64,000 nt of DNA, taken from the IMG/VR virus record IMGVR_UViG_3300042863_000147, positions 25,267 through 89,266 of that record. The stretch is one strand, 5' to 3'. Positions 1 to 64,000 of this stretch are shown piece after piece. The number at the start of each line of letters is the position of its first letter. Positions within the stretch are counted from its first letter, which is position 1. The DNA is from a virus. A program made the position numbers and the translations under genes. The notes beneath the pieces were generated by a model. It saw only the letters and a list, made by a program, of their open reading frames with translations. It did not search any database and was not told where the DNA came from.

Positions 1-140
1 ACGTCAGCTTCTGCTTCTTCAGCAATTAAATTCTCATAGATATCTCTTGACTTCTCAACAACGATTTCATGGAATAGCTCGTTAGCTTTATCCATTTCTT
101 CATTGACGATTAAGTCTAATAGTTGTTCAAACTTAGACAT
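1..140 (-). CDS. Partial acidic helical protein, probable prohead core/scaffold (runs off window)
   Basis: Read manually: ATG at 140, MSKFEQLLDLIVNEEMDKANELFHEIVVEKSRDIYENLIAEEAEAD; AGGAG RBS and TAAATA (185-190) upstream; lies downstream of portal. Confidence 0.55.
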   Translation of the reverse strand, partial: MSKFEQLLDLIVNEEMDKANELFHEIVVEKSRDIYENLIAEEAEAD

Positions 141-316
141 GCGGTTATCTCCTATATTAGTTTAGCGGCAAGGCTTTGTGTTGTTATTTACATGAGATTG
201 TAGATAGGCATACGAAATAGGCCTAAAATAGGCTATTTCGAACAAAATCAGAAAGATTTTTTGCAAATGTGTTAAAAATATTTAAACTTTTTATAATAAA
301 TTTAAATTATGAGTTA

Positions 317-562
317 TTATACTGCTGCGGCATCAGGGGGAGGAGCAGCGTACATTTTTCGAACTAATGCCAATTCTTCTTTTTGTTCTAACTCTCGTGC
401 ATCACCTGCTTTGCGCAAATCATTTAACATTCGGAGAGTTAATCGAGTTTTTCTAGTGTCGCCAGATTTTAAAACGCTAGTATCATTGTGCGAGTTATAT
501 CGATTGTCGTCAGCCATTTCAGCTTGATTCTTATCAAAATAAATAAATTCTCTTAAAAACAT
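317..562 (-). CDS. Small head-module protein (81 aa)
   Basis: Follows portal stop; basic/helical; TAAATA 5 nt upstream. Confidence 0.7.
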   Translation of the reverse strand: MFLREFIYFDKNQAEMADDNRYNSHNDTSVLKSGDTRKTRLTLRMLNDLRKAGDARELEQKEELALVRKMYAAPPPDAAAV

Positions 563-570
563 AGTAGTAT

Positions 571-2286
571 TTATGCTGGAGGCGGAGTTGCGCTTGGTTG
601 TGCTTCAGCACTACCTTCTTCACCCGGTAACGGTGCAGAAGTTGCACCCGATATTGCACTAAGGTCTGCTCCCATTCCGTTTGCTGTAATACCTACACTG
701 CGTAGTTCAGCAGTAGCAGGCAGCTCAGTATCGGCATCTATATTTTCTTCTTTCCACATATTTTCGTTTTCTGCCATTTCTTCTGCTGTTAAGCCTAAGA
801 AACGTTTCAATGCAAATCGCTTACTTAAATGAGGAATTGCAGCAACTGCGCCGTATGTTCCTACTCTTGCAGTGTCCATTTCAGTCTGACGATATGCTGC
901 AAAGTTCTGCGGAGGATTAAATTTAACATCGAAAATATTGCTATCAACGTTAATGCCTTTATTGTGTAGATACAATTTAAATTCTGTATCAAAGTGCTCA
1001 TTCATTAGACTTTGTAGTCGCTCGCAGTATTTGTTGAATCGCAATTCTTGGATGTAGGCTGTTCCAACTCGACCATCATTGAAGCTAGATCCTCCGTCGT
1101 CAGCGCCGGTCGGAAGATAACTGCTAGGTATGCGTAAAGCCCTAAACAACTTATTAGTAAAATATCTAAGATCATCAATTTCTCCTAGGTTAGTACCGCC
1201 TGGTAAGACTTCAACTTTACTGCCACGGCCTTCTGCTGTTTGTGGAAAAAAGTAATCTTCATTGATGCTTAACGGATTGTATCCAGCATCGATTACTGTT
1301 TGACCACCGCCCGTTACACTTGGAATACGGCGTTGATTAACTTCGTTTTTAACACGTTCGACAAAACCCATTGCCAAGTGACTTGGCATGTTACCTACGT
1401 CAATATAGAATACACGACGTTCTGGCGCACGTTGAATACGATAGATAATGATAGCATCTTCTAGCAATTCTTTTTGCTTATATACTTTAAAGATAGACTC
1501 TAATAAACTAGTTCCGAACGGAAAATTATTGTCTAATCCTTCACTTAGGCTAATATGAATAACGTGTCTTGCATCGATATTGTATTGATTTTCTGTTTTA
1601 GAAAATCTATTTCCGTTTAAATTTGTAGGAAATGCGCCAGTCATTCCTCTTGATCCGCCTGCACCGCCTTGGCCAGCAGCGTAACTACTGGCATATTGAC
1701 TTCCGCCACCTGTAACATTACTAGGACTAATAGCAGTAGTTGCAAGTGTTTCTAAATTAGGATTAAAATCACGAATGACATATTGCTCAGGTTTCTTTCC
1801 TTCGCTTTCATTAACAATAATTCTATCAACTTTTTGCGGATCTACGTACATCCATGATTGTGTTTCGGGGTCACGAACGAAAAATACGTCACCATATTTG
1901 AATACATTGCGTACAACTTTGAAAATTCGTTTGTCAAATTTATTAAGTTTAGTCCATTGTTGCATGAACTTTTTAATAATTTTTACTTCGGTAGAAGTTG
2001 CTTGTTCTTTAAAAAATATCCGAAACGGGGTCCCATTTTCGTCATTAGTCTGACTGCAAAATTCAGCCAATATGTCAAGTGCGGCATTTACTTCACTGTC
2101 TGCATCCATAGTGTCGTACTGCCCGTAACGTTCTAATCGGTTAGGATGACCTGAATAGACATCTGGAAGGTAACTAGAATAATTTCGATGTGTGGGATTA
2201 GCTCGGCTATCTGCATTAACAGACCCGCTTACAGGACTTAATTGTCCTGAAGTATCAACTAAAGTGAAGTATTTTTTCCATGCCAT
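571..2286 (-). CDS. gp20: Portal vertex protein, T4 gp20-like
   Basis: LEDAIIIYRIQRAPERRVFYIDVGNMP, EDYFFP, GSKVEVLPGG, YFTNKLFRALRIPSS motifs. Confidence 0.95.
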   Translation of the reverse strand: MAWKKYFTLVDTSGQLSPVSGSVNADSRANPTHRNYSSYLPDVYSGHPNRLERYGQYDTMDADSEVNAALDILAEFCSQTNDENGTPFRIFFKEQATSTEVKIIKKFMQQWTKLNKFDKRIFKVVRNVFKYGDVFFVRDPETQSWMYVDPQKVDRIIVNESEGKKPEQYVIRDFNPNLETLATTAISPSNVTGGGSQYASSYAAGQGGAGGSRGMTGAFPTNLNGNRFSKTENQYNIDARHVIHISLSEGLDNNFPFGTSLLESIFKVYKQKELLEDAIIIYRIQRAPERRVFYIDVGNMPSHLAMGFVERVKNEVNQRRIPSVTGGGQTVIDAGYNPLSINEDYFFPQTAEGRGSKVEVLPGGTNLGEIDDLRYFTNKLFRALRIPSSYLPTGADDGGSSFNDGRVGTAYIQELRFNKYCERLQSLMNEHFDTEFKLYLHNKGINVDSNIFDVKFNPPQNFAAYRQTEMDTARVGTYGAVAAIPHLSKRFALKRFLGLTAEEMAENENMWKEENIDADTELPATAELRSVGITANGMGADLSAISGATSAPLPGEEGSAEAQPSATPPPA

Positions 2287-2289
2287 AAT

Positions 2290-4410
2290 TTAAAATTTGA
2301 ATAAGTCCCCGCTCAAAGATCTTGTAGCATCGTAGTTTCTTCTACTAAACTCTGCTGTCTCTTTCAAGTACGTTATTACATCCGCTGTTTGTTTATTTAA
2401 TGTCTGTAGCTCAGTCTTTAAACTTTCTAAATGATACAATGGTATAATAGCTTCAGATCCTGCTTCACCTGCTTCGACTATTGTTGGTTGTGTAACAACG
2501 CCGCCACTGGCCATCTTTTGCGGGCCCGCAATTGCTTCACCGCCCATTCTTCCGGCAGTTCCTCCACCGTAGCCACCAATTAAGCCACCAATTAACGCAC
2601 CAATTGGTCCAAACATTGCTCCAGCTGCTGCACCTGCAACTGCACCGGCTAGTCCGCCTGCGGTTTCTCCAACTGCGCCGCCTCTCTGTTTTGATGCTTC
2701 TTCTTTAGATATAGATCCTGCTTTTTCTTGTTCAGATACATTGCTTAATTCACCAGCTAACATTAGTCCGCCTAGTACAGTACCTGCAAGTCCTAGCTTT
2801 TTAACAAGACTACCTGCTCCTTTTCTGCCCCCGCCACCGCCTGCTCCTCCGGCAGCATCTTTTAGAGCTTCAGCTGTCTTGGCAGCGGTAAATTGCTTAA
2901 TAGCAAGGACGGCTGCACCTAATGCAATTGCTAATCCACCAAATCCAAAAGTTAATGTATCAAATCCTTTAACTACTTTAGACAGTGCTGTTGCTAACCC
3001 ATTAACAACAGGAGTTAATAATGATACAATAGGACCGAGTAAATTGTTAATTGCTTGTCCAAATTCTTGCATTGATTTTTGAGAAGCTACTGCTCGGGCA
3101 GCTTCGCTTGCTGCAAGTTCTTTCTTCTTTGCTTCAGTATCTAATGCTCTAGCATATGATTCATCGTCTTGCTTTGCAGATCTGTTGGCTCGACCTTGGC
3201 TTTCCTGAATTTGTTTTGCAGTCTCACTGCCCATTGCACCCATAGCGTATTGCATTGCTAACGGGAATTTCTTGACATCTTGCTCGTTTGCTCGTATTCC
3301 TTTTACTAACTCTTTATTTTGATCTTGTACTGTCTTTGTACTATCTGTAACGTTCTTTGCAGATCGCATCACAGACTCGTTAGTCTTTCCCATAGTAGCA
3401 GTAAATGCTTGAGCTTCTTTTGTTATAGGAGGAACGCCCATAACTTTAGATTGGAAAGCATCTGCTGCACCTTTACCGCCCACTGCTAATGCATTTGCTA
3501 GGCCCGCAATTGCTTTTTTCTTTTCTTCCTCACTCATGCCTGCTAGTTTAGCTTCCCATGCAGAGTTCTTGGCTTTTTCTTTTAATTCGTTTTCAGCTTC
3601 TGTTCTACTTTTTCCAGTTATTTCAGCTAGCATATCTAACTGAGTTAAGTATTCTCCAGAACTTTTAATAATTGCAGCTGAATTTTGTAGCTCTGCTTTA
3701 CTGCGACCACCAGTCATCGAAATGTAGTTTGCCATTCCTTGATTGACTTGTTCGGTAGTATAACCCAAGTTTCGCAGATCATTACCTAACTGACTCTTGT
3801 TTAACGTATTAGACAATGCTACAAATGCCTTAGCTCCGTCATTTGTAGTACCACCCATTCTTGCAAATGTATCACTATTAGTCTTCATTAGATTTTGAAA
3901 TTGATCTAATGTCAAATAAGTGTTAAGTGCTGCTTGACGCATCTGAGTCAAACTTCCGCCAAAATTTACTCCTGCAGAAGTAATATCCTGATACATTGAC
4001 AAGTTCTTTTCTTGGAACTCAGCAAGGCGTCTTAGACCGGTAGCTACTACACCTAATATTCCAGGCAGCTGTTCAAATGCACTAAAAACGTTGCTTACTT
4101 GTGCAGTACCGTCTGTTAAACTTTTAATCAGCGGGCTAATACTACCATCTAGTACTCTGATCTTAATTGCAGTTTCTGTACCAGCTGTTGCTAACTTACT
4201 GAATACACTAGTCGATTGCTTTACATTTGTATTCATTGCAGCAACTGCCGCTGGATCTAACCCGGCCTTAGTTGCTAATTCTTTGATTGCATCTTTTTGT
4301 GCTTTAGTAGTTGATAACGTAGCCTGGAGAATTAACCGTAAGGTTGCTTCTGTAGCTGCGTTGTTTAACTCTACATAGTCATTACCAATCGATCCGGTGA
4401 CGTCTGCCAT
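2290..4410 (-). CDS. Tape-measure-like protein
   Basis: Ala-rich helical ~706 aa, hydrophobic segments and C-terminal glycine zipper; likely start MADVTGS at 4410. Confidence 0.6.
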   Translation of the reverse strand: MADVTGSIGNDYVELNNAATEATLRLILQATLSTTKAQKDAIKELATKAGLDPAAVAAMNTNVKQSTSVFSKLATAGTETAIKIRVLDGSISPLIKSLTDGTAQVSNVFSAFEQLPGILGVVATGLRRLAEFQEKNLSMYQDITSAGVNFGGSLTQMRQAALNTYLTLDQFQNLMKTNSDTFARMGGTTNDGAKAFVALSNTLNKSQLGNDLRNLGYTTEQVNQGMANYISMTGGRSKAELQNSAAIIKSSGEYLTQLDMLAEITGKSRTEAENELKEKAKNSAWEAKLAGMSEEEKKKAIAGLANALAVGGKGAADAFQSKVMGVPPITKEAQAFTATMGKTNESVMRSAKNVTDSTKTVQDQNKELVKGIRANEQDVKKFPLAMQYAMGAMGSETAKQIQESQGRANRSAKQDDESYARALDTEAKKKELAASEAARAVASQKSMQEFGQAINNLLGPIVSLLTPVVNGLATALSKVVKGFDTLTFGFGGLAIALGAAVLAIKQFTAAKTAEALKDAAGGAGGGGGRKGAGSLVKKLGLAGTVLGGLMLAGELSNVSEQEKAGSISKEEASKQRGGAVGETAGGLAGAVAGAAAGAMFGPIGALIGGLIGGYGGGTAGRMGGEAIAGPQKMASGGVVTQPTIVEAGEAGSEAIIPLYHLESLKTELQTLNKQTADVITYLKETAEFSRRNYDATRSLSGDLFKF

Positions 4411-4481
4411 TGTATATTCGGGGTTATCTGCGTAGATAAATAAGTCATCTATTCCACAATGTTTATTTATCGGAGACACAA

Positions 4482-5354
4482 ATGGTTCCTTCTACACCGT
4501 CAAATCAATCAAATCCACTTGTTGGATTTATGCGCCAGCCAAAAATTTATATTCGGTTGCCTAGCGGCGGAGAGTTTTGGCCAGCTGGTAGCATAGTGCC
4601 GTCTGAGACTGGTGATATTCCAGTTTATTCAATGACTGCCAAAGACGAACTAATGTTAAAAATTCCAGACGCTGTGATGAGCGGACAGGCAGTAGTAGAT
4701 GTTATACAACATTGCATCCCAAATATTAAAAACGCTTGGGACATTCCTAGTATCGACCTGGATGTTATCCTAATCGCTATTCGATTAGCAACCTACGGTG
4801 AAAAAATGACAACTCCTATTACATTCGGAGAAGATCTCGAAATGGAATACACCGTTGATCTACGACAAGTAATGGATACTCTAATGTATCAAATTAAATG
4901 GGATCCAGTAGTACCTATTAATGAAGATTTAACTGTATTCGTTCAACCGATGAATTATAAACAACTTAGTGAAAGTGCTGTTAAAACATTTGAGACTCAG
5001 AAAATTTTACAAATTGCCAATGATTCAGCAATGAGTGAAAATGATAAAGTTGCAGCATTTAAGGAAAGTTTTACAAAATTAACAGATGTTACAATAGGTA
5101 TTGTTGAAAAAAGTATCTACAAAATTGACAGCGCCAACGGCAGCACTGATAACCCACGACATATTAAGGAATTTATCGAGAACGCCGATAAGGATCTCTT
5201 TAATATTATTCAATCACACATTGATTCTCTCAAAGAAAACAATTCATTAAAACCAATAACTATAACCGTTACAGATGAAATGAGAGAAAAGGGTATCACT
5301 GGAGATACCGTTGATGTACCGCTAGTGTTTGATCCTTCAACTTTTTTCGTATAA
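4482..5354 (+). CDS. gp26: Baseplate hub assembly / tail chaperone, gp26-like
   Basis: PKIYIRLPS, VYSMTAKDEL, IDLDVILIAIRLATYGE; GGAG RBS. Confidence 0.75.
   Translation: MVPSTPSNQSNPLVGFMRQPKIYIRLPSGGEFWPAGSIVPSETGDIPVYSMTAKDELMLKIPDAVMSGQAVVDVIQHCIPNIKNAWDIPSIDLDVILIAIRLATYGEKMTTPITFGEDLEMEYTVDLRQVMDTLMYQIKWDPVVPINEDLTVFVQPMNYKQLSESAVKTFETQKILQIANDSAMSENDKVAAFKESFTKLTDVTIGIVEKSIYKIDSANGSTDNPRHIKEFIENADKDLFNIIQSHIDSLKENNSLKPITITVTDEMREKGITGDTVDVPLVFDPSTFFV
5342..5348 (+). promoter_or_regulatory. Putative -1 ribosomal frameshift heptamer T TTT TTC
   Basis: In-phase X XXY YYZ one codon before the stop of 4482..5354; -1 frame open into 5360..5578. Confidence 0.6.
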
Positions 5355-5359
5355 GGCTT

Positions 5360-5578
5360 TTGTATCTTGATACTGACGGTATCAACAAGCTAGTAACTGA
5401 GTACGAAGTCGATACAAAAGCCTTAAGAGAAGAATTGTTTAAATTTAGTTGGTATATGAGAGGTGGTCTATCATTCTCAGAAGCATTTTTACTCACTCCA
5501 GAAGACCGAGACTTGTTGAATAAGATTATTGAAAGTAACTTAGAGATAACAAAAGAATCTCAATTACCGTTCTTTTAA
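5360..5578 (+). CDS. gp51-like small chaperone, possibly a frameshift extension of the upstream ORF
   Basis: LFKFSWYMRGGLSFSEAFLLTPEDR; only a TTG start with a poorly spaced RBS. Confidence 0.6.
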   Translation: MYLDTDGINKLVTEYEVDTKALREELFKFSWYMRGGLSFSEAFLLTPEDRDLLNKIIESNLEITKESQLPFF

Positions 5579-6114
5579 ATTTCTATTCCTAAGAAATTAC
5601 TCTGTAATCCTACTTTAGTTTCTTTGATTGCACCTAATTTTTGCAGACCGTATGCAACAACTTGGGGTCTACGATCTCCACGAACTGCGTTGATGGTAGC
5701 TACTGCCTTATCAATTGCCTGACGACCTGCTGGAATCCCTAACCTGCCTTCGGGTGCAGCAGGAGCAGTAGCAGGTGTAGTGCCTGTTGGGGGAGTAACA
5801 GGAGCAGTAGCAGGTGTAGTGCCTGTTGGGGGAGTAACAGGAGCAGTAGCAGGTGTAGTGCCTGTTGGGGGAGTAACAGGAGCAGTAGCAGGTGTAGGTT
5901 GTGGTGCTTTATATCCGCCTGCTCTTTGAACATTCCGTTGTGCAACATTGGCAACTCTACCTGCTTGCTGATTATATACATCTTTAGCACCTGCCCATGC
6001 GCCTTTAGCACCTCCAACAACATTTGCAGCACCTTTTGCTGCTGAACCTAGAGCCCCGGCTAGGCTTAACTCATCTATTTGTTGAGATTCAACGATTAAT
6101 TCATTTATACGCAT
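5575..6114 (-). CDS. Late protein with Pro/Thr repeat linker, possible head-internal protein
   Basis: MRINELIVES N-terminus, TPATAPVTPPTGT repeats, perfect TATAAATA upstream. Confidence 0.7.
   Translation of the reverse strand: MRINELIVESQQIDELSLAGALGSAAKGAANVVGGAKGAWAGAKDVYNQQAGRVANVAQRNVQRAGGYKAPQPTPATAPVTPPTGTTPATAPVTPPTGTTPATAPVTPPTGTTPATAPAAPEGRLGIPAGRQAIDKAVATINAVRGDRRPQVVAYGLQKLGAIKETKVGLQSNFLGIEI
5760..5897. repeat. Perfect 39-bp coding tandem repeat, ~3.5 copies
   Basis: aggagcagtagcaggtgtagtgcctgttgggggagtaac at 5761, 5800, 5839, partial at 5878. Confidence 0.95.
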
Positions 6115-6142
6115 AACAGGAAAGTCCTAAAAGTATTTCTTT

Positions 6143-6150
6143 TATTTATA
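6143..6150 (-). promoter_or_regulatory. T4-type late promoter TATAAATA
   Basis: Exact consensus ~30 nt upstream of the ATG at 6114; gp55-like sigma in window. Confidence 0.75.
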
Positions 6151-6629
6151 ATGAGCTGACGCTCATTTGCTTCTTCGTAATCGCTAACGCTCTTACTTGA
6201 AGCAATGTTTCGTCAAAGACGAGAATAATATTATCTAGATTAATCGGTCACACTTAGCCCAGACTAGGGCTAAGAAAAAACTGCATTATCTGAGTAGCAC
6301 AGTCACATAGTGTTAGAACTACAAGCATTTCTGCTAGCGTAGGCGGTTGACCGATACCTACTCATTCTGTCTTAACAACGGCGGCTTACAAATATACACT
6401 ATCATATTTGTAAAGCGTGGAGTTTCTGTTATTACTCCATCCTTGGGCCTATTTTTTAACTCTATTCAAACAATCAAACCGCAGGCATTTTGCGATCGTG
6501 GTCCGGTTAGGATACTGATTGAGTGCTCACTTCAGCGGTGAGTCTTCGGATCCCTGCGATGTTAGTCCAGGTTTCTACTGTTCGGCACACGATATTAGCC
6601 TGTGCGAGCTTTAACTGAATTAAGTTGCC
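6150..6629 (-). ncRNA. Putative large structured ncRNA (~480 nt), family unknown
   Basis: No credible ORF; at least 8 hairpins, long-range helices, GAAA tetraloop on minus strand; starts right after the GIY-YIG stop. Confidence 0.65.
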
Positions 6630-7061
6630 TTAAAGTTTGGATTTAATGTGTGAGCCATGTACACGGACTTGTATGTGTCCGTTATAGTATTCATCGGATT
6701 CTAATACTTTGCGGTCGAATTGTTCGCGGGCCTCAACGTAAGATGTTTCTGCTTTAGATTTACAGTAATATAATATTTCGCGGGAGAAGTTTTCTTTGCC
6801 TAGGGTGTCTATGTCTTTTGTCAGCTCAACACTGGAGCCGTAATATTCTTGCCAGTCGCTATCTATTTTGCTTCTGATCTTCTTTTTCTTTTTTGTGCCG
6901 TTCTTTAACTTTACAGTCTTGTAGGTCGTTTTACTAAATTTTGCTAATTTTTTGCCAATATACTTGCGACCCGAGACTGTATTGGTAATGCAATATACAA
7001 AACCAATACAGTCATCGGGTAGCTCTTCAACTACTGAACCTTGATAAGTCCAGTTAGTCAA
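6630..7061 (-). CDS. GIY-YIG family endonuclease-like protein
   Basis: GFVYCITNTVSGRKYIGKK, YYGSS, E in YVEAREQF and N in YYNG; TTG start abuts the upstream stop. Confidence 0.85.
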   Translation of the reverse strand: MTNWTYQGSVVEELPDDCIGFVYCITNTVSGRKYIGKKLAKFSKTTYKTVKLKNGTKKKKKIRSKIDSDWQEYYGSSVELTKDIDTLGKENFSREILYYCKSKAETSYVEAREQFDRKVLESDEYYNGHIQVRVHGSHIKSKL

Positions 7062-7259
7062 TTATTTTGCTGCCTTGGCTTCTTTGCGAGCGTTCTTTTC
7101 TGCTGTAATTTCATTGCGTCTTGCTTTTACTAGCTTACTTAACTCTCCAAGAGCCTTGCGACTGCGAGTTCCGGCTGCACTATTGCCGCCCGTAAATTTT
7201 GCATCCTCTGCTAGAAATTCTGCAAATTGTGCTTGTAATTGTTCATTGGTTGTTGTCAT
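7062..7259 (-). CDS. Histone H1-like Hc1-family basic protein (65 aa)
   Basis: KFTGGNSAAGTRSRKALGELSKLVKARR resembles Hc1 GNKAAAxRxR; start at 7259 after AAGGA. Confidence 0.7.
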   Translation of the reverse strand: MTTTNEQLQAQFAEFLAEDAKFTGGNSAAGTRSRKALGELSKLVKARRNEITAEKNARKEAKAAK

Positions 7260-7560
7260 TTTTATTTCCTTTTGGTTTCGGTCCCCGTTTTTTAGGGATT
7301 GCTTTGAGTCTTGCTTTCTCTGCCTTTGCATTTTTTAGCTCTGCTCTTTTATTTTCCATACTTTCTTTGCAAACTTTTTGTCCCTGACGTTTCATCTCGT
7401 TTGCAATGTTAGCAATGGCTCTTAGGTGCCTCCTAGTATCCCAGCCTGAATCTCTGCCTACATATTTGATAAATTTCAAATGTGTATTATGCAGTCCCAC
7501 AAGCTCAGCTACTAGCTGTGAATACAGTTCCTTATATTTGTTTATCTCTTCATTCGACAT
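7243..7560 (-). CDS. Basic helical protein, possible divergent Hc1 paralog
   Basis: KF..G.D.G.DTRRHLRAI aligns loosely with the neighbour; Lys-rich tail. Confidence 0.5.
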   Translation of the reverse strand: MSNEEINKYKELYSQLVAELVGLHNTHLKFIKYVGRDSGWDTRRHLRAIANIANEMKRQGQKVCKESMENKRAELKNAKAEKARLKAIPKKRGPKPKGNKNDNNQ

Positions 7561-9328
7561 AATCTACATCGTTTGAGTAAGAAGTAAAACCGTTCTCTTT
7601 AACAACTCTGAGTACGTTATTAACACGACCTACTAATTCGTCCTTATGACTTATTAAGTATATATTCTTATTGCGTTCCCGTGCCATCTTTTTTAGGACC
7701 GCAAGTCCTGCTTCAACGCCTGCTGCATCCATACCTGCATCCATAAGTTCATCGACAAATAGTAAGTTAATATTCTGATACAGTCCTTCCCATACATCAC
7801 GGAATGCAAAGCTCATAGAAAGAATTAATCGATTGCGCTCACCTCTAGATAAGTTGTCAAAGTCTAGATCCTGCCCTAGCTGAGTAATCTCAATAGTAAG
7901 ATCATTTAAGAATACAACCTTATGAGGCAACCCTAACTTGTCAATATAGTAAGTCAGCCTCTTGTTTAAGTAGGTTAAATTCTGATCAATAATCTTCTTA
8001 CGAACAAAACTGTCCTTGTTTGTTAGCAATTTGTAAAGGAATTCTTGATGATCTCTGACCTTAGCAAGAGCATTTACTTGATCCCAATTGATTTCTTGAA
8101 TCGCAGTGTTCTTTAAGTCTTCAATTTGCTCTTCATAAGGATTAGCTTCGTCGATCTTTTGTGTCAATGTACGCTCTAAGCTGGCAAGATTGTTTTTATG
8201 ACCTAGTGCTTCTGCTTCTGTATCATAATATGTGTTGGGCCTATGCGGTTGCTCACCAATTCCTATCTCTTCTACAATTTTAGTGTAGTCAGCACTTACT
8301 TTATCAAAGTAAGTTTGTGCATCTAATAGGTTGTTAGCAGCAGTTGCTAGCATTTCGTCATGCTTGTGATCATGTAGATCCTGTTCACAAGCGGGGCACT
8401 TCTTATCATCGAGTGATTTAATCTCTTTGATGTATTTGTTTAAAGCACGTTCTGCTTGAATTACTGCTGACTCTAGAGTAGCACGTTGTTTGTTAAGACT
8501 GCGAATACGAGCATCCTCCTCGTCCCATGCTTTTAATGCAACATGAGCGGCTAGTTCTGCTTCTATATCAACTGATTCTAGATTAACAATGGCTTTACCT
8601 AGCCCTTCTATTTCAGTTTCTTTCTTAGATTCCCAGGCACTGCTCTTGAGTTGTAGGCTGTTAATGCTCTTTTGAACGTTTTCGTTAGCACTCTTAATAC
8701 CTTCAATTTTAAACTGTGCAGCAGTGATGCTGTCTTTAGTTTCTTTAATCAATAGCTTTAGTGCTTCTGCCTTTTCACTCAGTTGTGTGATGCCCAGTAA
8801 CTGTTCGATAACTTCTCGTTGTTCAGCCGCCTTCATACTTAAGAAGGGTTCTGTGTAGGTATTGAGTGCAACTAGGTGTTTGAACATAGTATGAGACATT
8901 GCCAGCATCTGCTCAATGCTCTTCTGCGTCTCGCGACTGTCACCTTGTGCTTCATCTTCGTCTTTGCTCTTTAATTCTTGGTCATTGACGAACAATTTCA
9001 GTACATTAGGCTTACGACCTCGTTCAATACGATACTTGACACTAGATTTTTCAAACTCAACAGTAACCAACATGCCCTTGCCGTTAGTCTTGTTGATTAA
9101 GTTCTCTTTCTTAATGTTGGTCAGTGCTTGCCCGTACAGTGCGTAGCTCAATGCATTAACAATAGTAGTCTTGCCTGTACCGTTTCTTGATCCAGTATCG
9201 TCACCGCCTAGATCCTGATTTGAACCTAGTACAAGAGTTAAGTGTTCTTTATCGAAATCAACTGCTTGAGTCTGGTTGCCCACACTCATAAAATTTTTAA
9301 CGGTTATATTTTTTAACTTAAATGTCAT
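7550..9328 (-). CDS. gp46: Rad50/SbcC-like recombination ATPase
   Basis: KNFMSVGN, Walker A NGTGKTT, zinc hook CPAC, LSRGE signature, LLFVDE, ISH. Confidence 0.95.
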   Translation of the reverse strand: MTFKLKNITVKNFMSVGNQTQAVDFDKEHLTLVLGSNQDLGGDDTGSRNGTGKTTIVNALSYALYGQALTNIKKENLINKTNGKGMLVTVEFEKSSVKYRIERGRKPNVLKLFVNDQELKSKDEDEAQGDSRETQKSIEQMLAMSHTMFKHLVALNTYTEPFLSMKAAEQREVIEQLLGITQLSEKAEALKLLIKETKDSITAAQFKIEGIKSANENVQKSINSLQLKSSAWESKKETEIEGLGKAIVNLESVDIEAELAAHVALKAWDEEDARIRSLNKQRATLESAVIQAERALNKYIKEIKSLDDKKCPACEQDLHDHKHDEMLATAANNLLDAQTYFDKVSADYTKIVEEIGIGEQPHRPNTYYDTEAEALGHKNNLASLERTLTQKIDEANPYEEQIEDLKNTAIQEINWDQVNALAKVRDHQEFLYKLLTNKDSFVRKKIIDQNLTYLNKRLTYYIDKLGLPHKVVFLNDLTIEITQLGQDLDFDNLSRGERNRLILSMSFAFRDVWEGLYQNINLLFVDELMDAGMDAAGVEAGLAVLKKMARERNKNIYLISHKDELVGRVNNVLRVVKENGFTSYSNDVDYVE

Positions 9329-10338
9329 AGATTATTATAGATGTCCAACAGGACTTTTTTATCAAACTGTTCTGATTCGATATTGATCAGCTGTTCGGAA
9401 ACAATTTGATCGACACTTTCAAACTTTGTGTCAGGATTGTCTTCATAAGTTCCTTCAAGATTAATTTTATCTTGTATAAGACTAATTTCTCTAATGTCGT
9501 AATCATTAGTAAAAGTCTCCTTGATAAAGTTAGCCTCTTCAAAGCTGATATCGATGTCTAAATTGACCTTTAGATGCATCTTTGACTGCATAATCGTGTC
9601 TTTTTTATCGATTAGGTCGCTTAGTTTAACATGTCTATACTTAGGGCAGTTGTCCCAGTTAATGTATTGGGGCTCACTGCCCCAATCCATAATCATCATG
9701 CCTCGCTCGTCGTCCCACGAGTCTGCAAAGTTATGTGGGAAAGCATTTCCAATGTAGTGGATCTTACCTCGGTTCTGTCTCTTGTGGAAATGCCCACTGA
9801 ATACATAGTCTTGGTGTGTAAAGTGATTAGCCTGTAACTCACCGTGATCAGGCATCTGTACCATGGCGTTCATGTAGAACAAGGGCAATTCAAAGTGCCC
9901 AAACATGTATTTGCTCTTAACTTGACTGATAGTTTTCCACTCATCACCTACAAGCCAAGGGACTAAGGTAACATCGCCTATAGTGGTCACACCTTCAACG
10001 ACAGTTACTCCGGGAATATGTTTTCCAAATGCGCTGCTATGGATGTCACGCTTGTCTTTGTAGAACAGATCATGATTGCCCGGAAACCAAAAGAATTGCT
10101 CAAAAGCAGCACCTAGTTTTTCCAAGCATCGGATACTGGTATCCAGCGTGATCAAGTTGAGACTGTTTCGATTATGCGACCAGTCACCTAAAAATATTCC
10201 AGTATCGCAACCTTGTTTTTTAGCGTTTTCAATATACCAATCTACAAATTCTTCGCAATCTCTTAAATGGGTGCCACTGTTAGATTTAAGTCCAAAATGA
10301 ATATCAGTGAAGCAGGCTACCTTTTTAAAAAGGTTCAT
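9325..10338 (-). CDS. gp47: Mre11/SbcD-like nuclease
   Basis: DIHFG, FLGD, GNHD, GHFE, SGHFH phosphoesterase motifs. Confidence 0.95.
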   Translation of the reverse strand: MNLFKKVACFTDIHFGLKSNSGTHLRDCEEFVDWYIENAKKQGCDTGIFLGDWSHNRNSLNLITLDTSIRCLEKLGAAFEQFFWFPGNHDLFYKDKRDIHSSAFGKHIPGVTVVEGVTTIGDVTLVPWLVGDEWKTISQVKSKYMFGHFELPLFYMNAMVQMPDHGELQANHFTHQDYVFSGHFHKRQNRGKIHYIGNAFPHNFADSWDDERGMMIMDWGSEPQYINWDNCPKYRHVKLSDLIDKKDTIMQSKMHLKVNLDIDISFEEANFIKETFTNDYDIREISLIQDKINLEGTYEDNPDTKFESVDQIVSEQLINIESEQFDKKVLLDIYNNL

Positions 10339-10359
10339 ATTATTGTTCTCCTAACTAAC

Positions 10360-10388
10360 AGTGTATAGATCTGTTTAAGCAAAGTCAA
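10360..10388 (-). promoter_or_regulatory. Sigma70-like promoter for gp47-gp46 operon
   Basis: TTGACT-N17-TACACT. Confidence 0.6.
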
Positions 10389-11299
10389 ACATCAGTTTCT
10401 TCAGATTCGTCCTCGATAGGATCTTCTTCGCTCTTGGGCATCCTAAAGTTTTTATACAATTCTGCTTGCCGCGCATTTTCTTCTGCGTATTCTTGTTGAT
10501 TCTGTCTAGTTAAACTAGGAGTTAGTCCGTGTGACTCTAACATGTCGTCTCTAATATTTTGATTTTTCTTTTCGATATTGAGCACACGAGTAAAGCTGTT
10601 GGTCACTGCGGCTGTATAGTAAGCAAATGGATTTTCAGATTTTGATTCATCAAACTGTAATCCAATTTGACTTAGCTGTAGTACCGCTTGCCCGCGCATT
10701 TCTTCAACGTAGGTATAACCGCGCCAATTGCTACGTTGTGCATAACGTTCGCTTAGTTTGATAAACATTTTACCGAGATTTTCAGTAATACGTCCGTGGT
10801 CCTTGCTAAATTTACCAGTGTCAATTGGACCTTTCCAGTGACTCTTGCCTACGCAAATTAATTCGTTATTGTCGTCAAATTTCCAATGTTGAAAAGGAGG
10901 AAAATTAACTTTGTCGTGGCTATCGGCAGTTGTTTTGGTTGTCTTCTTACGACCTGGTGCAAGTGGAATATGATCAAACGTCATGATCCTAAATACTACA
11001 TCCGTCTTAGCAATAGTGGTATAGTCCGGAGTACATTCGATAAGTCTAGTTTTCTTGTCTCCTGCTAATCTAGCAGCAGCAAATGCCGCAATTCCGATCC
11101 TTTTTGCCTGTGCCCTTTTTGCGTCTGCAATTGTTCTAATATTAATTTTGTCTAAATTAGTCAATATTATATCGTGCTGACTATATTCAGGTTTGTTAAA
11201 ACTTGAAAACGAACATTTACTCTTGTGTATTTCTGCTAGTAAATCTCTATTATTTAGGTATTTTACTTTTCTTCCTGTGGGAATTAAACTTACGGTCAT
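10385..11299 (-). CDS. gp55: Late-transcription sigma factor, gp55-like
   Basis: YLNNRDLL, NWRGYTY.EEM, FDESKSENPFAYYT..NSF.R...EKK; adjacent to gp47. Confidence 0.85.
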   Translation of the reverse strand: MTVSLIPTGRKVKYLNNRDLLAEIHKSKCSFSSFNKPEYSQHDIILTNLDKINIRTIADAKRAQAKRIGIAAFAAARLAGDKKTRLIECTPDYTTIAKTDVVFRIMTFDHIPLAPGRKKTTKTTADSHDKVNFPPFQHWKFDDNNELICVGKSHWKGPIDTGKFSKDHGRITENLGKMFIKLSERYAQRSNWRGYTYVEEMRGQAVLQLSQIGLQFDESKSENPFAYYTAAVTNSFTRVLNIEKKNQNIRDDMLESHGLTPSLTRQNQQEYAEENARQAELYKNFRMPKSEEDPIEDESEETDV

Positions 11300-11322
11300 T
11301 ATTGTTATTGTCCTTTAATGAC

Positions 11323-11352
11323 ATTGTAGCAGGGTGGAAATGGCAATGTCAA
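11323..11352 (-). promoter_or_regulatory. Sigma70-like promoter for gp55
   Basis: TTGACA-N18-TACAAT with TG extended -10. Confidence 0.6.
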
Positions 11353-11380
11353 CCATTATAAGAGCGTTTTATTTATTGGT

Positions 11381-11386
11381 TAAATA
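11381..11386 (+). promoter_or_regulatory. Late promoter core TAAATA for tail operon
   Basis: Upstream of AGGA RBS and ATG 11404. Confidence 0.55.
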
Positions 11387-11403
11387 CACTATAGGAAAAT
11401 AAC

Positions 11404-12471
11404 ATGGCTCTCTCATATACCGAATACCAAATGGCTCAGCAGGACTTGATGACTTTGCAAAGCAGAGAAGCAAGCCAACAGATCTCTATTATACAGGCAT
11501 ATAAGGAACGAGATGCTGCTCTTGCAGCAGGAGATCAAGCTGCGGCTGATAGAGCAATTGCAAAAGCAGCCACCCGAGAAGAAAATTTAGAATTTACTAG
11601 GCAAGACATTGCTAAAACTCAAGCTACAATTAATGAATTCAATGGAACTCCTACAGTTAAACCGGCATCAACGGTTGCAACTGAACAGAAGTATGCTAAT
11701 CCAGCAAACATTGTGAGTAACAGTGGTCCTGTAGAAGACGATAGCGAAGCACCTAAAGTTACAATGGATCCTCTAGGAGAGAGATCAGTTCCAGGAGTAC
11801 CGCCTGGCGCAGAGAAAGTTAGTCAGCAAAAAGCACAGGTTATTTTTCAAGACGCAAATGGAAATTCAGAGCCGGAAGATATGCGTGTTCGAATCTTAGT
11901 ACCTCCAAAGTACATAACACCTGAATTATCTGGACCTAATGATGAATTGGCCAAAGCAGGCGGGATTATTTTTCCATATACACCTACTATCAGCTTTGAT
12001 GCAAAGTCTGATTATGCAGCCTCGCAGCCACTACACTCTAACTTTGCAATAAATTTTTATCAACGTAGTAGTATAGGTTCTATATCTATTTCTGGAAAAT
12101 TTTCAGTAGCTAGTGCAGACGATGCAGACATATACATTTGTACAATGCACCTTTTAAAATCTCTTACACGGATGCGAAGCGGAGGTTTGGGCGGAGACCC
12201 TGACAGTGGAGCACCACCTCCGGTGTGTAGATTATATGGTCATGGTGATATGATGCTTAGTAATGTACCTGTGGCAATTAGTAATTTTCGACTAGAGCTA
12301 CCTGATAATGTAGATTATTTTACGTTAAAGTCTAAAATTTTTGGAACAACTGCGGTTCCGACCTTATCTACTTTTTCTATAACTTGCATACCAATGTACA
12401 GCAGAGCAGAAATGTTACGATTCTCTGTAACAGACTACAATAGCAATTTCAATAAAAAGGGGTATATCTAA
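11404..12471 (+). CDS. Baseplate/tail-tube initiator-like protein (gp48/gp54-like)
   Basis: IIFPYTPTI, GAPPPVCRL, VPVAISNF tube-fold motifs; precedes gp53-like gene. Confidence 0.6.
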   Translation: MALSYTEYQMAQQDLMTLQSREASQQISIIQAYKERDAALAAGDQAAADRAIAKAATREENLEFTRQDIAKTQATINEFNGTPTVKPASTVATEQKYANPANIVSNSGPVEDDSEAPKVTMDPLGERSVPGVPPGAEKVSQQKAQVIFQDANGNSEPEDMRVRILVPPKYITPELSGPNDELAKAGGIIFPYTPTISFDAKSDYAASQPLHSNFAINFYQRSSIGSISISGKFSVASADDADIYICTMHLLKSLTRMRSGGLGGDPDSGAPPPVCRLYGHGDMMLSNVPVAISNFRLELPDNVDYFTLKSKIFGTTAVPTLSTFSITCIPMYSRAEMLRFSVTDYNSNFNKKGYI

Positions 12472-12768
12472 ATGACAGTTTATAGTAAATCGAGCCCGTA
12501 TTACAACACTGAAATTGTAAACAATTATCTTGATGTTATTAATTTTAGAGACATTCCAAAAGAACGAGATGATATTTTGTTTGAAGTCACTGCTACTTAT
12601 GAACATCGTCCAGATTTGTTAGCCTATGATTTATACAAAGATCATAAGTTATGGTGGGTATTTGCAGTAAGAAATAGATCAGTTATTAAAGATCCTGTAT
12701 ATGATTTAATTACCGGTGTTAAAATATACCTACCTAAAGCATCTACACTACAAAGAGTATTGAGTTAA
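12472..12768 (+). CDS. gp53: Baseplate wedge LysM-like protein
   Basis: HRPDLLAYDLY...LWWVFA.RN..I.DP...G..IYLP. Confidence 0.8.
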   Translation: MTVYSKSSPYYNTEIVNNYLDVINFRDIPKERDDILFEVTATYEHRPDLLAYDLYKDHKLWWVFAVRNRSVIKDPVYDLITGVKIYLPKASTLQRVLS

Positions 12769-12769
12769 T

Positions 12770-15700
12770 ATGAACGAACGGCAAATGGATGCGGTGCTTC
12801 GAAAGAATTACCCTTTTACGGATTCTTCTAAAGCAGATAATGATGCTAAATTAAAAATTAAAAGTTTAGGGCAGGCTAATGCCTTGAATTCTTATAGGTC
12901 AGTAACTTATAATTTCACATTAGCTGCACTTAAAAAGAACTATTTAGATGATCCTACTGCATACAGAACTAGTGAATTAGATTTAATTATCTTAAAGTCT
13001 GGCGGAAAAGGAAATGCTACTCTAACAACCAGTGGTGGTGCAAATACTGACGGGATATATAAACAGGCTCGGTCTGATTTTGCAGCTAGTGATCCTAGAA
13101 GATCAGATTTAACGCCCGAACAAAAGAATGTACCATTGCGCGATTATGGCGGAGAATTAATAAACGGATTTAACACTGAGAGTCCTGGTCGATTTGACAT
13201 GTTTATTGAAAACGTTGAAGTTGATACGTTGATGTCTTTTACTGAGTCGAGCGGCGCAACATTACCTACACAGATTAAGTTTGAAGTTATCGAACCTTAC
13301 AGTGTTAATGGTTTTATCGAAGCCCTGCATGTCTCGGCAATTGCAGCAGGTTATCCTACTTACTTAGAAGCTAGCTTTGTTTTAAAAATGGAATTTTGGG
13401 GATACCCTGATAACGATCTTACTTCTTTTAAGGATCCTGAAAAGATTGAAAAGACAGAAAGATTTTTTCCTATTGGATTAACCGGAATAGAAGTAGATAT
13501 AAGTGAGAAAGGTACTCGATATCGATGCACTGCGGTTCCGTACAATGAGCGTGCGTTTGGAGAACCAAATGTAATTAAAAAGCCAATTAAAATGTCAGGT
13601 TTAACAATTAAAGAAATTTTAACTGACTTAATTAAAAATGTTAACGAACAAGTTAAGACATCTAACAAGGAAGGAAAAGTAGTTTCTCTTGGGAACAAGC
13701 ATAATACATATGCTATTAAATTTCCTTCTCGAGATGACACAGTTGGCTGGAAAGACACTCCTGAAAATAATATTGCTAGTTCGAAATTAGTAGAAATTCT
13801 AAAAGATAATGTGCTATATAAGATGGCCGATCCTGCTACTACTGAAAAAGCCACTGCTTATAAGAAAGACGGCAAAGCTCAGCCTAGCGCGAATCAACAA
13901 GCTAAAGAACCAGAAGCAATCAAATATACTCCGGGAAAGACTGTTGTTCAATTTTCAGAAAATATGAATATTCACGATGCAATTACATCAGTAATTCGAG
14001 ACAGTGAATATTGTAGAAACATTTTAAAAGATGTAAAAAAGAACATTGACGAATTTGGAATGATAGACTATTTCATGGTGAGGATTGAAACTAAAAATCT
14101 AAATGAAATGGACGAAACTACTAAGAAGCCTTTTCAGAATTTTACGTTTATTGTAAGTCCTTATAAATTGCACTACACAAGAATTCCTACCTATGGTCAA
14201 GAACAAATAGATGATACGCGATTGACAAAACTTTGCAATCGAGAATACAACTACATGTATACTGGTAATAATATCGATATAACAAGTTTTAAATTAAATT
14301 TTAATCATCTATATTTTGAAGCTGTTCCATCTTCGTTTGGAAATCAAGATACTCCGTCGGCAAAGACCGGTGCCGGACCAAACAACGGAGCAGCACCTAA
14401 GCAATCTGCAACTCCTACAGAAGTAGTTGAAAAACAGCAAGTTCCTACTTCTCCCACAAAAGTAGAACCAACACCGGTGCAATCTAATATTTCTAATGCC
14501 GGCCAACCACCTAACGATGCCTACAGTGTATTAGCAAGAAAGATGCACGATGCAATTGTTGATTCTAAAGCTAGCATGATTACCGGAGACATGGAGATTT
14601 TAGGAGACCCGTTTTATATAGCAACAGGGGGCGTGGGAAATTTTAACCCTAAACCAGACGGAAGAGGAAAAACAATAACAGGTGAAGTTGATCACCTAAC
14701 TGGTGAAGTATTAATAAGAATAAATTTTAGAAATCCTATAGATATAAATTCAGCTACCGGCATGATGGACTTTAGTCCTAAACTTGTACCGTTCAGTGGA
14801 GTGTATAGGATTATTAAAGCAACTAGTACATTTAAGAACGGTGAATTTAAACAACGATTAGAAATTTTAAGATTGCCTGGACAAATTTTAGATCTAAATG
14901 CTCAGGAAAGTGATCCTGCTGATAGAGTCATAACGGTACCTAACTCACTTAATCGTGTTTCCCCAGATACAACTAGAGCATTTAATCCTAGTCAAAGATT
15001 GGACTCTTCAACTGCATTGGAACAACTCAATCGAGGTCTTCCTAGTCCAGGATTACCAGGAGCACTAAGTAATTTTACAGCAGCTACAGGCGGTCTAGGC
15101 GGACAAGCTGGTGCATTGCTTATGCAGAATCCTGGGCGAGTTTTAAAAACAGGAGCATTAGCAGCGGGCTCATCTGTTATTGGACAAGCCCTTCCTACTG
15201 ATATATCTTCTAACATTAGGTTAAATTCTTCTGGACTTGCTAACATAAATCAAACAGGGTTAGGTTCAGCTGCTCTAATTGCTGTTGCGACAAACGTATT
15301 GACAGGAAACATTCCTGCCAAACGAGCAGTTACTACCGTTGCAGGGACGATTGCAGGAGCTGCTTTAGTAAATGCACTTAAAAAACCTAATGTTGGATCG
15401 GGCATAGGTGAAGGTGCAACTAATGTTCTGTCTAAAGCAGTAACTGATTCTCCTACTGCACAGGATATTAAATTTGGTACCACTATTAATCCATCTAAAA
15501 TTGCATCAGACACGGTTAATAGTGTAGTTGGCGCAACTAAAGAATTAGGTACCGCTGCAATAGGTGCAGTTAATAGCTTAGGAAAAGAAGTATCAGGTTT
15601 TGTTAAAGGTGTCGGAGAAAAAATATCTTCGTTCAACAGCAGCCCTGCTGATCCCAAAGCTATCGGAGCTCAGGTTGGCTTAGACGTTTCTAAGCTATCC

Positions 15701-16321
15701 GGGTTGTCTCCTGATTTTCAAAGTAAAGCATTAAATCAGATTGCAAGTTTTAGCAAAAATTTACCTCCGGATGTTAATCTTAACCAAGCTGCTAGTGCTG
15801 GGGTAGTTTTGGATTACCTATCACCAAGCAAAATTAAAAATATTCCTCCGACTGCACCGTACTCTACTGCGCCTGCTGCACCAGTTGATGTAGCATACCT
15901 GACTCAAGTTGCTGCAAAAGGAGGAGCAACTGCGGTTGCAAATCTCTATGGAGTTACTAGTATTAAAGATCTGTCTGGAAATTTAGTACCAAGTGATGTG
16001 CTCTCTTCAACATTGAAAAGTCTTCCGCCCGGTCAAGTTAATCCTTTTGCAAATTTATCAGGACAATTTAATGCAATTGATGCAAACGTATTAAAAGACA
16101 AATTTGGTACAGCTGGTTCTCAGCTTTCTCAATTAACAGGTAAAGTTCCTGTATTAGATAAGAATATTGCAGGAGCAGTATCTTCTAAGTATGGAAGTTC
16201 CGCTGGTCCGAGTCCGTTGGATAAATTAGTTAACAATTTGGGGGATCCGAACGCTCCTCCCTATACTGGCAACGACCCTATAGTTAGGGCAAGACTAGGT
16301 TTGCCGCCAGCCACTGTTTAG
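12770..16321 (+). CDS. Baseplate hub protein (gp27-like) with long low-complexity C-terminus
   Basis: Between gp53 and gp5; MEILGDP, FSGVYRIIKATSTF..GEFKQRL. Confidence 0.6.
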   Translation: MNERQMDAVLRKNYPFTDSSKADNDAKLKIKSLGQANALNSYRSVTYNFTLAALKKNYLDDPTAYRTSELDLIILKSGGKGNATLTTSGGANTDGIYKQARSDFAASDPRRSDLTPEQKNVPLRDYGGELINGFNTESPGRFDMFIENVEVDTLMSFTESSGATLPTQIKFEVIEPYSVNGFIEALHVSAIAAGYPTYLEASFVLKMEFWGYPDNDLTSFKDPEKIEKTERFFPIGLTGIEVDISEKGTRYRCTAVPYNERAFGEPNVIKKPIKMSGLTIKEILTDLIKNVNEQVKTSNKEGKVVSLGNKHNTYAIKFPSRDDTVGWKDTPENNIASSKLVEILKDNVLYKMADPATTEKATAYKKDGKAQPSANQQAKEPEAIKYTPGKTVVQFSENMNIHDAITSVIRDSEYCRNILKDVKKNIDEFGMIDYFMVRIETKNLNEMDETTKKPFQNFTFIVSPYKLHYTRIPTYGQEQIDDTRLTKLCNREYNYMYTGNNIDITSFKLNFNHLYFEAVPSSFGNQDTPSAKTGAGPNNGAAPKQSATPTEVVEKQQVPTSPTKVEPTPVQSNISNAGQPPNDAYSVLARKMHDAIVDSKASMITGDMEILGDPFYIATGGVGNFNPKPDGRGKTITGEVDHLTGEVLIRINFRNPIDINSATGMMDFSPKLVPFSGVYRIIKATSTFKNGEFKQRLEILRLPGQILDLNAQESDPADRVITVPNSLNRVSPDTTRAFNPSQRLDSSTALEQLNRGLPSPGLPGALSNFTAATGGLGGQAGALLMQNPGRVLKTGALAAGSSVIGQALPTDISSNIRLNSSGLANINQTGLGSAALIAVATNVLTGNIPAKRAVTTVAGTIAGAALVNALKKPNVGSGIGEGATNVLSKAVTDSPTAQDIKFGTTINPSKIASDTVNSVVGATKELGTAAIGAVNSLGKEVSGFVKGVGEKISSFNSSPADPKAIGAQVGLDVSKLSGLSPDFQSKALNQIASFSKNLPPDVNLNQAASAGVVLDYLSPSKIKNIPPTAPYSTAPAAPVDVAYLTQVAAKGGATAVANLYGVTSIKDLSGNLVPSDVLSSTLKSLPPGQVNPFANLSGQFNAIDANVLKDKFGTAGSQLSQLTGKVPVLDKNIAGAVSSKYGSSAGPSPLDKLVNNLGDPNAPPYTGNDPIVRARLGLPPATV

Positions 16322-16332
16322 GATTATATCAT

Positions 16333-18627
16333 ATGGCATTTGAAACAAGAAAACGATCAGTACTCCCATCTCCTGGACCATTTCTTGCGGAAGTAACTAA
16401 CCATCTAGACCCAACTTACATGGGCAGTTTAGAAGTTGCATTAATGAAAGGTATTGCTAATTCTACAAAAACTCAAGGCGAGACTTATGTAGTTCGATAC
16501 CTAAGTCCGTTTGCAGGAAATACTTCAATTCGTCACGAAGGTACGAACAGTAGTTCTTTCAACGATGTACAAAAGAGTTACGGATTTTGGGCAATTCCTC
16601 CCGATGTCGGTACAACAGTTATGGTCATTTTTATTGATGGTGATCCTAATCAGGGATACTGGATGGGATGCGTTAGCGATTCGTTTCAAAATCATATGAT
16701 ACCTGGTATCGCGGCTAGTAAGCAAGTAGCAGTAACGGAAGAACAGAGAAGAAAATACGGCACTGATTATCTGCCAGTTGCGGAGTTTCATAAGGGGTCT
16801 AAAAAATTAGACTCTCCCAACGTCGATCGATATGCAAAACCAGTACATCCATTTGCTGACAGACTAGTTCAACAAGGTCTGCTCCTCGACACAGTTCGAG
16901 GAGTCACGTCGAGCGGTGCAAGACGAGAAGTCCCTAGTCAAGTGTTTGGTATCAGTACCCCTGGACCTCTTGATGACAGTCCTGGCGCAAAGCGAGGAAA
17001 ATTGGGATACGAGGAGAATGCTCGAGCACCTGTGAGCCGATTAGGCGGTAGCACATTTGTAATGGACGACGGTGATGTAAATGGCCAGAACGAATTAGTA
17101 AGACTTCGTACTAGGACAGGTCATCAGATCCTAATGCACAACAGTCAAGATCTTATCTATATTGCTAATAGTAAAGGCACAGCTTGGATTGAGATGACAA
17201 GCAACGGCAAGATTGATATCTATGCAGCAGATAGTGTTAGTATCCACAGCGAACAAGATTTTAACTTCCGTGCAGACCGTGATATTAACTTTGAAGCAGG
17301 AAGAAACATTCATGTTCGAGCAGGAAAGAACATGGAAACAAATATTACAGGGTACAATTATCTTACTGTTGATCAAGATCAGAAAATTTTTGTACGTGGC
17401 ACACATGACGAAACTATAGGAGGAGTAACAAAAGTAAGTGTTGCTAATACCTATCATTTAAATGTGTCAAATGATATTAAACAGTCAGCAGGTGCAACTA
17501 TAAACTTTGCATCTGAAGGAAATATTAATTTAGGAACTGCCTCACAAATAAACTTAGGTGCAAATGGAAATGTATTAGTATCTGGTGCAGCAATACATCT
17601 AAACGGGCCTGCCGCGCTTGCACCTTCAGCTGCTGAAAATGCAGAACAACCACCTGATTTACCTTTGTTCAGCTTACCTGATAAGCAAGTGTCCTACGGT
17701 TGGAGTGACGGTAAATTTTATAATACCGGTACTATTAAGACAATCATGCAACGTGTGCCAACACATGAACCTTGGCCACAACATGAGAATGTTAATCCTA
17801 CAAAATTTAGCGCACAGGCTACTGATGTGACTCTTGCAAATGCTCCAGGCTCTGCTCGCACCGCTGCAGGAGTTCCGCCAAACGAAGCTGCCGGAACACA
17901 GGAACCTGCAAATCAAGAAGAAGTAGTTGCAGGTACATGTAGTCCAGAGTATGCTAAAGATGTTAATGCAAGCTCGGCAGCTCCGGGCATTGCTGCATTA
18001 AAAGCAGCTTGTGCCAAATACGGATTAACAAGTCCCTATGCCGTTGCTGCCTTGTTAGGTATTGCTGGTGGCGAATGCCGCTGGAAGTTAGTAGAAGAAG
18101 GATTTAAATATTCAGCAGACAGATTGTTGCAAGTTTTCCCTAGCGTATTCAAAGGGGATAAAGAACTTGCCAACAAGTATGCAGGCAACCCTAATAACAG
18201 CTTGCCAGAATTGCTGTACGGTTATAATACTCCTAAAGGAAAAGGTCTAGGAAATACACAACCCGGAGACGGTAGTAAGTATATTGGCCGAGGCTATATT
18301 CAATTAACTGGTCGGGGTAACTATGCCAAGTATGGGCAAATGGTTGGCAAAGACCTGTTAGGTAATCCAGATTTATTGTCAGACCCTGCTACTGCGGCAG
18401 AAGTTAGTGTTAAGTATCTTCTTGATAGATGTAAGGTTGCACAGACTGACGCGGCCTACTTTGAAGCGGCTTGCAAGTCTATCGGATTTAACACACCTGA
18501 TATTAAAGCTAAGAAAAAAGGATATTATGAATGTTTCTTAGGCCAGCTACAGGGTAAAACTGTAAGTACTGGATCGGGCGGAATTTTATCAGACAGCAGC
18601 GGTAACCCTGTAAAAACTGGTTCTTAA
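16333..18627 (+). CDS. gp5: Baseplate spike gp5-like with C-terminal GH19 lytic domain
   Basis: OB-fold (YGFWAIPPDVGTTVMV), RTRTGHQILM, beta-helix repeats, YIGRGYIQLTGRGNY. Confidence 0.85.
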   Translation: MAFETRKRSVLPSPGPFLAEVTNHLDPTYMGSLEVALMKGIANSTKTQGETYVVRYLSPFAGNTSIRHEGTNSSSFNDVQKSYGFWAIPPDVGTTVMVIFIDGDPNQGYWMGCVSDSFQNHMIPGIAASKQVAVTEEQRRKYGTDYLPVAEFHKGSKKLDSPNVDRYAKPVHPFADRLVQQGLLLDTVRGVTSSGARREVPSQVFGISTPGPLDDSPGAKRGKLGYEENARAPVSRLGGSTFVMDDGDVNGQNELVRLRTRTGHQILMHNSQDLIYIANSKGTAWIEMTSNGKIDIYAADSVSIHSEQDFNFRADRDINFEAGRNIHVRAGKNMETNITGYNYLTVDQDQKIFVRGTHDETIGGVTKVSVANTYHLNVSNDIKQSAGATINFASEGNINLGTASQINLGANGNVLVSGAAIHLNGPAALAPSAAENAEQPPDLPLFSLPDKQVSYGWSDGKFYNTGTIKTIMQRVPTHEPWPQHENVNPTKFSAQATDVTLANAPGSARTAAGVPPNEAAGTQEPANQEEVVAGTCSPEYAKDVNASSAAPGIAALKAACAKYGLTSPYAVAALLGIAGGECRWKLVEEGFKYSADRLLQVFPSVFKGDKELANKYAGNPNNSLPELLYGYNTPKGKGLGNTQPGDGSKYIGRGYIQLTGRGNYAKYGQMVGKDLLGNPDLLSDPATAAEVSVKYLLDRCKVAQTDAAYFEAACKSIGFNTPDIKAKKKGYYECFLGQLQGKTVSTGSGGILSDSSGNPVKTGS

Positions 18628-18645
18628 GCGTGTAATAAATACATC

Positions 18646-19083
18646 ATGCCATATAAGAATCTAGAAATCAATGTTTCAAATTATAATAGTCAGCACACTA
18701 ATGTACTGACTCATTATTACAGAGGATTTAGCACTGTTAATCCAGATAACACTAGTGCCAAGTTATACGATTTTGATATAATCAAACAGAACATCCTTAA
18801 TCATTTTAACACCCGCAAAGGGCAGCGAGTAATGAATCCTAACTTTGGGACTATTATCTGGGATGTCCTAATGGAACCATTGACGCCACAAATTAAATTA
18901 GCATTAACTAAAGATATTGAAGAAATTTGTAATTTTGATCCCAGAGTATATCCTACACAGATAAACATCAATGAATACGAAAGAGGATTCCTAATTGATG
19001 TAGCATTGTCTTTAAAAGACACGGATCAATCTTCAACACTTCGTTTAGCATTCGATCAAAAAGTTGGATTAGTGCTGCAATAA
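18646..19083 (+). CDS. gp25: Baseplate wedge gp25-like
   Basis: NILNHFNTRKGQRVMNPNFGT..W..L.EP, DPRV. Confidence 0.9.
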   Translation: MPYKNLEINVSNYNSQHTNVLTHYYRGFSTVNPDNTSAKLYDFDIIKQNILNHFNTRKGQRVMNPNFGTIIWDVLMEPLTPQIKLALTKDIEEICNFDPRVYPTQININEYERGFLIDVALSLKDTDQSSTLRLAFDQKVGLVLQ

Positions 19084-19129
19084 TATACGCAGTTAATTTT
19101 TTCAATAAATATGGTATAAACATAAAATT

Positions 19130-22100
19130 ATGATACCTTCAACCAATACCCAATTACTAGTCGGCGAAGACTGGAAAAAGATTTATCAATCTTTTCGAAA
19201 TGCTGACTTCAAAAGTTACGACTTTGAAACATTAAAAAGAACAATGATTGCGTACCTTCAGGAAAACTATCCTGAAGACTTTAACGATTTTATTGATAGC
19301 AGTGAATATATTGCTCTTATTGATATCATTGCGTATCTGGGACAAAATTTAAGTTTTCGTGTCGATCTTAATGCTCGTGAGAATTTTTTAGAAACTGCAC
19401 AACGTCGTGATAGCATCCTTCGATTGGCACAATTAATTAGTTACCGACCAAGACGCAACACGCCAGCAAACGGGCTTTTAAAAGTTACTGCAATATCAAC
19501 CACAGACAGTGTAATTGATTCTAATGGTGTTAATCTAGCAAATACTACCATTGCATGGAATGATTCTACGAATCCAAATTGGTATCAACAATTTATTAAT
19601 ATTATGAATTCTGCTATGAGTTCAGCATTTGGAATACCTGCTGCTAGGACTACAATTAGCGGAGTATTAACTGAGCAATACAATTTCAATAGTGTAACAG
19701 CAGATGTTCCATTGTTTAATTACAATAAAAGTATTGACGGTATTAACATGGGCTTTGAAGTAGCACCTTGTACCTTTGAAGGTAAAGATGTTATATACGA
19801 AGCGCCACCGAAGCCTGCTAGAAATTTTAGTATCGTTTATAAAAATGATAATCAAGGATCTGGAAGTGCTGAAACAGGATTCTTCACTCTGTTCAAGCAA
19901 GGCGCTATTAGCATGGTGCAATTCTCGTTAGATAATCCAGTACCTAACGAAATTGTTGGTATTAACACTCCGGAGATTAATGACACCGATGTGTGGCTAT
20001 GGCAGTTGGATAAGAACGGTAACTTTTCGACCTTATGGACAGATGTTCCTTCTGTAACTGGAAATAATAACGTTATCTACAATAGTCTGAATAAAAATTT
20101 AAGAACGATATATGCAGTTACTCCTAGAGAAGACGACCAGATTGATTTAAATTTTGCTGATGGAGTATTTGGAGATTTGCCAAAAGGTAACTTCAGATTA
20201 TTTTATAGACAAAGCAATGGAAAGAATTATGTAATTAAGCCTGAACAAATGAGTGGTATTGTAATTCAGATTCCATATACTAATTCTTCTAATCAAGAAC
20301 ACACGCTACAATTAACGTTAAGCCTACAATATACAGTTAGCAACAGTTCTGGTCCTGAAACTAACGCTAGTATTCAGCAAAAAGCACCACAAACATACTA
20401 TACACAAAATAGGATGATTACAGGTGAAGATTACAATATTGCACCGTTAAATGCTGGTGCAGACATTCTTAAAATTAAAAGCATTAACAGATCTAGTAGT
20501 GGTCTAAGTAAGTATTTTGATATTTCAGATGTTACTGGTAGTTATAGTAAAACTAACATTTTTGCAAACGACGGAATATTGTATCAGGAAGATGTTGAAG
20601 AATACTTCGAGTTTGAATTTACTAGCAGGAATCAAGTACTTGCGGTTATTAAAAATAAACTTGCACCGGTAGTTCTATCAAATTCAGTAAAGTCGTTTTA
20701 TATTGACAAATATAGCAAACCTGATCTTACATCGATGTCTCTAACATGGAACGAAGTCAATAAGACTCCCGGTCAGAGCAGGGGATATTTTTCTAGTACT
20801 TCGGGTGTTATGCCAGTTGGACCGTATTCGGAGCACAATTTACGATATGTAGCCCCCGGTGCCCTTGTTAAATTTAATCCTACTTCTGGAAAATATTTTG
20901 ACAAAAATAACAACTTAGTACCAATACAATCTTCTGGTGTTATACCAGACGGTGGAAAGGATTACCTATGGGCCATGGTATATCAGGTTATTGGAGATGG
21001 AGGAAATGGTGGTAGTGGTGCCCTTGATGATGGGACAGGACCGATTATCTTTGCTGCTACAGTACCTCAAGGTGCGGTTGCAGTTGAAGTAGTTCCTGCA
21101 TATGTACATTCATTGCCGTACTCGATTGAGAACGAGATTGCTAATCTCTGTATGAGTCAAAGAAATTTTGGTCTAACTGTATCTGCAGATTTTAGAAATT
21201 GGGATTTAATTTTAAATTCTAATTTAGATTTAACTAGCGCCTTTAGCCTCGATAACCAAGGTAACGTAGAAGATGCAGGACTTGATGCTAGTTGGGTAAT
21301 TGCGTTTATTTGGACAGGAAAGAACTATAAAGTTAGATACAGGAACTTGAATTTTATTTTTGAAAGTGAATCAGAAACAGGATTCTTTATCGATTCATCA
21401 GCAGTTAATTACGATTTTACCACGAACTCAGTTATAAAAGATAAAATTGACATTTTGGCAGTTAATGCAGAGCCAGAATCTAATAGGCAGTGGTTTGTTG
21501 GAGCAGGAGCGCCTGGTGCTATTACTACTGCTACTAACGGAGATTACTATCTTAACACTACTTCTAAGGTAGTATTTAGAAGAGTATCAAACACTTGGTT
21601 ACAAGGCAATAACTTCACAGGGAAGTTAGTAGCTGACCATTCTTGGCAAATTGACGGTCCCGTAATTGAATCAGACGGGTATGTTGAACCTAAAAAAATA
21701 AAAGTTAGTTTCTACGATTACAATAATACAGGACAAATACAAGACCCTGATTCATTCGCAACTGTTGTATATCCTAATTATATAGATCCTACTACAGGGT
21801 TTAGGAAGAATTTTGTTTATTTCAAAAGATCGGCAGACGGATTACGATATACTCTTACTACGGGTATAACACCATTGGCAACAGAAGCTGATTTTTTTGC
21901 TACTAAGTTTAGCACAGTTAGCGACGGCGACTTATTTTATTTTTACGATAAGTCCGTTAATGTTGTAAAATTTTGGGACAGTGCAAACAATCGTCTAACA
22001 TATACTGACGAATACTTTGCTAGAGTAGGAAGATCTGGTTTGAAATTTCAATATACTCATAACAGTGGAAGCAATAGAAGGATTGATCCTAGTAAATCTA

Positions 22101-22678
22101 ACTTTATTGATATCTATGTATTAACTACTGGGTATGATAATGATATTAGAAGCTGGTTATCGGGAAGTGCTACTACAGAACCGCTTGCTCCTACTAGTTT
22201 TAATTTAGAGCAAAACTATTTTAGTTACTTAGAACCTATTAAAGCAATTAGTGATGAAATTATTTTCCACCCTATAAAATATAAAATACTGTTTGGTAGC
22301 AAAGCACATACAAGTCTTCAGGCAAAATTTAAAGCAGTTAAAAACTCAAATAAGATTACAAGTGACAATGATTTAAAGACAAGAATATTAATTGCAATCA
22401 ATGAATTTTTTGCTTTACAAAATTGGGATTTTGGGCAATCTTTCTATTTTAGTGAGTTGTCAACTTATGTTATGAATCAACTAAGTCCCGACATAACTAA
22501 CTTTGTTATTACTCCTAAAAGCACTGGCAGTTTTGGCAGCTTATATGAAATAGCATGTCAGCCGAACGAAATTTTTATTAGCGGCACTGAAATTGCAGAC
22601 ATAGAAATAATTGATGCTATTACTGCATCACAGTTAAAAACAGCATCGTCAATCGTAACAACAACTAGCGGAACCTAA
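19130..22678 (+). CDS. gp6: Baseplate wedge gp6-like
   Basis: YDFETLK, ENFLETAQRRDSILRLAQLISY.P, FADGVFG.LP, TQNRMITGEDY. Confidence 0.85.
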   Translation: MIPSTNTQLLVGEDWKKIYQSFRNADFKSYDFETLKRTMIAYLQENYPEDFNDFIDSSEYIALIDIIAYLGQNLSFRVDLNARENFLETAQRRDSILRLAQLISYRPRRNTPANGLLKVTAISTTDSVIDSNGVNLANTTIAWNDSTNPNWYQQFINIMNSAMSSAFGIPAARTTISGVLTEQYNFNSVTADVPLFNYNKSIDGINMGFEVAPCTFEGKDVIYEAPPKPARNFSIVYKNDNQGSGSAETGFFTLFKQGAISMVQFSLDNPVPNEIVGINTPEINDTDVWLWQLDKNGNFSTLWTDVPSVTGNNNVIYNSLNKNLRTIYAVTPREDDQIDLNFADGVFGDLPKGNFRLFYRQSNGKNYVIKPEQMSGIVIQIPYTNSSNQEHTLQLTLSLQYTVSNSSGPETNASIQQKAPQTYYTQNRMITGEDYNIAPLNAGADILKIKSINRSSSGLSKYFDISDVTGSYSKTNIFANDGILYQEDVEEYFEFEFTSRNQVLAVIKNKLAPVVLSNSVKSFYIDKYSKPDLTSMSLTWNEVNKTPGQSRGYFSSTSGVMPVGPYSEHNLRYVAPGALVKFNPTSGKYFDKNNNLVPIQSSGVIPDGGKDYLWAMVYQVIGDGGNGGSGALDDGTGPIIFAATVPQGAVAVEVVPAYVHSLPYSIENEIANLCMSQRNFGLTVSADFRNWDLILNSNLDLTSAFSLDNQGNVEDAGLDASWVIAFIWTGKNYKVRYRNLNFIFESESETGFFIDSSAVNYDFTTNSVIKDKIDILAVNAEPESNRQWFVGAGAPGAITTATNGDYYLNTTSKVVFRRVSNTWLQGNNFTGKLVADHSWQIDGPVIESDGYVEPKKIKVSFYDYNNTGQIQDPDSFATVVYPNYIDPTTGFRKNFVYFKRSADGLRYTLTTGITPLATEADFFATKFSTVSDGDLFYFYDKSVNVVKFWDSANNRLTYTDEYFARVGRSGLKFQYTHNSGSNRRIDPSKSNFIDIYVLTTGYDNDIRSWLSGSATTEPLAPTSFNLEQNYFSYLEPIKAISDEIIFHPIKYKILFGSKAHTSLQAKFKAVKNSNKITSDNDLKTRILIAINEFFALQNWDFGQSFYFSELSTYVMNQLSPDITNFVITPKSTGSFGSLYEIACQPNEIFISGTEIADIEIIDAITASQLKTASSIVTTTSGT

Positions 22679-22679
22679 C

Positions 22680-25600
22680 ATGGCGGATATTAAAAAATCA
22701 GTTAATCTATTACCCGAGTATCTAAGAACTAGTAAGAATTCTAAATTTTTATCTAGTACAATTGATCAGCTTATTCAAACTCCGAGAGTTGAAAGAGTTG
22801 ATGGGTATGTTGGATCTAAACTAACGCCTAACTATAATCCTTCTACAGATTTTTATATTAAACAAGCGTCACTATTAAGACAAAATTATAGTTTAGAACC
22901 TGCCGCCATATTCAATGATCAAGCAGGCAACGTGACTGATGTAGTGTCGTATGACGATTTAATTAACGAGCTGTCAATTCAAGGAGCAAAGACTGACAAT
23001 TTAGATACTTTACTTAGATCAAAGTTCTATGCCTACGACCCATTAATTGACTGGGACAAAATAGTTAATTACACGGACTACTATTGGGTTCCGTTAGGAC
23101 CCGATGCTATTATTTTATTTGATGAAAATTTAGATGTCACCGATATTATAGGTAACCAGACTTACACAATGAGTAATGGTTATCCATTGTCTAATGGAAT
23201 GAAGATTGCATTTTTTGATAATACAATTCAAGCCGAATATAGGAGAAAAGAATTTATAGTAGAAGGAGTCGGTTCATCGATTAAATTACTTGATTTTTCA
23301 TTGTTGAGTTCAAATGACAGAATATCTCGAGTGTTTGATGAAGAGTTCGATTCGACTATTTTTGATAGTTACCCATTTGATAGTGATAGAAAGTTTCCTA
23401 TCACTCCAGATTACATCACTATTAATAGGTCAAGTAATGATTTAAACCCATGGTCGAAGTATAATAGATGGTTTCATAGAGATGTAATTCAAGCCACTGC
23501 AGAAATTAATAAAGTTCCAGTGATTTATCCGTTAGCGGCTAGAGCTCGACGACCTATTATTGAATTTAAGCCTAACATTCAGTTATTCAATTTTGGAAAA
23601 GTAGGCATCAGAGATGTCGATGTTATTGATGTGACTACTAAAGATGCCTTTAATGAAGTTGATGGCACGTATGGGTATTATGTTGATGGGGTGTTATTGC
23701 AAAAAGGACATCGTGTAATTTTTAATGCAGATTCTAATAACGATGTTAGAGGTCGCATATACGAAGTTAATTTTGATGTTACCGGCCCTGTTCCTGTACT
23801 AAGATTAGTCGTTCCTTCCGACAATCTTCCGTCTGAGCTAGATTCAGTGGGAGTAAATTTTGGTACAGATTATTACGGAACAAATTGGTTCTTTGACTCG
23901 TCGATAAATCAATGGAAATATGCACAACAACACAATGCAGTGAATCAGCCTCCGCTGTTTGATCTGTTCACGAATGACGGAATTAGTATTTCTAAGATCA
24001 CAGATGCTAGTAATTTTACAGGAAATCAAATTTTTGGTTATGAGGTAGGCACCGGAGTAGTTGATGAAGTTTTAGGATTTCCATTAAAATATAAAAACAA
24101 TATTAAAGTAGGAACAGGAAGTTTTCCTTTTAGAACATATTTTTTAACTGATGTTATTTCGATTATTTCTAATAATCAAAGTAGCAGTCTGTCTGCTTCT
24201 ACTACCTTTTTAAAATTAAATGATTCGTTAGTTAATATTTGGGTAGAGGCAGAAGATTATCAAATTCCTATAATTGAAGTTCAGACTATATCAGAATCTA
24301 CGTCTTCTCTAGTACTGACTTGTTTAGATAAACCTATTAACACTAATATTTCAGTTACTGCATCTGTTAATGATGTAATAGTTCCTGTGACAATCACTGC
24401 AACTCCATCTAGCGTTACAGTGAATACAGAAGATATTCTGCCAGCAGGCTCTACAATACAGTTAAAAATTGAAACAGATCAGTTGCCTAACAGCAACGGG
24501 TTTTATGAAAGTCCAGTGGGCCTTACAAAGAATCCACTAAATGAAATTATATCATCTATAACTCTTAGTGAGTTAGGTGATCATTTGTCTTCAATGACAG
24601 GAAAATTAACTGGATTTACAGGAAAGAATTTAAGGGATTTATCTAACTATACCAAATATGGATCTAGGCTAGTAGCTAACGCTAATCCTATTGTATTTTC
24701 ACAGATATTTTTAGGAAAGAAAGAACATAATGTAATTGATGCAATTAGACAAGCAGGTACGTTCTATGATCAATTTAAGATGAACTTTCTAAGATTACTT
24801 ACTACAGTGGATGATCAATTGTCCGCTGCGGATGCATTAGATGAAGTTTTAAAAACTATTAACAAAGCCAGAGATGTTAAGTCGCCGTATCAGAGATCTG
24901 ATATGTTAGGTTACGGTGATGATAAAATAGTAAGAACATTTACGGTTACGAGTAGAGGCAATGTAGAGTATCCTACTGGAATTGAATTTGATTTAACTAG
25001 ATTGAGTTTTAACTCTGTGTTAGTTTATCTAAACAGTGTGCAATTAATTGCCAATCGAGATTATACATTTGACTACATTAACGGTTCAGTTACACTACTG
25101 ACTGCATTAAACATAGATGATGTTATTTCTATTAATTATTATCCTAACACCCTAGGAACATATATACCTCCTACTCCTAGTAAATTAGGATTGTATCCAG
25201 CATATGTACCTGAGTTATTTACAGATACTTCTTATGTAACACCTTCGTTGTCTATTAGAGGACACGACGGAAGTATTATAAAGGCATACGGTGACTACCG
25301 AGATGCGATAATTCTTGAATATGAAACTAGAGTCTATAACAATATTAAAACACAGTATCGAAAAGAAGTATTCGACATCATCGGAATTCAACCTTCGGCA
25401 TTTAGAATGTCAAAGTATGATATTGATGACTTGAATAATATTCTAGTTAATGACTTTTCTAGGTGGTCTGGTATTAACAATATTGATGCATCTGCCAATA
25501 CAGTTTTTGATGAAGGAAATCCTTTTACTTGGAACTATAAAGGTAGCGTCGATAATGTATTAGATTCCGTTGTATCTGGGTACTGGAGAAGTTTGTTTAA

Positions 25601-28600
25601 GTATTTCTATGACACTGATTGTCCCAACACCAGACCTTGGGAAATGTTAGGGTATTCTATCAGACCTGAATGGTGGATCGATACTTACGGAACCGCTCCT
25701 TATGCATCTACTAATACATTATTATGGAATGATTTAAAGAATGGATATTCGAGAGGAGAAAATGCAGTATTCTCTAAATATGTGCGTCCTGACTTATTAT
25801 CAATTATTCCTGTAGATTCGACTGGTAATCTAAAGAGTCCAAACTTGTTCTTAGTGTCCCCTAACGGATACCAAGATAAAATTGCAAAATGGACATTTGG
25901 CGATCAGTCACCTGCAGAAACCGCATGGCGCAGAAGTAGTAACTGGCCTTTTGCAATTAACGCAGCCGCTGCTTTATTAGATCCTTGCGGGTACTGTTCT
26001 GCATTATATGATGTTAGTAGAACTTCTGTAAATGCACTAAATCAAATTACATATCAAACAGATGGTCTCTATTTAAATCCTAAAAATCTATTGATAGAAG
26101 GCGAGGATAATACTCAAGTTGCAGGATTCGGAACGTATCTTGTTGAAAAGGGAAAACAAAAAGATCAAAATTATGTCAATACACTACGGCAAGATTTAAC
26201 AAATCTTAAAGTAAGTCTGTTTCATAAATTAGGCGGATTTGCTAGCAAGGAAAAATTGCAAATTATTATTGATTCAATTGATCCTACATCGACTAGTCCA
26301 GGGGTTGTCTTACCACCAGAAGACTATTCATTGATTTTAAACGTAAGTAACCCTATTAAGGTTGCAAGAGTTTCTGGAATTATAGTACAAAAATCAGAAG
26401 GAAAGTTTATAATCAAAGGTTACGATGTTGCTAATCCTTATTTTGAAATACTACGTCCTTTAAAAACTGCAATTTCAGGAGTAGTTAAAGTAGGAGGTGT
26501 GTCAGAGCAATTCAGCGACTGGTCTAATGTCGTTAATAACGGCAACAAAGGTCTAAGTTCAGTAGATACAACTTCTGCCAATTCAACAACTAGTCGGTAT
26601 TATAAGCAAGGTCAGTTAGTAAGATATAACAGCCGATTTTATAGAGTTAAAGTAGGACACGAAGCACAATCAACATTTGATTCTTCGTTGTATCAGGCTC
26701 TTCCTGAATTGCCAATAGTTGGCGGTGCAGTTGCACAACTACCTGCAAGATATGAAACTGAAGTTACTAAAGTTCCCTATGGCACTGAAATGACATCAGT
26801 TCAAGAAGTGTATGATCTGATTGTTGGATACGGTGCATTTCTTGAAAAAGAAGGATTTGTGTTTGATGAATTTAGTACTGAGCTAAATGAAATATTAAAT
26901 TGGAAATTCACAGGTAAAGAATTTTTGTACTGGACAACTCAGAACTGGGCTGATAATAGTCTAATTACATTGAGCCCTTTTGCGAATTATTTAAAATATA
27001 GTTTCCCTAATTCTGTTACTGACAACATTACTTCTAGCAAATACGAATACAGTCTGTTGAAGGCTGATGGAAAACCTTATCCTATTGAACGAGTGACAAC
27101 AGATAGAGAGGATACTGTATGTACAATTAGAACAAATGATCCTAATGAAGGATTATTTTTCGCAACATTAAATTCTGTGCAAAAAGAACATGGCATGGTG
27201 TTTAATAATTTTACAATTTTTAACGACACAATTTATGACACCCCGACTGGGTATAAACAACGAAGAATTAAACTTTCTGGATTTAGAACTAAAGACTGGA
27301 ACGGTGATTTGTTTAGTCCAGGGTTTGTTTTTGACAACGTCAAAATCACTGACTGGAAGTCGTACGAAAATTATTTGCCAGGTGCAGTAGTAAGATACAA
27401 TGGAAAATATTATGAATCATTAGTAAGGATTACTGCCGATTCAACATTTGATTTTACTAAGTGGAGCCAGTTGGCCGATAAACCTGAATCACAACTTCTT
27501 CCAAACTTCGATTACAAAATAAATCAATTTGAAGATTTTTACAGTTTAGACATTGATAATTTTGATTACGGACAGCAACAACTAGCCCAACGCTTGACAG
27601 GATATACTCCTAGAACATATCTAAATAATATTTTTACAAACCCTATTAGTCAGTATAAATTTTATCAAGGACTGATCAAAGATAAGGGTACTAAGAATGC
27701 AGTTGATAAATTATCAAAGGCTAGTGAATTTACTAACAAAGGTGATATTACTTTTAAAGAAGAGTGGGCATTTAGAATAGGTCACTATGGAAGTTATGAA
27801 ACATTTAAAGAAATTGAATTTCCTTTAACAGAAGGTTCTTCTTTAGAAAATCCTTATATAGTTAAGTTTGACAACACTAGTCCTTTCGATGCTAATCCTT
27901 TAATTAACTATGTGACTCCTGCAGATCTGTTAATAACATCAACGGACTATAATCCAGCATCTACATTTTCGTCGTATCCTAGCACTTGGTTAGATAATAA
28001 CATAAAATTATCCACGGCTGGATATGTACGCCCTGATGATATAACTTCTACGGCATACAATAAAAATAGCTTATTAGACATTGCTAATAATTCCATTATA
28101 AAAAATGGAGATACCATTTGGCTCGGGTTCCAAGAAAATGGCGATTGGACAGTTTATAGGTATATTAATCAGTTAGCAAAGATTACTGGAGTATTTGTTA
28201 GTGCGCCTGGTAGTGAAATTACATTTGTATCAGACAGTCATCACGGTCTACAAATTGGAGATATTATTTCTATAGTCCGATTTAATGAACAAGTCGATGG
28301 TGTATATGTTGTTAATAATGTAACTGAATTAAATCAATTTACAGTTTCTTCGGAACTTGCAAGTATAGAAAATGCCGAACTATTAAATTACGGATCTTTA
28401 TACAAGTTTGAAAATGCCAGGTACAGTAATTTAACAGAACTGTCTCAGGTCACTGATTTATTAAAATTAAATGCAGGCGACAAAGTTTGGATTGACGAAG
28501 GCCTTGCAGGCAAGTGGCAAGTATATGAGAAAGTTAAAAATTATCTCACAACGGCCATTGAGCCTGCTAACTTTCCAATGGGTCAAAAATTTGGATACAC

Positions 28601-31600
28601 TATTTTTGCAACCGATGATAGCCTTGTAATGTTAGTGTCTTCTCCTAGTTGGAGAATCGACGGAGCATTTAGCCAAGGTCGAGTTAAAGTTTTAAATAAA
28701 GTTAATAATAAGTGGGTTAATCGATACGACTACATGTTAAACAATAGTCGAGATGTCTATTGTAGCCCAACTAGCTCAACTCAGTTCGGATATTCTCTAA
28801 ACTATGATTTAAATAAAAAATTATATTTTACAGGTGCTCCTGAAGCAACATACGTTCGTGCTCCTTTGACTACTGGAACAGTTATTTTAAGTACTGGTTC
28901 CGGAGTGGCAAAAACATTCATTAACGAAGGCTTGGTTAAAATTAACAGCAGGTCTGAGGACTTTGGTATTATTAACGTTGATCTAGTATTAGTTAATCCT
29001 AATGCCGGAACCGAATTGACTGCAAATAATTCTAGATTTGGTCACTCGATATATATTGATCAGGTTGAAAAAACTTCTGCTACTACTGTCCTGGTGAGCG
29101 CCCCCGGTACCTCTACTTTTGCAGGAGTGGGATCAGTATATGCATATAGATTGACACCGGACACCGTGGATAGTATTACAACTGCAACACTTAGCGTACA
29201 TCCTTCCGGATTAAGTGTTGAATCTACTTCTTCAATTGTGTTATCTAATGGATCACAATGGGGTTATAAAATTGCAGGATCTAATGACGGGTTGTTAATT
29301 GCAATTAGCGCACCTGGATATTCTACAGCTACTGGTGTAGTTCAATTATTTGATAGTAATTTGCAGCATGTGCAAACGATCCTCTCACCGTTCGGTGAAA
29401 AAGGAAAATTTGGGTACGATATTACTGTATCATCTTCAAAACAATATTTGATTATCTCTGCACCTGAAGTTAAAAGTTCAAATGTGCCATTTGGAAAAGT
29501 TGTAATATATACATTAACTGATGACGGTACATATGAGTTGTACCAAATGATTAATAATCCCTTACCCGGAGTAGATTTAAAATTTGGATATTCTATCTCG
29601 ATTAGCGATGATGAATCAACTATTGCAATCGGGTCGTTAGGTAAGAGCCGTTCAAAAGAACAAGTATATGACAGTAACAGCAACATACCTAGTACTGTAT
29701 TTGACAGCGGCTCGACTACATTCTTTGAATCACTACCTGATGCTGGTACAGTTTATGTCTATAATAAATTAGGAGACTATTTTGTTCAGGCAGATGAACT
29801 AAACGATGTTCTGATTGTACCGGGCAGCAGATACGGTAGTGCGGTTATTGCAACAAATGACGAAATTTTTGTAGGATCCCCTACGTCTCAAAATAATGTT
29901 GGATCTACAGAAGACCAATCTAATTTATTCATATTTGGTAAAAAAGATAAAGACTCGTTGAGTTGGAAACTGTTAAGAGAGCAAACAGATACTACTGAAA
30001 TATCTAATATAACTCGAGTCGCATTAATTGACACGTTAAATGAGGAAGTAATTGATTACTTAGATGTAATCGATCCACTGAAGGGTAAGATTGCCGGCAT
30101 TGCAGAACAAGAATTAAAATTTAAAGCAGCATTTGATCCTGCAGTATATTCTATTGGTTTAGCAGGTGTAATAGTTAATACTACTATTAACTGGATGGAC
30201 GAACACGTAGGGGAACTATGGTGGGATCTAAGCACAGCCAAGTACATGTGGTATGAGCAAGGTGATGAAATTTATAGAAAAAATAACTGGGGTCGAATGT
30301 TCCCTGGTGCAAGTATTGATGTCTATGAATGGGTTAAATCGGATCTATTACCGAATGAATGGGCTGCACAAGCCGATACTACTGAAGGACTAGTGAATAG
30401 TATAAGCGGACAGCCAAAGTACCCTGACAATAGTGTTATTTCTGTTAAGCAATTGTTTAACAACGTAACCGGCTCATTTGAAAATGTATATTATTACTGG
30501 GTAAAGAATAAAGTTACCTTGCCAGCAGCAAAAAATAGAAGATTGAGCGGATCTCAAGTTACAAGTTACATTGCTGATCCTGTAGCATCGGGGTTAAAGT
30601 TCATTGAAGTACTATCTACTAATGCCGTTGCATTTGCTAACGTTCAGCCTTCTTTAATTAGTGACAGAATTAACGCAAACATTGCCATTGACTTAAATTC
30701 AGTTGTGCCCAAGCACACTGAGTGGTTGCTGTTAAATGAAGGTGATCATACTAGTGTTCCTAATACTCTGTTAGAGAAAAAACTATTTGATAGTTTAATT
30801 GGTCAAGATTCACTTGGTAACGCAGTACCAGCAGACGAGCTCACTTCGAGGAATAGGTACGGCATTGGTATCCGCCCTCAGCAGACCTTATTTAAAGATC
30901 GGCTTGGTGCTCTAAGAAATGCACTAACTTTTGTAAATTCTGTCCTAGCATCTAATCAAATTGTTGGCATATATTCTTTTGAAACGCTCAACAAGAGAGA
31001 AGAAATTCCTAATTTACAATTGTATGAGTATGATTTAATTGTCGAAGACTTGGACGTACTTCAGGAAATTTCTACAATAAATTATGTCAGAGCCGAAGTA
31101 ACCTGTCATGCATTGAATGGAAAATTAAGAAATATAGTTATTGATAATCCTGGATTTGGTTATCTTATCGCTCCTAAGCTGACAATACTTTCTTCAAGCC
31201 GAACACCTGCTGAAGTAGTTACTGAAATAGATGCACAGGGCAGAGTAATCTCTGCTAGCATTGTATCAGCTGGGGCCGGGTATGATGATGGAATATTATC
31301 ATCATTAATCCGTCCGCATTCTGCTATTGTTGAAGTTAATAACTTAGCAGGTAATCGTTGGACTAAACACAGTTTTGATTATGATTTGAAAGCATGGACT
31401 ACTGCACAAACGCAGAAATATAACACGCCACTTTATTGGTCAAAGATTGACTGGGTAAGTAAAGATTACGATTCTTACAGGCTAGTTGCATACACGATAT
31501 CTGATTTATTTGAATTAGGATCTTTGTCATCTGTTGAGGCAGGTGAGTATGTAAAAGTTAAAAATATCGGTGATGGCAACTACGCAATACTTAAAAAAGT

Positions 31601-34600
31601 AGAAGACGGCGGAAATTACATTCCGTCTTATGATATTATATATCGTGAGCAAGGTACTATTCAGATATCTGACTTATTATGGAATTATAATTCTGGAAAA
31701 GTGGCATATGATGCTGCAACAATTGAAGAAACACTATATGATCAAATTCCTAGTCAAGAATTGCTGTACATATTAACTGCTTTAAAGAATGATATCTTTG
31801 TAAATAATTTAAAAGTAAATTGGAATTTATTTTTCTTCAATGCAGTAAAATATGCCCTAACGGAACAGAAATTATTAGACTGGGCATTCAAAACATCGTT
31901 CATTAATGTAAAAAATAAAATAGGCACATTAAATCAGCGTTCTGTTTATAACTTAAACAACGAGCAATATTTTGAACAGTACATTAATGAGATTAAACCA
32001 TATCATACAAAAATAAGAAGTTATACATCTGCCTACGACAAAACTGAGCAAGCCGATGTATATACTACCGATTTTGACTTGCCCTCTTATTACAATACCT
32101 TAACTGATACGCTTGATGTGGTTCAGTTAGGAGATTCATTAATATCTACTGCACCGTGGAAATCTTGGAATGAGAATTACAAGTTGTACGTCGGTGCGAT
32201 CGAAGTTGGATATACTGGATCAGGTTATACTCAGCGTCCAACTGTTACTATTACAACTATACCAGGAGATACAGGAACAGGTGCCGCGGCTGAGGCCTAT
32301 ATTAGAAATGGATCAGTATATAAAGTTCTTGTGACTAATCCAGGAAGTGGATACACTATGCCGCCTACAGTTACTATTACAGGCGGTGGCCAAGTTACTG
32401 ATGTTGCTAGGGTATCGGTAGTTATGGCTAACAATAATGTTAGAAAAAATATTATAGGAATGAAATTTGACAGGACTTCAGTAGAAGGAGATTTAATTGA
32501 TTTAACTGTGACTGACGAATTCATTTGCGACGGGACACTAGATAAATTTACATTAACTTGGCTAGCAAGTCCGGATAAAAAAACTATAACACCTTTATTG
32601 GACGGTAAGTTAATATATGGAACAGATTATACCATAGAGTATTATCAAACTAAAGTCTCTGATCGGTATGTAGATGTTGATAAGTCTTTTCCAAAAGGTT
32701 CGTGGGAAGGTGAAACGATGGTCGACCATCGTTATAGATACTTCGTGAATACTAATAGTACCGATGATGTTGTTGGATCAATTAGACATTATGCTAAATT
32801 TGTATTCTTAAAACAAGTCCCTAACGACGGTCAGGTGTTTAAGATTACATATAAAAAGAGTCTAGATTTATACAATGCAATTGATAGAATTAACAGTTTG
32901 TATAATCCTACAGATGACATGCCTGGGAAAGAATTACCGTTGCTAATGTCTGGTGCAGAATATCCTGGTACAAGTTTGCAAGGACTAATGTTTAATCAAA
33001 CACCGCAATGGGATAGTACGGGCACACAGTATGACACAGCACCTTGGGGCGATTACATTAGCAGTTATACTACTAAGAAGTTGAAAAGCGATTTGTACAT
33101 TGGGACACAAAATTTTACCGTTGATTCAACTGATGGTATTGCTGTAGGACAAACTGTAAAAGTAGTCGGCACATCGACAGTCGCTCACTTTAAACCAGGC
33201 ACAGTAGTTACTGATGTCCTTTCCGGATCTAACCAAGTTATTATAGGTACATTAAGTACTGAAAAAACAATGATCACACATGCAGTATCTACCAATACAG
33301 CTATCGGATCCGTTGTTACTTTAGAAACTTCTAAATTGTTCCATACTGCAATTAATAAGGATGACTTTATACAGATTAATGGCATTGAAAGTTTATTGGG
33401 TCGAGGAATTTCTTTATATGTAAATGTAATATCACCTCCGGCGGTATCAACTTCGACTGCAATACCTTCAGTGACTGTAACATTTAGTCCTCCTGATTTC
33501 CCAGGAGGAATTCAAGCAACTGGTATTCCAGTATTTGACCAAAATACAGCAACTGCGGTTCTAGTCACTAATCCTGGAATGGGATATCGTAATGCACCAA
33601 CGGTAACATACACAGGTACTAATATGCTATCTACTGGATTTGCAGTAGCGTATCTAGATCCAGGTTATAATCAATTTGCACAAGTTACAACTTGTACATC
33701 TAATACTTTACAATTTAGAACAGCATTTACTTTAAGCAGTACTGCAACAATCTTAGAACCCGGAGCAGGATTTTATCTAGCTAGCCAAATTGTGAATGAA
33801 ATCGGATCGGCTGATAAACTGATAGATCATGTTACACTAGTCTCGAGTGGAACTACATCTATTTCAGTTAATACATTTGCACCTCGAAATAATGTTGTTC
33901 GTGCAGAAGTTACTTTAAATTCGACGCAAATTAATTCAACTAGCACTGACACACTTTGGTACAGTATTTCAAATTCAGTCGATGGATATAATCGAGCAGT
34001 CGTAACAATTCAAGATACATTAACTAATACAATCATTAACGGTGATGTTGATGTTAAATTGTATGATAACACTGAACTTGAATTTTATACATACGATACT
34101 GATTATAATTTAGATAGTATTGTTGATGGATCCAACTTAGTTGACACTTCTGTAGGATACAAACCAGAAGATATCGTTATAGACGGAAATACATTCTTAA
34201 ATGCTTTTGATTCTTATGCACCTGAAGAATGTGTGCCCGGCCATGTAAGAGATTCAGTGGGTATAAATGTTTATACTGTTTCTGAACCATCAGCTCCTTT
34301 GGTAATTTCTGGAGCATTTGCAGCAATTGATTCTGGAATATCTGCAGCAAAATTAAGTTTTGTGCCAGATACTCCTCTAGGATTCTTAGTATATGCAAAT
34401 GGAAAATCATTTACACGAGTAGCAAACCAAGCAGCGTTTAGTTCTTCTACACAATATTGTTTCTATGAAGGCAGCATCGTAGTTCCTGCACAACCAGCAA
34501 ACACTAGAGTAGGATACACCTATGTTACCGCAGGTGCAGATGTATTATTTGATAGCAGTTACGTATCTACTGATACTGAACAGTCGGGTAACACAGGTAC

Positions 34601-36395
34601 TGCAATGGCGTCTAGTTTGCTGTTAATTGACGATGTTAGAAGTGTGTATGTATTAGTTGATGGACAAGAGATTCCTGAATCAGTATCTCCTAACTTAGCT
34701 GAATTTGGTTATAAACTAGTCCCAACTGGATCTAACAATAATCGAGCAGGAGTATTTGTCCAAGGACTTACTACAGGCCAACATGACATAGAAGCTTGGT
34801 TCTTTACCAGTCCTTATCCTACTTTTAATAGAGTTAATGATCAATTCTTTACAATTGAAACTACTGCAACTTCCAGTGTAACACTTCCACTTGCTCCGTC
34901 ATTAATTGAACCTGCAAGCGAGCAAGTTATTGTTGAAAAAATAACTTCAACTAGTAGATATAGAATGCTTCCGCCTTGGGCAAGTTATTACAAAGTTCAA
35001 AACGGACAGACAACATTTGCAATTGATCCTAAAAATTCTAGACCTGCAACATATAGTCTAGATAATGTTAGGGTCTATATGAACGGTAACGAACTTCGTC
35101 CAGGATACGACTTCACAGTTAGTGGAATTAACGAAACAGTAACATTGACCTATCCGTTACTTGCAACGGGCGATGCGATAGCAATTATATCATTAGTTGA
35201 TTATGATTACATAGTACAAGGCAATACATTAACATTTGCAACACCTGTAGCAAATGCAACTATTAAAGTAACATCATTTACTAATCATGATAACATGATG
35301 ATTAGAACTGAACGATTTGAAGGTAATTATGGCAGAAGATTTGAATTAACATTCCCTGCAATAAGCGATACATATGTATGGGTAACTGTTAATAGCAAAC
35401 CTTTAATTGCTGGGTATGATTATAAATTATTTGAAGACTTAAAGACAATTGAACTTTCTGAATTCGTTGATGTTGGCGACAACGACGACATTGTAGTAGT
35501 TGTTGTTAATCCTATATCTTACGGAGATACTGTTCTTGGATATCGTGTCTTTAAGGATATGTTTGATAGACACCATTTCCATCGACTATCCCGCGAATTT
35601 ACTACACGACTAAGCCAACCTGTAGAATTTACAAGTGACAAAATTTTAGTCGAGCAAGGTGACAATCTACTACAACCTAATCCAGGATTAAACATTCCCG
35701 GAGTAGTTATTATAGACGGTGAAAGAATTGAATACGGTGCAAGGGACGGCAATCAATTAAGTCAATTAAGAAGAAGTACATTAGGAACTGGTCCAGCACG
35801 ATTCTCCGACGAGGGTACCAAAGTAATTGATGTAAGTCTTCGTCAAAAAATTGCAACAGTTGATTACAGTTTAATTCAACATATTGCTAGTTCGAATACT
35901 ACTACTTACATAATAAACACATCATCGAACAATTCTGTTTTTACAATTAATACAACATCGAACGTGGGTGATGGTATTACTTTATCAACGGGTGTTAATG
36001 CAGTTGATCAAGTAGACGTATATTTTGGAGGCCGCCGACTACGGAAGACTCCTCTAGCAGTTCATGATAAAAACTTAGCATATTATGATTCTGCTGATAC
36101 AGTGGTAATACACCCACCAGAGTTTAGTATAACTACATCTACACAAGAGATTATATTAAATATTGCTGACGAGATTTCTACAGGTACTAGAATAACCATT
36201 GTGAAAAAAGTTGGCAAATTATGGACCGGAACAGAAGCCACATCATTGCTGTCAAGTACCGCAACACAAGCGGGATTCTTAAGGGCACGACCTGCAGAGT
36301 TACCGGACATTTATTACTACGGCGGAGACAAAGTATTAGTAGAAAACAGCAATGCACTAACAGACGAAACTGGAGAACCTCTAGAAGGATATTAA
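22680..36395 (+). CDS. Giant 4571-aa virion structural protein (baseplate wedge/adhesin, gp7 position)
   Basis: Uninterrupted ORF after gp6; IKPYHTKIR motif, FG-GAP-like and GSGYT..PTVTI repeats. Confidence 0.75.
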   Translation: MADIKKSVNLLPEYLRTSKNSKFLSSTIDQLIQTPRVERVDGYVGSKLTPNYNPSTDFYIKQASLLRQNYSLEPAAIFNDQAGNVTDVVSYDDLINELSIQGAKTDNLDTLLRSKFYAYDPLIDWDKIVNYTDYYWVPLGPDAIILFDENLDVTDIIGNQTYTMSNGYPLSNGMKIAFFDNTIQAEYRRKEFIVEGVGSSIKLLDFSLLSSNDRISRVFDEEFDSTIFDSYPFDSDRKFPITPDYITINRSSNDLNPWSKYNRWFHRDVIQATAEINKVPVIYPLAARARRPIIEFKPNIQLFNFGKVGIRDVDVIDVTTKDAFNEVDGTYGYYVDGVLLQKGHRVIFNADSNNDVRGRIYEVNFDVTGPVPVLRLVVPSDNLPSELDSVGVNFGTDYYGTNWFFDSSINQWKYAQQHNAVNQPPLFDLFTNDGISISKITDASNFTGNQIFGYEVGTGVVDEVLGFPLKYKNNIKVGTGSFPFRTYFLTDVISIISNNQSSSLSASTTFLKLNDSLVNIWVEAEDYQIPIIEVQTISESTSSLVLTCLDKPINTNISVTASVNDVIVPVTITATPSSVTVNTEDILPAGSTIQLKIETDQLPNSNGFYESPVGLTKNPLNEIISSITLSELGDHLSSMTGKLTGFTGKNLRDLSNYTKYGSRLVANANPIVFSQIFLGKKEHNVIDAIRQAGTFYDQFKMNFLRLLTTVDDQLSAADALDEVLKTINKARDVKSPYQRSDMLGYGDDKIVRTFTVTSRGNVEYPTGIEFDLTRLSFNSVLVYLNSVQLIANRDYTFDYINGSVTLLTALNIDDVISINYYPNTLGTYIPPTPSKLGLYPAYVPELFTDTSYVTPSLSIRGHDGSIIKAYGDYRDAIILEYETRVYNNIKTQYRKEVFDIIGIQPSAFRMSKYDIDDLNNILVNDFSRWSGINNIDASANTVFDEGNPFTWNYKGSVDNVLDSVVSGYWRSLFKYFYDTDCPNTRPWEMLGYSIRPEWWIDTYGTAPYASTNTLLWNDLKNGYSRGENAVFSKYVRPDLLSIIPVDSTGNLKSPNLFLVSPNGYQDKIAKWTFGDQSPAETAWRRSSNWPFAINAAAALLDPCGYCSALYDVSRTSVNALNQITYQTDGLYLNPKNLLIEGEDNTQVAGFGTYLVEKGKQKDQNYVNTLRQDLTNLKVSLFHKLGGFASKEKLQIIIDSIDPTSTSPGVVLPPEDYSLILNVSNPIKVARVSGIIVQKSEGKFIIKGYDVANPYFEILRPLKTAISGVVKVGGVSEQFSDWSNVVNNGNKGLSSVDTTSANSTTSRYYKQGQLVRYNSRFYRVKVGHEAQSTFDSSLYQALPELPIVGGAVAQLPARYETEVTKVPYGTEMTSVQEVYDLIVGYGAFLEKEGFVFDEFSTELNEILNWKFTGKEFLYWTTQNWADNSLITLSPFANYLKYSFPNSVTDNITSSKYEYSLLKADGKPYPIERVTTDREDTVCTIRTNDPNEGLFFATLNSVQKEHGMVFNNFTIFNDTIYDTPTGYKQRRIKLSGFRTKDWNGDLFSPGFVFDNVKITDWKSYENYLPGAVVRYNGKYYESLVRITADSTFDFTKWSQLADKPESQLLPNFDYKINQFEDFYSLDIDNFDYGQQQLAQRLTGYTPRTYLNNIFTNPISQYKFYQGLIKDKGTKNAVDKLSKASEFTNKGDITFKEEWAFRIGHYGSYETFKEIEFPLTEGSSLENPYIVKFDNTSPFDANPLINYVTPADLLITSTDYNPASTFSSYPSTWLDNNIKLSTAGYVRPDDITSTAYNKNSLLDIANNSIIKNGDTIWLGFQENGDWTVYRYINQLAKITGVFVSAPGSEITFVSDSHHGLQIGDIISIVRFNEQVDGVYVVNNVTELNQFTVSSELASIENAELLNYGSLYKFENARYSNLTELSQVTDLLKLNAGDKVWIDEGLAGKWQVYEKVKNYLTTAIEPANFPMGQKFGYTIFATDDSLVMLVSSPSWRIDGAFSQGRVKVLNKVNNKWVNRYDYMLNNSRDVYCSPTSSTQFGYSLNYDLNKKLYFTGAPEATYVRAPLTTGTVILSTGSGVAKTFINEGLVKINSRSEDFGIINVDLVLVNPNAGTELTANNSRFGHSIYIDQVEKTSATTVLVSAPGTSTFAGVGSVYAYRLTPDTVDSITTATLSVHPSGLSVESTSSIVLSNGSQWGYKIAGSNDGLLIAISAPGYSTATGVVQLFDSNLQHVQTILSPFGEKGKFGYDITVSSSKQYLIISAPEVKSSNVPFGKVVIYTLTDDGTYELYQMINNPLPGVDLKFGYSISISDDESTIAIGSLGKSRSKEQVYDSNSNIPSTVFDSGSTTFFESLPDAGTVYVYNKLGDYFVQADELNDVLIVPGSRYGSAVIATNDEIFVGSPTSQNNVGSTEDQSNLFIFGKKDKDSLSWKLLREQTDTTEISNITRVALIDTLNEEVIDYLDVIDPLKGKIAGIAEQELKFKAAFDPAVYSIGLAGVIVNTTINWMDEHVGELWWDLSTAKYMWYEQGDEIYRKNNWGRMFPGASIDVYEWVKSDLLPNEWAAQADTTEGLVNSISGQPKYPDNSVISVKQLFNNVTGSFENVYYYWVKNKVTLPAAKNRRLSGSQVTSYIADPVASGLKFIEVLSTNAVAFANVQPSLISDRINANIAIDLNSVVPKHTEWLLLNEGDHTSVPNTLLEKKLFDSLIGQDSLGNAVPADELTSRNRYGIGIRPQQTLFKDRLGALRNALTFVNSVLASNQIVGIYSFETLNKREEIPNLQLYEYDLIVEDLDVLQEISTINYVRAEVTCHALNGKLRNIVIDNPGFGYLIAPKLTILSSSRTPAEVVTEIDAQGRVISASIVSAGAGYDDGILSSLIRPHSAIVEVNNLAGNRWTKHSFDYDLKAWTTAQTQKYNTPLYWSKIDWVSKDYDSYRLVAYTISDLFELGSLSSVEAGEYVKVKNIGDGNYAILKKVEDGGNYIPSYDIIYREQGTIQISDLLWNYNSGKVAYDAATIEETLYDQIPSQELLYILTALKNDIFVNNLKVNWNLFFFNAVKYALTEQKLLDWAFKTSFINVKNKIGTLNQRSVYNLNNEQYFEQYINEIKPYHTKIRSYTSAYDKTEQADVYTTDFDLPSYYNTLTDTLDVVQLGDSLISTAPWKSWNENYKLYVGAIEVGYTGSGYTQRPTVTITTIPGDTGTGAAAEAYIRNGSVYKVLVTNPGSGYTMPPTVTITGGGQVTDVARVSVVMANNNVRKNIIGMKFDRTSVEGDLIDLTVTDEFICDGTLDKFTLTWLASPDKKTITPLLDGKLIYGTDYTIEYYQTKVSDRYVDVDKSFPKGSWEGETMVDHRYRYFVNTNSTDDVVGSIRHYAKFVFLKQVPNDGQVFKITYKKSLDLYNAIDRINSLYNPTDDMPGKELPLLMSGAEYPGTSLQGLMFNQTPQWDSTGTQYDTAPWGDYISSYTTKKLKSDLYIGTQNFTVDSTDGIAVGQTVKVVGTSTVAHFKPGTVVTDVLSGSNQVIIGTLSTEKTMITHAVSTNTAIGSVVTLETSKLFHTAINKDDFIQINGIESLLGRGISLYVNVISPPAVSTSTAIPSVTVTFSPPDFPGGIQATGIPVFDQNTATAVLVTNPGMGYRNAPTVTYTGTNMLSTGFAVAYLDPGYNQFAQVTTCTSNTLQFRTAFTLSSTATILEPGAGFYLASQIVNEIGSADKLIDHVTLVSSGTTSISVNTFAPRNNVVRAEVTLNSTQINSTSTDTLWYSISNSVDGYNRAVVTIQDTLTNTIINGDVDVKLYDNTELEFYTYDTDYNLDSIVDGSNLVDTSVGYKPEDIVIDGNTFLNAFDSYAPEECVPGHVRDSVGINVYTVSEPSAPLVISGAFAAIDSGISAAKLSFVPDTPLGFLVYANGKSFTRVANQAAFSSSTQYCFYEGSIVVPAQPANTRVGYTYVTAGADVLFDSSYVSTDTEQSGNTGTAMASSLLLIDDVRSVYVLVDGQEIPESVSPNLAEFGYKLVPTGSNNNRAGVFVQGLTTGQHDIEAWFFTSPYPTFNRVNDQFFTIETTATSSVTLPLAPSLIEPASEQVIVEKITSTSRYRMLPPWASYYKVQNGQTTFAIDPKNSRPATYSLDNVRVYMNGNELRPGYDFTVSGINETVTLTYPLLATGDAIAIISLVDYDYIVQGNTLTFATPVANATIKVTSFTNHDNMMIRTERFEGNYGRRFELTFPAISDTYVWVTVNSKPLIAGYDYKLFEDLKTIELSEFVDVGDNDDIVVVVVNPISYGDTVLGYRVFKDMFDRHHFHRLSREFTTRLSQPVEFTSDKILVEQGDNLLQPNPGLNIPGVVIIDGERIEYGARDGNQLSQLRRSTLGTGPARFSDEGTKVIDVSLRQKIATVDYSLIQHIASSNTTTYIINTSSNNSVFTINTTSNVGDGITLSTGVNAVDQVDVYFGGRRLRKTPLAVHDKNLAYYDSADTVVIHPPEFSITTSTQEIILNIADEISTGTRITIVKKVGKLWTGTEATSLLSSTATQAGFLRARPAELPDIYYYGGDKVLVENSNALTDETGEPLEGY

Positions 36396-36396
36396 A

Positions 36397-37248
36397 ATGC
36401 CAAATATTACAATACTACCCACTATTACTACAGCATCAAATGAAACAACATTTGTTATTGTTGATAATAGACTCACTAGGAGAATGAGTTATTCAAACTT
36501 AAAGATACAAATATCTAGAGATCTTAAAGCTGAAGGATTTCAGGGCCCAACTGGATCAACTGGTACTAGCGGCACCAATGGTATTAATGGAATCGGTGTT
36601 CCGAGTGGCGGAAATACTGGACAAGTTCTTGCTAAGGCAAGTCAGGCTAATTTCACTACTACCTGGATAACATTAGCAGCGGTATCAACTACCGGAAACT
36701 ATTCTTCTCTTATTGGGATACCAGCAGCATACACTGCCACTAGCATTGATTCTTTCATCGATGTGGATACATCAACAGTTCCGCCGACTAACGGTCAAGC
36801 TCTATTATGGAGTTCTGGGAATAATAAATGGCAACCGGCATCGGTTGGAGCCGGCATAGGGTTATCCACTAGGACAACGGCAGTTGGTAGTTCTGTATTA
36901 AGCCTATCTCCTGGCCAAACTTCAAATGGTCAAATAGTAGGGTTTAAGTCTTATCTATTATCTAAAGTGACTACAGATTATCCTGCATGGGTTAGAATTT
37001 ATACAGATGCTGCAAGTAGAACAAATGATTCAACTAGGACAGAAGGTAACGATCCCCTTCCGGGTAGTGGAGTAATTGCAGAAGTGATTACTACAGCTGG
37101 ATATTTAACTCAATTAATAACTCCGGGTGTGATAGGATTTAATAATGACACAGTGACTACTTCTACCATTTATGTTGCAGTTACAAATAAAGACTCAACT
37201 AGCAGAACTATTTCAACCACCTTGAGCATATTGCAATTGGAAGCCTAA
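36397..37248 (+). CDS. Tail fibre-like protein with short collagen-like segment
   Basis: QGPTGSTGTSGTNGING, GGNTGQVLAK, PTNGQALLW. Confidence 0.6.
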   Translation: MPNITILPTITTASNETTFVIVDNRLTRRMSYSNLKIQISRDLKAEGFQGPTGSTGTSGTNGINGIGVPSGGNTGQVLAKASQANFTTTWITLAAVSTTGNYSSLIGIPAAYTATSIDSFIDVDTSTVPPTNGQALLWSSGNNKWQPASVGAGIGLSTRTTAVGSSVLSLSPGQTSNGQIVGFKSYLLSKVTTDYPAWVRIYTDAASRTNDSTRTEGNDPLPGSGVIAEVITTAGYLTQLITPGVIGFNNDTVTTSTIYVAVTNKDSTSRTISTTLSILQLEA

Positions 37249-37249
37249 A

Positions 37250-38908
37250 ATGCAAGAACACGAATATATCATAACATTACATAGATTTGAAGATTTAGAT
37301 TCTTTCTATGAAGATATGGAAACTCCTGGCGGAAATTTATATATTCCTAACAGAGCTATTGACGTTTCTGAGAGGAGACCGGTAAGTAGAAATACTCATT
37401 ATCGACTAACAGACGAGGAAGCAGAATCTATTAGGATGGATCCTCGGGTAATGGCAGTTGAACTAACACTCGATGCACAAGGTATTATAATAGAACCGTC
37501 ATGGACGCAGTCGGACACTGATTGGAACAAATCAGCATCAGTCTCCTCGTCTTATAAAAATTGGGGACTGCTGAGATGTGTTGAGGGACAGCAGAGGCCT
37601 AGTTGGGGTCTAAATGGTGTTACTGAGGTATCGGGAGAAATTAATGTAACTGCAAGCGGCAAAAATGTAGATATTGTAATAGTTGATGGACATATGAATC
37701 CTGGTCATCCGGAGTTTGCGGCAAATGTTGATGGTTCTGGGGGCACTAGAATTAAAGAGTTCAACTGGTTTTCCCTTAATCCTTTAGTAAGAGGTAGCGC
37801 ACCGGGGACATATGTTTACACTCCGTATATTGATGCTACGTATCCGGACGACAACGGTGACGGGTACTCTGATAGAACAATAGACAACGACCATGGCACA
37901 CATGTTGCAGGGATAGCAGCTGGCAATACACAGGGCTGGGCACACGATTCTAACATATATAATATAAGTCCTTACAGTAATTCCCCGAGCACTACTCCGT
38001 TTTTTTTAGATTATATAAAAGGTTGGCATCAAACTAAAGAAGTTAATCCGCTTACTGGAGTTAAGAATCCTACAATAACCAATCATAGTTACGCAATTGT
38101 TAGGGAAGTCTCGATAAGCACTATTGCTAGAGTTAGATATAGAGGTGCAATAATTGACGGACCATTTACATCTTCTCAATTATTAGGGTACGGAATTTAT
38201 AACACTGGAGGAATTGCAAAAATAGCTGCACGGAACACTGCGGTTGAGCAAGATCTAATTGACCTAATGAATGCAGGGATCATAGTTATAGGTGCTGCCG
38301 GCAATTTGTATTCTAAGATCAGCACTGAAACAGCACTAGTAAATGATGACTATAATAATTACATCGAAACAACTGGCTTAGATTATTATTTCTATCTTAG
38401 AGGTACTATTACCGCAGTAACTGGCTCAATTTGCGTTGGTGCAATTGGAGCATCAATTGATGATTCTAAACTTGATTTTAGTAATTGCGGCCCGCGAGTT
38501 GATGTTTATGCACCTGGAAGACACGTCATGAGTGCTGTAAATTCTGCAATTGGAGTATTCTCAAATGACGCTCGTGACACGTTATACAGGGTATCTAAAA
38601 AAACTGGAACATCGATGGCCTCCCCTCAAGTAGCCGGAATTGTTGCATGTTTGGCAGAAACTTGGCCTACTATGAAACAGTCTCAAGTACTGACGTATGT
38701 GCAGTCTCGTGCAAAAACAAATCAAATTACAGCAGGAAGATTAGGTCCTCGAGATTATACAGATTTACAGGGATCTTCAAATAGATTTTTATATTTTTAT
38801 AAAGAACGTTTGGATTCTGGCCAAGTGGGCCCTAAGTTAAATCTAGGAAATAGACCTACTTCTGGGCAGACTTGGCCTCGTCCTAAAATCTATAGATATG
38901 GAAGATAA
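37250..38908 (+). CDS. Subtilisin-like S8 serine protease
   Basis: VDIVIVDG, DHGTHVAGIAAG, GAAGN, GTSMASPQVAG catalytic motifs. Confidence 0.92.
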   Translation: MQEHEYIITLHRFEDLDSFYEDMETPGGNLYIPNRAIDVSERRPVSRNTHYRLTDEEAESIRMDPRVMAVELTLDAQGIIIEPSWTQSDTDWNKSASVSSSYKNWGLLRCVEGQQRPSWGLNGVTEVSGEINVTASGKNVDIVIVDGHMNPGHPEFAANVDGSGGTRIKEFNWFSLNPLVRGSAPGTYVYTPYIDATYPDDNGDGYSDRTIDNDHGTHVAGIAAGNTQGWAHDSNIYNISPYSNSPSTTPFFLDYIKGWHQTKEVNPLTGVKNPTITNHSYAIVREVSISTIARVRYRGAIIDGPFTSSQLLGYGIYNTGGIAKIAARNTAVEQDLIDLMNAGIIVIGAAGNLYSKISTETALVNDDYNNYIETTGLDYYFYLRGTITAVTGSICVGAIGASIDDSKLDFSNCGPRVDVYAPGRHVMSAVNSAIGVFSNDARDTLYRVSKKTGTSMASPQVAGIVACLAETWPTMKQSQVLTYVQSRAKTNQITAGRLGPRDYTDLQGSSNRFLYFYKERLDSGQVGPKLNLGNRPTSGQTWPRPKIYRYGR

Positions 38909-38940
38909 ACCGCTAATAAATTATATGGATAAATATCATC

Positions 38941-39573
38941 ATGGAAGATAAAAATATGAGCAATTTAGTAAACGAATCTGGTGGAGTTGGAATACAAGGT
39001 CACATTAAGATTTTTGATCCAGTATCTAATGAAGTATTTGTTAATAAAAGAAATGCGATTCATTATGAAAATTTTAGTATTGCATTGGCCCAAAGTATTG
39101 CAAATCAGGGAGAGGGTACTATTGCAGAAATGGTATTCGGAAATGGTGGTAGCAGAATTGATCAAACCGGTATAATTACATATCTAACACCTAATAGTAC
39201 TGGCAATATTGCTGCACTATATAATCAAACCTACTATAAAACTGTAGATGCAAGGCAATCTTATTCATTGGATCCTGCTAGAAATTTTATGGAAACTAGA
39301 CACATTGCAGGGGTAGCCTATACCGATGTATTAGTCAGTTGTTTATTAGATTTTGGCGAGCCGAGCGATCAAGCAGCATTTGACAATGCTACTAATTCAG
39401 ATGGAAGTTATGTATTTGATGAATTAGGTCTAAAGGCATTTAGTGCAGAAGGTCCTAACACAGGAATGCTATTAACTCATGTTATTTTCCATCCTGTACA
39501 AAAAAGTTTGAACAGATTGATTCAAATTGATTATACAATAAGAATTCAGAGCTTGAGTAATATTGGGAACTAA
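38941..39573 (+). CDS. Conserved tail/baseplate-associated protein
   Basis: GHIKIFDP, NAIH, FDELGL, THVIFHPVQKSLNR; structural operon. Confidence 0.6.
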   Translation: MEDKNMSNLVNESGGVGIQGHIKIFDPVSNEVFVNKRNAIHYENFSIALAQSIANQGEGTIAEMVFGNGGSRIDQTGIITYLTPNSTGNIAALYNQTYYKTVDARQSYSLDPARNFMETRHIAGVAYTDVLVSCLLDFGEPSDQAAFDNATNSDGSYVFDELGLKAFSAEGPNTGMLLTHVIFHPVQKSLNRLIQIDYTIRIQSLSNIGN

Positions 39574-39575
39574 TC

Positions 39576-41309
39576 ATGGCTACGCAATATATACTAAATT
39601 TTTCAGACCCGAGTAAAACTGCCACTATATCGGTGCAGGGTTCTACTAGAAATAATTACGATACCAGTTTAGATCTTGTCGGGCCCGGGTACGTTAGTTA
39701 CGGACAAGCTATTGCACAAGATTTCCTAAAACTTTTAGAAAATTTCTCAAGTCCTAATGCTCCTATAAATCCGATTGAAGGGCAGCTATGGTACGACACT
39801 AGTAACCCTAATAGAAAAATATTGAGAGTTAATAATGGGGATACTAATAGTGCTAGATGGCCAAGTGCAAACGGTATATACCAGCAAGCAAATGATCCCA
39901 GCATAGAATATAGTCAAAATTTAGTTGATGGTGATGTTTGGGTTGATACCGGAAATACACAGCTTAAAATTAGATACGGCGACTCTTGGACATTAGTTGG
40001 ACCAAATGTATCAACTGGGAATGCAAAAACAGGAAATGAAACTGTTCAGTTAATAAGCAATACAGGGGATACTTATCCAGTAATCTTAAATTGGGTCAAT
40101 GGTAAGGTTGTAGAAATTATATCCTACAATAGTTTTACTCCTAGAACAGTTATTGACGGATTTGGAACAATTGCAGCAGGCACAAATTTAACAAATAAAG
40201 CATCTGCAAAGTATAACGGTCTAACTGATCGAGCTAAATCATTAGAAATCTCCCCTGGCGTAGTTGTGTTGGCCAGTGAAGTATTAAAGAATAGAATTCC
40301 TGCCGCTACTCGGCAAACTCACCAGGGTACCCTTGTTGTTGAATCTCCTCAAGGATTAATTGTTAAACGTCAGGCAGGTTTTGAATTACAAGTTTATACT
40401 ACGTCATCCGGTGCTGTTATTAATTACGAAAATAGTAACTCTGCGTTAAAAGTTGGTATTTACGATAGAGCTTACATAAAGTTTAATGGCACCAATGGCA
40501 ACATAGGAATTAACACTTCTACAGTAGGAAGTGAAGCACTATCAGTTAACGGGGCCGCTACATTTAAAGATTACGTAACTATAACATCTGCAAACTCAAC
40601 TACAGTTGGTCTTTCTGTCAATAGTCGTACATCTATTGCAGGAGACATTACAGCATCTGGAAATTTATTAGTATCAGGTCTAACTACGGTATCTAATACA
40701 TTAACCGTTAAAGATGTTATTCCTAGCACATTAACAGCATCTCTAGGATCAGCAACCAATCCGTTTGAAAGTGTGTATGTTAAGAACATCGGCAGTTCGA
40801 CTACCTATGTTAGAATTTTTGGTAGTGTAACTACTGCAACATCATTAGAAACTGCTAGGAACTTTAGCATTGAAGGTGTAATAGAAGCCGATGCAGGAAC
40901 TTTCAACGGATACAAAAATGTTGTTTTTACAGCAACTGCTCATAAAAGTTTAATAACTGGTTTAGCTACTACAGCATCGACTAACTTAACACAGACGTTA
41001 ATGGTAATTGATACTTCTACAGTAGGAAGCTCTTTACAAAGTATTGCAAAACGAGATTTCTTGTCAGATGTTTATCCTAATCTGATTCAAACTGGTATGA
41101 TCATGCCGTTTGTAACATCATCAACATACTCTGGTTGGTTGTTCTGTAATGGGGCAGAATACTTCGGAACAGATTACACTGCTTTATCTGTACTACTTGG
41201 CACAAGTTATGGTACTGCATCTGCTGGATATTTTAGAATTCCTGATTTAACCACTGCTACAATTTCTGGGACAAACGGGTATCCTATCTTTTATCATATA
41301 AAAACATAA
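39576..41309 (+). CDS. Tail fibre-like protein with C-terminal tail-collar domain
   Basis: TSLDLVG...LLENF...EGQLWYD N-terminus; GMIMPF...GWLFCNG...LG..YG...FRIPDL. Confidence 0.75.
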   Translation: MATQYILNFSDPSKTATISVQGSTRNNYDTSLDLVGPGYVSYGQAIAQDFLKLLENFSSPNAPINPIEGQLWYDTSNPNRKILRVNNGDTNSARWPSANGIYQQANDPSIEYSQNLVDGDVWVDTGNTQLKIRYGDSWTLVGPNVSTGNAKTGNETVQLISNTGDTYPVILNWVNGKVVEIISYNSFTPRTVIDGFGTIAAGTNLTNKASAKYNGLTDRAKSLEISPGVVVLASEVLKNRIPAATRQTHQGTLVVESPQGLIVKRQAGFELQVYTTSSGAVINYENSNSALKVGIYDRAYIKFNGTNGNIGINTSTVGSEALSVNGAATFKDYVTITSANSTTVGLSVNSRTSIAGDITASGNLLVSGLTTVSNTLTVKDVIPSTLTASLGSATNPFESVYVKNIGSSTTYVRIFGSVTTATSLETARNFSIEGVIEADAGTFNGYKNVVFTATAHKSLITGLATTASTNLTQTLMVIDTSTVGSSLQSIAKRDFLSDVYPNLIQTGMIMPFVTSSTYSGWLFCNGAEYFGTDYTALSVLLGTSYGTASAGYFRIPDLTTATISGTNGYPIFYHIKT

Positions 41310-41310
41310 A

Positions 41311-42678
41311 ATGGCCTACACAATTTACAACACCGACGGAACCGTATTATCAACTATTGCAGTAGGAGAAGTTGATAATTTTTCTACCAGCTTAGACTTG
41401 ATAGGAAAAAATGTTAATAACTACGGTGAATATTACAACAATAATTTAGTAAAGTTATTGACTAATTTTGCATCAGTTGAATCTGAAGAACCTAGCCAGC
41501 CTCAGACTGGACAGCTTTGGTATAACAAAACAGAGAAACAGTTAAAGATATTTGATAACGGTTTTCGGTCAGTAGGTGGAGCATCTGTTTCAGGAACTCC
41601 GCCGGTTAGTGCAACAACTGGCACAACTGGTACAATATGGTTTAACACCATCGACGGGCAATTAGAAATATGGGATGGCAGACAATTTAATCTAATTGGT
41701 CCGGCAACTTCAAAGTTGTTGGGAAAATTTGGCATACTTCCTGCGGCATCTCCAATTCGAGATAACGAAACTAAACTCGCTCAGAAGGCAAGTTTAATAC
41801 ACTCTTACGGTAGTTATGTAGGTCTTATTACTACTGCATCGTTCATCATGGAAACTTCATCTGCGACGCTCTATCTCAATCGTGGGGAACCGCAGTATAT
41901 CAAGAACGGTATTACAGTATTCAATGATTTAGAAGTTAAAGGCAATTTGTATATTGATGGGTGGGATGTAAAAAATCATCCAAATATTGATCTTAGTGCA
42001 TTTTATAATATAACACCTTTTGGTACATTTACTGCAACTATGACTACGAGTAGTTTTAGTTTAACCAATACTAACTTGCTGGCGTACAATGCTGCAAATT
42101 ATGCAATTTCCCAAGACCTGGCAAGGATGTTTGACATTACTAGATATGCAGTAGGTTCAAGGGTGTCTGTTGTTTGCACATATAACACATCGACATCTGT
42201 AAGAAGATTTGAGCTTATGCGTACTTTCCTTCAACAGAACTACGGATGGTGGGAACCGCTAAATGACTATAGATACACTTTTACAGCTACATCTACATCT
42301 ACAGTTGGCCATGTTAATTGGTTATGGACTAACACTACATTTACTAATATTGTTCATCCAGCATGGAATGAAATAATAAGAACAGACAGTACTGCTTCTA
42401 CAAGTAATACATTTATAGATCCTATTCCTGTAGATACTCCTTTCTATATTAAAATAACAGGCGGAGTTCCTGATAGTAAATTTACGTTAGCTGCATTAGC
42501 ACCACTTGATACAACTGTTCTAAATGGAACGTTAGATACTAATGGCGCATTTACTACAGCTTCGATTGTGACTTCGTCGATTCAGCCTGTGACTACATCT
42601 GTGGTATATACATATAATGCTACATTTGCAGCAACTAACCATGTTAGACAGATGCAATTTACAATTGTACGACCATAA
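41311..42678 (+). CDS. Tail fibre-like paralog
   Basis: Same N-terminal module; Thr-rich C-terminus. Confidence 0.65.
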   Translation: MAYTIYNTDGTVLSTIAVGEVDNFSTSLDLIGKNVNNYGEYYNNNLVKLLTNFASVESEEPSQPQTGQLWYNKTEKQLKIFDNGFRSVGGASVSGTPPVSATTGTTGTIWFNTIDGQLEIWDGRQFNLIGPATSKLLGKFGILPAASPIRDNETKLAQKASLIHSYGSYVGLITTASFIMETSSATLYLNRGEPQYIKNGITVFNDLEVKGNLYIDGWDVKNHPNIDLSAFYNITPFGTFTATMTTSSFSLTNTNLLAYNAANYAISQDLARMFDITRYAVGSRVSVVCTYNTSTSVRRFELMRTFLQQNYGWWEPLNDYRYTFTATSTSTVGHVNWLWTNTTFTNIVHPAWNEIIRTDSTASTSNTFIDPIPVDTPFYIKITGGVPDSKFTLAALAPLDTTVLNGTLDTNGAFTTASIVTSSIQPVTTSVVYTYNATFAATNHVRQMQFTIVRP

Positions 42679-42687
42679 GGACATTTG

Positions 42688-43962
42688 ATGCCATATACTC
42701 TTAATAAAACAAACGGTACTCCGATTGCTGTGGTGCAAGATGCATCATTAGATCAAACTACAAGTCTTACTTTTTTAGGAAGAAATTATTCGGGCTATGG
42801 GGAAATCCAGAATGAAAATTTTTTAAAACTATTAGAAAATTTTGCTAATACAAATCCGCCTAATAAAATTAACTTAGAAGGACAGTTGTGGTATGACACT
42901 GCGTCTAAATCATTAAATGTGTATGACAACACAAATTGGAAATCTATTGCAAATATAGAAGTCACAAATTCTGATCCTTCGGTATTAAAAGGACCGGTAA
43001 CTGGGAATCTATGGTACGATACACTAAATGACCAATTAAATGTTTGGTCCGGCTCAGAATATATACTTGTGGGGCCACAGTCTGGCTCTAGGATAAAGGC
43101 CCAATGGAAAGGTGACTTTGAATACGATGCCCTGGCACCTGGCCTTCCTGTATATAACGCTAAGGCAGTAATTGGAGCAGATAACGAGGTAATTGCAATA
43201 GTATCTGCAGAAACCTACGATATGCCAGAGTACGATCTAGTAACTGAGTTTCCAGAATATAAAAGTCGAACTGAAACATTTACTAGAATCTCAAAAGGGA
43301 TAACACTAGCAGGTGCTGATCCTGTAACTGGTTCGAGTAGAAAAGAAGTAACTGGGCTAACTACTAGCAGCTATTTCTGGGGAACTGCCGCCGAAGCACT
43401 TGTTGCTGTGTCTGCGCAAACAGCCGATACGGCAAACGGAATAACACCTACAGTTAATTCTGAAAATAGATCATTTAAGTTACCGTTCTTTGATGTTGCA
43501 AACGGTCTTGCCTATTACGATGCAAATAGCCTAAGTTATAATCCATCAACTAATATACTTACTACAATTGCATCTTCAGCACTATATGCCGATATTGCAG
43601 AACGTTACGAAGCAGATGCAGTGTATGAACCCGGCACTGTTTTAATGCACGGTGGTGAAAAAGAAGTAACTATTGCCTGTTATGCTGCTACGACCGCAGT
43701 AGCTGGCATTGTCTCTACAAAACCGGCATATATGATGAATTCTGAGGCAGGAACCGATGAAACACACCCCTATATTGCCTTAAAAGGCCGTGTTCCGTGC
43801 AAGATTTGTGGCTCTGTTAAGAAAGGTGACCTACTAGTTGCCAGCGGATATAAACCAGGATATGCTGTTAAAAAACAAGACCATGACAGTTCGGACGCTG
43901 TAATAGGAAAAGCCCTACAAGATTTTGCAGGGCCCTTTGGAGTCATCGAAGTTAAAGTTTAA
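42688..43962 (+). CDS. Tail fibre-like paralog with C-terminal autoproteolytic/chaperone-like domain
   Basis: Same N-terminal module; YADIAERYEAD, IALKGRVPCK, VKKGDLLV, VIGKAL. Confidence 0.7.
   Translation: MPYTLNKTNGTPIAVVQDASLDQTTSLTFLGRNYSGYGEIQNENFLKLLENFANTNPPNKINLEGQLWYDTASKSLNVYDNTNWKSIANIEVTNSDPSVLKGPVTGNLWYDTLNDQLNVWSGSEYILVGPQSGSRIKAQWKGDFEYDALAPGLPVYNAKAVIGADNEVIAIVSAETYDMPEYDLVTEFPEYKSRTETFTRISKGITLAGADPVTGSSRKEVTGLTTSSYFWGTAAEALVAVSAQTADTANGITPTVNSENRSFKLPFFDVANGLAYYDANSLSYNPSTNILTTIASSALYADIAERYEADAVYEPGTVLMHGGEKEVTIACYAATTAVAGIVSTKPAYMMNSEAGTDETHPYIALKGRVPCKICGSVKKGDLLVASGYKPGYAVKKQDHDSSDAVIGKALQDFAGPFGVIEVKV
43908..43933 (-). terminator. Intrinsic terminator for thyA, inside the opposite-strand CDS
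   Basis: GCCCUGCAA-AAUC-UUGUAGGGC-UUUU ~25 nt after thyA stop. Confidence 0.55.
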
Positions 43963-44840
43963 ACAGCCATCGGTGCTTTGATAGTATCGTGGCTTGAATA
44001 ACCTTCTAGCCAAATATCTTCCATAGTGAATTTATTAATGTCTGCAACAACTGGATTTATTTGCAACACAGGTAACGGTAAAGGTTCTCGACTGAGTTGT
44101 TCCTTTACCTGATCAATATGATTTTCATATATGTGTGCATCACCTAGCACAATAACTAGCTCACCGACTTCTAAGTTACACACTTGTGCTAGCAAACTAG
44201 TGAATAGTGCATAGGATGCAATGTTAAACGGAACCCCGAGAAACATGTCTGCACTCCGTTGATACATTTGACAACTTAATTTTTTATCTTGGCTAACATA
44301 AAATTGTGCCATCATATGACACGGTGGTAGCGCCATTAATTCTAATTCGCCGGGATTCCATGCACTAATAACATGTCTTCGACTGTATGGATCATTTACG
44401 AGACCGTTAATCAAATTTTGTAATTGATCGATATGTTTGACGCCCATTCGATTTGCACCGAAGACGGGCGCCCGCCATGTTCGCCATTGTACTCCATATA
44501 CTCGTCCCAGATCTCCTTTGAATTTTGACCTAGGTTGCCAGTATTTTGCATCTGCATTATCTGACCAAATAGTCTTCTTGTCGCTATTGGGATCTCCGTG
44601 CAATAATTCTTTCAATTTACGTTCATCACCGCTGCCTTGTATAAACCAAAGAAGTTCTGAGAGCATAGATTTCCATGCTAGTTTTTTGGTAGTAATCGCT
44701 GGAAATCCCTGTTGCAGATTAAATCTCATCTGAACTCCGAACTTGCTGATAGTTCCAACACCTGTTCTATCGGGTCTGTGCTCCCCGGTTTCTAAAATAT
44801 CTTTAAGTGCGTTAAGATATGCGTGTTCTGAATGTCTCAT
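43959..44840 (-). CDS. thyA: Thymidylate synthase
   Basis: DRTGVGT, ELLWF, YGVQWR, MALPPCH, YQRSADMFLGVPFNIASY, DAHIY. Confidence 0.97.
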   Translation of the reverse strand: MRHSEHAYLNALKDILETGEHRPDRTGVGTISKFGVQMRFNLQQGFPAITTKKLAWKSMLSELLWFIQGSGDERKLKELLHGDPNSDKKTIWSDNADAKYWQPRSKFKGDLGRVYGVQWRTWRAPVFGANRMGVKHIDQLQNLINGLVNDPYSRRHVISAWNPGELELMALPPCHMMAQFYVSQDKKLSCQMYQRSADMFLGVPFNIASYALFTSLLAQVCNLEVGELVIVLGDAHIYENHIDQVKEQLSREPLPLPVLQINPVVADINKFTMEDIWLEGYSSHDTIKAPMAV

Positions 44841-45313
44841 ATGTTGTACTCTTTTATTGTATATTTTATTGGATCATTAAGTATAGCGTGTTCCTTGACC
44901 TTTGTAAAGTTTTCTTTTACATATGTGAGATTGAAGAATTTATCGCACTCGTAGTCTGCATCAATTTCAGTAATGTAAAATCTATCAACGATATCAAGAT
45001 ATGCCTCATAAACGGCACTTCCGCCAATAATGAATATTTCCTTGTCGGGATATTCTACAGCACAAAAATCTAGTGCAGCACCGCAGTCATTGAAGGTATG
45101 ATCGCCTAGCTCTCTTTTCCTGCTTATTACTACATTAATTCTATTAGGTAAAGACTTTCCTAAACTGTCATATGTAGTTGAGCCCATAATGACAATTTGA
45201 TTAGTTGTCATTTTTTTAAACCACGACATATCACCTTTAAGGTGAGGCCAGGGCATTTGACCATTAAATCCTATGCCCTGGTTGCGTTCAACTGCAACTA
45301 AACAGTTAATCAT
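44837..45313 (-). CDS. folA: Dihydrofolate reductase
   Basis: GIG..GQMPW.HLKGD..WFK, IMGSTT, LPNRINVV, IIGG, CDKFF. Confidence 0.95.
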   Translation of the reverse strand: MINCLVAVERNQGIGFNGQMPWPHLKGDMSWFKKMTTNQIVIMGSTTYDSLGKSLPNRINVVISRKRELGDHTFNDCGAALDFCAVEYPDKEIFIIGGSAVYEAYLDIVDRFYITEIDADYECDKFFNLTYVKENFTKVKEHAILNDPIKYTIKEYNI

Positions 45314-45915
45314 TAAGCCTCGGCTTTTGTTGCCTTAGCAGCCTTCTTAACAGGCGGCTCAATTTCATCTGCTTTCTTGCGAAGATTCTGCGCTTCTTTG
45401 AACAACTTATCTGCCATGGACCGTAAGTCAGATGCAGTAACCGGTGCTTCTGCAACCTTCGGACTAGTATCAACAACGATCTCATCAACAATAATTTCTT
45501 CCTTGGGCTTAGTCTTTGCAACCTTCCGCTGACCTTCTTCAGTAACAGCAAGATCTTCGACACTTACGCCTTTTTGTTCAGCAATCATAACATTCAATTC
45601 ATTTAGCGGAATAGATTGTTGATTGTTCGGAGTCATTAATACAAGAGTCGTTGGAACTTTCTTTAAGTGTCCCCCTGCATGTAACCATTGTAACATTACG
45701 GTACCATCTGGGAATCTACGAGTAGCTAGGACGTCTGCTAGTTCGTTTGCTTGCTGACCAGTGTCGCTTTGGATAAGATCCATGAGGGCATCGTGATATG
45801 CGTCTCCGAGACCATTAGTACCAATTACTAACGCACTATTTGCATCGTCCGGTATTGTTCTGTATGCTACTGCAATTCTTGCAGAGTTATTTTTCATTTT
45901 TCCCACATGTTTCAT
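45313..45915 (-). CDS. Hypothetical phage protein
   Basis: 200-aa ORF, AAGGAG RBS, abuts DHFR. Confidence 0.75.
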   Translation of the reverse strand: MKHVGKMKNNSARIAVAYRTIPDDANSALVIGTNGLGDAYHDALMDLIQSDTGQQANELADVLATRRFPDGTVMLQWLHAGGHLKKVPTTLVLMTPNNQQSIPLNELNVMIAEQKGVSVEDLAVTEEGQRKVAKTKPKEEIIVDEIVVDTSPKVAEAPVTASDLRSMADKLFKEAQNLRKKADEIEPPVKKAAKATKAEA

Positions 45916-45925
45916 GTGATTCTCC

Positions 45926-46147
45926 TTATTGTGCCGGTGTATCGGTCTTTGGCGGATTTACAGCATTTAAGAACGTGTTCAATCTATCAAACGCCGCACC
46001 GACAGCTGATACTTCCGATGCACCGAATGCACCTCGGCGGACTGCAACATCTAAGATTGATCGAAGATTTACTAAATCTGTGATTGTTAATTCTGGTGCA
46101 GCACTTTGGGTAGATTCAGGTGCTTGGGTCTGTTCAGTATTTTCCAT
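45926..46147 (-). CDS. Hypothetical protein
   Basis: 73 aa, AAGGA RBS, operon context. Confidence 0.7.
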   Translation of the reverse strand: MENTEQTQAPESTQSAAPELTITDLVNLRSILDVAVRRGAFGASEVSAVGAAFDRLNTFLNAVNPPKTDTPAQ

Positions 46148-46148
46148 T

Positions 46149-46439
46149 TTAAAATTCCTTTTTTGTATGTAAGTAATGACACCCTAATGATAACATGGTT
46201 AATTCCTTTGGATCTTCTAAACCTATTTCTATAGATTCGACAATTTTTCTAGATCCGTTTAGACTGTATCCCATCTTAATTGAATATCGACTGTTTAAGT
46301 TATATTCTATCCAATGTTCTATAGCTTTGACATCTACCTTGTAATCAATAGAGAGTTTGGAAAAATGTTCTGGGATAAATGGTAATTTTCTAAACCCCAA
46401 AACATTTAACGCATTAACTGTCCCTCTATTTAGCGACAT
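46149..46439 (-). CDS. Hypothetical protein
   Basis: 96 aa; TATAAATA at 46453-46460 upstream. Confidence 0.65.
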   Translation of the reverse strand: MSLNRGTVNALNVLGFRKLPFIPEHFSKLSIDYKVDVKAIEHWIEYNLNSRYSIKMGYSLNGSRKIVESIEIGLEDPKELTMLSLGCHYLHTKKEF

Positions 46440-46451
46440 TATATACCTACT

Positions 46452-47711
46452 TTATTTATAATAGGCAGTCTGGCCGAACGGAGAAACGATTGCTTCTGTG
46501 CCGTGAATAACAAACAAAGTGTCGCAATAGTCTTCATCGCCCCAGGAACCGCAAGGATATCCGTCTGTGAACATAATAAACTTCTTAGGCTGAATGTCAT
46601 TTTCCTTCATGAATTCCCAGTTTGCATCAAAGTCAGTACCGCCGCCACCTTTAACATCGTAGCTCATAATATCGTCGGCACTATCACCTGTAAATTGTGC
46701 ATAGTTATACACTTGAGTGTCGAAGCACCACAGGTCCAATTTAAAGTCCTGATACTCGTCCATAATACCCTTAACTTCGCTCAGGAAGTCTTTAGCCATA
46801 GCATCACTAATAGATCCGCTCATGTCAATTGCGACAGAAACGTCAATGGTATCTTGGTTCATCATGCCGGGCAAAATAGCACCGCATTGTTGGCTCTTAC
46901 GGTTTGGGCGAGCAAAGCTGTAATTGCTTTTTAGAATACTTTGGATATTCATACGCAACAGTTGGCGCCAGTCCATCTTTGGCTCAGTGAAGTCCTTGAT
47001 CATTCGAGCAATGGCACCTGGCATTTTACCAGCACCTGCTGATTGTGCAGCCGCTACCATAGCTTCTTTAATCTCATCACGGATCTGCTTCCTTTCCTCA
47101 GCAGTCAGTCTAGGGCGACCCTTACCACTGCCGTCTTGATCACCATCTTCGCCTTCTCCGTCACCATCGCCTTCTCCGTCCAAGTGCTCGTCTAACAGTT
47201 CGCCAAGTTGGCTCAGATCAATCTTGTCGGCCTTTTCGTACAGATCGTTATAAATTTCTTCGTAGCTCTTTCCACGATACTTGTCGTCCTGGAAGATCTT
47301 AATAAGACTAGGCACTGTACCGATTCGTTCGTCTTTAAGGATTTGGTTAGTAGCAAAGTCTGCCGCAATGTTAGACAGTTGAGGATCGCGACCTTCACGA
47401 CGACCCATGTGATCAAACACATTATGGAGGACTTCGTGTGCGAACCCGAATTCGCACTCTTTAGGGTTCAGCTTATTAACAAATCCAAGATTGTAATAAA
47501 AATTACGACCGTCAGTTGCAAGAGTCTGACACCAGTCTCCTGCTTCAATCATTTTCATCCGTGTTGCAAGGTTACCAAAGAATGGATGACGCAACAGAAG
47601 ACCAACACGGGCAGTAATCAGTTTGTCCAGAATCTTAGCTTTCTCAGACGGACTAAATTCTTGCTTGGCCCAATCTTGCTTTTTAACTTTTTCAGTCTTC
47701 ATTACTGTCAT
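46452..47711 (-). CDS. Metallopeptidase-vWA protein (MoxR partner)
   Basis: TLATDG, HEVLH, acidic linker, MIDAS DMSGS, GGGGTDF, FTDG. Confidence 0.88.
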   Translation of the reverse strand: MTVMKTEKVKKQDWAKQEFSPSEKAKILDKLITARVGLLLRHPFFGNLATRMKMIEAGDWCQTLATDGRNFYYNLGFVNKLNPKECEFGFAHEVLHNVFDHMGRREGRDPQLSNIAADFATNQILKDERIGTVPSLIKIFQDDKYRGKSYEEIYNDLYEKADKIDLSQLGELLDEHLDGEGDGDGEGEDGDQDGSGKGRPRLTAEERKQIRDEIKEAMVAAAQSAGAGKMPGAIARMIKDFTEPKMDWRQLLRMNIQSILKSNYSFARPNRKSQQCGAILPGMMNQDTIDVSVAIDMSGSISDAMAKDFLSEVKGIMDEYQDFKLDLWCFDTQVYNYAQFTGDSADDIMSYDVKGGGGTDFDANWEFMKENDIQPKKFIMFTDGYPCGSWGDEDYCDTLFVIHGTEAIVSPFGQTAYYK

Positions 47712-47735
47712 AATAGTTCCTTGTTAATACATACA

Positions 47736-47764
47736 ATTATATATTCATTTTGCTCAAAGAGCAA
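47736..47764 (-). promoter_or_regulatory. Sigma70-like promoter for vWA gene
   Basis: TTGCTC-N17-TATAAT. Confidence 0.5.
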
Positions 47765-47766
47765 GC

Positions 47767-47787
47767 AAAAAGGGCCCCGAAGGGCCC
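47767..47787 (-). terminator. Intrinsic terminator with UUCG tetraloop
   Basis: GGGCCC-UUCG-GGGCCC-UUUUU right after the ATPase stop. Confidence 0.85.
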
Positions 47788-47791
47788 AATT

Positions 47792-48874
47792 TTAACCTTC
47801 CATTGCTTGGATAATGTACTTGCCATACTTATCATGGAATTTGTCAAAGTTCTTCAACTTAGATGCATCGAACGGCAATTGATAGTTAGTCAATGCAACT
47901 TTAGCACCCATAACAACTAACTCAGTTGGGAAATTATCCATCATAAAGCCAAAGAAATTGTCTGCCATTGCATCCCAATCTTTGATCTTCTTGCGGTCAG
48001 CTTCTTGAAGCTCGTAGCACAGGCTAATAGTAAGTGAATACATCGCAGAGATTTCTTTGATATCACACTTCTTAACCTTACCTGCCAGAATGTCTTCTGG
48101 CTTAGGCATTTGTTTTGCCACCTTACGGTGTGCCATAAACTTAACAGCAAGACCTTCACCGACAGCACCTGCAACCAAATCAGTCAAAGTGCTTTCGCTA
48201 ACGTCATCTTCTTCCAACAGCTCGGACACAAAGGACCAGCTACGTGGAGTAGCAAACGAGCGCGAACTAGACTTAGGGTCAAAGTCGTAGAGATCTTGCT
48301 TGGCAAAACCCACATAACCGACAACTTGTTCATGCACCTTGTTAGCAGTCGCCCATTGCATCCAGTCTTCGAAATCACAGCGGAGTTCCAAGTGCAAGAA
48401 ACGGTTAGCTAAAGGACTTGGCATACGATAAGTAACACCCTTATCTGCTTCACGGTTACCTGCGGCAACAATACTAACGCCTTTTGGAAGAATGTAAGTA
48501 CCAACACGGCGGTTCAGCACCAACTGGAAAGCAGCCGCTTGGGTAGCAGGAGCCGCAGAGTTCAGTTCGTCCAAGAACAAGATAGCAGTAGATTCTGGAT
48601 CAGTAGGCAATTCTGCAGGAGGTGCCCAAGTCATTGTGTTAGAGGTTGAGTTGTAATACGGGATACCTTTGATGTCGGTAGGTTCCCAAAGTGACAGACG
48701 CACGTCAATCACTTCACGCTCGGTTTCAGAACCGATCTGTTTAATAATATCGGACTTACCAATACCTGGAGGCCCCCACATGAATACAGGGCGTTGCTTC
48801 TTAAGACATTTACGAATAGCCGATTTAGCTTCGTTGGGGCTAACGGTACGATTGACTGTCATCTCTTTGGACAT
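47792..48874 (-). CDS. MoxR-like AAA+ ATPase
   Basis: GPPGIGKS, LFLDELN, AAGNR, LANRF, TPRSW. Confidence 0.92.
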   Translation of the reverse strand: MSKEMTVNRTVSPNEAKSAIRKCLKKQRPVFMWGPPGIGKSDIIKQIGSETEREVIDVRLSLWEPTDIKGIPYYNSTSNTMTWAPPAELPTDPESTAILFLDELNSAAPATQAAAFQLVLNRRVGTYILPKGVSIVAAGNREADKGVTYRMPSPLANRFLHLELRCDFEDWMQWATANKVHEQVVGYVGFAKQDLYDFDPKSSSRSFATPRSWSFVSELLEEDDVSESTLTDLVAGAVGEGLAVKFMAHRKVAKQMPKPEDILAGKVKKCDIKEISAMYSLTISLCYELQEADRKKIKDWDAMADNFFGFMMDNFPTELVVMGAKVALTNYQLPFDASKLKNFDKFHDKYGKYIIQAMEG

Positions 48875-48925
48875 AGTGCGCTTTCTTTAAAAACTGTTAG
48901 GATACTGTTGTTTTACAGTGTTACT

Positions 48926-48954
48926 ATTGTAGCAAAGATCTACGGTTGTGTCAA
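48926..48954 (-). promoter_or_regulatory. Strong sigma70-like early promoter
   Basis: TTGACA-N17-TACAAT with TG extended -10. Confidence 0.75.
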
Positions 48955-49340
48955 GAGTTTTTCTGTTTTTCTGCGAATCTTTTTTGGGCTCTATGGAATT
49001 TTGCAATGTTGCCGGAAAACAACACTAATTGTACCGCTAATTTTTCTCCAAAGACATGAATTGATCGTTTGGTTATGTAAAATGGGAATTCTATATTTTG
49101 ATCAATCCAAATTGCCAATTGATTAGTGTAGATAATTGGCTCTTCAAATTTAATTTCGTAACATTTAATATCAGCTTTTACTAAACATTCGAACCCTTGA
49201 TCAGTAAGCCTTAATCCACCTTTTTCTTTGTTTCGTGGATTTACCCACCAGGTTGGAATTGTTTGCTTAATTCGTTTTTCGTCAGCAGTTAATCCTAGCG
49301 ATTCTAAAACAACTTTGGTAATTTCATACTTCGGATTCAT
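48951..49340 (-). CDS. Hypothetical protein
   Basis: 129 aa, WW.NPR...GGLRLT..G. Confidence 0.7.
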   Translation of the reverse strand: MNPKYEITKVVLESLGLTADEKRIKQTIPTWWVNPRNKEKGGLRLTDQGFECLVKADIKCYEIKFEEPIIYTNQLAIWIDQNIEFPFYITKRSIHVFGEKLAVQLVLFSGNIAKFHRAQKRFAEKQKNS

Positions 49341-49623
49341 CTACAACTTTTTCGCCTGTGGTTAATTTATAAACGGCAAAGTCTGTGCTATTAAAAAGTT
49401 TGTTTAGTTTTTCTGCCAAGTTAAATGCATGGCCGCTATTTGAAAAACTAACTTTTTTGTATTTAGGACCTAACTGTTGCGCAACTATACTAGATGTTTT
49501 TAGATTAATAGGCTTATCCTGATAAAATACTGCCCATATAGCATCAGACTCTAAAACCTGATCAGTCTTATAAGATTTTTTATTTGTGATTTCTAACAGT
49601 ACTTTAGGTTTTGGTCTGCTCAT
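49324..49623 (-). CDS. Hypothetical protein
   Basis: 99 aa, MSRPKPKVLLE; GGAG RBS; TAAATA at 49651-49656. Confidence 0.75.
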   Translation of the reverse strand: MSRPKPKVLLEITNKKSYKTDQVLESDAIWAVFYQDKPINLKTSSIVAQQLGPKYKKVSFSNSGHAFNLAEKLNKLFNSTDFAVYKLTTGEKVVDESEV

Positions 49624-49665
49624 TTATACGTTCTCCGAAAAGTGCGTATATATTTAGCAGCATAG

Positions 49666-49890
49666 TTAGAATTTTCCGCCGTCTACTTTTATTTCAATCT
49701 TATCAGGAAACTTGGTATCGTTCACTATTTGATCCAAATTCCCTGATAATCTAGTCATTACTACACTAAGACTATCGTGTAAATCAGTTACTTCTTTAAT
49801 AGATAATGTAATTGACTTTTGTCCGCTTTTTCTAGCAACTCTGGCTTTATCTAGAAAATCTTCGATAGGTAATGTATTAAGTTGTTTCAT
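49666..49890 (-). CDS. Hypothetical protein
   Basis: 74 aa, overlapping operon arrangement. Confidence 0.65.
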   Translation of the reverse strand: MKQLNTLPIEDFLDKARVARKSGQKSITLSIKEVTDLHDSLSVVMTRLSGNLDQIVNDTKFPDKIEIKVDGGKF

Positions 49891-50362
49891 TTTTGTTAAT
49901 GCTAGTTAATACAGATTTCATTTCTGCTTCTGTTTTGAACGGGCCTTCGAATGGGTACCGCTCCAATGTTATTAGTTTTGGGCAAAAACTTTTTACCCAA
50001 CCTTTTCTAAATTTGATAACGTAGTACCCGGCACAATATTGGCTTTTACTTTTTGCACTCTTGGCAAAAAGTGGTAATTTTTTCTTAACATTATACACAG
50101 CTTCAAATGGTTTTGCACCGCATGGAAAATCATAAATTCGATGTACTAACGGCTCGACTTTAAATTTGATCGTCTTTTTTTCTTCAAATAAAGCATCCCC
50201 AAATTCTTTAGTAAGATCTTTTAGGTCTTTGAAATTTATTTTATGTCCATGTCTAAAAAATTCGTATCCCTTTTTTATTTTAGCAATGGATCCTATTTTT
50301 TCACCTTGATTTTCAATAATCCATTCTTTATTTGGAATCAATACTTTAGAAACAACATTCAT
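49877..50362 (-). CDS. Hypothetical protein
   Basis: 161 aa, coupled to RNase H stop. Confidence 0.7.
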   Translation of the reverse strand: MNVVSKVLIPNKEWIIENQGEKIGSIAKIKKGYEFFRHGHKINFKDLKDLTKEFGDALFEEKKTIKFKVEPLVHRIYDFPCGAKPFEAVYNVKKKLPLFAKSAKSKSQYCAGYYVIKFRKGWVKSFCPKLITLERYPFEGPFKTEAEMKSVLTSINKNETT

Positions 50363-51351
50363 TATGCGTACCTCGAATTAAGTGGCTCAGCGTAGCTAGT
50401 TACTTGTTCGCTAATCTTTTGTAAATCGTATTCTGCACAGAATTTCAACAGTCTAATACCGACCTGTGAAATATTCTTTGTCTTATGTTCTTCTGAGTTA
50501 ATGCAGTCTAACATAATTTGCTTAATATGATCGGGCTGTGCAGTTAAATCACATAACTGACAATTTCTATTGTAGTCGTCTAATACCCTGTGTTCAACAC
50601 CTTCGTGATCTGTCCATTTTTGCAACATGAGGTTATTCCACGCCCAGCCCTTAGCATTGCGATCGGCAAATGCATCACGCAGACCTACTTTGTTTTTAGT
50701 ACCTTTTTCGCGCACTCCGGGGTATGCACTAAAAATATTATCGCTAGTATCACCTCGCATACATTTCTCAAACAGTAACCATTCTGGCTCCGGTGCGGGC
50801 TTAGGCAAATTAGTTTTCTTATCAATTACACGCTTGCCTTTTTCATCAAAGTAACCTTCGTGCGTAGTTGTAATCTGCATTACACCGTTGTATTGTTTTA
50901 CATTGGGTGCAATAAGTTGTGCGAAGTCTCCGTCTGTGCTAATAATGACGTGAGTGTCATTAGGATGATTTGCAATCCATCCAGCAATGAGATCATCTGC
51001 TTCTAGTTGGGGATGTTGTAGCACTGTAGAGTTTGTTTTGTCGGTAACAAAGTCTTTAAAGTTGTCAAACGTTTCCCAGAATGCTTTATCTTCTTCAGCT
51101 TCACGCGGACTTTGAGCAGCCCGGGCTTCTGTACGCTGACGCTTATAAGGAGCATAAAAGTCCTTTCTCCACGATCGACCTTCTAAAAAGAAGATAACAT
51201 GATCACCTTTAAAGTCACGCCACGCTTTACGAACACTCATAAGAACAGTAGCTAAACTCATACCCACTTTATCTTCTAGACTGCCACGAATTACATGTCG
51301 TGCTCGAAAAAAGGTATTTGCAGTATCGACTAAAATATATGTTTTTGACAT
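50362..51351 (-). CDS. rnh: T4 RNase H-like 5'-3' exonuclease
   Basis: ILVD, SWRKDFY.PYK..R, LEADDLI, IISTDGDFAQL, GDTSDNI. Confidence 0.92.
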   Translation of the reverse strand: MSKTYILVDTANTFFRARHVIRGSLEDKVGMSLATVLMSVRKAWRDFKGDHVIFFLEGRSWRKDFYAPYKRQRTEARAAQSPREAEEDKAFWETFDNFKDFVTDKTNSTVLQHPQLEADDLIAGWIANHPNDTHVIISTDGDFAQLIAPNVKQYNGVMQITTTHEGYFDEKGKRVIDKKTNLPKPAPEPEWLLFEKCMRGDTSDNIFSAYPGVREKGTKNKVGLRDAFADRNAKGWAWNNLMLQKWTDHEGVEHRVLDDYNRNCQLCDLTAQPDHIKQIMLDCINSEEHKTKNISQVGIRLLKFCAEYDLQKISEQVTSYAEPLNSRYA

Positions 51352-51797
51352 TAAGACACTTCGGTTCTTCCACCGCCCAAATTATTTACATTGATATATC
51401 CGGCCCCTCTTTGATTCATATTAACTCCTGAATCAGATCCAACGTTTCTACAAAGTTCGGCAAACCATTGATCAACAACAGCTTCTTCTGTATCTCCTTT
51501 GTATCCGGACTCTCTCAACTGTAACACAAAGTATTCGTTCCAGTCAAGTTCGAAAAAACCATTTCGTATGTTATCTTTATTAACATGGGTATCTAGTACT
51601 GCAACCCAGGGTTCTTTTTTCTCAGTTGCTATTTCTTTTGGTGTTAATTTTGCAAGACGTTCTGCTTCTTTTGTGCGTTCTACTCGCTCAGCTGCTTCTT
51701 TAGCGATTCTTGTAGAATGTTCAGCATCTTCAATTGCACGCCTTGTTTCTTCTTCAATTTTATCAATACCAAATAATTTTTTAATAAACTTGTTCAT
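51351..51797 (-). CDS. Hypothetical protein
   Basis: 148 aa, EPWVAVL, FFELDWN. Confidence 0.75.
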   Translation of the reverse strand: MNKFIKKLFGIDKIEEETRRAIEDAEHSTRIAKEAAERVERTKEAERLAKLTPKEIATEKKEPWVAVLDTHVNKDNIRNGFFELDWNEYFVLQLRESGYKGDTEEAVVDQWFAELCRNVGSDSGVNMNQRGAGYINVNNLGGGRTEVS

Positions 51798-51991
51798 TTA
51801 ATTTGCTCCAAATCTACACCCCTTATTGCTGCCTTTCCGTAGGACACTGCTCTTTTTATTTCTGCAATTGTTGGCGGTTTTGCTCCGGAGTTGAGCCCGG
51901 ATGCATTAATAAGAAATTGCACAGCTCTAGTTAGCAACTTTACTCTAAGTTCAAGAGTTTCAATTCTCTTAGATGTCTGATCATCTGCCAT
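51794..51991 (-). CDS. Hypothetical protein
   Basis: Likely start MADDQ overlapping the queE stop. Confidence 0.55.
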   Translation of the reverse strand: MADDQTSKRIETLELRVKLLTRAVQFLINASGLNSGAKPPTIAEIKRAVSYGKAAIRGVDLEQIK

Positions 51992-52854
51992 CAAGTACCC
52001 CACTCATTTTTAAATAACGGCACTTGCAATCTATCACTGTATCGCAATCCGGCTTTCATTGCCATGTCTGCTACAGTGCGATTGTTTAGTGCATAAACAC
52101 TTTCAACGCCGCCAACTGGCATTAGATAAACATGTCCTTTAAATCCTGACGCCCGATATTCGGCAACAGCACGTTCTGCATCGGCAAAGTCTTCCGGTGT
52201 AGCAATAACAAACTTTAAATATGTGTGTCCTATGTCCTCGTATGCTACAACAACTTCTGGTTTAATAGCATCTTCCCACGGCTCACCTGAGCAAGGTAGT
52301 TTAGCACTTACACTAAATGTTAGAGCGTTGTATCCTCGATCTTTTCTTCCTAGAGACCAGTTCAACAGGTATTGTCTAAACTCTTTTGTCAGACGCATTG
52401 TGCCATTAGTTTCAAAAGTAATTTCTTTGAGATCCTTCATGCAAGGCTGATTTAGGAGATCTGGATAAGCACGTTGCCAACCTAGTAAAGGTTCTCCACC
52501 TGTGATAACAAGGTGTTCATCACGCCATTCTTTAAACGGCAATGTATCGACTACTGCTTTAGCAAGGCCTTCAGTTTCGATCATTGGGCTTAGATCTTTA
52601 AATGCAGGATGCCAACTAGCATAACTGTCACAGCCTGTTCCAACTAAAGGCAGATCTTTGTAATCTTTATACGGAATGTGTTCGTGGATTATTGCAATAG
52701 ATTCTGCTTCCTTGCTTAGTTCGCCACGGGACATGCCAAATCCTTGGCAGGTAAAATTGCAACCGTAGGTGCGTAGAAAAACAGACGGGACGCCCATGTA
52801 GCGTCCTTCACCTTGTATGCTGTAAAACAGCTCTGATACTTTAATTTTGCTCAT
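51991..52854 (-). CDS. queE: QueE-like 7-carboxy-7-deazaguanine synthase (radical SAM)
   Basis: ELFYSIQGEG...PSVFLRTYGCNFTC...CDS, ITGGEPLL, FETNGT, SVSAKL, YLMP, RLQ; start at 52854. Confidence 0.85.
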   Translation of the reverse strand: MSKIKVSELFYSIQGEGRYMGVPSVFLRTYGCNFTCQGFGMSRGELSKEAESIAIIHEHIPYKDYKDLPLVGTGCDSYASWHPAFKDLSPMIETEGLAKAVVDTLPFKEWRDEHLVITGGEPLLGWQRAYPDLLNQPCMKDLKEITFETNGTMRLTKEFRQYLLNWSLGRKDRGYNALTFSVSAKLPCSGEPWEDAIKPEVVVAYEDIGHTYLKFVIATPEDFADAERAVAEYRASGFKGHVYLMPVGGVESVYALNNRTVADMAMKAGLRYSDRLQVPLFKNEWGT

Positions 52855-52881
52855 ATTGTTCCTAGGAAAGATCTTAAATAT

Positions 52882-52909
52882 ATTATACACATGTATTTAG
52901 AATTGTCAA
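52882..52909 (-). promoter_or_regulatory. Sigma70-like promoter for queE
   Basis: TTGACA-N16-TATAAT, with TAAATA nested in the spacer. Confidence 0.6.
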
Positions 52910-52924
52910 CTTAAAAAGGTAAAA

Positions 52925-53788
52925 ATGAATAATTTGAGAACACAAATTATCTGGATGCTCAACGACTACTGTACAGCCGAGTGTTCCTATTGTCCGATAA
53001 AATTTCGTGGTGGAGAATTACCTAGAGGGATATTAGATTATATGTCTGTAACAGGAAAACTTATTGATCATTACGAGTCCATTGGTAGAAAAATTGATTG
53101 GTCATTTAATGGGGGAGAACCACTTGACATGTTTGATTTTCCTATGATGCTAAAGTTATGTAAGGAACGAGGCGGCACAATTGATCTACACACAAATGGA
53201 GGAAAGTTATGGTTAGATTGGTGGGCAATTGAGCCACATGTTGATTCGTTACATTTAACGTACCACTATTGGCAAAATCCTAGTCTTGTACGATTTATTT
53301 TACAGGCATTTACCAAAGCTAACAAGTGTGTAGATATTATGGTTCCTATTAGACCAGATTATTTCGATGACGATTTAAAACGAGCATTGGATATAGAAAC
53401 AGAATTTGGCATAGTAGTTTCTAAAACTGTACTATATCGAGAAGCTGAACAATCATTGGGGATGTACAATTATACTGATCAACAACTAAGAATCATGCGA
53501 GGAGAAGAACTTGTACAGGAAAATGTACATCATCAAGAGACTACATTTGCAGAACGTTTCGAAGAAAAAATTATTGCAAGTCCTTCATTTACTGGAATGA
53601 AATGTAACGTAGGAATTGAAAAATTAGTAATTACTCATCTAGGGTGGGTAAGGGGAAGCAATTGTAATATTGGACAGTTTGGAAATATTTGGGACGGTAG
53701 CTTAGAATATCCAACAAGCCCGCTTACTTGTAATATGCTGGCTTGTATAGATGGTTCCGACCAACAAATTACTAAATTTAGTCAATAA
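52925..53788 (+). CDS. Radical SAM protein with C-terminal Cys (twitch/SPASM-like) cluster
   Basis: CTAECSYC, GGEP, TNG, C-terminal CNVG..C..C...C. Confidence 0.88.
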   Translation: MNNLRTQIIWMLNDYCTAECSYCPIKFRGGELPRGILDYMSVTGKLIDHYESIGRKIDWSFNGGEPLDMFDFPMMLKLCKERGGTIDLHTNGGKLWLDWWAIEPHVDSLHLTYHYWQNPSLVRFILQAFTKANKCVDIMVPIRPDYFDDDLKRALDIETEFGIVVSKTVLYREAEQSLGMYNYTDQQLRIMRGEELVQENVHHQETTFAERFEEKIIASPSFTGMKCNVGIEKLVITHLGWVRGSNCNIGQFGNIWDGSLEYPTSPLTCNMLACIDGSDQQITKFSQ

Positions 53789-54053
53789 AGATATTTGACC
53801 AACGTTTTAGTTTTTCGATCTTAGCAGCCTTTGCAGCTTCTAAGTGTTCTAACAATATTACATTCTTTTCCAGCATGATGTCAATCATTGCCAACATATC
53901 GCCTAATTCTTCTTCGAGGTGTTCTCGATTAGTTTTGGGCTTACCTGGCTTGAAGTTGTCAATGCCAAATCGACTGATCTTACTTACTGCTTGAATTACT
54001 TCTGCACATTCTTCTTGTAGAATGTCCATTACTTCTTTTGTTTTACTATCCAT
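53778..54053 (-). CDS. MazG-like nucleotide pyrophosphohydrolase
   Basis: QEECAEVIQA..K, LEEELGDML. Confidence 0.8.
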   Translation of the reverse strand: MDSKTKEVMDILQEECAEVIQAVSKISRFGIDNFKPGKPKTNREHLEEELGDMLAMIDIMLEKNVILLEHLEAAKAAKIEKLKRWSNIFID

Positions 54054-54507
54054 TATTTGCTCTATCAGTTAGGTATTTGTCGTTGTGGATCCATTTGTTA
54101 TCAACAAGGAATCCCCATTCTCTACGTTGCGGACCAGGCATGAACATTGTCCAGCAGTCTGTTCCGGCTTCAAGCTCGACACGGTGATAGCTATTAGCAC
54201 TGCAAATACGGAAGTGCCCAGGACCACGCCAATGCTGTGTCTCACCGATATTGGCACCTTGTGAATCAAAGTTAGGAGTCCATTCATAATAACCACCTTT
54301 AAGTATTAGAGTAGCGTAAGACCATGGATGATCATGCACATCATCGGGATCTGATTTAAGGAACTTGTGAAGAAACACATTGAAGGGGAAACGCTTTCTA
54401 TCTTTAAGAAACAGGTAGTAGCGTTCGAGATAAGGTTCATCATTTTGTCTGTCCATTACGATTCGTTTGCGGCCTACACGTTCTAGAAAGTTTAGAAACC
54501 ATTTCAC
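54046..54507 (-). CDS. Cupin-fold metalloprotein
   Basis: HDHPW...IL.GGY.E...HRVEL...WGF. Confidence 0.75.
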   Translation of the reverse strand: MKWFLNFLERVGRKRIVMDRQNDEPYLERYYLFLKDRKRFPFNVFLHKFLKSDPDDVHDHPWSYATLILKGGYYEWTPNFDSQGANIGETQHWRGPGHFRICSANSYHRVELEAGTDCWTMFMPGPQRREWGFLVDNKWIHNDKYLTDRANNG

Positions 54508-55580
54508 TTAATCATCTCCAATAGTTTATCTGCACTAAAGAATTGCTCTGTTAGATCCTTTGCCTGCTTGCGAACCTGCGGCAAACGTTTTTCATAATGT
54601 GTCATAGTAACAATAATGTGATGACACAATTCTTGTCTATGTTTCAAATAACTATTCCAGTCTTTGGTCCATTCGCTAGGATACTTAAATCCTTCGTAAT
54701 ACATTTCACTGTACGACAAACGATCCGGTACCATGGGGATAGCATCTACTAATGCACCTTCGTAGCAACTAATGCCCAATGTTTCTTGCAAGTTTGCACT
54801 AAACACAATCTTTGATTGACTCAGTAGAGTATGATATTCTTGTTTTGTTAATCGAGTATCCTGACATACTACAAATTCGTATTGCGGCAGATACTGCTTT
54901 AAATCACGGAATATCTCAACTTGCTTTTCTGGAGCAATACGATGTGGAAACAAGATAAGATCACGTTTAGGCATACCCTTATACATAGTTAATGTATCGT
55001 CCATATACTCCATAGGCCAACCTGTGCGTACAATCTTACCTTGCTCGATCATGGTAATTTTCCACTCATCGTCTACTGTTTCACTAAATGATTCAGCAAA
55101 CAACTCGATGTGAAAATCTGTGGCAAAGTAGTTGTGATCGATAGCATGAAAGAAGCTTTGTTCAGCATGTCTGACCCACGGAGCATCTCCAATAAGACGT
55201 CCTAGAAAGTCTTGAGGATCATAACTACCGGCATGCCATAGTGCATGAATAGTTACAGGAATGCCGAGAAGCCCGGCCATGTATTTGAGATTGATGATAC
55301 CAGGATGCCAAGCATCAGTAGCGATAAAGTGATCACCTGCGCGAATGGTTCCGTCGCAAAATAACCTACTGATCTGCTGAACCTGTGCTGACTTATAAAT
55401 GTTGGTACCACCAAAATTAAGGAAAGCACCAGGAGTAGTGGCATCAGGAATATCTTTAGGCCCAGAAATAACTTGAACATTGTGTCCTGCCTTTTTGAGT
55501 AGTTGAGGAACGTGTGATTTCCACTCGCCTGTGTAGCGAGTGGAAACAGCCTCTAAATCAATTAGAAAAACGTTCGCCAT
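54504..55580 (-). CDS. GT-B glycosyltransferase
   Basis: LFPHRIAPEKQ, QETLGISCYEG, PDRLSYSE; start MANVFLID at 55580. Confidence 0.8.
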   Translation of the reverse strand: MANVFLIDLEAVSTRYTGEWKSHVPQLLKKAGHNVQVISGPKDIPDATTPGAFLNFGGTNIYKSAQVQQISRLFCDGTIRAGDHFIATDAWHPGIINLKYMAGLLGIPVTIHALWHAGSYDPQDFLGRLIGDAPWVRHAEQSFFHAIDHNYFATDFHIELFAESFSETVDDEWKITMIEQGKIVRTGWPMEYMDDTLTMYKGMPKRDLILFPHRIAPEKQVEIFRDLKQYLPQYEFVVCQDTRLTKQEYHTLLSQSKIVFSANLQETLGISCYEGALVDAIPMVPDRLSYSEMYYEGFKYPSEWTKDWNSYLKHRQELCHHIIVTMTHYEKRLPQVRKQAKDLTEQFFSADKLLEMIK

Positions 55581-55800
55581 TGTTTCGATTTTCGTAACGT
55601 GGGTTTTTTCCCTTGTATCCTTCACGTGGCTTTCCACGATTTGCGAAGTATCGGTACTCTTGAGTACGATACAGGTCCGCAGGGTTAAACTCTAAAAGAT
55701 TGAAGCGGCAGTGATCGAGCCACGCTTCCAAATCGTCGAAGATTTTAGAAACTTCCGGTTTCATGAAAAGAGTTTTTTGAATGTATTTTGGCTGTGCCAT
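55558..55800 (-). CDS. Hypothetical protein
   Basis: 80 aa, IFDDLEAWLDHCRF. Confidence 0.65.
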   Translation of the reverse strand: MAQPKYIQKTLFMKPEVSKIFDDLEAWLDHCRFNLLEFNPADLYRTQEYRYFANRGKPREGYKGKNPRYENRNNGERFSN

Positions 55801-55815
55801 TTTTGATTTACCTAA

Positions 55816-56202
55816 TTATAGGGTTGATGGAAATTTAATGAAGCAGCCATTCTCGCCGTCTTCACTTACGTCGATCCAGATCTCACGACCTGGATATCTT
55901 GCCGAAATGGTTCCGTGGAGATCACGGCTTATCATTTCGCAGGATTTGTGGTTGAGTTCGAGTGTGCCATCTGCGTAGCAATGCTCTAACCAACGCTTAA
56001 ACTGAATAAACTCAATATCACGATCATCGTGAAATACTTGAATATAGACTTTAAAATGGAAAATGTGACGGTGTGGAGTACCAAGGAAACTAACGTCATA
56101 CATGTCACCTGTAGCAAGTTTAGGATCTGTAGCCGCAGCCGGATACATATGAACACCTTCTTTACGAAAGGTTACCCAGATCATATTTAATTCGTTATTC
56201 AT
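55816..56202 (-). CDS. QueD-like T-fold protein with LxxxHRHxF motif (DpdL-like)
   Basis: H near N-terminus, LGTPHRHIF, IEF...K, SCE, VSEDGENG; lacks QueD CxxxHGH. Confidence 0.75.
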   Translation of the reverse strand: MNNELNMIWVTFRKEGVHMYPAAATDPKLATGDMYDVSFLGTPHRHIFHFKVYIQVFHDDRDIEFIQFKRWLEHCYADGTLELNHKSCEMISRDLHGTISARYPGREIWIDVSEDGENGCFIKFPSTL

Positions 56203-56372
56203 TCTTCTGCCTTAGGTTTTGCTGTTTTCTTTGCAGTTGGTTTTTCGGGCAAGTTGTCTTTCATCATATTATAGATTTCCCACAACTTCCAGTCAATGCT
56301 TTCGAGCAACTTGAATAACTTTTCTTCTGAACTCTGTTGATTTGCTTGTTTTGTAATTTTAGAATTGATCAT
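56199..56372 (-). CDS. Small protein (57 aa) absent from ORF track
   Basis: MINSKITKQ...LLESIDWKLWEIYNMMK...KPKAEE; overlaps both neighbours by 4 nt. Confidence 0.6.
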   Translation of the reverse strand: MINSKITKQANQQSSEEKLFKLLESIDWKLWEIYNMMKDNLPEKPTAKKTAKPKAEE

Positions 56373-56881
56373 TTAATCACCGTGTCGTTTTTATATTGGT
56401 TCCAGTCTGTAAAGTTTTTACGATCCATTAGTGCGTGTAGACTGTGCGACCACACACCGGGATTAGTTGCTTTAAAATCTTTGTCGTCGATTTTAATCAT
56501 CGTATTATAGTTCCAAAGGCGAACATATGGAATTGGGACTCTTATCTGTGGAATAAAATTATCGTACTCGTTCAGTCCGCCTTCGTTGAATTCTTCAACT
56601 TCTTCCATAGGGATATCAAGACTGCAAAGATAGCCTTTGTCTAGGAAGAACATGATCATGTCTTCCCATTGTTTCCAAAGACTGCCTGCGCCGGGCTTGT
56701 AACTGTGATTTGCACCGAAGAAAATGTGCTCGCAACCTTGCAAGTTTAATGCGATATGTTCGACTGGTTGTAGTCCTGTAACAAACAGTGTTTTCATACC
56801 GTATGCAGGAGTATGCTCAACTTCAACACCAGTGAAGAAAATTACATCATCACTGACGCCTGTATCGTAATCACGCTTCAT
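56369..56881 (-). CDS. Hypothetical protein in modification cluster
   Basis: Start MKRDYDTG at 56881; FFTGVEVEHTPAYG, FFGANHS, KIDDKDF.ATNPGVW. Confidence 0.75.
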   Translation of the reverse strand: MKRDYDTGVSDDVIFFTGVEVEHTPAYGMKTLFVTGLQPVEHIALNLQGCEHIFFGANHSYKPGAGSLWKQWEDMIMFFLDKGYLCSLDIPMEEVEEFNEGGLNEYDNFIPQIRVPIPYVRLWNYNTMIKIDDKDFKATNPGVWSHSLHALMDRKNFTDWNQYKNDTVIK

Positions 56882-57107
56882 CTTTTTTCTTACGTTTAGT
56901 TTTAGTAGTAGTAACTTTAACAGAATTTTCATACTCTGTCAATGCCTTTTGGACATCTTCGAGCAATGCTGCATCGTCCCAAACTAATTCGGTTTTTCCA
57001 TCTTCAAATGTTTTAACAATTAAATGACTTCCTTGTTGTATTTTGGGCCAACCTCCACTTTCTACATTTGGAGATAATTCTTCAGTTTTCTTTTTACGTG
57101 TTGCCAT
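56871..57107 (-). CDS. Hypothetical protein
   Basis: 78 aa, AAGGAG RBS. Confidence 0.6.
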   Translation of the reverse strand: MATRKKKTEELSPNVESGGWPKIQQGSHLIVKTFEDGKTELVWDDAALLEDVQKALTEYENSVKVTTTKTKRKKKDEA

Positions 57108-57110
57108 TTC

Positions 57111-57323
57111 TTACTCCTTGAAGTATGTGTCTATGACTTCTAATTTGTCATGATACTCGGAAATTAACGCGATTTCTTTTTCAATAGCATCCATTAGATC
57201 TGTGTGATCATGAATGGCCATTGGATTAGATAGCATAATATCCACATTCATTTTATGTTTAAGAATGTGTGCTGCGAAGTGTTGCTTAAGAACACCAATC
57301 ATTTCTTTTCTCATATTATTCAC
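57111..57323 (-). CDS. Hypothetical helical-hairpin protein
   Basis: 70 aa, H..NV...L.NP.AI.DH. Confidence 0.65.
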   Translation of the reverse strand: MNNMRKEMIGVLKQHFAAHILKHKMNVDIMLSNPMAIHDHTDLMDAIEKEIALISEYHDKLEVIDTYFKE

Positions 57324-58950
57324 CTAAATTACCTTCTTCGAGCTCTCTTAGCTTGTCGTCATCTGGATTTTCTAAATCTACTTCTTCTGATTTAGATACC
57401 TCTTCGAACGCAAACAATCCGTTGAATGTATTTTGAGCAGGCCCGCCTTGCAAACGAGCACCTTCTAAACTACGCAAGAATGGGCCTGCTTGCTCAATCA
57501 TAGCAAATGCTTCTGCTTTAGTTGTGGTATTAAACAAGTCTTCAATAAACGAACTAAAATAAAGGATGTTACGAGGAACCCAATCTGAATACTCGTCACT
57601 CATGTCTGAGCCTTTAACTTTCTTCCATTGTTTCCAAGTTAACTTACCTGCAACTTTAGCAATCTCGATATCCATTAACTGTTGGGCACGTTGAACAGCA
57701 ACAATATGGCATTCAACATTATGTCCCATCATTAATGCATAGGCAAAGCTGTCCCAACTTGTTCTGTTAGGAATCTTACCTAGTTTGTTTAGTCTAGGAA
57801 CAACTTGATAGTGATCTGGATTCAAATGATCAAACTTGGCACCGTTTAATTCTGCATCAGTTTTACGCTCGCCTAAGTCATAGTAGGCAATGTCGGCCAT
57901 TGTTAATCTGCGACCGATTGACGATTCGAATGGGAACGGGATGTCTGATCCTGATAGTGCTTTGTTATCTGGTGCCTTGTCCATAATAACACTCCACCTT
58001 TTTGGCGTGTGGACTGCGTTTGTGTAGACAAGTCCGTGCGCGGTTGCGATGAACGGTGAGGCGCAGTCAAAAGATACGGTAAGCTCTTCATTGATATGTT
58101 TCCTAATTTGTCGTTGAATTAAAGTCAAGTAACAACTCCAGTCAAGTTGTGCTGTACCCAAGAAGTGGATCCAGTTTTTGCCCTTCAGCAAACCATCTTC
58201 TCTCAAGGTCATTAGACGCTTGAGAGTAATATCCATCTTGCACATGTTAGCACCACCAAAGGCCCAACCTTCTGCTTCACGCCCTGCATACTTGCCTGCT
58301 GGATCGCTAAATTCCTTTACACCGTCATACCACTTTTCAGCAGTGTCCCAGTCCCCGCCCTGTAGAACATTAAGCCATTTAGTTTGACCCAATCTGTTCA
58401 TTAAGAAGTAATCGTTGTTGTATCGAGTCTTATCTAAACAGTCATCGAATGTCTTCAATCCAGTTTTGGGGCTGTGAATATGATCACATGCCCATGTCGG
58501 AACGTCTAACATCATTGACCAGTCGGCAGTTACTTCCAACCACTCGAGAATCTTCTGACGAGTCTTAGTGGCTTCCTTGCCTTCAAAGTCTAGCCAATCA
58601 AACTTAAGAACACCCTTACCAATCTGGTATCCACCGGAGTCGCCTAGAATCATTGTATTGTTACGATCACGTTGTTGGATCATAGACTCTTGTGTAAGAC
58701 TCTTTTGTAGATCTAATTGTGCATGACCTGCTGAATACAAACCATACTTGTAGGTAAAGTAGCCTTGTTCCGGATTTAGAAAATTCATTCCTTCAATACC
58801 ACGATCAAATCCTGCAGGAATACGATCTGTTGGTACGAATTCACCTAATCGCTGTTTAGCAACATAGGTGCTGTAGAACGAACTAATAGCTGGCAAATAT
58901 ACCGCATAGTCCTTCTGTAGTGGTGTTAAATTAACTTGTTGTTTGCTCAT
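57316..58950 (-). CDS. dpdA: TGT-fold guanine transglycosylase, DpdA-like
   Basis: DSGGYQI, MMLDVP, VLQGG, GWAFGG, IHFLG, SFDCASP match TGT motifs; sits beside clamp and polymerase. Confidence 0.75.
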   Translation of the reverse strand: MSKQQVNLTPLQKDYAVYLPAISSFYSTYVAKQRLGEFVPTDRIPAGFDRGIEGMNFLNPEQGYFTYKYGLYSAGHAQLDLQKSLTQESMIQQRDRNNTMILGDSGGYQIGKGVLKFDWLDFEGKEATKTRQKILEWLEVTADWSMMLDVPTWACDHIHSPKTGLKTFDDCLDKTRYNNDYFLMNRLGQTKWLNVLQGGDWDTAEKWYDGVKEFSDPAGKYAGREAEGWAFGGANMCKMDITLKRLMTLREDGLLKGKNWIHFLGTAQLDWSCYLTLIQRQIRKHINEELTVSFDCASPFIATAHGLVYTNAVHTPKRWSVIMDKAPDNKALSGSDIPFPFESSIGRRLTMADIAYYDLGERKTDAELNGAKFDHLNPDHYQVVPRLNKLGKIPNRTSWDSFAYALMMGHNVECHIVAVQRAQQLMDIEIAKVAGKLTWKQWKKVKGSDMSDEYSDWVPRNILYFSSFIEDLFNTTTKAEAFAMIEQAGPFLRSLEGARLQGGPAQNTFNGLFAFEEVSKSEEVDLENPDDDKLRELEEGNLGE

Positions 58951-58962
58951 CTTTGCTCAATA

Positions 58963-59697
58963 TTATGTCTGTGCAGGAATGATGTACTTGTAAGTAGCAA
59001 GACCGCTGTCAAGTGTAATCTGTAGAGCACCTTCGTTACTTAAACTCATCATAGTATTGTTAACATCTGATGCTTTAAGAATCGCAAGCACTGGGGCAAC
59101 AGGCCATGTCCATCCTTTATTTAGGTTACCAGTGACACCGGTGGCAAAAATAAATTCACCACCGTGACTTGCTTGGTCACCGAATGTAAATTTCAACTTG
59201 TCACCGTCTGTCTTGGCCAAGAATGTTGTGTGCTCATTGTTAGCGGCTGCTTGAAAAGCAAAACGCTGAACACTGGCTAGACTTGGAGCAACTTCAACAT
59301 CCCACTTAACACCACGGAACTTAACAGTCTTTAACTTTTCGTTAATAATCTCAGTGTTCATAAAGCGGTAATCGTTCTTAAAGTCGCCACCTTTGTTTTC
59401 AAAGTGCAAACCTGTTGGAATTTCTTCACCGTTGCGATCTTGTTTAACAACTTCGATCTTTGCATCTTCTTTGTATTCTGGGCAATCTAACAAATACTTT
59501 AATTTGTTCATTTGCGGCATACCAAAAATGCCAGTCATGTCTGCCTGCGGGCTAGCAGTTTCACCATACATAATAACTGTGCGGTCATCAGCCATACTGT
59601 CAATGGTTGTCTTTTTGTCGTCGCCTGTAATTTTAACGATGTTCAGGAAGCCCAGGCTATGTGTGTGGCTAACGATATCTTGTAGAATGTCTTTCAT
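58963..59697 (-). CDS. gp45: DNA polymerase sliding clamp, gp45-like
   Basis: 244 aa, two-domain clamp pattern, Y.YIIPA end; follows polymerase. Confidence 0.7.
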   Translation of the reverse strand: MKDILQDIVSHTHSLGFLNIVKITGDDKKTTIDSMADDRTVIMYGETASPQADMTGIFGMPQMNKLKYLLDCPEYKEDAKIEVVKQDRNGEEIPTGLHFENKGGDFKNDYRFMNTEIINEKLKTVKFRGVKWDVEVAPSLASVQRFAFQAAANNEHTTFLAKTDGDKLKFTFGDQASHGGEFIFATGVTGNLNKGWTWPVAPVLAILKASDVNNTMMSLSNEGALQITLDSGLATYKYIIPAQT

Positions 59698-59714
59698 AAT
59701 AATTCCTTTTGTTT

Positions 59715-59743
59715 AGTTTATTTAGATTTGCGAGTAAAGTCAA
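59715..59743 (-). promoter_or_regulatory. Composite early/late promoter for clamp
   Basis: TTGACT-N17-TAAACT overlapping TAAATA (59719-59724). Confidence 0.5.
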
Positions 59744-59752
59744 TGATTATTT

Positions 59753-62425
59753 TCAATCAAAGGAAAATAATTTGCCAAAGGTGTTGTCTTGGGTAGTGGA
59801 TTCTAAATCCCAGTCCAGCACACCGATAAGGTTGTCTAGTTTGTTGTTAATGATAGCAGTTTCCATCTCACTGTGATCAAATGGAAGGTCTTGGAACCAT
59901 TTAGGTAATCTCATCTCATCAACTGGATAAGCAATAGATGTGTAACCTAGTGGATTATCTCTAACCTTGCAGACAATAACCTTCATACCATCAACAATGC
60001 CCATTGAGTATTTGTCACCGTTCATACGCTTTAGCGTGTTCCAGTTGATAGCAGCACGGACATGTCCTGGCATATTTGCCTTACCTTGTTTAGCTTCCTT
60101 AGCTTGATACTCGGTAATGTTGTTAGCACGTTTCGGACTGCCCTTTTCCCAACCTGGTCTGGCTTTGAATTCAGTCCGGAACGCACTGATCATTTCAAGA
60201 ATCTCTTGTTCCTCTGCACCATTTAGTACTTTGGTAAGAACTTCTTCTAGAAACTTTTGCATAAATTCCGGAGTATCACTACGCTTGAGATCCAGGCCCA
60301 TGGCCTTAATCTTACCTGGCTTACCGTCTGTGTCCTGTCTCTTACCGTCTTTATCGTAATACAATACTGCATAACGCTTCTTGGTAATGAACAGGCCTTT
60401 AACAGCAACAATTTCTCGACCACCTTTGATAACTTCGCCTCGACTCTTTGGGCAGTGAAATGCATCCAACATGAACTGCGGGAATGTTGCATTTACGCCT
60501 TCGGCAATTTGATCATACAGCTGAATAACAACATCTCTATCCCAAGGGATCAGCTTCTTGTTAATGTCAGTCTTTAGCGTATTGTAAGCTGAGAAGTAGC
60601 ACGAATCAGTATCACCATAGATAATGCTTTTACCTACGTGGTCAAACTCGCCGGTAATCATTTCATTGACTTTACCAGCCATGTGCTTGGCAATCTGGCG
60701 ACCTACTAGAGTAGTTGATTGTCCGATACGCTTGTCAAAGAATCTGCAACCTGCATTAAGAATAGCACCATACAAACTGTTCAAGTTAATCTTCTTAACC
60801 AACTGTCGCTTGTCCCAGTACTCTTCTTCAATCTTGTTACCTGCTTCAATAGCTGCCTTGAGCTTCTTTTGCATATCTTTACGTTCAGCATACCAACGCT
60901 TTAACAGTCCGGGGATAATACCTTCATGTTCATAGGTAAAGATAGTGCCGTTTGCGCTCAACATCCAAGGTTGATTACTGTCAAAGATTAACTTATATGC
61001 TTCGGCTGCACTCATGATATCACTTTGATTGTTTTCCCAGTCGACAATTATTTCAAATGCTTTATCCTGTCGCATAACTGCTTCGTATTCTAGACTACCA
61101 AACATACCTTCCCATGATGCTGCAAATGATTTCTTATGCACTAGCATTTGTTCATTAATATGTTGATCAGTTCGGTCTTGACGCAACTGTCCGACGATAG
61201 TTTCCGGACCCATATTTAACGCACGAATAGCTGAAGGATACAGTGAGTTAATGTCAATAGATCCAATCCAGTCATGCAACCCTTTTTTAGGATATGCAAC
61301 ATAGGCACCTGCTGCCTGATTGTTAGCATCTTCGTCACGCTTTGCACGATTGGGCACAATGAGACCACGGTGGTGGGCTTCATTTACAATAGCCTGTTCA
61401 GTTACAGCAACAGCGCCCATTGTGGTCTGTAATAGCACTGTGCATTCATGCGCCAGTGTGTTAGCAAGGTCAATAAACTTTAGTTTCTTATCTAGCTTGT
61501 CCAACAGTGCAGTATCCTGTCTGTTGTATTCAATGAACTTACGGAAGTCATTGTTGTACAATTGATCAAGTGTGCCTTCATAATGAGTCTTGCTCTCGCC
61601 TACTTCCATTTCTCCAATGGCATCCAATCGGTAAGTGTGTCTCTCTTCATATGTGTATTTGCGGTACAGCTCGAGACTGTCCAGATGAACACGACCAACC
61701 AGATCATAAGTAACAGCCGCTTTTCCATATTTCTCGTACTCTCTCTTCTTGGGAAATTGACCCCACAGACAGAATCTACGAGTGTCTTCTTTGCTCAGTG
61801 CTTTAATTACTCGATTGACAGTGTAGGGAATATCATAACCTTCACTGTTCCAACCGCTAAGAATGTCAGCATCTTGAATAAGATCCAAGAACGCATCTAA
61901 CATTTCTGCTTCAGTTTCAAATAAGTGTGTGTTAGGGAAGTCCTTGACCAGTTCCGTTGCCTGCTCCATTGTCAGGGTCTTTGGAGGAACAGCAAAGCAG
62001 ACCAGTGTATCTAACCATTGTAGGTGAACAGCAATCGATGTAATTGGCATAAACGCATCCTCTGGGGTGCTGTAGCCTCTTTCAGGATCGAAGTCCACCT
62101 CGATGTCGAAAAACGCCACATTAAGTTTAGGCGGTTCGTGATTGAGATAATTTTCTTCTAGTGTTTTGAATACTGTATTGATATCAGATTCGTATAGCTT
62201 GTGACTGCTGTGAATCCGTTGTTCTTTCTGAAAATCCTTATAGGATCTAGTAACAACTTTGCTTAGGTTTTCACCGTAAATTGACTTGTATTTGCCCCTT
62301 TGATCGGGGTAATAAAATGTGTATCTTGCAGGAAACTCCTGGAAGATTCTGCCTTTCTTTGGATCACGCTCAACGACATGCACGATGTCCTTGTCGCGAT
62401 CCCACATGGCATCGACGTAGCTCAT
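59753..62425 (-). CDS. gp43: Family B DNA polymerase
   Basis: FFDIEV, WNSEGYDIPY, YNRQD, DINSLYPS, KKINLNSLYG, YGDTDS, KKRYA; start at 62425 after AAGGAG. Confidence 0.97.
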   Translation of the reverse strand: MSYVDAMWDRDKDIVHVVERDPKKGRIFQEFPARYTFYYPDQRGKYKSIYGENLSKVVTRSYKDFQKEQRIHSSHKLYESDINTVFKTLEENYLNHEPPKLNVAFFDIEVDFDPERGYSTPEDAFMPITSIAVHLQWLDTLVCFAVPPKTLTMEQATELVKDFPNTHLFETEAEMLDAFLDLIQDADILSGWNSEGYDIPYTVNRVIKALSKEDTRRFCLWGQFPKKREYEKYGKAAVTYDLVGRVHLDSLELYRKYTYEERHTYRLDAIGEMEVGESKTHYEGTLDQLYNNDFRKFIEYNRQDTALLDKLDKKLKFIDLANTLAHECTVLLQTTMGAVAVTEQAIVNEAHHRGLIVPNRAKRDEDANNQAAGAYVAYPKKGLHDWIGSIDINSLYPSAIRALNMGPETIVGQLRQDRTDQHINEQMLVHKKSFAASWEGMFGSLEYEAVMRQDKAFEIIVDWENNQSDIMSAAEAYKLIFDSNQPWMLSANGTIFTYEHEGIIPGLLKRWYAERKDMQKKLKAAIEAGNKIEEEYWDKRQLVKKINLNSLYGAILNAGCRFFDKRIGQSTTLVGRQIAKHMAGKVNEMITGEFDHVGKSIIYGDTDSCYFSAYNTLKTDINKKLIPWDRDVVIQLYDQIAEGVNATFPQFMLDAFHCPKSRGEVIKGGREIVAVKGLFITKKRYAVLYYDKDGKRQDTDGKPGKIKAMGLDLKRSDTPEFMQKFLEEVLTKVLNGAEEQEILEMISAFRTEFKARPGWEKGSPKRANNITEYQAKEAKQGKANMPGHVRAAINWNTLKRMNGDKYSMGIVDGMKVIVCKVRDNPLGYTSIAYPVDEMRLPKWFQDLPFDHSEMETAIINNKLDNLIGVLDWDLESTTQDNTFGKLFSFD

Positions 62426-62430
62426 ATAGT

Positions 62431-62490
62431 TCTCCTTACCGCTTATGGCCGGCAACCTTCTTTGTGATCAATTATGGCTGATCGAACCTT
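62431..62490 (-). promoter_or_regulatory. Duplicated hairpin in polymerase 5' leader (putative translational operator)
   Basis: AAGGTT-stem-GCCATAA(T/G)-stem twice; the second abuts the RBS. Confidence 0.65.
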
Positions 62491-62494
62491 TCTC

Positions 62495-62797
62495 TTACAT
62501 ATTTAACAATCTAATGTAGCCAATGACATCTATAGTGACTAACAGTAGATAGTTAGCCACCATACCTGTACTTTTACGAGTCCATGAAGCCCATGCAAAT
62601 ATTGCACACTGCAAAATGAATATTGGATACAAATAGAAAAACAGCGGATCAGTTGCACCTGCTGCTAAAGTTAGAGAGCAGCCTAAACTCATCAACCATG
62701 CTGAGATTTCTAATGAAAATCTAGTAGGCCATTCTCGATAATCGTTTCTAGCCCAGTTATATACGTTTGCAAGTACGGTTGTAAGTCTGGTCATCAA
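62495..62797 (-). CDS. Small membrane protein (~3 TM)
   Basis: Three hydrophobic segments. Confidence 0.65.
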   Translation of the reverse strand: MMTRLTTVLANVYNWARNDYREWPTRFSLEISAWLMSLGCSLTLAAGATDPLFFYLYPIFILQCAIFAWASWTRKSTGMVANYLLLVTIDVIGYIRLLNM

Positions 62798-63147
62798 TCC
62801 GCCTGTCTTGTAATAAAATTCACCCTAATTTTTTTAGGATTAAAATATTTTGTTACTACATTCTGTGCAGTTAGCAAATCAAACTTTTTACAACTAAAAA
62901 TATCAAAGTATGCAGTTCCGTCGAGCTCCATAAAATGACCACAAATATTACTTGTAGTTATTAGCTGCATTAAGCTGTAACCTTGTTTTGGATCTCCAGG
63001 TAACAGATATTCAATTACAGGTTCTCCGTGCGCGACCATGTCGATCTTGTCAACAAGGTCTTTTACAAAATTATAAATGTTATCCTTGCAGTGGATTTGT
63101 TCACACCCGCTGCAATCTAACATTAAATGATATCCCCAGTGACTCAT
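62794..63147 (-). CDS. speD: S-adenosylmethionine decarboxylase-like proenzyme
   Basis: GYHLMLDC, GYS.MQLITTSNI..H, FDIFSCK. Confidence 0.75.
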   Translation of the reverse strand: MSHWGYHLMLDCSGCEQIHCKDNIYNFVKDLVDKIDMVAHGEPVIEYLLPGDPKQGYSLMQLITTSNICGHFMELDGTAYFDIFSCKKFDLLTAQNVVTKYFNPKKIRVNFITRQAD

Positions 63148-63416
63148 CAGTCTTCGCGACGATTAGCGTGGCCTGCAATATCGACAATAGTTTCGAGATC
63201 GTCAAACTCACGGAACACTTGATCCCATTGATCTTTCTGTGCAATTTTGATTGCCTTGCGGATAACACTGGGTTTTACTTCCAGCTCTTCTGCTACTGCT
63301 TTGATAGTTTCATTCAATCCTTCGGTGAGGTCTTGAATTTCCTGCATAACAGTCATACCTTCGGATACGATCTGTTTGATTTTTGCCTGTTCTGGTGCGC
63401 CAAATGCTTTGCCCAT
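63147..63416 (-). CDS. dsDNA-binding protein, T4 DsbA-like
   Basis: Helical 89 aa, IKAVAEELEVKPSVIRKAIK. Confidence 0.6.
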   Translation of the reverse strand: MGKAFGAPEQAKIKQIVSEGMTVMQEIQDLTEGLNETIKAVAEELEVKPSVIRKAIKIAQKDQWDQVFREFDDLETIVDIAGHANRRED

Positions 63417-63436
63417 AATATCTCCTATAAGTGTAT

Positions 63437-63465
63437 AGTATATAGGTTTAGTCTTACAAGGTCAA
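63437..63465 (-). promoter_or_regulatory. Sigma70-like promoter
   Basis: TTGACC-N17-TATACT. Confidence 0.6.
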
Positions 63466-63999
63466 ACTTTTTTCTGTATATTCTGCTCGGTTCCACCCTA
63501 ACAAGAAATTAGCTTTCCAATCATTTTGGGCAAAGCCTTTGAGATGGTACCACTCTTCTTGTTTAGCTAAAACCTGTTTTGCAGCATCTCTCCAATCGGT
63601 ATGTCTCACTTTGAAGTCGAATACGTGCATGGCTTTTAAGAATGCATCAAAATCATAGTTGTCGTACTCTACATGTAGCACTTCGTAAATGTTACCAGCG
63701 TCATCTACAGCATCTAGTGCAAAATCAAAACCCCATTTCTGCGGAGTTTTCAATAACCACTCGGCTTCAGGGATTGTTGCTTTGATTTTCTTTAGTTGAT
63801 GTTCTGCATATCCCTCGTACCTGCAACGATGAAGGATCAGTGAGTGATCTAGTATTAGTCCTAGGTCGTTATCTTCTAGAGCAAACCAAGGTTCTTGCCA
63901 GCAGCGATGATTAAGTATAGGATGGTCTATAGGATGGTGCATCATCCCGTAATATTTCTGTTCTGCTTGATTTAATTCAAATCCGTCTTTGTCATAGAA
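63454..63999 (-). CDS. Hypothetical protein, 5'-truncated by window edge
   Basis: Frame stays open to the window end (FYDKDGFELNQAEQKYYGMMHH...). Confidence 0.7.
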   Translation of the reverse strand, partial: FYDKDGFELNQAEQKYYGMMHHPIDHPILNHRCWQEPWFALEDNDLGLILDHSLILHRCRYEGYAEHQLKKIKATIPEAEWLLKTPQKWGFDFALDAVDDAGNIYEVLHVEYDNYDFDAFLKAMHVFDFKVRHTDWRDAAKQVLAKQEEWYHLKGFAQNDWKANFLLGWNRAEYTEKSLTL

Positions 64000-64000
64000 T

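What the first reader, a model, noticed from the sequence alone, without database searches (positions are those of the whole stretch)
6150..7061. ~480-nt ornate non-coding RNA candidate directly behind a GIY-YIG nuclease gene
Seen: this is the largest gap in a gene-dense window and it is packed with inverted repeats: 6150-6167 (aatgagc/gctcatt), 6168-6204, 6253-6274 (cttagccc/gggctaag), 6325-6336 (AGCA-GAAA-UGCU on minus), 6384-6416 (ttacaaatat/atatttgtaa), 6418-6439, 6526-6542 and 6582-6607. A ~12-bp long-range helix (~6458-6469 with ~6615-6626) works with G-U pairs on the minus strand. Two crossing helix pairs suggest pseudoknots: 6471-76/6516-21 with 6480-85/6553-58, and 6243-50/6348-55 with 6291-97/6358-64. 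The element begins at the GIY-YIG stop on the same strand with no terminator between. The nuclease is minimal (143 aa), lacks a DNA-recognition domain and carries a Lys-rich insert (KTVKLKNGTKKKKKIRSK). Known: compact nucleases paired with large adjacent RNAs include HEARO/IscB and TnpB; phages also carry large orphan RNAs such as GOLLD and ROOL. Inference: a candidate nuclease-RNA ribonucleoprotein, ribozyme or structural RNA; I do not recognise the family.
Basis: partly seen in the sequence, partly recalled or inferred. Interest (0 to 1): 0.88.

Follow-up and report, generated by a model that had tools for sequence, protein, structure and literature searches.

The report
Extended Polynucleobacter-1 twin-box phage RNA
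The gene-free 515 bases behind a small nuclease gene of this uncultured giant freshwater T4-like phage encode a real, doubly knotted non-coding RNA of about 480 bases; its first third is an orphan motif catalogued in 2010 (Polynucleobacter-1), and the uncatalogued rest carries one 7-letter word twice, always identical, for a reader that I could not find.

Summary
The gap 6115-6629 holds a conserved structured RNA on the minus strand.

It is only partly new. Positions 6610-6468 match Rfam RF01718 (Polynucleobacter-1) at 80 bits against a cut-off of 37. The 2010 paper already placed that motif downstream of homologues of P-SSM2 gene 218, and I show that this gene family is the GIY-YIG gene seen here.

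New findings:
- The conserved RNA runs about 320 nt beyond the Rfam model, to a hairpin at 6167-6150.
- This extension has nine helices supported by covariation, two of them pseudoknots.
- Its 3' core is shared with two further classes that lack the Rfam domain and have no Rfam match.
- The core shows a 7-nt word twice (6291-6285 and 6236-6230). The two copies are identical in all 83 distinct relatives, although the word itself changes often.

I found no partner that tracks the word in cis, in the nuclease gene, or in six genomes.

The nuclease-RNA particle idea is not supported. The protein family occurs in 510 cultured phage records, and the three I checked have no such RNA. Conserved gene order alone can explain the linkage.

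This scan has reported the same RNA before in many other genomes. Function is unknown. I class it as a new variant of a known kind.

The parts
6150..6629 (-). Full-length non-coding RNA (class I twin-box RNA), about 460-480 nt, from just after the GIY-YIG stop codon to the terminal hairpin
   Evidence: Module lengths are conserved in about 50 relatives. DNA conservation runs through about 6143 in close relatives and about 6227 in distant ones. Helices covary.
6468..6610 (-). 5' domain = Rfam RF01718, Polynucleobacter-1
   Evidence: 80.2 bits against a gathering score of 37, model positions 1-141 of 141. Its three helices covary in 83 sequences.
6465..6475 (-). Near-invariant strand GAUUGUUUGAA (consensus GUUGUUUG) at the junction after the Rfam domain; complementary to either box
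   Evidence: 87-88% of cells pair with box 1 or box 2, against 8-57% when slid; there are no compensatory changes. This pairing is possible, not shown.
6419..6438 (-). Hairpin GGAG...CUCC
   Evidence: Helix 1, with compensatory changes (GC, CG, UA, AU).
6384..6416 (-). Long hairpin whose loop (6402-6397) forms pseudoknot 1
   Evidence: Helices 2 and 3: 10 of 11 pairs have changes on both sides.
6307..6312 (-). 3' strand of pseudoknot 1 (pairs with 6402-6397)
   Evidence: Helix 4: 98.5% paired, 5 of 6 pairs compensatory.
6339..6379 (-). Core: GUUGU (6379-6375), stem 6367-6364, and hairpin 6360-6340 with the conserved loop GGUAYCGGNCAACCGCC. The loop's CAAC (6350-6346) pairs back to GUUGU, forming pseudoknot 2.
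   Evidence: Helices 5-8. Invariant columns are listed. The same loop occurs in class II.
6324..6335 (-). Small GAAA-loop hairpin in an insertion specific to the window's near relatives
   Evidence: Alignment A1 shows this insertion only in the window and L004; other relatives carry other insertions at this site.
6284..6306 (-). Box 1 unit: GUGAC-N6-A-CUC-AGAUAAU-G (7-nt word at 6291-6285)
6253..6274 (-). 8-bp hairpin between the boxes
   Evidence: Covaries. Other stems of the same kind replace it in classes II and III.
6229..6253 (-). Box 2 unit: GUGUGAC-N6-A-UCU-AGAUAAU-A (7-nt word at 6236-6230)
   Evidence: The word is identical to box 1 in 83 of 83 distinct sequences. Mutual information between 6291 and 6236 is 0.97 of a possible 1.00.
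6169..6203 (-). Hairpin with the conserved loop GAGCG-NN-AGCGA
   Evidence: 53 of 83 sequences carry the exact motif, about 46 nt after box 2, flanked by 4-7 bp stems of differing sequence. The motif is also present in classes II and III.
6150..6167 (-). Terminal hairpin, the likely 3' end of the RNA (weak terminator or processing stop)
   Evidence: Similar hairpins occupy this place in classes II and III. That it is the 3' end is inferred.
6143..6150 (-). TATAAATA, the T4 late-promoter consensus for the next gene
   Evidence: Seen directly in the sequence. 26 of 83 relatives have an exact copy 67-106 nt after box 2. The consensus itself is from established T4 knowledge.
6630..7061 (-). GIY-YIG domain-only protein, 143 aa (PHROG 447; homologue of P-SSM2 gene 218)

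Best explanation
This is the full-length class I form of a family of roughly 400-500-nt structured non-coding RNAs of uncultured, about 350-kb, T4-like freshwater phages.

It is read from the minus strand as the tail of the early gp46...GIY-YIG gene block. Only 19 nt separate the stop codon from the RNA. It ends at the hairpin 6167-6150, just before the late promoter of the next gene.

Layout, 5' to 3':
- the Polynucleobacter-1 domain;
- two hairpins;
- a doubly pseudoknotted core around the loop GGUAYCGGNCAACCGCC;
- the twin-box module, in which two stretches of the form 'GUGAC, 5-8 nt, A, YYY, 7-nt word' flank an 8-bp hairpin;
- two more hairpins.

I take the twin-box module to be the working part, because it is the only part shared by all three classes. 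The RNA most likely acts on its own as a stable folded RNA and not as a guide for the neighbouring nuclease. The knotted body would hold the two boxes in a fixed geometry for a single reader that needs both words to be alike.

The only candidate reader I found in cis is the near-invariant strand GUUGUUUG (6474-6467). It can pair with either box, and every variable purine of the word then lies opposite a U. That would give two alternative closing helices, so a two-state switch. I put this particular mechanism at about 20%.

Shown: the RNA, its strand, its fold, its extent, the identity of the two words, and the linkage to the gene.
For: - Rfam match of 80.2 bits over the full model.
- The gene association published in 2010 is this same gene family.
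- At least 588 homologous loci exist in IMG/VR. RF01718 occurs exactly once per contig, 9-19 nt after the stop codon, in 37 of 50 contigs; 3 of the negatives are truncated.
- In the 3' extension, 42 pairs in 9 helices are 93.9% paired, against 78.9% in shuffles and about 40% when slid. 29 pairs have compensatory changes. The covariation score is 0.455 against 0.182, reached by 0 of 500 shuffles.
- Invariant G-U pairs fix the strand as minus.
- Classes II and III keep the twin-box module but have other 5' domains and no Rfam match.
- The two words are identical in 83 of 83 sequences over ten word variants, including a G-to-C and a U-to-C change made in both copies.
- There is a single copy in each of two complete genomes.
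- The strand GUUGUUUG pairs with either box in 87-88% of cells. In L032 the U-to-C change in both words turns a U-G into a C-G opposite the class II equivalent (sequence).
- RNA-library contigs of relatives from four studies cover the gene and the 5' domain, and some bridge the two.
Against: - No function has been shown.
- The switch idea has no compensatory change behind it: 0 pairs with changes on both sides, the same as in shuffles.
- The GUUGUUUG strand is missing in 4-5 class I sequences, and I found no equivalent in class III.
- A U tolerates both A and G, so pairing alone does not force the two words to be identical.
- The RNA-library evidence consists of contigs of relatives. It carries no strand information, and carry-over of DNA is possible.
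- Tight same-strand linkage to the nuclease gene leaves some joint function open.
Confidence: 0.55

Rival explanations
1. Cis-acting tail or leader. The RNA would be a 3' UTR that stabilises or terminates the early gp46-GIY-YIG transcript, or a sensor (riboswitch-like) that controls read-through into the late gene behind it.
For: It lies at the boundary between an early, minus-strand gene block and a gene with its own late promoter. It ends in hairpins. The 2010 paper scored the motif as probably cis-regulatory. The compact pseudoknotted core with invariant loop bases resembles a ligand pocket.
Against: The downstream gene differs between relatives and is often on the opposite strand; the window's downstream gene has a homologue in only 1 of 80 loci. 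It also has its own promoter. About 480 nt with three interchangeable 5' domains is far more than a terminator needs. Nothing in this idea explains two identical words.
Confidence: 0.12
2. Primer or R-loop RNA of a replication origin. The upstream copy of the word in the nascent RNA would pair with the template DNA at the downstream copy and seed a lasting RNA-DNA hybrid. This is how ColE1 RNA II works through a repeated G-run (from my own knowledge of Masukata and Tomizawa 1990; not looked up here).
For: This mechanism would require 'like with like' direct repeats. The RNA is long and structured, as RNA II is. It is single-copy per genome. It lies next to replication and recombination genes. 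T4 origins are known to use R-loops (established knowledge).
Against: The three bases in the middle of each box differ (CUC vs UCU) in every sequence of classes I and III and in class II apart from the L032 variant, which would break a hybrid. Cumulative GC skew shows no clear turn at the locus in the two complete genomes; the minima lie about 5 kb away in G000 and G002 and 23 kb away in G015, as expected from gene orientation.
Confidence: 0.06
3. RNA partner of the GIY-YIG nuclease. The RNA would bind the domain-only nuclease, and the twin words would give it target specificity.
For: Same-strand adjacency in 70 of 73 and 40 of 41 loci. The protein has no DNA-binding domain and has a basic insert that is 6-9 aa longer in the RNA-bearing lineage. 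The words vary quickly, as a specificity element would.
Against: The family has one copy in each of 510 cultured phage records. No RNA was detected at three loci tested, and P-SSM2 has no room for one. ORF insertions between the gene and the RNA are tolerated. Three loci have the gene but no RNA. Relatives L016 and L035 carry the longer basic insert but have a class III RNA. No site in the gene tracks the word; the highest mutual information is 0.26 of 1.0. A 7-nt word is too short to serve as a guide. General gene order is equally conserved.
Confidence: 0.04
4. Hop, copy or processing element. A strand made on, or cut at, one box must fit the other. Examples are template jumping by a polymerase (as in DRT2 or telomerase RNA), or cutting at both boxes to release or circularise the unit of about 55 nt.
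For: Identity of two otherwise free-to-vary words, with constant but different left flanks and a conserved spacing of 47-57 nt, is the signature of re-annealing mechanisms.
Against: No reverse transcriptase (PF00078) was found in two complete and three partial genomes. No known ribozyme family matched. A translational hop is excluded because the stretch before box 1 varies in length by non-multiples of three and no ORF leads into it.
Confidence: 0.05
5. DNA-level element. The two boxes would be protein-binding iterons or recombination cores, and the RNA-like conservation would be secondary.
For: The repeats are direct and spaced about five helical turns apart. Identical cores with different arms recall recombinase sites.
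Against: Compensatory changes and invariant G-U pairs show selection on a folded minus-strand RNA. A 55-bp interval is too short for DNA recombination. Frequent A/G flips occur with no correlated change in nearby proteins.
Confidence: 0.03

Closest known systems
Polynucleobacter-1 RNA motif (Rfam RF01718; Weinberg et al. 2010, Genome Biol 11:R31, PMC2864571)
   Same: The 5' third (6610-6468) is a full-length member at 80 bits. The habitat is the same (fresh water). The gene context is the same: downstream of homologues of P-SSM2 gene 218.
   Different: The Rfam model covers 141 of about 480 nt. The 2010 paper found no copy in any sequenced phage and did not identify the neighbouring gene as a GIY-YIG gene. 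The 3' extension, its two pseudoknots, the twin boxes and the two sister classes are not in Rfam.
HEARO / IscB and TnpB omega-RNAs (RNA-guided nucleases of IS200/605 elements)
   Same: A large structured RNA sits directly next to a small nuclease gene on the same strand.
   Different: The nuclease fold is different (GIY-YIG, not RuvC/HNH). There is no long variable guide, only a 7-nt word. I did not look for transposon ends. The protein family mostly lacks the RNA.
Large orphan phage-associated RNAs (GOLLD, ROOL)
   Same: A large, ornate, multi-pseudoknot RNA of unknown function carried by phages, single-copy and well conserved.
   Different: No sequence or model match. It is smaller. It is not next to tRNA genes. 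It has the twin-box feature.
ColE1 RNA II (origin primer RNA)
   Same: A structured transcript of about 500 nt in which an upstream RNA segment and an identical downstream segment matter ('like with like').
   Different: No evidence of origin function here. The repeats are interrupted by a constant mismatch, CUC vs UCU. This comparison rests on my own knowledge, not on a test.
Type III toxin-antitoxin RNAs (ToxI)
   Same: Direct repeats in an RNA next to a nuclease gene.
   Different: ToxI consists of several near-identical 36-nt units upstream of an endoribonuclease. Here only 11-13 nt are alike, the RNA lies downstream, and it has a large unique body.

Membership tests
Rfam RF01718 Polynucleobacter-1 | Covariance-model score at or above the curated gathering score (37 bits) | tested here: met
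   80.2 bits, E 2.2e-15 for the whole window.
Rfam RF01718 Polynucleobacter-1 | All model helices present (5' hairpin, middle hairpins, long-range helix, 3' hairpin) | tested here: met
   Model positions 1-141 of 141 are aligned. In 83 relatives, 6605-6601/6589-6585, 6521-6516/6476-6471 and 6497-6492/6482-6477 covary.
Rfam RF01718 Polynucleobacter-1 | Context: downstream of GOS11034 / P-SSM2 gene 218 homologues (2010 supplement) | tested here: met
   PSSM2_218 matches the window's GIY-YIG protein at 41% identity, E 1.3e-17.
IscB/TnpB-type RNA-guided nuclease systems | The nuclease family is consistently accompanied by its RNA | tested here: not met
   510 cultured phage records carry the protein. 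Three loci tested have no Rfam hit, and in P-SSM2 the next gene abuts the stop codon.
IscB/TnpB-type RNA-guided nuclease systems | A variable guide segment of about 16 nt or more at one end of the RNA | tested here: not met
   The only fast-varying, unpaired element is the 7-nt word, which is internal and duplicated.
IscB/TnpB-type RNA-guided nuclease systems | Physical binding of RNA and protein | not testable with these tools
   No RNA-protein prediction tool was available. No covarying protein site was found.
Group I intron with a homing endonuclease ORF | Match to the intron core model and a split host gene | tested here: not met
   No RF00028 match at E <= 1 in 5900-7200. The flanking ORFs are complete and unrelated.
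Known self-cleaving ribozymes and riboswitch classes in Rfam | Match to any curated model | tested here: not met
   Only RF01718 matched; a sub-threshold Methylobacterium-1 hit (24 bits, E 0.13) is likely chance. Classes II and III had no match.
T4 gene-60-type translational bypass | Take-off and landing codons inside one reading frame | tested here: not met
   No ORF enters the boxes. The stretch before box 1 varies from 9 to 14 nt.

The most novel reading that the evidence does not exclude
The twin 7-nt words are a specificity code read together with the neighbouring domain-only GIY-YIG nuclease. The RNA would serve as an address label for a nuclease that has no DNA-binding domain of its own, which would be the first RNA-directed GIY-YIG enzyme. 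The evidence weighs against this but does not exclude it for this lineage, whose proteins carry a longer basic insert.
Probability: 0.03. Interest if true: 0.95.

Novelty: new variant of a known kind. Interest (0 to 1): 0.55.

Why it matters
Polynucleobacter-1 has been an orphan Rfam entry since 2010, with 16 examples and no known source organism apart from one bacterial genome. This work places it in giant (about 350-kb) T4-like freshwater phages. It shows that the catalogued motif is only the first third of an RNA of about 480 nt. It also shows that the conserved working part is an uncatalogued 3' module shared by two further classes.

That gives RNA biologists a defined large RNA with two pseudoknots to study. 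It also poses a sharp puzzle: two copies of a 7-nt word that change often but never differ from each other. Perfect 'like with like' covariation with no complementary partner is rare. It points to a mechanism in which the two sites are compared, such as a switch, a hop or a symmetric reader, and that can be tested by swapping one box or both.

Two practical points follow. The neighbouring gene family is widely mislabelled 'NAD synthetase'. And the Rfam model could be extended and split into three classes.

Tried and rejected
- Cis partner for the word. No column shares information with 6291 or 6236 other than each other; the next best value is 0.15. No exact reverse complement lies at a consistent place in the loci. 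No window of the RNA is complementary to its own word more often than to another lineage's word; the one excess, in 9 sequences, was not inspected.
- Co-varying protein. In 1.3 kb upstream, including the nuclease gene, the highest mutual information is 0.26 of 1.0 for the most variable position.
- Trans target or genome-wide motif in six genomes (89-355 kb, five different words). The genome's own word is neither enriched nor depleted in sense or antisense. No second pair of anti-words exists. The 10-nt complements lie in ORFs that are not homologous across genomes, apart from one 24%-identity pair hit on opposite strands.
- A third box-like site at 52946 and a complement at 18853 both lie inside ORFs and are probably chance.
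- Reverse transcriptase: none found.
- Leader/junction long-range helix: no better than random partners.
- GC skew: no origin-like turn at the locus.
- Computed accessibility of the boxes: 0.42-0.49 unpaired against 0.40 overall, so uninformative.
- Cultured relatives. No DNA match in 50,697 phage records. No Rfam hit behind the homologous gene in Melnitz, BUCT-ZZ01 or V45v66.
- Host. The cellular-genome scan gave 12 MAG contigs from unrelated phyla, a bin labelled only 'uncultured bacterium' and one isolate, so it gives no host clue.
- Public RNA runs. Four metatranscriptome runs hold only contigs of relatives. Parts without cover, and one 204-nt skip in a single diverged contig, say nothing. 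There is no information on strand, ends or joined forms.
- Solved structures: no sequence relative of the nuclease.
Full report
WHAT IS THERE

The window is bases 25267-89266 of an 89-kb IMG/VR virus contig that CheckV rates at about 25% complete. Around the finding, the minus strand carries these genes:
- gp47-like and gp46-like recombination nuclease genes (9325-10338 and 7550-9328);
- two small ORFs, one of them Hc1-like (PF07432);
- a 143-aa ORF at 6630-7061 that matches the SegE GIY-YIG domain over the whole profile (PF19835, E 1.7e-33);
- after a gap, a 179-aa ORF at 5575-6114.

The gap 6115-6629 has no credible ORF. Both strands fold better than shuffled sequence, with z = -2.8 for the minus strand and -4.2 for the plus strand. 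There are no tRNA genes in the window.

IT IS PARTLY A KNOWN FAMILY

A scan of all Rfam families gives one hit above threshold in the whole window: RF01718, Polynucleobacter-1, at 6610-6468 on the minus strand. It scores 80.2 bits against a gathering score of 37, with model positions 1-141 of 141 aligned.

The only paper in the library that names the motif is Weinberg et al. 2010 (PMC2864571). Its table lists the motif as a probable RNA from Burkholderiales and fresh water. [quoted passage not shown]

I checked that locus. PSSM2_218 of cyanophage P-SSM2 is annotated 'NAD synthetase' and belongs to T4-like gene cluster 213. It matches the window's GIY-YIG protein at 41% identity, E 1.3e-17. So both the motif and its gene association were published in 2010, although the gene was not recognised as a GIY-YIG gene.

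RELATIVES AND LINKAGE

The GIY-YIG protein has at least 588 close homologues in IMG/VR, 70-96% identical among the 80 loci kept and all about 140 aa long.

In 50 of the source contigs, RF01718 is present in 37. It is always present exactly once and lies 9-19 nt after the stop codon on the same strand. Three of the 13 negatives are contigs that end at the gene.

I then searched from the RNA side, using a pattern taken from the 3' part followed by a profile search. This found 42 more loci. Of the 41 with upstream sequence, 40 have the gene upstream on the same strand.

Two complete genomes, of 354,680 bp and 346,856 bp (the latter with terminal repeats), each hold one copy. These are therefore giant T4-like phages. 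The nearest cultured relatives of the protein belong to the family Kyanoviridae.

THE RNA IS MUCH LONGER THAN THE RFAM MODEL

DNA conservation continues past 6468. It reaches about 6227 in distant relatives and about 6143 in close ones. The lengths of four successive modules are conserved.

On a 45-sequence alignment of 6472-6221, I tested a structure of 42 pairs in nine helices:
- 93.9% of cells are paired, against 78.9% in shuffles and 36-44% when the 3' partners are slid.
- 29 pairs have changes on both sides.
- The covariation score is 0.455 against 0.182, and 0 of 500 shuffles reach it.

Two of the helices are pseudoknots:
- The loop of the hairpin 6416-6384 (bases 6402-6397) pairs with 6312-6307. 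It is 98.5% paired, and 5 of 6 pairs are compensatory.
- GUUGU (6379-6375) pairs with the CAAC part (6350-6346) of the conserved loop GGUAYCGGNCAACCGCC.

Invariant G-U pairs place the fold on the minus strand. An analysis of 83 distinct sequences gives the same helices and the 8-bp hairpin 6274-6253.

Further 3' lie:
- a hairpin (6203-6169) whose loop GAGCG-NN-AGCGA is exact in 53 of 83 sequences, with stems of differing sequence;
- a terminal hairpin (6167-6150);
- TATAAATA, the T4 late-promoter consensus, at 6150-6143.

THREE CLASSES SHARE ONE MODULE

I classified the 80 loci found through the protein:
- 55 are class I, like the window, plus one that is cut off.
- 9 are class II. These have no RF01718 domain and a different 5' domain of about 190 nt, but the same core loop and boxes. 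L032 is a variant of this class.
- 5 are class III, with yet another 5' body.
- 3 have the gene but no RNA in the 2-3 kb available.
- 7 are truncated.

Counting L032 as class II, 70 of 73 testable loci carry such an RNA. Classes II and III match nothing in Rfam.

What all classes share is the twin-box module. It consists of two stretches of the form GUGAC (or a close variant), 1-8 nt, A, three pyrimidines, and a 7-nt word. The two stretches are separated by a hairpin and followed by another.

THE TWIN WORDS

In the window the word is AGAUAAU, at 6291-6285 and 6236-6230.

Across 83 distinct class I sequences, the positions that vary in the word never differ between the two copies. Mutual information between 6291 and 6236 is 0.97 of a possible 1.00. 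The base before each box mostly agrees as well.

The three pyrimidines do differ between the boxes: CUC in box 1 and UCU in box 2. This holds in every sequence except the L032 variant.

Ten words occur in all. Two of them carry changes made in both copies: ACAUGAA in class III (a G-to-C change) and AGACGAA in L032 (a U-to-C change). Lineages with identical flanks carry different words. The most variable position also shows no phylogenetic partner nearby. So the change has happened many times, and each time in both copies.

Gene conversion is unlikely to be the cause, because it would have to skip the three constant, differing bases in the middle of each box.

I found none.
- No third column of the RNA tracks the word.
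- No complement sits at a fixed place in the loci.
- No site in the nuclease gene or the 1.3 kb upstream tracks it.
- In six genomes with five different words, the genome's own word is not enriched or depleted on either strand. No second pair of anti-words exists. The few 10-nt complements lie in ORFs that are not homologous between genomes, apart from one weak pair hit on opposite strands.
- There is no reverse transcriptase gene.

The one cis candidate is the near-invariant strand GUUGUUUG (6474-6467). It can pair with either box in 87-88% of cells, against 8-57% when slid, and every variable purine then lies opposite a U. This would explain why class I words vary almost only between A and G. 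It would also give two alternative closing helices. Against it:
- it has no compensatory change behind it;
- it is missing in a few class I sequences;
- I found no equivalent in class III;
- pairing with U does not by itself force the two words to be identical.

DOES THE RNA WORK WITH THE NUCLEASE?

The linkage is tight, but general gene order is just as tight: gp46 lies upstream of the nuclease gene in 74 of 80 loci.

The protein family (PHROG 447) is present as a single copy in 510 cultured phage records. These are mostly cyanophages, but also include Melnitz, Sinorhizobium phiM12, Stenotrophomonas Moby and others. Three such loci show no RNA family hit, and in P-SSM2 the next gene starts at the stop codon.

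It is only 6-9 aa longer in this lineage. Several relatives also carry an extra ORF between the gene and the RNA. I therefore rate the particle idea at a few percent.

EXPRESSION

Fourteen DNA runs from lake water hold the stretch. Six RNA runs hold small parts of it. I laid four of the RNA runs, from four studies, on the stretch. They give contigs of relatives, 85-95% alike, over the nuclease gene and the Polynucleobacter-1 domain, and some bridge the two. This is weak support for transcription and co-transcription. It says nothing about strand or transcript ends.

The hairpins and the helix 6471-76/6516-21 are confirmed. The other three crossing helices and the 12-bp long-range helix are not conserved.

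VERDICT

This is a real RNA. It is a member of a known but unexplained family, and I show here that it is a much larger, three-class family with a striking duplicated word. The function is unknown.

Earlier notes of this scan describe the same RNA in many other genomes and reach the same reading. I had reached mine before reading them. They do not count as independent evidence.

Noticed in passing
window 5760-5897 (inside ORF 5575-6114, minus): A perfect 39-bp tandem repeat, 3.5 copies, encoding Pro/Thr-rich repeats in the 179-aa late gene behind the RNA. A homologue of this protein was found in only 1 of 80 related loci. The genes at this position share an N-terminus (MK/RINELI...) but differ greatly in length, so this looks like a hypervariable gene.
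   Followed up: partly
window 6630-7061; NC_006883 176711-177148 (PSSM2_218): The GIY-YIG domain-only family (PHROG 447, T4-like gene cluster 213) is annotated 'NAD synthetase' in many GenBank and RefSeq phage records and in PHROGs. Pfam places it in SegE_GIY-YIG at E 1.7e-33. This looks like a propagated misannotation.
   Followed up: partly
L055:3430-3800 (class II); L016:3424-3900 and L057:3430-3910 (class III): Two sister RNA classes sit behind the same gene. They have different 5' bodies but the same twin-box module. Neither matches any Rfam family.
   Followed up: partly
L060:3429-4244; L139, L169, L014/L015, L017, L056: In several relatives an extra ORF lies between the GIY-YIG gene and the RNA (272 aa in L060, 337 aa in L017). 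The RNA then follows the inserted ORF. I did not identify these ORFs.
   Followed up: no
L181:4642-4860 and L181:9123-9453: This is the one RNA-bearing locus with no GIY-YIG gene in the 4.6 kb upstream. The same locus has four copies of ATCTAAATAAA, 66 or 132 nt apart, about 4.3 kb downstream.
   Followed up: no
L207-L218 (genome contigs): Close relatives of this phage locus sit in MAGs labelled Bacteriovoracaceae, Bacteroidetes, Flavobacteriales, Polynucleobacter, Haliscomenobacter (contigs of 148 and 183 kb) and others. These look like phage contigs binned into bacterial genomes.
   Followed up: no
contig G002 (86 kb; L263-L267) and five other genomes: The 7-mer GGATGAT, and its complement, are absent from G002 outside the RNA (about 8 expected). 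The 7-mer is under-represented in five of the six genomes examined, G015 being the exception. GGATAAT is also under-represented. The cause is unknown.
   Followed up: no
window 7062-7331 and 7243-7560 (minus): Two overlapping small ORFs lie just upstream of the nuclease gene. The first matches the chlamydial histone-like Hc1 family (PF07432, E 1.2e-12). Homologues were found in only 23 and 15 of 80 related loci.
   Followed up: no
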